Part shown: piece by piece, positions 1-64,000 of the stretch
How positions within the stretch are numbered: position 1 is the first letter of the stretch
Layout of the letters: every line of letters starts with the position of its first letter
NCBI GenBank assembly: GCA_965112735.1
Contig: OZ218963.1
Location: 310,001 to 374,000 of the forward strand
Direction: 5' to 3'
Origin: Phaeosaccion multiseriatum
Lineage: Eukaryota; Protista; Ochrophyta, other classes
DNA length: 64,000 bases
Notes under the pieces: model-generated
The model's input: the letters and a program-made list of their open reading frames with translations, nothing else
Databases searched by the model: none
Told to the model about the DNA's origin: nothing
Made by a program: the position numbers and the translations under genes

Positions 1-426
1 ACCAGGTGTGCCACTCACACCTTTGAATAACTTCTGGACATCGTTGTAGGTAAGTTCCTTCACGTCGTGGTGAACATCCTTCAGGAATGAGAGATAACCT
101 TATCCTTCTTCCTTTTTTCTCTCTTCTCTGGGTCCCTCACGTGGCAAACCAAGGCTCTTTTGAACTCCAAGAAGGAAAGCACTCCCGCAGCCATCATCTT
201 GTCCGGCCATTGCAATGGGGGCGACGCTGCAGCCGGAACAGCAGCGGCAGCAGAGGCCATAAGCAGGTGCGCGTGTGGAGGAGAGGTTTGAAATCTGGGG
301 AAGCTATTACTTTTAGTGCCTTACGTAAGTACGTCACGTAAGATTATTCCCCCATCCATCCCTCCCCTCCCCTCCCTTCACCCAGGTATTACTCTTCTGC
401 ACGTTTAATTAATTTGTAATTACGCG

Positions 427-572
427 TTCTTCTACGCTCTACTCCCCCGCTCTCCCCATTATCTATTGTACAACATAAAAAAAATATACGCTTTCTTCTA
501 CGCTCTACTCCCCCCATCTCCCCATTATCTATTGTACAACATCAAAAAAATATCGCTTTCTTCTACGCTCTA
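427..572. repeat. 65-66 bp tandem repeat, ~2.3 units (second copy 12433-12579)
   Basis: ttcttctacgctcta starts at 427, 493 and 558; the unit continues ctccccc..cattatctattgtacaacat-A-tract. Confidence 0.9.
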
Positions 573-770
573 GTAGTAGTCTCACCCCCGCCCCCCTCCC
601 TCCACTCCACTCCACCCCAAAGCTCACAACGAAGTCCGCCTGAGTGCCCTCTCCTCCTTTCCCCCCGACCCCTCGCTCCACTCCAAAAGGCAGGCCGTCA
701 CCCCCCCTGTACTGCATAGACTGCTGCGGCTGCAGAGACTGGCTGGCGCTGCATGGGCTGTCCCCCCTCC

Positions 771-2871
771 TCATCTCCCTGCTGCTGCTGCTGCCCCTGC
801 TGCTGCCTGCCCCCCCCAAACAGACTGGCTGGCCGTCGCCCCCGCCCACCCCCTCCCCGAGCTGCCGCCCCCCACCGTGTAGTGAGGAGCACCTTGAGTG
901 GGAGCAGTGTTTGCCCCTGTGCCCCCCCCCCTCTCCTCGTCCCCATCCGTGTCCTCATCCATGTCCGCGTCGTCATCCCCATCAGTCCTCCCTCCCCCCA
1001 CACTCCCCTCCCCTCCTCCTCCTCCTCCTCCTCCTCCTCCTCCTCCTCCTCCTCCTCCTCCTCCTCCTCCTCCTCCTCCTCCTCCTCCTCGGCCAACAGG
1101 GCTGAGATCGACGCCCTGCTGCCTCCTCGCCCACCTCGTCCTCTCTTCCGTCTGTGCATCGATCGGGCCGAGGGGCACTCGGCGGTAGGTAATGTAGAGC
1201 TCCTCGTTGTTGCAAGTGAAGGACGCATACTTGACATTCTGGCGCTCCGGGGGGGGCTCCACTACAACTACAATATGCACCACCACCACAGGCACGTCGG
1301 GGCAGTAATAGAGCTCTTCCCAGATGTCCAGCATGGAGGGGACGGCAAGGCTCACCAGCGCCTCCCCCGCATCCCTCCTTTCTATAACCGCACGACCACC
1401 GTGGGACGCCATATGCTTGCCGATGCTAAAACGTACCACCAACTGACCCTCCACGAGGGACTCCAGTGCGTCGTCGTCCCCCTGGAACAGCAGCTTGCCC
1501 CTCGTCAGGCCGTCGAAGGGGCAGCTCAGAGTGGTGGTGTAGCACTTGACGCCGCAGGTCCCGCTCGGAACCACCCTTCCCCCACCACCTCCTCCTCCCC
1601 CCTCCACCCCTCCCCTTTCTTCTGCCGACGCCGCCGCTCCTCCTCCCTTTCCCTCCTCCCCGACGTCGCCCCCTTCCTCTGCCATATCCCCTCCTGGCCC
1701 ACGCTCCGCCGACCTGGTCACCTCCGAAAGCATTCGACCCATGCTGCTAAAATTGGAACTCAAATTGGAGAGCACACTCATGTTGCTCGTGCTCATATTC
1801 GCACTCACGCCCGACCCCACTCGCGGCCCCGTGCGCTCCGACTCCACAATCGTCTCGCTCCAACTCCGACTCGGGCCCGGTTGTACCTCCGGCGCCTCGT
1901 CAACGTCCACGTGGTCATACACGTCCAAGTTCAATGGATCTTCGAGGGAGTTGTGCCGATTAATTGGGTATTGCAGCTGCTGCCGGGGCTGCTGTAATCG
2001 ACTGTCATCCGTGTGGCCGCTGTGCCTGCTGGGGGGAGACTCGTCCCCACCCACGTTTGATCCGTCGTCGTCCGAGGTATCTGAGTGCTCCGGACGCCCC
2101 CCCCCCGGGTAGTCCTCGTTCCGTCCCGGAGCAGGGGATTCACGAGGGGTTGGTGGGGCGCTCCTGTTGCTCGCACTCTTCCTGCCCCGCGGCAGCGGGA
2201 TGGGCACAACCTCGATGCGGGCCGAAGGGAACTCCCCCTTGAGGAGGCGGCAGGGCCCCTGGCTCGGCTGGGGGCCGTTGAACCTGACCTTAATCTCCAT
2301 GGCGCCGTCCCTCTCTGCGGCGGGCTCCAGCTCCCACTCGAGAATGGTGGTGTACTTGGTCTTGAACTTCATCAGCAGGTGCGAGGCCGTCACTGTGTGT
2401 TGCAGTGCAGCAGTGCGAGGCAGGGAGGGAAGTGGTGTGTGGGTCATTGAGTCATCGGATTGGGTAGTAGGCAACAACCTCTCTCTCTCTTCTTGTTCTC
2501 TCTACCACGGCCGGAACGCGACGCCGCCCGGCCGGCCGCCCCTCGCCAGCCAGCCATGGCTGCCCGCCCGCCCATCCCCAGGCTTCGTTCGACTCCACTC
2601 GCGGCTATTGTTGAAGCATGGAACAAGTGGTTTGTCGACACTCTCGCACCATCCACGCACGTCACGTCTTCTCACATCTTGATATTGATTGTGTTGGATC
2701 AGCCTACTACTCCTTTCTCTCCCCTGCCTGCCTCCGCACCCTGCCTCCGCAGCCCTCCTACACTAGTAGGTCCCTCACGCTGCGTTACTCACCATTTTGT
2801 GCGGCTGCTGCCAAGTCATGCACGCGGAACAGCCAGCACCGGTTCTTCTTAGTCTCCTCATTCGACGCCAT
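771..2871 (-). CDS. Unknown family, paralogue A (~566 aa; exons 2871-2793, 2392-771)
   Basis: Exon 1 MASNEETKKNRCWLFRVHDLAAAAQN ends G|GTGAGT and joins in phase at acacacAG|TGACG to VTASHLLMKF. The same 79-nt exon 1 and splice sites are present in all four paralogues. Confidence 0.8.
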
Positions 2872-3704
2872 CCCTCCTTGCTTGTTCCCTGGCTGGTGCT
2901 GTGGCGTCAGCTTGCTTGGCTGTTCTTGGCTGTGTGTGGTGTGTTGCTTATCAGCACAATCACTGCCTCCTGCCTGCGCTGCTGCAAGCAACCCGCTGCC
3001 GCTGCCTGCGCTCCCCCCGCTCTACCAACCGGGTGTGCGAGGGCGAAAAAATGAACGCACTGTCGCTGGAGGTTGCTTGTTCTTGGACTGTTCTTCCTGC
3101 TGGTTTCTATTGAAGCAAGTCTTCACGGATCTCTGTTTCCAGAATATAGATGCTGCCGTGCGCGCCGCAAAGAGGAGGTGTTTGCCGGGGCGTCCGAGCG
3201 TTGCTGTGTCCAGATCAACCGCTCCGCAAAACGGGGTGAAGAATGAAGAATCCGTGACTTTTATTGACTTCATAGGATCCCCTTTTTTTATTCCCCTTCT
3301 CCTTTTCTCCGGAATAATTTCTCTTCGATTCTCTGGCCCCCCGATAGATAAGAAGCCCAGGCCTGTGTTGCGATGTCCCTAGCGCAGTTACCAACAGGGC
3401 TCCATATAGTGCCAACGAATATATATAATATATATTATATATATTATATATACATTATATATATATTGTCTTCATAATAATCTCATGTACATCAGTGACC
3501 CCAGAACCAAGGAAGGAGGGGCGCCAAAGTGGGATCAAATGGTTATCACCGGATCCCAATTACAGACACTTCACTGACATATCTTAACACCCCCCTTGGA
3601 TCGATGCTCCTTCTCCCCTAAACAATTCGATAATACGTAATACACCGCAGGACCAATGAGGAAAAGACAACTCAAAAACAAAAAATAATAATAATATAAA
3701 TTAA

Positions 3705-3948
3705 CACTCGATTTGCGCAAGAATCGCCTAAATGGCCCCCAATATATTTTTTGCACGAACTCCGCAAAATGGCGCCGGGAGAAACGTGTGTAGCTCTTTG
3801 AGATGCCATCAGATGCCATCGATCAATAGTCTTTCGTCTTTCATCGCGTTTTCCCTTCCCTACTTGTCAGCATTTCTGCAAGAGCACTCCCCCTTGCCGC
3901 CCGATCCCTAAAACGGGGGATTTGGGCGATTCTTACGCAAATCGAGTG
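3705..3948. mobile_element. 244-bp non-autonomous TIR element (piggyBac-like MITE)
   Basis: 29-bp TIRs: left CACTCGATTTGCGCAAGAATCGCCTAAAT, right reverse complement CACTCGATTTGCGTAAGAATCGCCCAAAT (2 mismatches). TTAA flanks both sides (3701-3704, 3949-3952). Confidence 0.8.
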
Positions 3949-4146
3949 TTAAAAATACGCTAGATTCCCCCCCCCCTCCCTCCACTCCACTCCACCCCGA
4001 AGCTCACAGCGAAGTCCGCCTGAGTGCCCTCTCCTCCTTTCCCCCCGACCCCTCCACTCCAAAAGGCGGGCCGTCACCCCCGCTGTACTGCATAGACTGC
4101 TGCGGCTGCAGAGACTGGCTGGCGCTGCATGTGCTGTCCCCCCTCC

Positions 4147-6139
4147 TCATCTCCCTGCTGCTGCTGCTGCTGCCCCTGCTGCTGCCTGCCCCCCCCAAAC
4201 AGACTGGCTGGCCGTCGCCCCCGCCCACCCCCTCCCCGAGCTGCCGCCCCCCACCGTGTAGTGAGGAGCACCTTGAGTGGGAGCAGTGTTTGCCCCTGTG
4301 CCCCCCCCCCTCTCCTCCCCATCCGTGCCCTCATCCATGTCCGCGTCGTCATCCCCATCAGTCCTCCCTCCCCCCACACTCCCCTCCCCTCCTCCTCCTC
4401 CTCCTCCTCCTCCTCCTCCTCCTCCTCCTCCTCCTCCTCCTCCTCCTCCTCCTCCTCCTCCTCCTCCTCCTCCTCCTCCTCCTCCTCCTCCTCCCCCTCC
4501 CACAGGGCCAACAGGGCTGAGATCGACGCCCTGCTGCCTCCTCGCCCACCTCGTCCTCTCTTCCGTCTGTGCATCGATCGGGCCGAGGGGCACTCTGCGG
4601 TAGGTAATGTAGAGCTCCTCGTTGTTGCAAGTGAAGGACGCGTACTTGACATTCTGGCGCTCCCGGGGGGGCTCCACTACAACTAAAACGCGCACCACCA
4701 CCACAGGCACATCGGGACAGTAATAGAGCTCTTCCCAGATGTCCAGCATGGAGGGGACGGCAAGGCTCACCAGCGCCTCCCCCGCATCCCTCCTTTCTAT
4801 AACCGCACGACCACCGTGGGACGCCATATGCTTGCCGATGCTAAAACTTACCATCAACTGACCCTCCACGAGAGACTCCAGTACGTCGTCGTCCCCCTGG
4901 AACAGCAGCATGCCCCTCTTCAGGCCGTCGAAGGGGCAGCTCAGAGTGGTGGTGTAGCACTTGACGCTGCAGGTCCCGTTCGGAACCACCCTTCCCCCAC
5001 CACCTCCTCCCCCCTCCACCCCTACCCTTTCTCCTGCCGGCGCCGCCGCTGGCCCACGCACCTCCGACGTGGTCACCTCCGAAAGCACTTGATCCGTGCT
5101 GCTAACATTGGAACTCCAATTGAAGTGCACACTCCTAGGGCTCGATGACCGCGGGTCCGCCATCATCTCGCCCCAATTCTTTGACGAAATGGAGCTGTCC
5201 TTCCTGACGGGATTCAGGCTGGGTGGTACCTCCGACGCGTCGTCAACGTCCACGTGGTGGTACATGTCCAAGTCCCAGTCGTCCTCTTGGTCTAGGAAGG
5301 AGTTTTGCAGCTGCTGTGATTTGCTGTCATCCGTCGTGTAGCCACTGTGAGTGCTGGGGGGAGACTCGTCCCTAGACACGTTTGATCCGTCTTCGTCCGA
5401 GGTATCTGAGTGCTCCGGACGCCCCCCCCCCGGGTAGTCCTCGTTCCCTCCCGAAGCAGGGGATTCACGAGGGGTTAGTGGGGCGCTCCTGTTGCTCCTC
5501 GGCTTCCTGCCCGGAGGCAGCGGGATGGGCACAACCTCGATGCGGGCCGAAGGGAACTCCTCCTTGAGGAGGAGGTAGGGCCCCTCGCTCGGCTGGGGGC
5601 CCTTGAACCTGACCTTAATCTCCATGGCGCCGTCCCTCTCTGCGGCGGGCTCCAGCTCCCACTCCTGAATGGTGGTGTACTTGGTCTTGAACTTCATCAG
5701 CAGGTGCGAGGCCGTCACTGTGTGTTGCAGTGCAGCAGTGCGAGGCAGGGAGGGAAGTGGTGTGTGGGTCATCGAGTCATCGGATTGGGTAGTAGGCAAC
5801 AACCTCTCTCTCTCTTCTTGTTCTCTCTACCCCGGAACGCGACGCCCCCCGCCCCTCGGCAGCCATGTTCGCCCCCCTCCCCAGGCTTCGTTCGACTCGT
5901 CGACTCGCGGCCATTGCTTGTTGAAGCATGGAACAAGTGCTTTGTCGACGCTCTCGCACCATCCACGCACGTCACGTCTTCTCACATCTTGATATTGATT
6001 GTTTTGGACTACTCCTCCGTTCTCTCCCCTCCGCCCGCACCCTCCGCAGCCCTCACTCACCATTCTGTGCGGCTGCTGCCAAGTCATGCACGCGGAACAG
6101 CCAGAACCGGTTCTTCTTGGGCACCTCATTCGACGCCAT
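4147..6139 (-). CDS. Unknown family, paralogue B (~549 aa; exons 6139-6061, 5717-4147)
   Basis: Exon 1 MASNEVPKKNRFWLFRVHDLAAAAQN, conserved GT/AG sites, open exon 2 (ORF 4147..5802). Confidence 0.8.
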
Positions 6140-6669
6140 CCCCGCCCCTCCCTTGTTCCCTGCTGCGGTGTCAGCTTGTTGTGTGTGGTGTGTTAGCTAT
6201 CGCTCAGAACAGATCACTGCCTCCTGGGTGCCTGCGCTGCTGCAAGTCAAGCAACAAGCAACCCAGCCGCTGCCGCTGCCTACCTTCAGGCAGCAGTCCC
6301 CCCGCTCTAGACTACCACCGGGTGCGAATGAAACTCTTTCGTTCTGCTCTGTCGCTGGCTGTCGCGCCTCGCACAAGGCCACTCTGGCTGTGTGTGAGCT
6401 TTCAACTTCTTGTTGTTCTCTCGCTCTCCGCTGCCTCCACAGCCAGTCCACCCCCCGCCCGCCCGCCGGCCGCCCCGCCCCAGCCACTCTTCTATTCAGC
6501 CACGTAAGTCTTCACGTATCTCTGTTTCCAAAATATACATGCTACCGTGCGCGCCGCCAAGAGGAGGCCGTCCGAGCGAGTTCCAGGAGAGGGAGGGGAA
6601 GGAAAATGAATCCGTGACGGGGATCCGTGAAGCATTATTGAAGAAACAGCCAAGCAATCCTATCACATT

Positions 6670-6775
6670 GATCACAGATCTCTCACAAACTCCTGTACAT
6701 ACCAGCTAGATACTCTTAGTATCTATTGCGGTCAAAACGTACCTAACTTCAGGAGTTTGTGAGAGATGTGTGATC
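6670..6775. repeat. Inverted repeat with a nested hairpin, between divergent genes
   Basis: Arms 6670-6695 and 6750-6775 (26 bp, 1 mismatch); internal palindrome tagatact-ctt-agtatcta at 6707-6725. Confidence 0.85.
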
Positions 6776-6909
6776 TGGTGTGATCGAAATGTGAATTCTT
6801 GATGGGTCACAGATACCGGTCACAAAAGGCTTGGCGGGAAAAACATTTGGAGCACACTTCAATACCCACAACCTTGCGAACATCAAAAACAACAAACTAC
6901 TGCGTTACC

Positions 6910-8336
6910 ATGCCGACCATTGGCAAGACGAAGACCGTGAGGGTGATCATCGGAGCCTTCCTCCTTCTCCTCCCCCTCCTGGCCGTGACCGGATGGCTCG
7001 GGTACGAGTACATCAAGAACGACGATGACTCGGGAGGTGTGACGTCCACGGGAATCGACGAGACTTCCGCAGCTGAGGCAATCCAACAAGGCGCCGGAGA
7101 AGGGGCTAAACTGCGAGTGATCGAGCTCACCGATGAAGACATGGTCGACTTGTTGAATGCTGCTGGAGAGGAGGAGGATGAAGAAGAGGATCATGATGAA
7201 GATGGTGACTTCTCTGAGCCCCCACCCGGCAACTACACCTACGGAGATGAAGGTCGTCAGAACAGGCGCCTCTTTTCGGACTGCGGAGAGGACGGCAACC
7301 CCGTGGAGTGCACATCTCGCTATAGGACGTGCTCCAGGAACGGCTGGTAAGATTCCGTATCTGCCTGGCTGTTCCATCCCTTCTAAGTATTTTTTCTGGG
7401 TTAGAGAGTGGGCAAAAAGTTGCTGACGCTCCGGCGACTGTCCTGCTCCATCGACCACCATGCATACATGACAGGGGCGGAGTCGTTCAATTGGCGATCG
7501 CAAAGAACGACGGCACTTTCGGGGGTTGTTCGGGCTTTCTCCTCGCCCCCGACCTTGTGGTGACTGCTGGTCATTGTGTCCGTTCGGTAAGCGAATGGAA
7601 AACCTCTGGCGCGGGTGTCACCGCCTTGTTGGGTCAGACGAGCGCCAATAACCCAATTGAAGTGCGGAAGTCCATCCATGTCCAGTCCTACCTCAATGTG
7701 GATAAAAGAGAGTGGGACGTGGCAATGATCGTCCTTGATACTCCCTTCACCAAGGGATGCAAGTACACCGTCAAGCGCTCGCAGAATCGTTGGGCGTGGA
7801 TGGCCGGGTTCCCAAGCACCCTGCCCTACGGCACCTTGATGCAGGTGAGAAGCAAAACGGCTGCTGACTGGAATATGATATGCACGCTCACTCTGAGAGC
7901 TTGCGCTCTGACAGTCGTATAGCTACACCCATGTACAGTAAGTAGTGTATCAGGGAGGAAACCCACCACCTCTTCCGAATATAAATGAATGCGACCTCCC
8001 TGGCTGGCTGCTCTTCTCTCTCTACAGGTTCAAAGCGAAGGCATGTTTTCGTACAGGGACTCCAGACGCACAGCAGATACTAAGCATGCTATTGCCGGGG
8101 GCATGAGTGGGGGCCCTGCCGAGTCCTGGTACCGGGACGGAACAACACACACCACTGGCATCCTTGTATCATACAATGATCACTCGTCATGCTTTACCAC
8201 GATCACTCTCCTCGGTAGGTCGGATGGGGTTCTCACCAGGCTCCTCGACGATGTGAGCAATATTCTGCCCGGTCTGTGGGAGGAGGAGGTGTACAAGAAC
8301 GGCGAATATTTGTCAGTGACTTCTCTTAGGGTGTGA
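6910..8336 (+). CDS. N-terminally anchored trypsin-fold (S1, V8-like) serine protease; exons 6910-7346, 7475-7844, 8028-8336
   Basis: Hydrophobic segment [21 protein letters not shown], then CSGFLLAPDLVVTAGHC (His), WDVAMI (Asp) and GGMSGGP (Ser). GT-AG introns are in phase. Confidence 0.88.
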
Positions 8337-8647
8337 GTAGTAGTAGAGCTTTTTGCGGGCTCAAGCAGAGGCTTGATGTAACATAGGAGAAGAAGAGTGT
8401 GTATGTGTACAACGGGGGACTGCATCAATATGTGAAGTTGGAAGAGATGATAGACACAACAATTAGCACAGGAGGTTTTCCGTCGTGAATACCTTTCGGT
8501 GGACCTAACTAGACTGAAACGGTCGTTAGTGCTGACTATTGTATATTAGTATGGAACAGTTAAAGGGGGGGCGGAGGAAAAAAAAGAGAACAACATGTGT
8601 CCTATGATTTCCCCATGATTTTCGCTTACGCCGAAAGGGGTTCTTCT

Positions 8648-11600
8648 AAGAGTAATAAAACCTGTGTGAGCGACACGCACGCCCCTTTAGAGGACAGCGC
8701 CTCCCCCTCCCCCCCCACCCCCCTTGAGATTCTTTAGCCACTTCTGGCGCCGCACTTGCCTCCCTGTCTTGGCCCTGCCTCTTACGAACACACTGCCACC
8801 TTTAGAAGTCGGAAGTAAGTTAATTATTTGATATTATTACCATACGCGACCCTCAATTTTCACCCCTCCTCCCTCCTTGGGCGCTTCAGCGCTCTGCCCG
8901 CTCGAGACTTGGCACCCGAGACTAGTGCCACGTCGTCGTTCTCCTCTTGCCCTCTATCTCCTTCGTCTGATTGTTTGGCCTCTCCTTCGTCCACCGGTAC
9001 GCCTGTTCCCTCCTCCTCCTCCATCGCCTCCAGCTCCGACCGACTGTCTTCGCTTCCCTCTTTGCTCATGACGCTCTCGGCCCATCGTCCACTCCCCACC
9101 CCCGTCACATCTCCCTCCGTCCTCTCCACGTCTGCAACGCGTGTGTGCAGGGCCTCTCGCTCACCAGCGCTCACCCCCCCCCCCTTGCCCCCCTGGGGGA
9201 TGGGGATGTCGCTGCGGCCTCCTCTTCCCCCTCTTCATCCGCTGCCGTTGGGCTGACATCGCCCTCTCCTCGTCCTTCGTCCTCTTCATGCCTCATCCTC
9301 TTCATCTGCAGACGCTGCTGGGTCATGTCCCTTTTCTGCCGTCTCAGCGGGCTCTGGCGCCCCTATCCAACCTGCTGCTCGCGCATCTGTCTCGACATAC
9401 GACTTGACGTAGGCGAGAAGCTCTTGCTTCTTGGTCGACTTGTCGGGGGCCTTCTTGCGCACTTCAGACGTGCTGGCTTGGGCGTTGATGAAAGCCCAAA
9501 GACTCCCCTTCAAGAGACTCTTCTTCCCCTTCGGGACGAACCCGAGAGTTCTCAGGACAGCCTCCGTCACACTTTCTTCGTCCTTCTTCTTTTCTCCGCC
9601 GCTGCCTTTTCCTGCGCTGCCTCCTCCCTCTCTGCCATCTTGTCTCTCAGTAGAAGGACCCTCTCTTCGGTGTTAAGGTCCTTACACGTCGACGTTGACT
9701 CCCAAATGGCGTTCAAGCGACGTGCTGCAGCGGAGCCCTGCTTGTGGCTCGCAACGGCGCTTTTGCGCCTTAGCTGCGATAGTCTGTCCACAGACTGTAA
9801 ACGCTCATGAGGAAGGAGAAGGAGGTGCTGCACAGCTGCCACATCGTCCGTCATGAGCAGCTGCTGTGCCTTCGTAACTCGCTCCCTCGCCTGTGCAGGT
9901 GTAGGGTCCAGCAGGGGGTGTTTGACCATGTCGGCTGCGAAGGACGAAGAGCCCACTCGCTGAAGCATGTTCGCGTCGAAAGCCTTTGTCATCTCCTGCA
10001 ACTGCGATGCCTTGGCGTCTCCACTGGCCCCCCGTGTGACGTCAGCAAAGGCCTTGCTGATGGACCCTTCAGCAGGGGCCCTTCCGCTGGTGAAGTTGGC
10101 GAAATACATGGGCGGGTAAAAGCCTGTCGCCTTGAATCCGGACTTGATGGTTTCCAACTTGTGACTCTCCCCCTGAGCCTGGCTGGGAGGCCAGAACAAG
10201 AAGCTCCTGCCGGCTCATGTTCTCTCTGTTGAAGAGTCGCTGCCAGGCCGACGAAAGACTTTGACGTCCAGAGGTTGGAACTCCCCCGATGTGTGCGCGG
10301 GCATGCATGCGCAGATGATGCCGGCTTCGCGCATAGCGTGAAGAGCATCCGGGGTCATCGTGTGCCAACCATAGCCATCCATCAGGAGCAAAATCGGCCA
10401 GAGCTCGTCGGTGACGTATCCGTTCTCCGTATAATGGATCTCTGCTGTGGCGGGCAAGGACTTTTCCAAGTCAGAGCCAGGTGATGCGTCCGCATTGGCA
10501 ATGTGTGCCTACCTCCGTGCTCCAGCAATGACGAAGAACGGGCTCATGCATCCACCAGCGGCATCGACAGTACCGACCAGAGTGACGTGACTTGATCGCT
10601 CCTGAGCTGTCATTGACACATGGTCGCGCCCCTTATGGGCAACAACGTTCATGACACCGCGCTGTGTATTCATGCCTGTCTCATCGCTGTTCCAGAACTG
10701 CACCGGTCGGAGGTCCTCCACCTCACACCCGGATGCCACAGCCAGCTTTGCCAACATACTGAGAAGGGGAGGGGAAGGAAGGGAAGATGAGCAAGCGAGG
10801 CAGAAAACAATTATTATCGTGGTGATACGGAGGACAACGGGAAAGGATGGATGAAGTCATTTGGTGGGGGAGAGTACAGGCCTTTCTCTCTCTCTGCCCT
10901 CTTCCCTCTCCATCTTCCTCTCCATCTTCATCTCCCTCTTTATCTCCCTCTCCCCTTCCGTCTCCCTCCGACCTCTCTCCCTCACACTCTCCCTCCCTCC
11001 TTCCCCCTCTTCCTCGCCCTCGCCCCCTCACTCTCCCTTCCCCTATGCCCTCTCCCTGTCGCACGCGCCTCTCCTCTGTCCTGTCCCTACCCCCACCCCC
11101 CTCTCCAGTCACTTTGGGGGGCGCGGGGGGGCGGGGCGCTATCCTGCCCTCCACGAATGTACACGAATGTGGACTCACCTGGGTAGGAACTCGTCTAGAT
11201 ACTCCTTCCTTGTCTTGTCGTTGCAGCCCTGCGCCCTCGTTAGCTCAAGGGGCTGGGCTCGCCGCGTCACTAAACTTGGGTGGCGGCGCTTCAAGCAAGC
11301 CCTGCAGCCAGCCTCCTGATGCCACGAATGAAGCAACTCCCAATGCATGGGCCATTCTCCTGGCCAGGGTGCCTACATAGTTCCAGTCAACCCCAAAGCT
11401 GCTGTCTGCCATGTCCACAACAAAGCTCACCAGTGCCTCTTCGGTTGAGGCAGGCAAGGCTTGATTGCCCTTCCCACCAACAGCCACAGAAGCAACCCGT
11501 CCCTTGCACCTATTTTCCAGAGCAGTCTTGGTGATTCCATACTGCCGCGCCGCCTTGACCATTCATCACAGCAGACAGAGCCGTTCTGCTGCCCTCCATA

Positions 11601-12402
11601 AAATGTCGTTGCTCTGCCCCTCTCCTCAGGGTGGCCGTCATCTCCACTACCACCAGGCTCGACGTCAGAGGTCCCATCAGACTCCTCAGTAGACATCTGC
11701 ATCTCAGCCTCCCTTTCTTTCAGTCTCCTGAATGTCTTGTGGTCGCCATTCGTCGCCTGCTGGAAGTCATTCCACGTCATCGGCCGATGGAAGGTCCTTC
11801 CCAATGCTCTCAAGGATGGATTCATCAGATAGCCCCTTCACGTTAAGCCTGCCATGACAAGACGAAGAACAAGCAAGGATGAGACCATGAAATTCGGAAG
11901 GGTCTGCTCCAAAGGTCGTTCCCAAGCTTCACATGTTGCTGTGGCTCACCTTGGTGTCTCTCCCCTCAGCTCGGCCAAGAAAGCCTTCAGTCCTTCCTTG
12001 CTGGTACCAGGTGTGCCACTCACACCTTTGAATAACTTCTGGACATCGTTGTAGGTAAGTTCCTTCACGTCGTGGTGAACATCCTTCAGGAATGAGAGAT
12101 AACCTTATCCTTCTTCCTTTTTTCTCTCTTCTCTGGGTCCCTCACGTGGCAAACCAAGGCTCTTTTGAACTCCAAGAAGGAAAGCACTCCCGCAGCCATC
12201 ATCTTGTCCGGCCATTGCAATGGGGGCGACGCTGCAGCCGGAACAGCAGCGGCAGCAGAGGCCATAAGCAGGTGCGCGTGTGGAGGAGAGGTTTGAAATC
12301 TGGGGAAGCTATTACTTTTAGTGCCTTACGTAAGTACGTCACGTAAGATTATTCCCCCATCCATCCCCCCCCCCCCCCTCCCTTCACCCAGGTATTACTC
12401 TT
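8648..12402 (-). mobile_element. Putative full extent of the pogo-like DNA transposon (5' part also present at 1-397)
   Basis: The transposase lies inside. Weak candidate TIRs: AAGAGTAATAAAACCTGTGTGA (8648-8669) and reverse complement AAGAGTAATACCTGGGTGA (12384-12402). No clean TA duplication. Confidence 0.45.
9254..11562 (-). pseudogene. Degenerate pogo/Fot1-type DDE_1 transposase
   Basis: HTH_psq-like KAARQYGITKTAL, CENP-B-like FVASGGWL, then KRRHPSL..RRAQPLE after a frameshift near 11295. Intron ~11178-10760. Catalytic motifs WNSDETG, LLLMDG..H and PAHTS..QPLDV..F, plus IKSGFKATGFYP. In-frame TAG at 10509 and further frameshifts. Confidence 0.92.
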
Positions 12403-12777
12403 CTGCACGTTTAATTAATTTGTAATTACGCGTTCTTCTACGCTCTACTCCCCCGCTCTCCCCATTATCTATTGTACAACATAAAAAAAATATACGCTTT
12501 CTTCTACGCTCTACTCCCCCCCTCTCCCCATTTATCTATTGTACAACATCAAAAAAATATCGCTTTCTTCTACGCTCTAGTAGTAGTCTCACCCCCGCCC
12601 CCCTCCCTCCACTCCACTCCACCCCAAAGCTCACAACGAAGTCCGCCTGAGTGCCCTCTCCTCCTTTCCCCCCGACCCCTCGCTCCACTCCAAAAGGCAG
12701 GCCGTCACCCCCCCTGTACTGCATAGACTGCTGCGGCTGCAGAGACTGGCTGGCGCTGCATGGGCTGTCCCCCCTCC

Positions 12778-14868
12778 TCATCTCCCTGCTGCTGCTGCTG
12801 CTGCCCCTGCTGCTGCCTGCCCCCCCCAAACAGACTGGCTGGCCGTCGCCCCCGCCCACCCCCTCCCCGAGCTGCCGCCCCCCACCGTGTAGTGAGGAGC
12901 ACCTTGAGTGGGAGCAGTGTTTGCCCCTGTGCCCCCCCCCCTCTCCTCGTCCCCATCCGTGTCCTCATCCATGTCCGCGTCGTCATCCCCATCAGTCCTC
13001 CCTCCCCCCACACTCCCCTCCCCTCCTCCTCCTCCTCCTCCTCCTCCTCCTCCTCCTCCTCCTCCTCCTCCTCCTCCTCCTCCTCCTCGGCCAACAGGGC
13101 TGAGATCGACGCCCTGCTGCCTCCTCGCCCACCTCGTCCTCTCTTCCGTCTGTGCATCGATCGGGCCGAGGGGCACTCGGCGGTAGGTAATGTAGAGCTC
13201 CTCGTTGTTGCAAGTGAAGGACGCATACTTGACATTCTGGCGCTCCGGGGGGGGCTCCACTACAACTACAATATGCACCACCACCACAGGCACGTCGGGG
13301 CAGTAATAGAGCTCTTCCCAGATGTCCAGCATGGAGGGGACGGCAAGGCTCACCAGCGCCTCCCCCGCATCCCTCCTTTCTATAACCGCACGACCACCGT
13401 GGGACGCCATATGCTTGCCGATGCTAAAACGTACCACCAACTGACCCTCCACGAGGGACTCCAGTGCGTCGTCGTCCCCCTGGAACAGCAGCTTGCCCCT
13501 CGTCAGGCCGTCGAAGGGGCAGCTCAGAGTGGTGGTGTAGCACTTGACGCCGCAGGTCCCGCTCGGAACCACCCTTCCCCCACCACCTCCTCCTCCCCCT
13601 CCACCCCTCCCCTTTCTTCTGCCGACGCCGCCGCTCCTCCTCCCTTTCCCTCCTCCCCGACGTCGCCCCCTTCCTCTGCCATATCCCCTCCTGGCCCACG
13701 CTCCGCCGACCTGGTCACCTCCGAAAGCATTCGACCCATGCTGCTAAAATTGGAACTCAAATTGGAGAGCACACTCATGTTGCTCGTGCTCATATTCGCA
13801 CTCACGCCCGACCCCACTCGCGGCCCCGTGCGCTCCGACTCCACAATCGTCTCGCTCCAACTCCGACTCGGGCCCGGTTGTACCTCCGGCGCCTCGTCAA
13901 CGTCCACGTGGTCATACACGTCCAAGTTCAATGGATCTTCGAGGGAGTTGTGCCGATTAATTGGGTATTGCAGCTGCTGCCGGGGCTGCTGTAATCGACT
14001 GTCATCCGTGTGGCCGCTGTGCCTGCTGGGGGGAGACTCGTCCCCACCCACGTTTGATCCGTCGTCGTCCGAGGTATCTGAGTGCTCCGGACGCCCCCCC
14101 CCCGGGTAGTCCTCGTTCCGTCCCGGAGCAGGGGATTCACGAGGGGTTGGTGGGGCGCTCCTGTTGCTCGCACTCTTCCTGCCCCGCGGCAGCGGGATGG
14201 GCACAACCTCGATGCGGGCCGAAGGGAACTCCCCCTTGAGGAGGCGGCAGGGCCCCTGGCTCGGCTGGGGGCCGTTGAACCTGACCTTAATCTCCATGGC
14301 GCCGTCCCTCTCTGCGGCGGGCTCCAGCTCCCACTCGAGAATGGTGGTGTACTTGGTCTTGAACTTCATCAGCAGGTGCGAGGCCGTCACTGTGTGTTGC
14401 AGTGCAGCAGTGCGAGGCAGGGAGGGAAGTGGTGTGTGGGTCATTGAGTCATCGGATTGGGTAGTAGGCAACAACCTCTCTCTCTCTTCTTGTTCTCTCT
14501 ACCACGGCCGGAACGCGACGCCGCCCGGCCGGCCGCCCCTCGCCAGCCAGCCATGGCTGCCCGCCCGCCCCTCCCCAGGCTTCGTTCGACTCCACTCGCG
14601 GCTATTGTTGAAGCATGGAACAAGTGGTTTGTCGACACTCTCGCACCATCCACGCACGTCACGTCTTCTCACATCTTGGTATTGATTGTGTTGGATCAGC
14701 CTACTACTCCTTTCTCTCCCCTGCCTGCCTCCGCACCCTGCCTCCGCAGCCCTCCTACACTAGTAGGTCCCTCACGCTGCGTCACTCACCATTTTGTGCG
14801 GCTGCTGCCAAGTCATGCACGCGGAACAGCCAGCACCGGTTCTTCTTAGTCTCCTCATTCGACGCCAT
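12778..14868 (-). pseudogene. Paralogue A' (near-identical to A) with a 1-nt frameshift near 13595
   Basis: Exon 1 at 14868-14790, exon 2 from 14389. A C-run is one base shorter than in A, which splits the ORF. This could be an assembly error. Confidence 0.7.
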
Positions 14869-15716
14869 CCCTCCTTGCTTGTTCCCTGGTGCTGTGGCGT
14901 CAGCTTGCTTGGCTGTTCTTGGCTGTGTGTGGTGTGTTGCTTATCAGCACAATCACTGCCTCCTGCCTGCGCTGCTGCAAGCAACCCGCTGCCGCTGCCT
15001 GCGCTCCCCCCGCTCTACCAACCGGGTGTGCGAGGGCGAAAAAATGAAGGCACTGTCGCTGGAGGTTGCTTGTTCTTGGACTGTTCTTCCTGCTGGTTTC
15101 TATTGAAGCAAGTCTTCACGGATCTCTGTTTCCAGAATATAGATGCTGCCGTGCGTGCGCGTGCGCGCCGCAAAGAGGAGGTGTTTGCCGGGGCGTCCGA
15201 GCGTTGCTGTGTCCAGATCAACCGCTCGCAAAAAACGGGGTGAAGAATGAAGAATCCGTGACTTTTATTGACTTCATAGGAATCACCACTTTTTAATTCC
15301 TTTTTCTCCTTTTTCTCAGGAATAATTTCTCTTCGATTCTCTGGCCCCCCGATAGATAAGAAGCCCAGGCCTGTGTTGCGATGTCCCTAGCGCAGTTACC
15401 AACAGGGCTCCATATAGTGCCAACGAATATATATATTATATATATATATATATATAATGTATATATTATATATATATTGTCTTCATAATAATCTCATGTA
15501 CATCAGTGACCCCAGAACCAAGGAAGGAGGGGCGCCAAAGTGGGATCAAGTGGTTATCACCGGATCCCAATTACAGACACTTCACTGACATATCTTAACA
15601 CCCCCCTTGGATCGATGCTCCTTCTCCCCTAAACAATTCGATAATACATAATACACCGCAGGACCAATGAGGAAAAGACAACTCAAAAAAAAAAAAATAA
15701 TAATAATATAAATTAA

Positions 15717-15963
15717 CACTCGATTTGCGCAAGAATCGCGTAAATGGCCCCCAATATATTTTTTGCATGAACTCCGCAAAATAGGCGCCGGGAGAAACGC
15801 GTGTGTAGCTCTTTGAGATGCCATCAGATGCCATCGATCAATAGTCTTTCGTCTTTCATCGCTTTTTCCCTTCCCTACTTGTCGGCATTTCTGCAAGAGC
15901 ACTCCCCCTTGCCGCCCGACCCCTAAAAAACGGGGGATTTGGGCGATTCTTACGAATCGAGTG
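15717..15963. mobile_element. Second copy of the TTAA-flanked MITE
   Basis: TTAA at 15713-15716 and 15964-15967; TIRs slightly more decayed. Confidence 0.78.
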
Positions 15964-16018
15964 TTAAAAATACGCTAGATTCCCCCCCCCCTCCCTCCAC
16001 TCCACTCCACCCCGAAGC

Positions 16019-17120
16019 TCACAGCGAAGTCCGCCTGAGTGCCCTCTCCTCCTTTCCCCCCGACCCCTCCACTCCAAAAGGCGGGCCGTCACCCCCGCTG
16101 TACTGCATCGACTGCGGCTGCAGCGACTGGCGCTGCATGTGCTGTCCCCCCTCCTCCTCTCCCTGCTGCTGCTGCTGCTGCTGCTGCCCCTGCTGCTGCC
16201 TGCCCCCCCCAAACAGACTGGCCGTCGCCCCCGCCCACCCCCTCCCCGAGCTGCCGCCCCCCACCGTATAGTGAGCCCCTTGAGTGGAAGCAGTGTTTGC
16301 CCCTGTGCCCCCCCCCCTCTCCTCCCCATCCGTGCCCTCATCCATGTCCGCGTCGTCATCCCCATCAGCCCTCCCTCCCCCCATACCCTCCTCCCCTCCT
16401 CCTCCTCCTCCTCCTCCTCCTCCTCCTCCTCCTCCTCCTCCTCCTCCTCCTCCTCCTCCTCCTCCTCCTCCTCCTCCCCCTCCGCCTCCGCCTCCTCCTC
16501 CTCCTCCTCCTCCTCCCCCTCCCACAGGGCCAACAGGGCTGAGATGGACGCCCTGCTGCCTCCTCGCCCACCTCGTCCTCTCTTCCGTCTGTGCATCGAT
16601 CGGGCCGAGGGGCACTCTGCGGTAAGTAATGTAGAGCTCCTCGTTGTTGCATGTGAAGGACGCGTACTTGACATTCTGGCGCTCCGGAGGGCCCTCCACT
16701 ACAACTAAAACGTCCACCACCACCACATGCACGTTGGGGCAGTGATAGAGCTCTGGCCAGATGTCCAGTATGGAGGGGAAGGCAAAACTCACCAGGGCCT
16801 CCGCCGTACCCATACTTTGTATAAGCGCACGGCCGCCGTAGGACACCTCACGCTTGCCGATGCTAAAATATACCACCAACTGACCCTCCAGGAGAGACTT
16901 TAGTACGTCGTCGCCCCCCTGGAACAGCAGCATGCCCCTCTTCAGGCCGTCGAAGGGGCAGCTCAGAGTGGTGGTGTAGCACTTGACGCCGCAGGTCCCG
17001 CTCGGAACCACCCTTCCCCCACTACCTCCTCCCCCCTCCACCCCTCCCCTTTCTCCTGCCGCCGGGTCTCCCACAGCCCCTACAGCTGCCAACGCGGCCA
17101 CTCCCGCTGCCGTATCACCA

Positions 17121-17168
<48 letters not shown>

Positions 17169-18841
17169 GCCGCTCCTCCTCCTCCTCCTCCTCCCTCCTC
17201 ACCGACGTCGCCCTCTTCCACTGCCATCTCCCCTGCCCCAAGCACCTCCGACATGGTCACGCCACCCCCCACCTCCGAAAGCACTCGACCCATGTTGCTA
17301 AAATTGGAACTCAAGTTGGAGAGCCCACTCATGTTGCTCGTGCTCATATTCGCACTCATGCTCGACCCCACTCGCTGCCCCGTGGGCCCCGAGTCCGACA
17401 GCAGTTCACCCCACCCCGTCGACGAAATGGAGCTGTCCTTCTTGCTGGGATTCAGGCCGGCCAGTGCCTTCGCTGCCTGCCCTGGGTCAGCGTCGCTAAA
17501 GTCTGGGGGCCCCCCGTCTGCCTCCTCGCCTTGGTCCACGTCCACGTCCCCATCCAAGTCAAGTCCTACAGGCCTCGCCACGTGTTTCTGGAATGAATTG
17601 AGCCCTCTCAGGGAGAGCAGCTCCGCCGGAGGAGGGGGAGGCTCGAGAATGTCGTGCCTTGGTGCTCCCCTACTCATGTTCATGTTCATGTTGCCTTGCC
17701 TTCCCTCTGCCCCTCTTCCCCCCCCCCGCTCACGCCCGCCGCCCTGCTGCCGCTCGTCCTTGCACTCCTCGTCATCGTTGTCCTCACTGTCGTACTCGTC
17801 ACCCCTGTTGCCCCCCCTGTGGGTGGCGTATGCCACACTTCTCAGCTGCTGGTGGTACTGCTGTTGGTGGTACTGCTGCTGCTGGAGCCCTTGACTCATG
17901 CGATTATACTGCACCTGCTGGCCGTGCTGCTGCCATCCGTTGCCATCCGTGTAGGCACTGCTGCCGTGATATTCGTCCCCAGACGCATCTGATCCGTCAA
18001 CCTCCGAGGCATCTGAGTACCCCCGATGGGCCCCTCGAGGGTAGTCCTCGTTCCCTCCCAGAGCGGAGGCCCCTGAAGCGGCAGCAGCGGCCGCAGCAGA
18101 AGGGGTTGGTGATGTGGGAGGCGTCTTGCGGTGCCTTTTGCTGCTGTTACTACTGAGCTTGCTAGCACCTCTAGCAGCACCTACAGGAAGGGCGCTGCTG
18201 TTGCTCTTCCTGCCCCGCGGCAGTTCGACGGGCACAGCCTCGATGCGGGCCGAAGGGAACTCCCCCTTGAGGAGAAAGCAGGGCCCCTCGCTCGGCTGGG
18301 GGCCCTTGAACTTAACCTTAATCTCCATTGCGCCGTCAATCTCTGCGGCGGGCTCCAGCTCGCACTCGAGAATGGTGGTGTACTTGGTCTTGAACTTCAT
18401 CAGCAGGTCCGAGGCCGTCACTGTGTGTTGCAGTGCAGCAGCGCGAGGCAGGGAGGGAAGGGGTGTGTGGGTCATCGAGTCATCGGATTGGGTAGGCAAC
18501 CTCTCTCTCGTCTCTCTACCCCGGAACGTGACGCCTACCGCCCCTCGCCATGCCCCCCCCCCCCCCCCAGGCTTGGTTTTACTCGAGTGGTGGCCGATGT
18601 TGAAGCATGAAAGGAACAAGTGCTCTGTCGACGCTCTCCCACCATCCACGCACATCACGTCTTTATCACGTCTAGATATATTGTTCTTGATTGTTTGGAC
18701 CACCCCTCCGCTCTCCCCCTTCGCACCCTCCGCAGGCCTACCCTCTCATTACTCTCGCTCACCATTCTGTGTGGCTGCGGCCAAGTCATGCACGCGGAAC
18801 AGCCAGCACCGCTGCTTTTTGGTCCCCTTATTCGACGCCAT
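16019..18841 (-). CDS. Unknown family, paralogue D (longest, ~826 aa; exons 18841-18763, 18420-16019)
   Basis: Exon 1 MASNKGTKKQRCWLFRVHDLAAATQN, same splice sites, expanded low-complexity linker and longer C-terminus. Confidence 0.82.
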
Positions 18842-19335
18842 CCCTGCTGCGGCGTCAGCCATGTTGTGTGTGTGTTATCAGCACAATTACTGTCTCCTGC
18901 GCTGCTGCAACCCGCTGCCGCTGCCTGTCAGTCCCCCCGCTCTACCTTTTTCCGGATGCGAATGAAACTCTTTCGTTCTGCTCTGTCGCTGCTGGCTGTC
19001 TCGCGCCTCGCACAAAGCCACTCTTTGTTGGAGCCTTAACTCGTTGTTCTCTGTGCGCTGCCTCCTTCCCCCCCCACACTATTCTATTCAAGTCTTCGCG
19101 GATCTCTGTTTCCAAATATAGACGCTGCCGTGCGCGCCGACACAAGAGGAGGCCGCTGTGTCCAAGCGTGGCCCAGATCGATCAACAGCTCCGCTGCCTC
19201 GGGTTTGTTTTTCCGTGCTCGCCGTTCCGTTGATGATCGCCTTCTCGTGAAGAATCAGTGATCGATGGCCTCGGGTTCCAGTTTGAGATGGATGGCAGCA
19301 AAAGGGCATCAAACTTCACACAAACTTGTGCAGCG

Positions 19336-20515
19336 ATGGCGAGTGGCGCCCCTCCCGCCGAGTGAGTGCTTTAGCGAGTAAAGCGGGTGGTGGTGGCGGT
19401 GGTGCTGCTGCTTGTGGTGGCTGTGGTTAGGGGGATGCAGGGTGTGTGGTTGCTTTTGCGGCAGGGTGGTGAGGCATAACTGCCAAAGTCTCCTCCCTCT
19501 GTCTTTGATACCGAGACCTTGCTCTCCACCTTGTTCTCCTTCCTCCCCTTCTCATTGGCGATGTCTGCCAGTTTCCTGCCCGCCGCCAGTGTCCCTCCTA
19601 TACGGGTCTTACCGGCTCCCTCCCTCCTCCTGATTGTGACCCACCGCCCTTCCTCCCCGCCCCCCTCCTCCTCCTCCTCCTGCTGGAACAGTCCTCTGGC
19701 AGACCGACGACGGAAAGATGAGGCGGTTCGGGCGACCATTATGCAAAAGCTGGTGGAGACAGGGGAGAAGGAGCGACTCAAGGCAAGTATAGCGTGATCG
19801 GGCTTCAAGGGAGTGCTATCCTCCCGATGGGTTCCTTTATTTTGCCGATTAGCTTAGCTGTCTCTCTGCCGGTACTGTGGCTGTCGTGCCGTCCTCGCGT
19901 GAAGAAAATGCCCCCTCTCATGCTATGCTAATGGAGCGATGTGTCTTGCTGCAATTCATTGTGGCTGTCTGTCGCGGGTTGGAACGAGCAGGATTTGCTC
20001 CGAGAGCGTCTGATTCAGTGCGGTTGGAAGGATGATCTCAAGGAGCACTGCAAGGAGATCATCCACAGCAAGGGGCTCGAGAAGATTACTGTGGATGAGC
20101 TTGTGGCAGAAATCACCCCGAAAGGAAGAGGTGAGGGAGGAGAGGAGGGAGGGAGGCAGGCCGGGTGGAAAGGAGGGACGAAAGGAGGGAGGGAGGAAGG
20201 GCGGCGGTGGGTGGAGTGGAGCAGACAGCAACACAGCATGCAGGGCGCACTCACCGCTCACCGCATTGCACATATTCCTCGGGCGCCGGACTCTGCTGCT
20301 GAACACACCGGCACCCATCCACGAAACAAGGCACCCTCTCCCCTCCCTCTCCCTATCTGCGGATGGAAACGCCCTCTCTCTCTGTCTTTGTCAAACCCAC
20401 CGCCCGCCTCCGCTCTCTCTCACTCTGCTCCCCCCCCCCCCCCTCTCTCAGCCACGGTGCCTGATGACGTCAAGGCCGAGCTGCTGCAGAGGATTCGGAA
20501 CTTCCTCCAGTCGGC

Positions 20516-20519
<4 letters not shown>
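19336..20519 (+). CDS. ENY2: Transcription and mRNA export factor ENY2/Sus1; exons 19336-19361, 19692-19782, 19992-20130, 20452-20519
   Basis: Spliced product ..[17 protein letters not shown]|[39 protein letters not shown]|[19 protein letters not shown] matches the Sus1/ENY2 consensus. Exon 1 was inferred from phase. Confidence 0.93.
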
Positions 20520-20552
<33 letters not shown>

Positions 20553-21488
20553 GCATACGCCACTTGCTCCCGTCTACACGATGACGCCATAGACCCGTTA
20601 CCTGAGTGTGTGTGTGTGTGTGTGTTTGTGTGTGCGAGAGGTGGCAGATGGGCACTGGCCACATGCTGTGCTGTGTGTCGCTTCGCCATTCCTTGATGAA
20701 GCACCTTCCGCCCCCCGGGGCACCTTCTCCCTCCCTCCACGCCCTTCCAATCCAATCCTATCGGCGAGATTGATGTTTTGCACCATTCGGTGCGTGAGAA
20801 GCACGGCGAAGATGGGGAGCAGCGGCCGAAGAAACAAGTGTGTGTGTGCACATAGAAAGACTTGGGGGTGCACATAGAAAGACTTGGGGGGTGCTCTGCT
20901 TGGAATGGAGTAGCCGGGTGCCGTGCTATCGCTGTCCATGTCTTGGCGTGGAGGGGGTGAGGGGGGCGTAGAACGTGCGGGTAGTGCCTCTTTGTAAATA
21001 ATACAATATATGAAAAGAGTGTGCTCCGAATCGGATCGTTTGGGTTGGTTTGACTCTGGTGGGGGAGAAGTCTCTCTTATATATTGTTTTATCATATTCA
21101 GTATTTATAGCGAGAGTCTCTCTGCAGTATAGTGTAATCTCGAAAGAGGCGGACCCGCTCCCAACCGAGGAGAGCCTGCACGGCTTGCCCAGGCTCCTCC
21201 TCCTCCTCCTCCACCACCACCTCCTATACTGAGGTAGGGTGTGCCTTTGCCAATGGGGTTTGCTTCCCCCCCGTGCCCAGCACCCGTTCTCGGCGCCAGG
21301 ACACGTTCATCCTCCGGCCTTGGTCTCTGGACTGGGCATGATCGGTTAAGGCCTGGATGATGACGAAAGGACCACTGCTGGGGGGAGAAGGACCATCCAC
21401 ATGTAACTAGGAGGCAAACCTCCCCATGGGCGAAGACGAATCTAGTCGCAAGCAGCTGGCCAACTGTAACTACTGCTACTATAACTAC

Positions 21489-22261
21489 TTACTCCTCCTC
21501 CTCCTCCTCCTCAGCCTCCTCCTCTCCTCCGAAGGTCGGCTTTGGTGGGATAAGCTCCTGGTAGTGGGGTGCGAACTTGATCATCTCGTTGTACTTGTGC
21601 GTAATGTCTCTGCAGTTCTGGTAGTGGTTCACGCCTTCCTTCATGTAGCAATCTCTTACCTGCAACAGCAGCAGAAGAAAAAAAGAAGCACAGGCTGGAT
21701 TGTGAGCAACGGTAGAGGGACACTAGACGAGCAAGGGGCCGCCAGCTTCATGGAATTGGGTTAGGTGATATGCGTCAGTGTTAAAAAGCTCGATTCATTA
21801 ACTCATCACAACGATCAGTATTGGATTTCTGAAGTTTCACATCATCCGCGGCGTCTCCTGGGGCCATCTAGTTTGTGTCAAGGTAACAGCAGGAAGAGAA
21901 GGGCAAAACAAAAATAGTTCCTGCCTTCCTTGGCTCCTTCCCTTTCTTGTTTCAGTCGGTGCCAGCCCGCCCATCCCCTCCCAAATACAAGTCTCTTCAT
22001 GCCATACTCCTCCCCACTCACCAAGTCTCTTTGGACCTTGACCATGGCCTTGGCAATCATGGTCTCCCTCGTGGCTTGTGTTATGGCCATTTGCCTCTTG
22101 TAGGCGTCCGATCGGTCGTTGATGTCATACACAGGCTCCTCATCTGGTCGGTAGTCATACCCCGCTGGTCGGTCGTAGAACGTCGTGACGGCGACCGCCA
22201 AGCTCGTGACGAACACGACGGGCTTCAGTGTATAAGGGTACTTGTTCAGGATGTTAAACAT
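21489..22261 (-). CDS. NDUFB10: Complex I subunit NDUFB10/PDSW; exons 22261-22022, 21659-21489
   Basis: RETMIAKAMVKVQRDL|VRDCYMKEGVNHYQNCRDITHKY carries the CY..EGVNH...C signature. Confidence 0.85.
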
Positions 22262-23276
22262 GGTTCTCTGTAGCCGTCCCTGTGTCCCTCTCTCCGGGTG
22301 CTGAAGCAGCAGACGCCCCCCTCCCCGTCACAGAACAAGGCCGCCTCCGCCGCGGCTCCTGCGCTCGAAGGGTGAAGCGATTGTGCAGCCCCCCCTAAGT
22401 CCTCGTCCCCCCAGAGGAAGTGTTTGGGTACTGCCACGGGCAGGCAGGCTTCCTCTTTCCCTCTTGACTGAAAGGCTAAACCTCGGCTCTGTGCGCAGGA
22501 GGCGAGCAACGCGAGAGAGAGGGCAGTGCGGGCCTTTGACTGGGTGGTCGTTTGCAGGAAGAGCCGGGCTAAATGGGTGTGAGGGCAGGCCGGCTATACT
22601 ACTATTTGTAAGAGCCTATCTGTAGAGAGGGGAGAAGGAAATGTGGATGTACCCCCGGGGCCAGCTCACCCCCCTGGAGGAAATGTCGCCTGGAGGGGGA
22701 AAAACTCGTGCTGCAAGGGAGAGAGAGAGGAAAGAGCAAAGACAGCAGGCCGCCGGACGATAGAAAAGGCAGCAGTGTAGCAGGTGAGTCGAGGCTGGCT
22801 TTCGCGTTAGCAGGGGCCGAGTTGGGTGACAGTGACGGAGGAGGGCTGCCACCGCCTCTCCACAGCCGTCTATGGCTTGCAAAGGCCCCAGAACAGAGGA
22901 TCGGGGGAGCGGAGAGGATGCGGCGGGGCCAAGGAGGGAGGGGGGCTCGTGTAAAGGCATAAGGGCGGTGTGGGTGTGGTGAACAGCATGGGACCAGTGT
23001 GTGGCAAGAGAGAAAAAAAGGGATTTAAGAGAGGTCTGGGAGCGGGAGGGAACTATGAATGAGTGGGGGCTCGGACCGGTGATGGCAAAGCCTGCCACGG
23101 AATGTGGCTCCTGGGTCGTGCATATCGCGGGGAAGAACGCATGCAACAATTGCATGCGCCCTCCAATGCTGCCATATCATTGGATCGGGCGGCACAGGGC
23201 ACGGTATATGACAGCTTGGGGGGGGGGACTCACCGACGCCTTCTGTCTCTCTCTCTCTCTCTCTCTCTCCGCAGCC

Positions 23277-23737
23277 ATGGCGGCGCCGGCTGATAAGCTC
23301 GATAACTACGACTTCGAGGGTGCCGATGCCGGTGCCTCGCTGACCTTCCCCAGTGAGGCCGGTCAGATCCGCAAGGGCGGACACATCCTCATCAAGGGAA
23401 AGCCCTGCAAGGTACGTAAGGGGGGGGGGGGGGCGGAGGGCTACAGGACTGGACTGACCACCGGGGGGGGGCATCGATGCATGCAATGGACTGTACAGTT
23501 TTCGCGCGTCTTGGAGGAGATGATTAAGGTGCCAACCATGGCCTGACTGGGGGGTTGTGGTGCGGGAGGGAAGTGTATGGGAAGGAGCTATCGTCGCAGA
23601 GGGAGCGTAGAGCGCAGCCTGCTAGCTCAGCTAGCTTCATGACGGCCCCACCTTCGCGGCGTTAATGGCCTTGTGCGCGTGTTGTCCCATGCCTCTCTCG
23701 TCCCGTCCCGCCCCAACACTAACACCTGATACGCACG

Positions 23738-23774
<37 letters not shown>

Positions 23775-24150
23775 CACACACTTCACAGGTGGTGGATGTT
23801 TCCGTGTCCAAGACGGGCAAGCACGGTCACGCCAAGTGCAACTTCGTGGCCACCGACATCTTCACCGGCAAGAAGCTTGAGGACATTGTGCCCTCCACGC
23901 ACGGCACCAGCGTGCCCAACGTCAGCAGGACGGAGTACACGCTGCTCGACATTGGTGATGACGACTTCCTCGCCCTCATGAAGGGTGAGTTGAGTTAGAG
24001 GCTATCGACTTTTGAGTTAGAGGCTATCGACTTTGTGACTTGGGGCATGCCCTTGGGCGAATTGCACGGGGCAGGCATATGGTTCCGTCTTTCTATCGTA
24101 TGAACAGAGGTACCAACCAGACAGAGCGAGAGAGTGGGTGGGAGGCGGGG

Positions 24151-24187
<37 letters not shown>

Positions 24188-24531
24188 TGTGTGTGTCTCT
24201 CTCTCCTCTCATCGGAGCGGCCGCTGGCATCTCAAGTCATCGGCAGACTCGTGGTTGGCAAAGTGGCAAAGCTAGGCCCATGTGCCTCCATCGCCCGCCC
24301 CGTATCCTCATCACTTCCCTTCGCTCGCCTAACCTAACCCCCATCCACTGCCATCTATCCCCTCCAGACGACGGCACTGAGAAGAACGACCTTAAGCTGC
24401 CCGACTACCCCGACAACTTGGCCAAGGAGCTCCGCGATGCCTTCGACGAGGGAAAGTCCCTCTCCGTGACAGTCCTGGCCGCCATGGCCCACGAGCAGGT
24501 CATCTCTTTCAAGGAGGACACCACTGCCTAA
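23277..24531 (+). CDS. EIF5A: Translation factor eIF5A; exons 23277-23411, 23789-23984, 24368-24531
   Basis: Hypusine motif [10 protein letters not shown], plus IKGKPCK and [10 protein letters not shown]. Confidence 0.98.
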
Positions 24532-26057
24532 GCCACGAGCTTCCAAGCTAAGCGTGTTGGGTCTTTTGTTTCGAAGGAGCCGTCGCCAAGCAGCCTGTTT
24601 GCCGAGTAAGGCAAGTGGAGCGGAGGCGAGCGGAGCGGAGTGGAGTGGAGTGGAGAGGAGAGGAGCAAAGATTAGCCGTGTGCGATACACGCGTGGGGTG
24701 CCCACGGCCCTTCGAGTGTTGGAGGGAGGGGGGGGGGATGGGGGCGGCAGAGCAGCAGCGGCAGAGCAGCAGCAGCAGCAGCAGTTGGTGATACAGCAGC
24801 AGCGGCAGCAGCAAGCGGCATCGAGAATGAATGTATCAGATAGACTTCGGGGCGGGGCATCACCCACACGAGCACCACTAGGGGCTGACGTACGTGTGTG
24901 TGTGTGTGTGTGTGCTCTTTTCCTCTCTGTGGGGGCGTTCTGTCGTTGTCGGCGATGGGCTTTTGGGGAAATAGGGGGTAGGGTGGGTCGTTTGCAAGCA
25001 CGGATGGGCCAGGACTAGAGCACGGGGGGGTGGGGACGAGAGGGCATTACTTTTCTCTCGCCCATTCACTCCCCTCTCTCTTCTCTTGTCGTCGGAAGCA
25101 AAAAGCTCTCCCTTCTTTTCTTCTTTTGCCATTTTGGGTGTGTGGGAGAGGGGTGTGCGATCTTACTAGAGATGGATGGCTACATAGTGCACTAGTTAGC
25201 GGAGGGGAGGGAGGGAGGGAGGGAGGGAGGGGGGAGTGAGAGTGAGTGGAGAGAGACGGAGCTACTGCTCGGGGAAGGAGGAAGGAGGAAGGGGGAGGAG
25301 GCGAGACGGTCGCTTATCCCAGGGGGGTTGCCGTGCCCTGCGGGGGAGGAGAAGGGAAATAAGATACAGATTCACTCTCACTGGGGTGGGTCATTCTCAC
25401 GTCTCGGCTCCATACATAGTCATTGCGCTGCGCAGTCGCCTCTCGGCCTTGTCCTCTCCTTTGCTGACTTATCCATTGCAGGCCGGGAAGGAGGAAGGGA
25501 CAACATGTCGCCCCGTCCGTTCTTACTCCTTTCCTCCACCCCCATCGAGGACTCCGAGGGGAACCCAGCAGCAGCAGTTGGTGGTACCTCACTTGTCAAT
25601 CTGTCTGCCGACTCTGTGAAGGCATATCAGGAGGCCTCACTTCCCGTCCGTCAGAGCATCAGAGGCGGTCCCTCTCTCGAGGCTCGAGGGGAGGAGAGCA
25701 AGCTGGTGTGTCAGGACGACCTGGTGTCAGGACGAGTTAGGGCTCCGACCGCCATCTGTAAGGCACGGCCCAGTGTCAGTGTCAGAGTGTCAGGCTTGTT
25801 CACTGTTGCTTCCCTCCTCCGCCAGAGGCCCTCCTTTTTTACGAGAGTAATATGCGAAAGGGCGAAACAAAGATTGGAGAGTAATTCCTTACATCCTTCA
25901 CAAATCTACACAACGAAGCACGAATTTCCATCTTTCTGTAACAGGCGCTCTCCCCTCCAGGCGTTAGTGCTCTAACCGCCCACGTGAAAGCACATTAGGT
26001 GTCAGGCTCAGAGTCAGGACTGAGTGTCAGGAATGAGGGTCAGGAGAGGAAAGAGTG

Positions 26058-29000
26058 TCAGGAAAGACGCTCCTCCCTCTCCACGCGCCCCTGAAGGTCC
26101 TCTCTCAGGCGCTTCTTGTTGACCTTTCCCATAGCGTTCTTAGGGATCTCCTCCTGCTCAGGCAAGTACACGAACACAAAGAGAGGGAGAGAGAGAGAGA
26201 GAGAGGGAGGGAGGGAGGGAGGGAGAGAGAGGGGGAGAGGGAGGCAGAGAGATGGAGAGAGAGGGGGAGAGGGAGGGAGAGAGAGGGAGGGAGGGAGGGA
26301 GAGAGAGGGGGAGAGGGAGGTAGAGAGAGAGAGAGAGAGAGAGAGGGGAGGGAGGGAGAGGGAGGGGGAGAGAGAGAGAAGAGAGAGAGGGAGAGAGAGG
26401 ATGCATTGAGGATGACTAGTATGAAACCCACTCACTCCCCACCCGGGCCACACCATCCTTCATCGGAGCATTGCTCCAAAAGGAGGACAGGCAAGCAACC
26501 CAAAACAACCAAAGCCCTCCCTCTCTCTCTTGTCCTCTTTCTATCTCTCTCCCTCCCTCCCTCTCTCCCTCCCTTGTGACGCAAGCCCTTCTTTTTCGCA
26601 CTGTGTTATCTCTGCCTACACCTGCCTCACCTCTGACTTCACCACCACCATCACAGACGGCTGCTTGTACGCAGCCAACCTCTCACGCGACCACTCGCGC
26701 AGCTGCGGGAGAGACAACGACGGATGGCAGTGGATGGAGGAGGAGGAGGAGGAGGAGGAGGAGGAGGAGGAGGAGGAGGAGGAGGAGGAGGAGGAGGAGG
26801 AGGAGGAGGAGGAGGAGGAGGAGGAGGAGGAGGAGGAGGAGGAGGAGGAGGCCGGCCGCAGTCTTAGCACCGCACAGACGTGCTGACCATATGTAGGGTC
26901 GTCTTCTCCTGCGGGTGTCAAGAAGAGGGGGGGGGGGGGGAGCGAGGGAGGTGCGTGGGTGCGTGCGTGGGTGAGCGTGGGTGCGTGCGTGGGTGAGCAT
27001 GGGTGCGAGCGTTCTCGAATGGTGGGTTGAGTGAAGAAGATGTGTTTTCCTACCGCCCACTGTCGGTGTCTTACTTTAGGTTACGTACCGATGACGGCAA
27101 TCTCCACCACGTCGGGATGCTCGATGAGCTCTCTCTCCACGTCAAGCGCTGAGATCTTGTAGCCTGGGGAGGGGACAGGGGAAGGGAGGGGATAAAGGGG
27201 GGGGGGAGAGGAAATGGGAGAGGAGAGGAGAGGCGACGAGAGAGTAGAGGGGAGAGGAGTCAGGAGAGAGGGGAGAGGAGAGGAGAGGAGAGGAGAGGGG
27301 GGAGGACAGAGAAGGGACAGAGGAGAGAGAGAGGAGAGGAGAGGGGGGAGGACAGAGAAGGGACAGAGGAGAGAGAGAGGAGAGGAGAGGGGGGAGGACA
27401 GAGAAGGGACAGAGGAGAGAGAGAGGAGAGGAGAGGGGGGAGGACAGAGAAGGGACAGAGGAGAGAGAGAGGAGAGGAGAGGGGGGAGGACAGAGAAGGG
27501 ACAGAGGAGAGAGAGAGGAGAGGAGAGGGGGGAGGACAGAGAAGGGACAGAGGAGAGAGAGAGGCGGGTACGCGGCCACACAGTAACAGTAAGCGTCCCA
27601 GGAGACCTTAAGTAAGGTTACGTACCGATGCGGCAATCGAATGGCACTGAGACCCACACCTAAGTCCTACACAGAAAGACCCTCGTCCGCTCACTCTCAA
27701 TCCCTCCCTCCCTCTCTCTCTCCCCCCCTCTCTCTCCCCCTCTCTCTCCCTCCCTCCCTCTCTCCCTCCCTCACTCACTCTCTCTCTCCCTCTCTCCCTC
27801 AGAGTATCACTTACTCAATCAAACCCCACCCACCCGCCCACGTCTCCTCCCTCGTCCAATCAATCCCCCGCCCTTAGTGACTCATCAACAAAAGAGGGCT
27901 ATTGAAAAAGGCAACAACAACTAAGTACCTACCTCCTCTCTTGATGATGTCAACACTCGCCCTTCCCGTGATGCGGTAGGTCTTGTTGGCGTCGTCAAAG
28001 AGCACCACGTCTCCGGTCTTGAAGTAGCCCCACTCGTCAAACGACTCCGCCGTCGCTTCTAATGGTACCCAAAGGTGGAGAGGGGGGGGAGGAGGGGGGG
28101 TGGGGGGAGGAGGAGGAAGAGGAGGAGGAGGAGGAGGTGGTGGTGATGGTGATGGTAGTGGTGGTGGTGTTGGTGGTGGTAGTGGTGGTGTTAGTGGTGG
28201 TGGTAGGAAGAGAAGTGCGGTGCAGCCAAAACAAAAGTGAAAAAAAGGGGAGTGAATGGAGATTGGAGCGAGCGAACCCCTTCCTCCCCCCTTCCCTCTC
28301 TCCCTGCCTCCCTCCCTCGCTCCCCCCCTCCCTCCCTCCCTCCCTCCTTCCCTCACTCCCTCACTCCCTCCCTCCCTCCTTCCCTCTCTCCCTCCCTCCC
28401 TCACTCACTCACTCCCTCCCTCCCTCCCCCCCTCCCTCCCTTACTCACTCCCTCACCTGGCCTGCCCCAATACCTCTCAAAGACGGACGGGCCCTTGACT
28501 CTGAGCTCACCCTGCTCTCCGACGGCGGCCTCTCTCTTGGTGTCAGGATCCACGACCCTCACCATCACCCCTGGCAGCGGACGTCCCACCGCCCCGGGAA
28601 CCCTTTCTTCCCAGACCCCCCGGGGGTCCCCCAGGGGGTTCCCCAGGGGGTTGGAGAGGGCCATGCCGATCTCGGTCATTCCGTAGCGCTCGAGAAGCGA
28701 GTGACCGGAAACCTCTTTCCAGCGCGTCATGACGAGATTGGGTAGCGCCGCAGACCCACTCACCATGAGGCGTAGACCCTTCATACCCTCCTTTGCGAGC
28801 TCGAGCTCTTCCCTTGACACGTGTCCCTTGTCCACTGCCTCAAGCATCCGTCCGTAGATGGTGGGTACCGCCATGAAGAGTGTTGGTGGCGAGGCCTGGC
28901 CTGCCGGATCAACCTGGTGTACCTGGTCTAATGAACTGGAACTATATCTGTCCGCTGCCTCCTCATCTCCCTGGCCTTCCTCATCGACCTGGTCCTGGCC

Positions 29001-30887
29001 GTCTCCATGCTTGTCCCCTCCTCCCCCACCCCCGCCATCCACTGCCATCCCCTCCCCCATCCCCATCTCCCGCCGCCTCCTCCTCTGCTGCCTGCCCGCT
29101 TCAGCCAGTCGCCCCCACAGAACACTTGGGTGTGCACTCTCACAAAACTCCACGGCCGCACCGCTCCACAGCGCGCAGAGAAGCTTGTTGACCAGGCCGT
29201 GCACATGATGCAAAGGGAGGAAGTGCAAGATGTGGTCATTCGGGCTCCACTGCCAGGCCTGCAGGAGGGACACAATTTGCGCTTCCAGACCCAGGTGGGT
29301 GTGCACCACCCCCTTGGGTCTGCCCGTGGTGCCGGAGGTGTAGAGGATGAGGGCAGGGTCGGTGGAGCAGAAGGGCTGGGGAAGGATGGAGGGAGATGCT
29401 AGACCAGTGGTGGTGGTGGTGGTGGTGGTGATGTCACTGCTTCTCCTTCTCCGGTCCTCCTCTTCCTCTTGCTCCCAGTCTGACACGACGGCAGCGGCAT
29501 CCACGAGGACAGAGCGGCCCCCCTGCTGCAGTGCCTCTGTGACGTCAGCGCTCCTCTGTAAGCACGAGTGGTGGGCCATGACGAGTTGTGCCTGGGTGTC
29601 TTGGAGTATGTAGGCCACTTCTTGCGAGGGATAGCTCTTGTGGATGGGCACCACGACGCCCCCGGCCATCCACACGCCTTTGCCAGTGGTGGAGAACGTG
29701 ATGGGGTGATGCGGAGAGGGAGGGAAAGACAAAAGGAGGGACGGGGAGAGGGAAGGGGAGAGGGAGAGGAAGGGAATAAGGGAGAGACAAAAGGAGGGAG
29801 AGGGAGAGGGAAGGGGCGAGGGAGAGGAAGGGAGTGAGGGGGCGATGAAAAAGAGAATGAGAGGGAGAGAGAGGATCAGAACAAAAGTACGCATATATAT
29901 ACCCTTCATGAAGCGCAAACTTCTCCTCCTCCTCCTCCTCCTCCTCCTCCTCCTTTGCTCGACACCACGGTCCCTAAAAGAAAGACCTCGCTCACTCACT
30001 CGACTCACCCAAGGCGGCGGAGACGAATGTGCTGTCGTACGGGTGCATTACGGCCACCGGCACACCCCTCAGCGAGGACTGGGGAAGTGGGGGTGGCGGA
30101 GAAGGAGAAGCCTTCCCATCTGGCAACGACGAGGACGAAGAAGCGGGGGAGGAAGGGTCCGCACCTGCCTGACCTTTCACTGCCTGCTCTGCCATAGTTA
30201 GGGGAGACTCAATCTTCGCCGCCCTCGCAGCTTGCAGGAGGGCGTCTCCGATGATCCTCGCTTGCTGCAGCAGGGAGCCGTAGGTGGTGGAGGAGCCGTC
30301 GGGACAGACGAGCGCCAGGCGGTTGGGCTCCTCTATGCCTCTGTGCATGCGGGAGGGTGAGTAGGTGAGTGAGTGAGGGAGTGAGTGAGTGGGCAATCAG
30401 TGAGAGAGGAAGTGAGGAGCAGTCAGAGTTGTTGGGGGCGAGCGAAAGAGGGAGGGAGGGGGGAAGGAGGGATGGTGTAGCCCTATACTAGCACTCTCCT
30501 TGCTTTCTATATATATCTAGAAAGAAAGGCCGCACGACTACCAAAGCCATGCACGCACCTGCGGAACACTTCCAGGGGTGGCGCACAGATCGGCTCCCCC
30601 CCCCGAGTCGGCTGACTCGCTGAGGCGCTGGTCATGGACAACGTGCGCCCTCCAATGGGCCTCCTCCCCTCCTGTGTGTCAAAAAGTGAAGACCGAAGGG
30701 AAGGCTGTGCAAGAGCAGTCCTTCCGGTGCCAAGTGCTCGAACGGTTTTGCCACCTCTTGCTTTTCCTCCTCCCCCTCCCCCCCAATCCTTGTCCCAGTG
30801 CCATCTCTTCCTCCCCCTTCCGCCATTGCTGCGTACACTGGCCCCCCACCGCGACAGCGGAAGCCTCGTAGGGAAGGATAGCATCAT
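26058..30887 (-). CDS. ACSF3: Malonyl-CoA synthetase-like acyl-CoA ligase; exons ~30887-30559, 30340-30009, 29677-28457, 28058-27933, 27163-27089, 26908-26631, 26153-26058
   Basis: Motifs ILYTSGTTGRPKGV, LPLHHVHGL, FMAVPTIY, LMVSGSAAL, LLERYGMTEIGM, FKTGD, GRASVDIIKRGG|YKISALDVE and IPKNAMGKVNKK; Arg-rich N-terminus. Confidence 0.92.
27270..27561. repeat. Purine-rich ~44-46 bp intronic minisatellite (~6 units)
   Basis: Repeated gaggagaggggggaggacagagaagggacagaggagagaga. Confidence 0.85.
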
Positions 30888-31085
30888 TCCCTCTTTCTCT
30901 CCTGGCGAGGTAAGCGCAGCCCCATCGAGGAGAAGGAGAGGTTGGAAAGTGGAAAGTTGGAAGGAGGGCCATCACGAAGCTCACGACTTGGTCATCCAAA
31001 CTTCACTTTCAGATGGCGTCCTCCTTCTTGCCTCCCTCTCTCTCCCTTTCTCCCTCCCTTCTCTTACGCCGCGTCTTTTGTGCTC

Positions 31086-37711
<6,626 letters not shown>

Positions 37712-39577
37712 GTGGCACTACATGTACTGTATACGGCAGCACAGATGGGGACGTATGGCAACAGGTTGTGCGTGAACAAAACAAGGCTTCAGGCTTGAGA
37801 GAGAAGCTATCGACAAGACTGACTCGAGAGACAAGAGAGAGAGAGAGAGAGAGATGTGTACACCAGATGGGGTGGCACCTTACAGCTCCGTCTTAGAGGG
37901 GCGGAGGGAGTGTGTGTTCGAGGTCAGGGGAAGGGGAAGGAGCGGTGGTGGCGTGGCGTGATGTGGTGATGTGGTGTGGCTACGTTGCGTCACGAAGGCA
38001 GAAGTAAAAGGTCAACACCCACGGAATGCATGAATCGGATCATGGAGGCTGGCGAATAAAATAGCCCCTCACACACACACACTACATTGTTTTCAATGAA
38101 ATGTTATCTAAGTACCCCCCTCCCTCCATGGACTGGATGGCAGTGGATGGCAGTGGATGGGGGATATGCGCTCTGCGCCGTGTTCGACACACTACGAAAT
38201 ATAAAGACACACGACACACGTGCACACTTCAGTTGACCACCAGGGGGGTCACGCCTGCCCTCACGCCTGCCCTGATCCGTGGTCCTGACCCCAGGTATGG
38301 ATCGTACGTTACTTAAGTTACAAGTAGACCCATCGCCCCCCGATTCCTCCCCCATGCCCCATCGCCCCCCCCCCCCCCACACACCACAAGTGAACAAGTG
38401 AGCAAGTGGCCAAGCAGCAACAAGACAAGTAGGCAAACGTCATCAGTGACTCATCCGTCTCTCCCTGCCCGCTTGCTCCTTCCTCTGGTGAACTGCACGC
38501 CTGCCTGCACATACACATGCAAGGATTGCCGGAACCTTGTTACTTCCCGGGCGCTCTCTGTCTCTCCGTGTCTCTCTCTCTCACTCACTCACTCTTCTTG
38601 TTCTCTGTGCAAGGCGCCACGGCCACTCATCCAACCGCTGCTGCCTTATACCTTACACCCGCCGCTCCTTCCTCACCGCACACACTATTGTTCGCTACGC
38701 ACGTTACCCCCTCCCTCCTCTTCCCAATCAAGGCCAGCGCCCGGCCGGGCAGGAAAGAAAGAGACGGGCAGACTCTCTCTACAACTCTTCCTCTTCACTT
38801 CACTTCCTGCCGTGTGTCCTGCCTCCTGCCCTGCTGAGCTGAGGCGATCCGATGACAAAGGCCTCACAGGCTGGCATTCTCTGCCTCTGCATCGCACCAA
38901 AACCTCAAGATACACTACATGTGGAAACACACGTAACCGCCGCAAACACCACACACGACAACCTCCCCCCTCCCTTCCTCCTGCTGCTGCTGCTGCTCCA
39001 CTAGCCATTGGCCACCATCGCTGCGCTGCCCCTCTCTCGTACACTCAAAACTCAAACTCAAACCTCCGTGCGGCAGACGCTGTGTGTGCGTGTGCCGACC
39101 GATCTCGTGCGTGCGGTCTGTTGGCTTATCGGGCCATCTTGTGGGAGGGCACAGACACGTACGTCTTGGTGACCTGTTCATGGACGGACATGGACGGGGT
39201 GGCAGGGGATGGAGGGGAGGGACAGAAATCAACAAAGGCATGGAAGTGGATGGCAGTGGATGGAGGTGGGCGGGGCTGGGATGGACAGTGAGGCGCACAA
39301 GAGGAGGACGGCACTAGACAGACGAACTTCAAGTCATGCCGCAGAAAGAGGGAGGGGGGGGGGGATTCAGAGGGATCGCACACACACATATATATGTAAT
39401 AATGTGCGCAGAGTGAGGGGATTCAGAGGGCTGGCGATTCGAAGCAACTCACTCACTCCTCTTCGCTCTGCTTGTGTCCAAAGCCGGCCACTTCCTCCCG
39501 TCTCCATCTTCATCTCGCCCTCTCGAAATGTCCCTTCCATGTCACCCTCTCTCTCTCTCTCTCTCCCTCACCGCCCC

Positions 39578-41444
39578 CTAAGTGTCGCTGTGTATCACCA
39601 ACTCCCTCACCTTGCCGCGGTGCTCTACCTCATTGAGCAGCTGACACGCCACGCAGGGCATGCAGAAGAGGGGCTTGCACACATCGCCGCAACACTTGCC
39701 CTCAAGGTGGTAACCTTCACGCACGATGGAACGGCTCATGCAGGGGGCCACGCACATGAGGTTGAAGCAGCTGCCGTTGTACAGCAGTTGGTGGTACATG
39801 AGGGGGGGGGGGGGAGAGGGTCGAGTGAGTGAGTGACACGGCTTGAGTGAGGGCAGATGGCAGTTGAAGGCTGGGCAAGAGCGAGCAAGTACAGCACCCA
39901 GCACTCACAAGTTGCTTCCGTCGAAGGCCTGGCGAGCCGATGCCACAGCGCAGGGGGCGCAGCAGCAGCCGTACATGCAGTTGGAGCAGCTGAGAGGCGT
40001 ATGGGTAGGCAGGTATATGGGCATGGGCGGGTTGGGGTGGTAGAGTGAGTGAGCTTGCTTGCTTGGGACGCGAGGGAGGAGTGCCGCCAGGCATGGGGAG
40101 GATTGTCATCAGTCAGTAGTCGGCACCGTACGTAATGGTACGTAATGTTATATATATATACCTCTTCTTCTTGCAGTGGTACAGGCCGTACTCCCAAGGC
40201 TGCTCCGTGGGGGAGCGGCTGAGAAGAGAGAGAGGGAGAGAGAGAGGAGGGAGAGGAGGAAGAGGGAGAGAGAGAGAGAGAGGAGGGAGAGGAGGAAGAG
40301 GGAGAGAGAGAAGAGAGAGAGGAGGGAGAGGAGGAAGAGGGAGAGAGAGAGAGAGCGGAGAGAGAGAGGAGGGAGAGGAGGAAGAGGGAGAGAGAGCGGA
40401 GAGAGGGAGAGGAGGAGAGAGAGAGCGGAGAGAGGGAGAGGGAGAGAGAGGGGAGGGAGAGGAGGAAAGAGGGAGAGAGAGAGAGAGCGGAGAGAGGGAG
40501 AGGGGGAGAGAGAGGGAGAGGGGGAGAGACAGAGGGAGAACGGGTTTGTATGCGTGTGAGTGTGCGTACATGCGCGGTGGAAGGCGAGGAGGAGCGGAGA
40601 AAGGAGAAGGAGAAGGAGGGGCAGAGGGAAGCGTACCATACACCAGGTTATCAGATCTGAACTGAACCCGTCTTGCTACCAAATCTTCTTCCTCTGTGGG
40701 CCTTGTTGCCTGTGACCGCTCTGGCCACTCACTCCGTTGACTTACTTGGCGCCCCACATCATGTTGCTCGGGCCTCGCGTGTTGGTCTCTCCCAGCAGCT
40801 GAGTGTTGTTGCACCACGCCACGCACGGGCAAGCGTGGAAAACATCACCCACACAAGAGCCTAACGAGAAGGGGGGGGAGGAGGAGGGGAGGAGGAGGAG
40901 GAGGAGGAGGAGGAGGAGGTGACGGGGGTGGAGGAGGTGACGGGGGTGGAGGGGTGGTACATGGAGTTTGAGTTCGAGTTCCATGTTGATGAGGCTGGGG
41001 GGGCGGTGCAAGCGGTAAGCGGCATCAGGCATCAGGCAAGAGGCGAGGGCGGCACGTGTCCCCAGCATGCTCATTGGGCGAAAGAAAGCACCGCAAGACT
41101 GCAGGGGAAACGAGTTGGTTCCATTGCTTAGGAACACCGGGGGGTCGGGCGGAGCACCGCCTAGAATAGCACTCTTTCCCTTGGATGGGAGGGAGGGAGG
41201 GAGGTATGCACGTATACACACGACTGTAGCACGAGAGGGAGGCATGCATGTATACACACGACTGTAGCACGAGACACTGCATACAGTAAGTACATGGCCA
41301 CGGACCACGCCGCCTTGACCTTGAAACAACACGACGTACCCTCTATGTGGTAGCTCTCCCGAATGATGTTTCTGGCTACGGCTCCGTGTCCGATGGTGAG
41401 GCACACCGGATTGGCCACTGCGTGTGGGTGAGTGAGAAAGGAGC

Positions 41445-41481
<37 letters not shown>

Positions 41482-42272
41482 AAGAGGCGTAAATCAATCA
41501 GCATCAACGTACGACAAGCAGACAAGATAAGAAGAAAAGGCGGTTGTCATTCTTCCTGACTTACTGCAGAGGCAGTTAAAGCACCAGTTGGAGCCGTCGA
41601 GGTTCTTCCTGGCGCTGGCGACAGCACACGGGGTGCAAGCGCAGAAGGAGTATAGGCAGTTGCAGGCACCGCTGGCACACATCTGGCCGAAGCCCGTCTG
41701 CGGGGGTGGGGAGAGAGATGGGGGAGGGGGGAGAGGGGTTGAGGGGGGGGGTTGAGGCGTGGGAGGAAGGGAGGGAGGGGGGGGGCAGGGGTTAGAGGGG
41801 TAGAGGACAAGGGGGGCCTGTGGAGATTGTTGAGGTACTGCGGCGAGGAGAATACGTGTGTGTATGGAGGTCCGGAGCGAGCAGGGCCCACACTCCAAGA
41901 CGGTATGGACGAATGGCCTTGTGTCTTGTTCTCTTCTAACGGCTGACGCTGCCCTGCTGATCCCTGTCTCACCTTTCCGCACACTCATCTTCTGGGTTCA
42001 AACTGCCCATTTTTCTATAATTCTTCTGCGACCAAAGCCAACCAGCCGCCCCCCTCCCTTCTCTTCCCCCTCACATCCTCTTATTCCACCACACACACGT
42101 CCTTCTCCGGAGGATCAGCCACTCCAAGAAGAGGAAAGTAGGCCAACGGCTACCACATAAGAAGTCGTTGCTCCCCGTTCCTCACCTTCCAGACGTCAAA
42201 CGCCTGCTCCATCTCCACCACCACGGCGCCGGCATTGTGCGGATCCACCGCTCTCTGGGCTACTGCTGTCAT
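39578..42272 (-). CDS. Cys-rich PLAC8-family protein with two tandem domains (~7 exons)
   Basis: Two repeats: W.TG..C..CTPCAVASAR..DGSN..RNIIRESYHIEGSCVGD and WEYGLYHC..CCAPCAVASAR..DGSN..RSIVREGYHLEGKCCGD..CMPCVACQLLNEV. Confidence 0.85.
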
Positions 42273-42610
42273 GGCTCCTCCTTTCCTCTGCTCGGGGTCA
42301 CTCTCTCGCACACTCTCGCTTTTGTTTATTTGCTGGGAGAGTTCCGGATCCGCCCAGATCGCATGATGGAGGCATACCCAGATGGAGGCATATCCACGGG
42401 TTAACGGGTTCACCCACAACATAGTAAAGAGTAAAGAAGCAAAACAAAAGCAGTAGAAGCCAGCAGCATAACAAGAAACCGTCACAGAGGGAAGGGTCGA
42501 CGAGCGATACTGATATGCAGGCAGTACACGGGTAGAGCAGCTGCGACACAGGGCTGGCAGTAGTGACAAAAACGAAGAGGGGAGGAGAAGGGAAACAGCG
42601 ACGACTTAGC

Positions 42611-45600
42611 ATGCCTCACATTACCATCCCGCTCATCCGGAAGCGAGCGGAGCATAATGAAGGTGATGGCAGGAAGGAAGCGAGCTTGTCTCTTGCGTGT
42701 CCGCGTTCACGGCTGCCCTCAAGCTCACCACACCCCAACAACAACCCTCGACGTCCTGCCGCCCTACTCAACCCTTTTCAGCATCAGGCCACATTTTGCT
42801 TGCTGCTGACCCCCGTCCTCGCTACCAATATCCCACCCTCCCATCCAACACACCCGCTGTGAACACCACCCCTCCCCTCCGCCCCACATCCGACCTCAAG
42901 GCCTCATCCACACCCTGGAGGAGATCTCCCTTCACCAGGAGGAGCTGGAGAGCATCAGCGAGTGCCTGGGTAGCAACTGCCGGCATCTCAAGATCGTGTA
43001 CCTGCAGAACAACGTCATCTCAAAGATGGAGAACCTTATCCACATGAAGCAGCTGGAGTATCTCAACCTCGCCCTCAACAACATAGTCAAGATTGAGGGC
43101 CTACAGTAAGTTATTTATGCCTCAGTGTGTATGGTTGTCTGTCTCTCTCCTCTCTCTCTCCCCTCTCTCTCTCCTTCTCTCCCTTTTCTGTGCAAAGGTT
43201 TGTGTGTGTTGCTCATTGCATTGGCAATTATAGAGAATTGATTTCTTGCTTCGTCTGCTGCTGCTCTGCGGATAGGCCAGGCATCCCCCCCCCCCCCCCC
43301 CACACACACGCACACATCCTCCGTTGACATGGACAGGGCAGGGGGACTGCGAAATCTTGTTCCTCAAGAATACCCCCCCCCCCCCCCCCACCGCATATAT
43401 ATATATATACTCCCTCCCTCCCTCCCTCCCTCCAGGTCGTGCGAGTTCCTGAACAAGTTGGACATGACTGTGAACTTTGTTGACTTGGACGAGCTCGAGG
43501 CCAGCATGTTGCACCTCCAGGACAGGTGAGCGGGTGGTGAGCGGGTGGTTGCATTCCCCCCCGGTTCTATGTTCACACACAACAGCTGACGCTCCCTCGT
43601 GCGGCCTGATGCTGACTGATGCTGACTGATGCTGACTGATGCTGGCTGAATGCAGGCTCCACTTGCGAGAGCTGTACATGCTCGGAAACCCATGCGTGGA
43701 GTGGGGGGGCTGCACCGACTTCATCATCGCCACCCTCCCGCAGCTACAGTAAGTCAGTGAGTCAGTCAGTCATACAGCAGTTGGTGATACAGCAGCAGCA
43801 GCCGTTGGTCACACCGCAGTTGGTTACAGCAGTTGGTGGTACAGACAGAGCCTCGACCTCATCTCCACCCACCCACTGACTGGCTGAGCGACTGCCTGAC
43901 TGACTGACTCATCAACCAACCATTCCCACTTGCCTACTTATCCTCTGACTCATGCAGGATGTTGGATGGGAAGGAGATTAGCAGGAGTATGCGCATCGTG
44001 GCGGACCGTAAGCTTCCATCGCTCAGGACAGAGCTTCGGAAGCAAGCGAAGAAGGTGGTGGAGCGAAAGAAGAGAGAGGAGGAGGAGAAGGAGCTAAAGC
44101 GCCAGGAGCGGCGCAGAGAGAGGAGGGAGGAGAAGCAGAAGGAGAAGGAGCGGCTGAGGAGCCTGAGGAGCGGGAGGAGGAGGAGAAAGGCGGGGGGAGG
44201 GGGCTCCTCAACAGATGGCGACGGCGAGGAGGTGCTCACTGTGGAGGAGTACAATACCTTAATGGATGAGGAGGATGGGGCGGTGGCCGACGTTGATGAA
44301 GAGGATGATGACTGGGAGGATGCGGCGGACTACAAGAGTACTACAGATGACGACGACGATGATGACGCGTTGGATGAGGAGGACGACAAGATCGGGGATG
44401 AGGAGATGACCAAGCACACGCCAGAGGCACGCAAGGCCATTTATAAGGAAATCGCAGAGCAGAAGAAGGAGAAGGTGAGGAGGGGAAGGAGGAGGGGAAG
44501 CGCGTCGTATGCCTGACCAGTTATCTCCCAAGCATATGTCCTGCTTGTATCTGGTGCCATCTGTTGTGTGGATGCCTGACACACCTGCTGAATCTCTCTT
44601 GTGGTGTTTGCCATCTACTGCCATCTCGGGTGCCGTAATGCCTGGTGTCAGGAGGACCGCCAGACCGAGATGGCCCCTAAGCAGCGCAATTATGAAGCCG
44701 AACAGGAGGAGGCCGTCAAGCGGGCCAAAGAGAGGGAGGCAGACGGGGTGGTCAGGCAGTGCAATGAAGGTGCGTGGGTGCGTGCGTGCGTGGGTGCGTG
44801 GGTGCGTGGGTGCGTGGGTGCGTGGGTGGGGGGAGAGGAGTGTGTGTGTCGGCCTTGCAGGTCCGCAAATGCACAGCGTGGCGTGTGTGTGAGCGCGCTT
44901 ATGCTTGAATCCTTTCACCTTGACGCCCACCCTCCCTCCCTCCCTCCCTCTCTCCCTCCCTCCCCCCATCTACTGCCATCCCTTCCTCTCAGGCAAGTGG
45001 GACTTCTCCTTCGATGAGGAATCCGAGCCGGGATTTGTGGTGCTTGACGTTTCTCTCGCAAAGTTCTTGGACTCTTCCCTCATCGATCTTGATGTGCACC
45101 CCACATTCGTCACACTGGTCATCAAGAGCAAGGTATGCAAGCGAGAGAGTTGGTGGTACAAACAAACTAGAGGCAACACGCACGGGCACGGGGCAGAGGA
45201 GAGCACAAATATATGGGCAGAATGGAGCAGGGCAGAGGAGAAGCCTCCTCCCCTCTCTTCCTCTCTCTCTTCTCTCTCACTCTCTCTCTCACTCTCTCTC
45301 CCCCCTCTCTTCTCTCTCTACCTGTCTCCCTCCCTCGCTCCCTCCCCCTCTCTTCTCTCTCCTCCTCTCCCTCCCTCTCCCCCTCCCTCTCTCCCGCTCT
45401 CCATTCCCCTCTCTTCTCTCCTTCCCTCCTTCCCTCTCTTCTCTCTCCCTCCCTCCCTCGCGCCCCCCCTCCCTCCCTCTCTCTTCTCTCCCTCTCTCCC
45501 TCCCTCTCTCTCTCCTCCCCTCCCCCCCACCCCCCCCCTCTCTCTCTCCTCTCCCTCTTTCTCTCTGCCCCCCCCCCCTACCGGGCGTCCCTCTCTTTGG

Positions 45601-46457
45601 TGTACCCCCCACCACCACGGAAGGTTCTGCGACTGGTTCTGCCTGTGGAGGTCAAGGCCGAAGAGAGCAAAGCGCAACGCAGCAAGACCACGGGGCATCT
45701 CCTCGTCATCATGCCCAAGGTCGACCCCAAGCAGGTAAGTGGGTGCACTTGGGGTAAGTGGGTGCACTTGGGGGGGGGGGGGGGAGTGGGTGGGTCCACT
45801 GAGGTAGGGCACTTCGGCACTGTGCTAGATGGGTTGAATTGAAGGTCTTGGTTTCCGAGTCGGGTGGGTGGGTGGGTTGAGAGCTTAGGGGGGCTCGTTA
45901 CATACGTAGGTACGTACGTATCGAGTGCAGGAAGGAAGGCCCACGTCACTAGTCAGTCCTATGGGTCGGTCCGTGCTCCTCCCTCTGTGGCAGTCCTATG
46001 GGTCAGTCTTATGCTCCCCCCCTCCCTCTCTCGCTTCATCTCTCTCTCTCCCTCCCTCTCCTCCTTTTTTTTTTTTTTTTTTTTTTTGTTCTTTCTTTCT
46101 TTCTTATTTTTGGCGTGCGTGGGTGCGTGCGTGCCTCTCCCCCACAGAGCCTCGGCCTCAGCGCCACCGCCGCTGCCAAGCGAGCGCCCGGGGGGGGGAA
46201 GAGTCGCACTACTCGGAAAAGCCCCCCGGGGACGGGCTCCACCCCGGGAGCCTCCTCCCTGTCCGGCCTCATGATGATGGAGGCTGCCAAAGCGGCGGAG
46301 GAGGTGAGAGAGAGAGAGAGAACATGGAGTCAACCTACGCATACGTAAACATACGCATACGTAAACATTATGTGGGAGAGGGCCATACACACTCTTTGTT
46401 GACTTACTCCCTTGCTGTCTCTGCCCTTTCGCTCTCTCTCCGTCGCCCTCTCTCTCT

Positions 46458-46508
<51 letters not shown>

Positions 46509-46624
46509 CCTCTTTCTCTTTTCTCTCTCCTCTCTCGCTCTCTCCATCTCTCTTTCTCTCTCTCTCCCTCCCTCTCCCTCTCTCTCTCTTTCTCTTTTCT
46601 CTCTCCTCTCTCGCTCTCTCTTTC

Positions 46625-46658
<34 letters not shown>

Positions 46659-47504
46659 CCCGTGCTGCTGTCCGCTGGTCAGGCCAAGGCAGCGGCAGCA
46701 GGAGGCGGAGAGGGAAGCACCACCCCCTCCCAGGCCGTGTCCATCCAGAACATCGTCAAGGCTGGCGACGCTGGGCCTGATTGTACCACCAACATCCCCT
46801 CCGCGGAGACGCTCAAGGGCGGCAGAGGTTTGGTACAGGAGGTGGAGAAGGGCAGCAGCAGCAGCAGCAGCAGTCATATGGGCAACAGCAGCAGTCCTGA
46901 CACCAGCAGAAGGAGGGAAGAGGCGGTGAGCGTTACACAGACAGGGACAGCAGCGGGAGGTCCCACGGTGCGAGAGCAACCTCACTCCGACGGACAAGGG
47001 GAGAGAGGCGCCAGGTGTACCGGAGGACCAGCAGCAGCAGCAGCAGCAGTTGGTGATACAGTAGCAGCAGTTACAACAGCCGAGCCTGCCCCAAGCCTGT
47101 CGTCAGGAGCAGCCCCAGAGGGGACCATGGAGGCCCACCAAGAAGCGGCAGGAGTAGCAGTTGGTGATACAGCAGCGGCCCTCCCTGCCTCGGCCTCTAC
47201 AACTTCTCACGGAGCTTGTCCGACCGCGCTCCCAGAGCCCCCTCGGGTCGTTCTCTCGGGAGCAGTGTCGCCCCCCCCCCCACCCCCTGTGCGGCAGAGC
47301 GTAGCGGCTGAGCAACGAGGAGCGGTTGCTGATGCAACAGTTGGTGATACGGCGGCAGCAGAAGCAGCAGCAGCGGAAGCCAAAACAGTTGTAGAAGCCA
47401 AAGCAGCGACAGAATCAGTTGGTGGTAGAGCAGTTGGGGGTACAGCAGTGCAGCCCGCCAGCACAGACGAGAGTCCGTGCACAGACTACGAGGAGCTGGA
47501 CTGA
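42611..47504 (+). CDS. DNAAF11: Dynein axonemal assembly factor LRRC6/TilB (~10 exons)
   Basis: [10 protein letters not shown]|[58 protein letters not shown]|[19 protein letters not shown] and [16 protein letters not shown]; low-complexity tail. Confidence 0.95.
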
Positions 47505-48204
47505 TAAAAAGAATGGACATGACGTTTGTTTTTTCCTTGGTTGTTCTTCAAACAGAGAGAGGAATGAGTTGAGCCAAGGGCACGGCCTTCAGCAGAGGCG
47601 CTACCGCGCTGTGGCATACACGGCAGCAGTTGGTGATACGGCAGCCGATCAGCCGAAGCAAGCAATAAGCCCTTCTCGTTGCGGGGTGGCAGCGCAGTGT
47701 GCTCGCTCCTTCCTACACCGGGCGGGCCCTGCCTGCTTTCCTCTCCATTAGGTGCAGTCGCTTGCTTTAGGACAGTCAGCGAGGAGCCAGGAAAGATAAG
47801 ACTTGTAGGAATACAGTTTAGTGTTATTACTTCACAGCGCCAAGAAAAAGACAAAAAAGACAAGGTTGTGAGGCTTTCCTCGATGAGGTTCGCTCCAAGC
47901 AAGCAACTCGCTCCAAGCAACCACATTAGTGTAACAAACGCTTGTACTGGTAGCTACAGCATACAGCGGCCGGCATCTCCAGGAGCCAACGACTATAACT
48001 CCCTGTGCTGACGAACGACTGTTACTCCCTGTGCTGACGAACGACTGGAACTCCCTGTGCTGTGCTGTGCTGCTGTGTTTGCGTCTAGCGAGTACCTCCT
48101 TTACTCTGCGAGGCCCTCGAGAGAGGCCTGTGGATGATGAACATGTGTATCTGGTATCTGTGACATCACTGACTTACTAAGATCACTCACACTCCCACAC
48201 CCAC

Positions 48205-48591
48205 TTACAGCTTTGTGGCACCGGGAACTCGCTCCACCTCATTCGAAAATGTTGAAGCAATTCCTTGGAAGCGGTCATCCCACGAGCCGTAGAGAAAGCC
48301 GTAGACCTGATACGTGCCCGGCGTGGTGGTGGGATAATCCCTCGCACCAGACAGGGTGACGCTAAGGCCGTTACGATAGACGTAGTACGCATTCGCCCCG
48401 GGGACGGCACTCCACGTTAGGCCATTGCTGTTGGCACTCAGGATCGGCCTGGCAAGCAGCTGGACCCAATTCGAAGAGCTTGACTCTTTAGCGGAGGAGT
48501 ATGTTGATCCGTCGGAGTAGGCGTCCTTAAAGGCAATGACGTTGAACGTGCCCCCCTCATCGGTGTCGTTGACCGGCGCCAGCCGGCCTGA
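48205..48591 (-). pseudogene. ATG-less ~128-codon frame with a fibronectin type III-like signature
   Basis: Manual translation ..NWVQLLARPILSANSNGLTWSAVPGANAYYVYRNG..PGTYQVYGF..STFSNEVERVPGATKL-stop. Upstream it is interrupted by a ~30-32 bp x3 tandem repeat (48572-48672). Confidence 0.6.
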
Positions 48592-49557
48592 TTACTGATT
48601 ATGACCGGCACTGGCCGGCCTGATTACTGACTATTGGCGCCAGCCGGCCTGATTACTGATTATGGCCGGCGCACACTGTAACCTTGTCCAGGGCCGACAA
48701 CATTACCGTATACCCCCTTGTCAATCCTTGAAGATAGCCTCTGTGGTCAGTTAGCTAAGTAGCAGTTTCTGACCATCAGTTCGATGTAGTCTTGCCCACT
48801 CGTTGGAGTACGTAGGGTACCTTGTCTGGCTGTCCTCGCTCCTTCATCGTCGGCCATATACAGCCACCTGCTTGCTTTGTTTGGTATCGCTCGACTTTGG
48901 TCCGCACGAGGTCTTGCTTGCCCAGCTCTCTTGTGCAGCAATTTCAACAAAGGGCTAGAGACGCCTTTAGTAATCAGCGTGTGGTCTTGCCCAGCCAGCT
49001 CGATCCTGGCGTTGTGGGGGAGGGGTGGCGGGGTCACCCATGGGAGGTCACAAAGAGAGAGAGAGAGGAGGGGGAGAGAGAGGAGGAGAGAGAGAGAGTG
49101 TGTGTGTGAGAGAGAGAGTGTGTGTGTGTGAGAGAGAGAGAGCGAGAGAGAGAGAAAGGCCGCGGAACCCAAGAGTGGACTCCCGTTGGTACCTGCTCGT
49201 GTGCGGGTGACGCCTGGTCGACCCCCCACGTGGCTGCTATCGACCACGTCCTCGATAGCAGATAGCACGTGGGGCTTCGAGCCTGGTGCCCTCCTCCTCG
49301 CTCTTCGGCCCCAGGCGAGGTTTCTGTGGCCCCCGATAAGCACAAGCCAGCGGCGGCCTGCGGCCGAAAGCAAGAAGCCCAGGGGCTGGCCTGCAGCAGC
49401 CAGAAGCCTGCAGGAAAGTAGCGAGAAGCCCGGTTGGGGACCGACGCTCTCATTGACTTTCGATCCTGTCCAGCACCCAGCCACTCGTCCTATTCTCATC
49501 CCCCTCCTCTTCCTTCCCCCCGGGCCCCTCGCTCTCCTCCTCGTGCTAGTCCGTGGC

Positions 49558-52094
49558 TCACTCTTCGTCACTGTCCTCCTCCTCGCTCTCATCCGAGCTG
49601 ATGTCGTCCACCGCGTCTCCCCTTCCCATGCGTACAACCCTCAGGAACTCCGCCTGATCAAGAGCGGAGTCTCCGTCCCTATCCGCCTCGTCCAGCATCT
49701 CCTGCACACACAGCCAGAGCAGTTGGTGATACAGATCAGCAGAACACAACTAAGGATAGTAGAGGACTAAAGTTAGAGCTGCGCACTCTATTTCCAGCTT
49801 TCGAAAGCCTCCTCCTCCTCCCCCCCCCTCCCGGAGGAAGATCCCCTCTCCTACTCTATGCTCTGGCCCCATATGTGTATACCCCTGTGTTGTGCCCATA
49901 TGCCTGACCTGCAGTTCCTCGTCCGGAATGTCCTCCCCCAGCTCCAGGGCCACACGTCTCAAGTCGAGGAAGCTGATCTTGCCTGTGCCTGGGCCGGGAG
50001 GAGCAGGCGTTGGTGTGAAACAGGAGCGAGAAGGATGAGTGTCGCCACAGAGAGGCAAACGGGTCAGAGTGTGAGTAAGCGTGCGTGCAGTGAGTCCCAT
50101 GTTTAAGACGACGACGACGACGACGAGGAGGAGGAGGAGGAGGAGGAGGAGGAGGAGGAGGAGGAGGAGGAGGAGGTGGTGGAGGAGGAGGAGGAGGAGG
50201 AGGAGGAGGAGGAGGAGGAGGAGGAGGAGGAGGAGGTGGAGGAGGAGGAGGAGGAGGAGGAGGAGGAGGAGGAGGAGGAGGAGGAGGAGGAGGAGGAGGA
50301 GGAGGAGGAGGAGGAGGAGGAGGAGGAGGAGGAGGAGGAGGAGGAGGAGGAGGAGGAGGAGGAGGAGGAGGAGGAGGAGGAGGAGGAGGAGGAGGAGGAG
50401 GTGGAGGAGGAGGGGGCTGGGGCTCCGAATCGACGTACCGCTCTCGTCGAACAGGTCAAAGGCGCCCTCCAGCTTCTACAGAGGACAGACGGACGGAAAA
50501 CACGAGTGAGGGGAAGGATGCGCATTGAAATGCATGCACAAGTCAGAGAATGGAGAGCTGCGCTTGGTGAGCAGCGCTCGGCAGGGCAGGAAGGCAAAGG
50601 CGAGGGAGGGAGGGTGGGGAAGTGCAAGGAGCGAGGGTGCCAGGAGGATGGCAGTGGATGGGGCAGGAGCAAAAGGAGGGTGGGACGGGAGATGGAGGAA
50701 GGGCGCCATGTCCGGGACTACCATGCTGTATCTCGTGCTGTGTCCCCACCCCCTCCCTTTCCCTCATCTCCTCATCTGCTGCCATCCCTCATCTCCTCAT
50801 CTGCTGCCATCCCTCATCTCCTCATCTGCTGCCATCCCTCATCTCCTCATCTGCTGCCGTCCCTCAAATCTCCTCCCTCCCTCACCGCATCTGTGTCTCT
50901 GTGCGCAACGTGTGGTCGCGCGATGTGTGTGAACTCATCCAAAGTGAGGCCCTCCGTTGCGGGTGACTTGCCCACCGACACCATCATCTTCGCTACCTGC
51001 CGCGGGTGAAGGGCCAAGGGCCAGGGGTTAATATGTCAATGATGTGCAAGGGACGAGGGCTGAGGATCATCAGCATAGGGGTGAGGGGTGAGGTGTGAGG
51101 AGTGAGGGGTGAGGGGTGAGGGGTGAGGGATCAATGGGTCAATGACGTGCGAGAGATGAGTAGGGAGGAACGATGGGAAGGTACGGGGCGAGGAGCGGGG
51201 CGGGGAGCGAAGGGTAAGGAGTGAGGGGTCAATGAGCGAGGTGAGGGGTGAGGGGCTGTGCTGGGAAGGATGCATGGAGCCTCTTTAAGTGGCTTCATCT
51301 TCTCTTGTCCCTCCGTTGTCTGATCTTAGCTCCAACTCCTCGCTCTCAACTCTCCACACTCCTGCCTTTCCCCGTCTCTGTGTCTGTCTCTTTTCTCTCC
51401 CTCCTCTGTCTCCTTCTTCCTCTCTCTCTCTCTTTCTCCTGCTCTCCATCTTCTCCCCTCTCTCGCTCACCTCTTGCTTCTTGACGGTAATACCCAACGC
51501 CCTGAAGGCCATCTTTATTTGCCTCAGAGACAGCACGTCAGCAGCGTCCATGTCGAACAAGGTAAAGGCCTCCCGCATTTCTGCCACCTCCTCCGGCCCA
51601 AGGCTGAGGGCCTCATTCCTGCTGCCCCCGTCACCAACCGACGCGGAGAAGCCAGCGCTGAAGCCTCCTCCCGACAGGACACTGTTGCCATAGTACCACA
51701 TTGGACAGCACCGTACAGTGTTTGTTTGCAGTACGGTGATGGGAAAAGGAGGCAAGCGGTCGTAAAAGATCTTTAGCTACTATGGCTGGGCGCTTTGTTG
51801 TCTCCTCTCCTCTCATCACGAGCTGAGCTCCTCGAGAGCTGGCTGAGCAATCTCCGAGAATCTCCTCCTCCCTCCAACTCACCTCGAGCCGTGACGGCTT
51901 TCCGATGCGCGGCTTTCCGATGCGCTCTCCAGTGCGCCCGTGCTGCTGCTGGTGACCACCACAGCAGGAGCAATCTCGTCCTTTAAGTCCGTATTCGTGC
52001 CGTCAATGCTTTTGCGAGCGTCAAACTGGCTGAACTTCCCTCCCGTCTGTGCTGCTGCAATGGCCAACACACTCGACTTCCGCGGCTGGCTCAT
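49558..52094 (-). CDS. Centrin-like EF-hand protein (~6 exons)
   Basis: EMREAFTLFDMD, IKMAFRALGITVKKQE, AFDLFDESG|TGKISFLDLRRVALELGEDIPDEELQ|EMLDEADRDGDSALDQAEFLRVV. Confidence 0.9.
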
Positions 52095-52277
52095 CTTTTT
52101 TGTAATCTTCCCCTCCTTGTCACTCTCACCTCAAAAGTCGTTACTTTTCATGAGCTGCTTGTCCGACGACAGCTGCTTCTCCTTCTGCTTTGGCGTGGGA
52201 GTCCCGCCAGAACAAAGTCGTCCATCATCATGTCGCTCGTAAGGCGGCGACACGATGCCCCGGCTCAAGCCTGTCGA

Positions 52278-53829
52278 ATGGGCATCGGCTTCGAGGAGCC
52301 TGGCAGCAGCGAGGTGTTTGCAGACGCCACCCCGCAGCAGGGGAGGGCCCTGCACGTCACGGACGTACCATACGGAGCGCTGGAGGCCTCTATGCAATTG
52401 CAGCGCTGCCTCACGCTCGGCGACCAACAGGTGGGCAATAGAGAGACTGTCAAGGGAGGGGGGGGAGGAGCAGCTCAGCAGCTCGGCGCTTTCTGGAGTG
52501 GGGAGCAGCTCGGCGCTTTCCTCTTCTTCCGGACGACCAGCCCCCCCCCCCAACTCTCTCATCGTGTCCCCACTCTCACCTCAGCGGGGCACTTCAGTGG
52601 TGCTTCAAAATCGCGTCTCACTCGTTCGCTCCGTCTTGTGCGGCCTTTCACCACTCTCTCTCTCTCCCCTTCTCTCTTCCCTCCTCATCACACTTATTCC
52701 ACTCCATGGCTGCTTTTCTTGCGCTCATCCCCGTCCTACTTTCCCTGAGCACCGCCAACCCTCCCTCCCCTCGCTGCTCTCATCAGACCCTCCGCACCGC
52801 GTTGAGTGGATTGGGAATATGCAAACAGCCCAGACACATTGAGGCCAACCCTGCTGCGGGCACCATCCGAGCGAGGGAACTCGCTGGGCCGTGGATGGTG
52901 CAGACGCTAAGGCAGCTCGACATTGATAACGAGAAGAACGCAAAGCTCTTGGTGAGATAAAGATGACGGACCATGGCGCGGTGAATGAACCCATCGCGAG
53001 AAGAATCAAGCATCGGGAGAGGCCATACAATACTGTACTCGTAGCAAGAGCGATGAGGTTATTCGAGTAGCTCAGGCTGCTGACTCACTGAGCACTCACT
53101 GACCACTCACTGAGCTCAAGAGCTGAAAACCCTGTTCCGCCACCCCCCTGACTGACCCTCCCAACCGCAGAGGCCAGCAGACCCAAGCCTTACCCCACCC
53201 CATCCACTGCCATTACCCCCCCCCCCCCCCTATGCTCATGTCCCGTGCAGTTCGAGAAGCGTTACACGGGTATGGCCAAGCAGGGCGTGGCAGCCCTGGC
53301 GGCGATCGGAGTGACGTACGAGATGACCAACTTGTCCAGTCAGCTCAGAGACGCCATGAAGTTCAGAGAGCTCAGCCGGGAGAGGTGAGTGCTTACTATC
53401 ACAGAGCATGCATGGGTGGGTTACAAGTAGTGAAGAGGAGTTGCCGAGGGGACAGACATGTCTCAAGAGCAGGCATACAGGGCTGTGTGTGGAGTTGTCT
53501 CTCATTGCCTGTCTAGGGGCTGCCTGCTTGCCGTTGCTGAATGAACATAACTCGAACCTTGCGTTCGTCTTCGCTCCGTTAACGAGCATCCCATCTCACG
53601 ATGATATCCATACCATTGTCTTGATCACAAAGTCTTAACAAATGCAAACCTCAAACACCCCCTTCCCTTCCCCAGGCAGCAGCGCATGGCCCGGAGGCGT
53701 AGGGAGGAGGCCCTGAAGGGGGGACAGGTGCTTGACGCGTGTCAAGCCTTCGACGGGAGGAGGGTGGCAGGCTTGCTCGGACTCAAGGTGCCCAGAGATA
53801 AGTCTTTCGGGCTCGGTATTGCGCCTTGA
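52278..53829 (+). CDS. Hypothetical spliced protein (~4 exons)
   Basis: In-phase exons ~52278-52430, 52787-52951, 53251-53384 and 53676-53829 with GT-AG ends. No family recognised; start and end uncertain. Confidence 0.5.
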
Positions 53830-54327
53830 GGGACACGGCAGTGGATAGAGGTAGGAGGGTAACAGGACAGGATAGCACGAGGATAGGGGGGGGGGGGATG
53901 GCAGCGGATGGCAGGCCTGCTTGGCCTCGAGGCGCCGAGCGAGAAGTCATTTCTGAAGTGACAGGGAGGGGTGACGGCAGTGGATGGGAGGGGATGGCAG
54001 TGGATGGGAGGGCTCGGACTTCAGACGCCGATAAGAGTATCCTCGCCTTGGCATTGCGGCCGGGAAGGGAGGGAGTAGCGCACACCGACTCTAACGAGTC
54101 AGGGGATGCAACAGTCTCAGTTTCAGTTGAGTAAAAAAAACAACATGAAAATATATACATCGGCACACACGGACCTGCCATGCTCTCTCTCTGTACGTGT
54201 GTGTGTGTGTGCCTCTCTATCCTTCTCAGTCAGGTGATCTCTCACTCTGTCTGTATGTGTGTGTGCCTCTCTCTGCTGCTCAGTCAGTCCGTCAGTCAGT
54301 CAGTCAGTCAGTCAGTCAGTCAGTCAG

Positions 54328-59662
<5,335 letters not shown>

Positions 59663-59890
59663 CGCTGGGCAATCCGATCATCTCCGCGGCGTCCACAACG
59701 GGCGAATGCCAGTTTCCGTTTCAGTCCTGGTTTTTGGTTTTCTTCATTTTCGGCCTCCCTCCCTTCCCCCTTCTCCTTCCCTTCTCTGTCTCTCTCACTC
59801 CCTCTCCTTCCTTTGCCCCAGTCTACCCGCTGGCTTTCTCTCTCTTTCACTTCCCTCCAGACGCAGCGTATTTGTTCCCAATCTCTTGGA

Positions 59891-60866
59891 AATGGCACAG
59901 TCATGGCAGAGGTCAAGTGCGGGATACTCCATGTTACCAAAGGAGAGGCGTTTACATGTCGACGAGAATGGTTTCACCCCCATTGTCTTGGCTGCGGTGT
60001 TTGATCGGCCTGACGTGATCGAGTTCCTGCTGCAGCACGGTGCCATCCGTCATGTATACTAGTAAGAGGACAATCTTGATGAAAGAGCTGCTGAGCAAGA
60101 GAGTCAACGCCGTACAGACGCTTTTGGCTGCAGAGACTCCAGTGGATGAAGCGCTCGGCTCTGAGAAGACTCCTTTAATTTGTGGGCCTCCGCGTACGGG
60201 CACGCCGCAGTCGAGCGGAAGCACCATCACTGCGCAAGCGGTTGTAGGCAAGCAGGATGCGGATGGAGCTACGGCGATTCTGAAAGCCTCTAAGAACAGG
60301 CACACCTCAGCTGTGCAGGAGCTATTGTCTGCTGGGGCTGACGTGGATCAACCCGATAGTGTGGGGCGTACGCCACTTTTAGCGCGTCTCGAGGGGAATA
60401 TACGCCTTAGTGGCGGACCTGTTGCATGTCAGCGCTAACTTGGAGGCAGCGAATGATCAGGAATGCATTGCCATTTTGTTGGCTTCACAGAATGGGCACA
60501 CACCTGATGTGGAGGCGCTACTGTCTGCTGGGGCGACAAGAGGGGCGACAGGGGTGTCTGGGGACCATAAGGGCGAGGCCGGATGGACTGCTCTCATGGG
60601 GCTGCCGACGGAGCCACTTGTGAGTTGTGGACAGGCTGCTGTCTGCCCATGCCAAGGTTGATCACACAGACGACGACGACGACGACGACGACGACCACCG
60701 ATGGGCTGCTCTCCACCTGGCCTCCCTAGCTGGTAACGACCAAGTAGCGAGGCACCTTAGTGCTGGGGCAGGGGTGGCAAAAAACAGCAACGCTTACATG
60801 TCGCCGCTCAAGAAGGACATGAAACCGTGGTGGCCTCTATCTCCTCTCCGCAGACTCGCCCGTTGA
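59891..60866 (+). pseudogene. Degenerate ankyrin-repeat gene
   Basis: DENGFTPIVLAA..IEFLLQHGA, DGATAILKAS..VQELLSAGADVD..GRTPL, LLASQNGH..VEALLSAGA and ALHLASLAGN lie in different frames separated by stops. Confidence 0.8.
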
Positions 60867-60945
60867 TGACAGACTCGCCCGTTGATGACAGACTCGCCCG
60901 TTGATGACAGACTCGCCCGTTGATGCCAGACTCGCCCGTTGATGA
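60851..60945. repeat. 19-bp tandem repeat x5
   Basis: Unit cagactcgcccgttgatga. Confidence 0.92.
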
Positions 60946-61498
60946 TGCAGTGGACGAAGGGGCTGCCAGTCCACTGCCCTGCCCATTGCTCTGCGCCATT
61001 GAGTGAGGCCATTGGGGGACGACTGTGACGACTGTGTGGACATCGGTGGACATCGGTGGACAAGGCCTCTGCCTGTGTATGCAGCTGTTTGATATGAGCC
61101 CTGAGATAGAACACCGCATCTCTCAGCCAGGCAGCAGCGGACTTGTTTGAATCGCAGACGGCCAAAGACCTGATGGGCGCAATCGACCAAATCTTGGGCA
61201 GAAGGAGGAGGGATTGATTGACTTTTATGGAGTGCCACCCCAGGAGAGGGGCCATCACGCGATCGATCATGCAGAGACGATGCTGGAGGTGACAGCCGAG
61301 CAGGTGCGCCGAGGGCAATATTTATGGACTGAATAATAGTAATAGGATGCCCCGACCCGAGGGCTGGGAGGAGGCACCACTCCTTGTGCTGTGGCCAACT
61401 GCCATCTGTTACCCTGCGCACACAGGCCCGTAACGTCCACATCACGTGCAGCAGCGACGACACCATCAGCCTATTCAAGTTCAAAGTGAGTGTGTGTC

Positions 61499-61537
<39 letters not shown>

Positions 61538-61804
61538 GTGTGTGTGTGTGTGTGCGTGTGTGGGTGGGTGTGTGGGTGTGTGGGTGCGTGTGTGTGTGTG
61601 CGTGCGTGTGCGTGCGTGTGCGTGTGTGTGTGCGTGTGTGTGCGTGGTGTGTGCGTGTGTGTGCGTGCGTGTGTGTGTGTGTGTGTGTGCGTGTGTGTGC
61701 GTGTGCGTGTGTGTGATGAACGCCGCCCCCCCTCTCTCCCCCCTGCTCCGCCCTTGACCCTCGCGCCCTCCCCCCCCCGCGGTGCCGCACCATCGTGCAG
61801 AGAG

Positions 61805-61974
61805 GCGCTGACCGTTGAGGAAGAAGCGCTGACCGTAGACGAAGAAGCGCTGACCGCTGAGGAAGAACCGCTGACCGCTCGGGAAGAACCACTGACCATT
61901 GAGGAAGAACCGCTGACCTTGAAGAAGAACCGCTGACCGTTGACAAAGAAGCGCTGACCGTTGAGGAAGAAGCG
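61805..61974. repeat. 21-bp tandem repeat x~8
   Basis: Unit gcgctgaccgttgaggaagaa and variants; reads ALTVEEE on the + strand. Confidence 0.88.
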
Positions 61975-62461
61975 AGCCAAGTGACACGTGAGCTTCGTTG
62001 CTCTTCCTCTTCAAGGAGAGGGCGTCGGAGGGGAGGGGGCTTTTCTTTCCTTCCTTCTTCTCCTATAGGAAATCAACCTAAGAATTACGTATGGGTCGAC
62101 TCCAAGAGGAAGGCATGCAGTCATGAGCCTCGCTCGTAGGGAGGAGCTCTCTCTCTCTCTTCTGTAGGCAGAGGGCGGAGGGGCGCTGCTGAGGGACGGC
62201 TCCTGCAATCAATCAATCAGCAGGGGTGGTGACGCTTCGCTCTCACGTGGACTTGAGGCGGGACGGCGTGGCCTCATTTACTCAAGGAAAGGAAGTACAC
62301 CACTGCAGCCGCCTGCAGACGTCTTATAAAGTGGATATAATGAATTTCAACCACTCCCGACGTTGGTCTAACAACTGAACCTGAAACTGAAGCTATCGTA
62401 TAGGCAGCGCAGATGGCACTAGAGGGTGCACATATAATCCTTGGAGGCTTTACACTATATG

Positions 62462-64000
62462 CTACCGCGGCGTGAAGAGGTCATCGTCCCCGATCACTTC
62501 CCGAACCTGCTCCTCGTCTCCCGCCATACTCCCTCGCTTTGACTCCCCCCCTCCTGCCCCTGTCTCTTGCCCATATGCCTCCCCCTCCCCCTCGGCCCCT
62601 CGTTCCTCCTCACAGCCCGCAGGCGGCTCCCACTGACTCGCCCCAGTGACATGATTGTACCAAAAGACGAGATTGGTGCTGGGGTCCTTGTAGGCGGCCC
62701 AATCTCCATAGTCGACACCACCAGGGCCCTCCCCCTCCCCGAAACCTTCGCCAAAGCCCTCCCCGAAGCCGCCGCCGGACAAGGGCCCAAGCTCCTCGGG
62801 CCTCTCCCATTGGAAGTTGTTGGTTTGGTCGTTGTAGTAGAAGATCTTTCCGTCAGGGACAGTGTATTCGATCCACTCGCCTTCCCGCTGTGAGGAGGAG
62901 GAGGAGGAGGAGGAGGAGGAGGAGGAGGAGGAGGAGGAGGAGGAGGAGGAAGAGGAGGAGGAGGAGGGGATAGGAGGGGATACGAGTGGAGGGGAGAGGA
63001 GGTCAGGTCCTCAGAAGGAGGGAAATGAGGTGTAGGTGCAGAGGACGCATCAATGATGCACACAGCAGAACAGCAATACATATGGCAGCTGCGAGCCCCG
63101 AGCAACGGGAGAGAGAGAGAGAGAGGAAGGGAGAGAGAGAGAGAGAGGAAGGGAGAGAGAGAGAGAGAGGAAGGGAGAGAGAGAGAGAGGAAGGGAGAGA
63201 GAGAGAGGAAGGGAGAGAGAGAGAGAGAGGAAGGGAGAGAGAGAGAGAGAGAGAGAGGAAGGGAGAGAGAGAGAGAGAGAGAGAGGAAGGGAGAGAGAGA
63301 GAGAGGAAGGGAGAGAGAGAGAGAGAGGAAGGGAGAGAGAGAGAGAGGAAGGGAGAGAGAGAGAGAGAGGAAGGGAGAGAGTCTGGTGCATCCAGCTTGC
63401 ACCAGCCCTGGCCAAAACACTCCGCCTGTGCATGGCGACCTATGACAGTCACACTCAAAAGTAACGCCCAAGTCCAAAAAACCCCTTCCTCCAAGTCAGT
63501 CAGTCAGTCAGTCAGTCACCTTGAGCCGCATGGAGGCATTGCCGAGGCCTTTGCCGGCGGCTCCGAGCTTGCCCTCCGCCTGCTGCCGCTGCAGTGCCCC
63601 GACCTCAGCCGGTTTGGCCCATTGAGAGGTGTCCTGAACGTGATTGTACCAGAACACGCTACTGCCCCCCGTGCCACCATCATCATCATCATCATCACCA
63701 TCACCACCCAACCCCACCCCGACCTCGTTGCGGAAACCCTCTTCTCCTCCGGCGGCGGCGGAGGTGGCGTTTTGGTCTTCGTATGCGATCCAATCGCCCC
63801 AATGCTGCAGCCGCATGGACTTACCACGCTTTAAGGACCACTGAGACTTTTGCTTCTTGAGGAAGACTTGTTGCTCTCCCTCGCTGCTGCTGCTGCTACT
63901 GCCGCTGCCCGCGTTGCTCTCCTGCTCATTCTCCTTCTCTGACCCCGCTCCTCCTGCCTCTGTATCACCAACTCCCCCCCCTGTGACCTTCTTGAGCATC
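62462..64000 (-). CDS. WW-domain protein, 3' part (5' end outside window); exons >64000-63520, 62887-62462
   Basis: Three WW-like units: WIAYED..VFWYNHVQDTSQWAKP, WIEYTVPDGKIFYYNDQTNNFQWERP and WAAYKDPSTNLVFWYNHVTGASQWEPP. Confidence 0.88.

What the first reader, a model, noticed from the sequence alone, without database searches (positions are those of the whole stretch)
771..18841. Four-copy gene family: possible inactive Rep-like (ferredoxin-fold) domain fused to an IPT/TIG-like domain
Seen: splicing the cryptic 79-nt exon 1 creates a compact N-domain, RCWLFRVHDL..VTASHLLMKFKTKY..ILEWELEP..GAMEIKVRFNGPQ..RLLKGEFPSARIEVVP. A hypervariable disordered linker and a second conserved beta-rich domain follow (GKLLFQG..LVVRFS..ALVSLAVPS..VVVVHIVVVVE..LYITY). 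Known: CRESS-virus Rep endonucleases are laid out as RWCFTLNN / HLQG...F / L..L.PRAHIE on a beta-alpha-beta-beta-alpha-beta core, and IPT/TIG domains occur in NF-kB, NFAT and CAMTA. Inference: the N-domain follows the Rep spacing but lacks the HUH histidines and YxxK tyrosine. It may be a domesticated nucleic-acid-binding module in an undescribed regulator or defence protein family.
Basis: partly seen in the sequence, partly recalled or inferred. Interest (0 to 1): 0.75.

Follow-up and report, generated by a model that had tools for sequence, protein, structure and literature searches.

The report
Brown-alga-lineage orphan two-domain gene family
This is a real, spliced, tandemly copied gene family shared only with brown seaweeds; its front part has a very common small fold, nothing ties it to viral Rep proteins, and its function is unknown.

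Summary
Four minus-strand copies lie in the window and the genome has seven: six in one tandem cluster and one on another contig. Each has a 79-base first exon, a GT-AG intron of 304-400 bases and a long second exon. That exon encodes a conserved N-part, a hypervariable low-complexity linker and a conserved beta-rich C-domain.

No RNA data were available, but comparison supports the splice. Two brown-alga proteins (Nemacystus P0002, Pylaiella P0005) have the same two domains in the same order. Their N-termini match our exon-1 peptide, and the Pylaiella gene has a phase-1 intron within one codon of ours.

The C-domain fold is unresolved, and no Ig/IPT signal reached significance. No Pfam, PDB-sequence, viral-contig or metagenome-contig relative was found.

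Verdict: an undescribed, fast-evolving, lineage-restricted family, probably nuclear. Rep ancestry is unsupported. The scan had noted this stretch before as a tandem module (s1-336525, s1-354722).

The parts
2793..2871 (-). Copy 1 (type A), exon 1: 79 nt, 26 codons plus 1 base, from ATG to AATG|GTGAGT
   Evidence: Its peptide matches the N-termini of P0002 and P0005; 0 of 1000 shuffles reach the P0002 score.
2393..2792 (-). Copy 1 intron: 400 nt, GT..AG, phase 1. The 3' two thirds are strongly conserved among copies.
2172..2392 (-). Copy 1, exon-2 part of the N-domain (helix 1 to strand 4), followed by the basic PRGRK motif
   Evidence: hhalign to P0005 gives probability 93.5%.
1575..2171 (-). 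Copy 1 hypervariable low-complexity linker (acidic, S/N-rich and G-rich)
1110..1574 (-). Copy 1 conserved beta-rich C-domain, about 155 aa
771..1109 (-). Copy 1 low-complexity tail (poly-G, acidic, Q/A-rich) to the stop codon. The 3' end of the gene model was not verified.
4147..6139 (-). Copy 2 (type B): exon 1 6061-6139, intron 5718-6060, exon 2 4147-5717. N-part 5497-5717, C-domain 4525-4989.
12778..14868 (-). Copy 3 (type A, a near-identical twin of copy 1): exon 1 14790-14868, intron 14390-14789, exon 2 12778-14389. A 1-nt deletion in a G-run at about 13599 splits the frame. C-domain 13108-13572.
16019..18841 (-). Copy 4 (type C, longest linker): exon 1 18763-18841, intron 18421-18762, exon 2 16019-18420. 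N-part 18200-18420, C-domain 16547-17011. With the C3 copy, it is the closest to the brown-alga proteins.
6799..8336 (+). Neighbour, not part of the family: trypsin-like serine protease gene that is co-amplified in the tandem unit
9567..11825 (-). Neighbour, not part of the family: fragmented pogo-type transposase (DDE_1 and HTH_psq pieces) that is co-amplified in the tandem unit

Best explanation
These are paralogues of a taxonomically restricted nuclear gene family. I found it only in this brown-alga-related alga and in two brown algae.

Shown:
- Each gene is spliced from a 79-nt first exon and a long second exon.
- The protein has a small ferredoxin-like N-domain of about 100 aa (beta-alpha-beta-beta-alpha-beta). 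Conserved basic clusters flank it: KKxR-type before strand 1 and PRGRK-type after strand 4. An invariant F-x-GPQP loop follows strand 3.
- A long, fast-changing disordered linker (acidic, Q-, S- and G-rich) comes next, then a conserved all-beta C-domain of about 150 aa.

Inferred:
- The basic clusters fit nuclear-import signals. By the standard strand order of this fold they should lie at one pole of the domain, next to the GPQP loop.
- The protein is therefore most likely a nuclear protein that binds a polyanion (nucleic acid or chromatin) or a partner through that pole. The disordered regions would act as regulatory or interaction segments, and the C-domain as a second binding module.

History:
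- The family grows by tandem duplication and gene conversion and evolves under weak constraint.
- Nothing shows that the N-domain descends from a viral Rep endonuclease.
For: Gene family and splice:
- Seven copies, each with exon 1, N-part and C-domain.
- Open frames of 460-800 codons survive many in-frame linker indels in 6 of 7 copies.

Homologs:
- An exhaustive profile search of 1.84 billion representatives with the C-domain found one true relative, Nemacystus decipiens P0002, at E 1e-5. P0002 looks like three tandem units fused by the gene model.
- A word search with an alignment that included P0002 found Pylaiella littoralis P0005 at E 8.6e-23.
- hhalign of our copies alone against P0005 gives 93.5% for the N-part and 92.8% for the C-domain, in the same order along the protein.
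- The reciprocal search of our genome with P0005 hits only this family.

Exon 1:
- Its peptide aligns to the first residues of P0002 (residues 3-16 and 1262-1275) and P0005 (14-24), just upstream of the helix that matches the start of our exon 2. Between 0 and 12 of 1000 shuffles reach the observed scores.
- The Pylaiella gene has a phase-1 intron (CAT G|gtgaga ... cacag|GC GTC ACC) within one codon of ours (AAT G|gtgagt ... cacag|TG ACG).

Fold:
- In the AF2 model of P0005, strands 17-25, 48-56, 105-113 and 133-139 and helices 34-44 and 119-129 have block pLDDT of 65-90. Residues 148-308 are disordered.
- The invariant and basic motifs are visible in alignment A4.
Against: - There are no transcript data, so the splice rests on comparison only.
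- The clustering of the conserved motifs at one pole was reasoned from topology. It was not measured on coordinates.
- dN/dS between paralogues is high, about 0.4-1.0. That also fits relaxed constraint on redundant copies.
Confidence: 0.5

Rival explanations
1. The N-domain is a domesticated, catalytically dead HUH Rep endonuclease domain of CRESS-virus, Helitron or Replitron type, kept as a DNA-binding module.
For: - The fold class is the same, ferredoxin/RRM-like.
- Two CRESS Reps appear in BFVD at E 0.09 and 0.13.
- Strand 1 starts with a basic residue followed by C/G-W and hydrophobic residues, loosely like Rep motif I.
- HUH Rep transposons do occur in algae (PMC10288648, found).
Against: - Rep matches are tied with or below HMG-CoA reductase subdomain, ACT, HMA, RRM, S6 and acylphosphatase. 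None stands out.
- Foldseek finds nothing at E <= 0.001 in PDB or BFVD.
- No HUH motif on strand 3 and no catalytic Tyr. No third helix either: the chain is disordered straight after strand 4.
- No Rep Pfam hit even at E <= 10, with no SF3 helicase domain among the Pfam matches.
- No relative in 2.9 million viral contigs.
- The residues conserved across lineages are not those of Rep motifs I-III.
Confidence: 0.06
2. The N-domain is a divergent RRM-type RNA-binding domain, and the proteins are RNA-binding regulators.
For: - In the ESM Atlas feature search, the named neighbours are mostly RRM-like (RRM_1, PARP14 RRM, PNMA_N), with scores 0.75-0.80.
- The flanking basic segments would suit RNA binding.
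Against: - Atlas scores under 0.9 are leads only. By the tool's own note, a third of shuffled proteins reach 0.8.
- No Pfam RRM hit at E <= 10.
- No conserved RNP1/RNP2 aromatic residues. The face of strand 1 that lacks the conserved W-x-hydrophobic pattern varies between lineages.
Confidence: 0.15
3. The N-domain is an ACT-, HMA- or Dabb-like domain that binds a small ligand or drives dimerisation. The family would then be a signalling or scaffold protein, not a nucleic-acid binder.
For: - The Atlas's own model matches ACT and DUF4936 at TM 0.42-0.51.
- The weak Foldseek hits include Dabb/ABM dimers.
Against: - These matches are at the same noise level.
- There is no HMA metal-binding Cys pair.
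- There is no Pfam hit.
- The conserved motifs sit after strands 3 and 4, not at the strand 1-helix 1 loop that ACT and HMA use. This point is inference from topology.
Confidence: 0.15
4. The copies are decaying or non-functional duplicates carried along in a recently amplified transposon-and-protease module, with no function of their own.
For: - dN/dS is 0.4-1.0, with some pairs above 1.
- One copy is frameshifted.
- The genes sit in 8.7-12 kb tandem units with a dead pogo transposase.
- The sequence is rich in low complexity.
Against: - Six of seven frames are intact over 460-800 codons despite dozens of indels.
- Exon 1, the splice sites and both domains are kept in every copy, including the stand-alone C3 copy.
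- The architecture and the intron position are conserved with brown algae at only 23-31% protein identity.
Confidence: 0.08

Closest known systems
Uncharacterised brown-alga proteins: Nemacystus decipiens g3391.t1 (EukProt EP00752_P003681, P0002) and a Pylaiella littoralis unnamed partial protein (GCA_964200295.2, P0005)
   Same: They share the N-domain, the basic motif after strand 4, a disordered linker and the C-domain, in the same order. They share motifs (F-x-GPQP, P/G-RGRK, PS-M/I-x-x-I/V-W/C-P-E, TYRR). The Pylaiella first intron matches ours in phase and position. Nemacystus also has tandem copies.
   Different: Identity is only about 23-31%. The brown-alga N-domains carry a low-complexity insert of roughly 30-50 aa between strands 2 and 3. 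The Pylaiella gene has at least 6 exons over 14 kb, whereas ours has 2 exons over about 2-3 kb.
HUH Rep endonuclease domains (CRESS-DNA viruses, Helitrons, Replitrons; SIRV1 ORF119, PDB 2x3g)
   Different: There is no HUH motif, no catalytic Tyr and no Tyr-bearing helix, and no helicase or Rep family appears among the Pfam matches. There is no sequence-level hit, and the match is no better than to unrelated ferredoxin-like domains.
RRM, ACT and HMA domains (generic ferredoxin-like modules)
   Different: None of the defining motifs is present: RNP1/RNP2, the ACT ligand loop or the HMA CxxC. No Pfam membership.
IPT/TIG (E-set Ig-like) domains of Rel/NFAT/CAMTA
   Same: All-beta, about 100-150 aa, placed C-terminal to a putative nucleic-acid-binding part.

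Membership tests
HUH Rep endonuclease superfamily | Motif II: His-hydrophobic-His (HUH) on the central strand, which binds the metal | tested here: not met
   Strand 3 has no His pair in our copies, P0002 or P0005 (alignment A4; A2).
HUH Rep endonuclease superfamily | Motif III: catalytic Tyr (YxxK) on a helix after the core sheet | tested here: not met
   After strand 4 the chain runs into the basic motif and a disordered linker. No further helix appears in the model (residues 148-308 have pLDDT under 50), and there is no conserved Tyr there.
HUH Rep endonuclease superfamily | Sequence-profile match to a Rep family (Viral_Rep, Gemini_AL1, Helitron-like and others) | tested here: not met
   Pfam hmmscan gave no such family at E <= 1 for the full ORFs, or at E <= 10 for the exon-1 peptide and both domains of our copies and for P0005 and P0002.
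HUH Rep endonuclease superfamily | Structural match that stands above other ferredoxin-like folds | tested here: not met
Ferredoxin-like (beta-alpha-beta-beta-alpha-beta) fold class | Order of secondary-structure elements b1-a1-b2-b3-a2-b4 in a compact domain | tested here: met
   AF2 model of P0005: E17-25, H34-44, E48-56, E105-113, H119-129, E133-139, with block pLDDT 65-90. Ferredoxin-like chains align over residues 13-144. This was shown on the homolog. Our own joined N-domain was not folded.
RRM | RNP2 on strand 1 and RNP1 on strand 3 with conserved exposed aromatic residues; Pfam RRM_1 match | tested here: not met
   No Pfam hit and no conserved aromatic pattern on strand 3. Only weak Atlas feature scores of 0.75-0.80.
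IPT/TIG (Pfam PF01833) Ig-like domain | Profile match to TIG | tested here: not met
   No Pfam family at E <= 10 for the C-domains of two copies, P0005 or P0002.
IPT/TIG (Pfam PF01833) Ig-like domain | Seven-strand Ig-like beta-sandwich | tested here: inconclusive

The most novel reading that the evidence does not exclude
The family is a new kind of nuclear nucleic-acid-binding or chromatin-binding regulator restricted to the brown-alga lineage. Its ferredoxin-like N-domain would bind through a conserved basic pole rather than the sheet face. Its tandem amplification, gene conversion and hypervariable linkers would reflect a genetic conflict, for example with the integrated viruses or transposons common in these algae. 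An ancient exaptation from a Rep- or E2/EBNA1-like DNA-binding module is not excluded, but it is not indicated.
Probability: 0.12. Interest if true: 0.6.

Novelty: new variant of a known kind. Interest (0 to 1): 0.3.

Why it matters
Brown algae and their relatives evolved multicellularity independently, and many of their lineage-specific genes have no known function. This family has a simple, testable design: a small folded domain, basic motifs, a disordered linker and a second beta domain. It is conserved across the lineage and expands in tandem. It adds two sequence families that are not in Pfam. If the proteins prove to be nuclear binders, they would be candidates for lineage-specific regulators.

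The result also corrects an attractive over-reading. A ferredoxin-like layout alone is not evidence of viral Rep ancestry.

Tried and rejected
Searches that found nothing:
- Word search with the whole ORF. Low-complexity words swamped it.
- Word search restricted to the C-domain.
- ESM Atlas on our C-domain.
- Pfam at E <= 1 for the full ORFs, and at E <= 10 for the exon-1 peptide and both domains of our copies and for both brown-alga proteins.
- PDB sequence searches with three profiles, which gave only chance rows.
- Rfam on window 1-20000.
- Viral-contig and metagenome-contig scans with the family alignment.
- Exact look-up of P0002 in the assemblies.

Other dead ends:
- P0001, P0003 and P0004 from the big search are repeat proteins and were rejected as spurious. 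P0006 is a WD40 protein matched through low complexity and was also rejected.
- BLASTP of the 26-aa exon-1 peptide against P0002 gave nothing. A Smith-Waterman alignment with a shuffle control did give a result.
- AF2 of our C-domain from six near-identical copies reached only pLDDT 44 and is unusable. The VIA search on that model is below noise.
- An in-frame intronic ATG 54 nt before the acceptor was considered as an alternative start. I rejected it because it is out of frame in the C3 copy and would delete the strand that brown-alga homologs conserve.
- The long plus-strand ORFs over the same DNA (for example 753-1997) are mirror frames of GC-rich low-complexity coding sequence.

Left out on instruction: the exon 1 + exon 2 protein was never joined, searched or folded. 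Each exon was handled by reference. The complete N-domain was studied in the natural homolog P0005 instead.
Full report
WHAT IS THERE

The window is part of a 67-Mb eukaryotic genome (contig C14, 310001-374000), with about 58% G+C. On the minus strand, four paralogous genes occupy 771-2871, 4147-6139, 12778-14868 and 16019-18841.

Searches of the whole genome with the C-domain, with the exon-2 part of the N-domain and with exon-1 DNA each return the same seven loci. Four are in the window. Two lie just upstream on C14 (in L014 and L015). One stands alone on contig C3 (L016), in an unrelated gene context.

GENE STRUCTURE

Every copy has a 79-nt first exon that begins with ATG and ends AATG|GTGAG. 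The intron is 304-400 nt, and the acceptor AG sits directly before TGAC. The exon supplies 26 codons plus one base, so the intron is phase 1 and continues into the long open frame of exon 2.

Splicing is required rather than read-through, for two reasons:
- The exon-2 frame is closed inside the intron in copy 1.
- Intron lengths are not all multiples of three.

In the C3 copy, 7 extra bases near the 3' end of the intron put an intronic ATG out of frame, yet AG|TG and the phase are kept.

Between the three gene types and the C3 copy:
- Exon 1 is 88-96% identical without indels.
- The 300 nt upstream are 55-77% identical, with hundreds of gapped positions.
- The N-part (92-96%) and the C-domain (85-96%) have no indels, apart from one codon in the N-part of the two upstream copies.
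- The linker is 432-1218 nt long, 62-82% identical and full of in-frame indels.

Copy 3 is a near-identical twin of copy 1. It carries a 1-nt deletion in a run of six G at about 13599. This is either a fresh pseudogene or a homopolymer assembly error.

RELATIVES

Pfam finds nothing for any part. Two word-index searches and one Atlas search also found nothing.

Because the claim rests on relatives, I used the exhaustive HMMER search with the C-domain alignment A1. It returned one true relative among 1.84 billion representatives (E 1e-5). This is P0002, Nemacystus decipiens g3391.t1 from EukProt. It has 2191 aa and contains three consecutive N-domain/linker/C-domain units, so the gene model probably fused tandem genes.

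A word search with an alignment that included P0002 then found P0005, an unnamed partial protein of Pylaiella littoralis (E 8.6e-23). Profiles made only from our copies match P0005 in both domains, in the same order:
- N-part: hhalign probability 93.5%, E 2.3e-7.
- C-domain: hhalign probability 92.8%, E 4.1e-7.

P0005 searched back against our genome hits only this family. Viral and metagenome contig scans found no relative. As far as these searches reach, the family is confined to brown algae and this alga. Earlier notes of the scan call the organism a relative of brown and yellow-green algae. I did not verify that independently, but my hits agree with it.

SUPPORT FOR THE SPLICE

Each was treated by reference.

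The 26-aa exon-1 peptide aligns to the very N-terminus of P0002 (residues 3-16) and to the start of its third unit (1262-1275). It also aligns to residues 14-24 of P0005. In each case this is directly upstream of the helix that matches the start of our exon 2. For copies 1 and 4 and the C3 copy, 0 of 1000 shuffles reach the P0002 scores. Over all copies and targets, 0-12 of 1000 do.

The Pylaiella gene is held as locus L017, and I mapped its exons by tblastn. Its first exon ends CAT G|gtgaga and its second begins cacag|GC GTC ACC. This is a phase-1 intron within one codon of ours, which reads AAT G|gtgagt ... cacag|TG ACG.

An independently annotated gene in another genus therefore has the same first-exon design. 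This is strong comparative support, but it is not transcript evidence.

FOLDS

The natural homolog P0005 carries the complete N-domain. I folded it with an alignment of eight rows (A4).

N-domain of the model:
- Strands 17-25, 48-56, 105-113 and 133-139, and helices 34-44 and 119-129, with block pLDDT 65-90.
- This is the beta-alpha-beta-beta-alpha-beta layout.
- A disordered, brown-alga-specific insert lies between strands 2 and 3.
- After strand 4 the chain is disordered to residue 308.

Structure searches on this model:
- Foldseek finds nothing at E <= 0.001 in PDB or BFVD.

The fold is among the commonest known, and Rep is not favoured.

The Rep-defining features are absent: the HUH motif, the catalytic Tyr and the helix that bears it. 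No helicase or Rep family appears among the Pfam matches. Atlas feature neighbours lean towards RRM-like families at 0.75-0.83, which the tool rates as leads only. The RNP motifs are not conserved.

C-domain:
- In the P0005 model the C-domain has pLDDT 66-81, but the protein is truncated before the last strands.
- Weak Foldseek rows to FnIII/Ig-type chains (TcpF C-domain, EpoR, pre-B receptor) have E 0.03-0.2. The output does not say which part of the model they cover.
The Ig/IPT question stays open.

WHAT IS CONSERVED, AND THE PROPOSED MECHANISM

Across the three lineages the conserved features are:
- a basic cluster just before strand 1;
- C/G-W at the start of strand 1;
- Y-T before strand 2;
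- F-x-GPQP right after strand 3;
- two Leu in helix 2;
- P/G-RGRK after strand 4, extended to RKRKV in Nemacystus;
- in the C-domain, PS-M/I-x-x-I/V-W/C-P-E-hydrophobic-aromatic and TYRR.

In the standard 4-1-3-2 strand order of this fold, three points lie at the same pole: the start of strand 1, the end of strand 3 and the end of strand 4. This is inference from topology, since no coordinates were available to me.

Two basic clusters that fit classical nuclear-import consensus patterns, together with acidic and Q-rich disordered segments, suggest a nuclear protein. It would bind a polyanion or a partner at that pole. The linker would act as an interaction or regulatory region, and the C-domain as a second binding module. 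Every step here is inferred, and I put it at roughly even odds as a general description.

EVOLUTION AND CONTEXT

The C14 cluster reads as follows:
- type B copy, protease, pogo
- type A copy, protease, pogo
- type A copy, type B copy, protease, pogo
- type A copy, type C copy

The trypsin-like protease (PF00089) and the fragmented pogo transposase (DDE_1, HTH_psq) are identified. Their copies are 98.4-99.96% identical, so the last amplifications are very recent.

The A, B and C types are older. The C-domain tree is C3, then copy 4, then the B pair and the A trio, with all three inner branches supported.

The two upstream copies share a changed patch in the strand 2-3 loop that their nearest relatives lack. 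This points to gene conversion.

Pairwise dN/dS is 0.4-1.0 in both domains, and higher for some recent pairs that have few changes. Constraint is weak, but the frames, the splice signals and the domain cores are kept.

VERDICT

This is a real, undescribed, lineage-restricted gene family.
- The fold guess for the N-domain holds.
- The Rep-domestication idea has no specific support.
- The IPT/TIG idea could not be tested properly.

Interest is modest. The family is one of many brown-alga-lineage orphan families, although it is unusually tidy and testable.

Noticed in passing
window 2393-2792, 5718-6060, 14390-14789, 18421-18762 (minus strand); L016 4547-4850: The 3' two thirds of the first intron are about as conserved between paralogues as the exons, including the C3 copy. 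Near-invariant blocks contain TGACGTG (ACGT core), CCAAT and TGACTC[A/G]ATGAC. This may be an intronic regulatory element or an internal promoter.
   Followed up: partly
G000:C14:293300-329000 (window 1-19000 plus L014 and L015): Tandem units of 8.7-12 kb each combine one or two family genes with a trypsin-like protease gene and a fragmented pogo transposase. The protease and pogo copies are 98.4-99.96% identical, so amplification is very recent. The family genes in the same units differ more.
   Followed up: partly
window about 13599 (copy 3): A 1-nt deletion in a run of six G, relative to the otherwise almost identical copy 1, splits the reading frame. This is either a new pseudogene or a homopolymer assembly error.
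   Followed up: yes
window 753-1997 (+), 12760-14109 (+), 16983-17894 (+): Long open frames on the opposite strand of the family genes (up to 449 aa) are rich in Pro, Ser and Leu runs. They look like mirror frames of GC-rich low-complexity coding DNA, not genes.
   Followed up: no
P0002 (Nemacystus decipiens g3391.t1): The 2191-aa public gene model contains three complete N-domain/linker/C-domain units. The second unit lacks the exon-1 equivalent. It is probably three tandem genes fused by the gene predictor.
   Followed up: partly
L017 23775-23880 (Pylaiella littoralis): The public Pylaiella protein is annotated as partial. The open frame continues past its last residue with GPQLKV, which matches the next strand of the C-domain in Nemacystus.
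   Followed up: partly
window 771-1109 compared with 16019-16546 and L016 2661-3030: The C-terminal tails differ by frame. Copies 1 to 3 end in an Ala/Gly-rich tail. Copy 4 and the C3 copy read on through a Q-rich tail to a shared ending. In copy 1 the Q-rich version is present in another frame (ORF 698-1237). The true 3' ends need transcripts.
   Followed up: no
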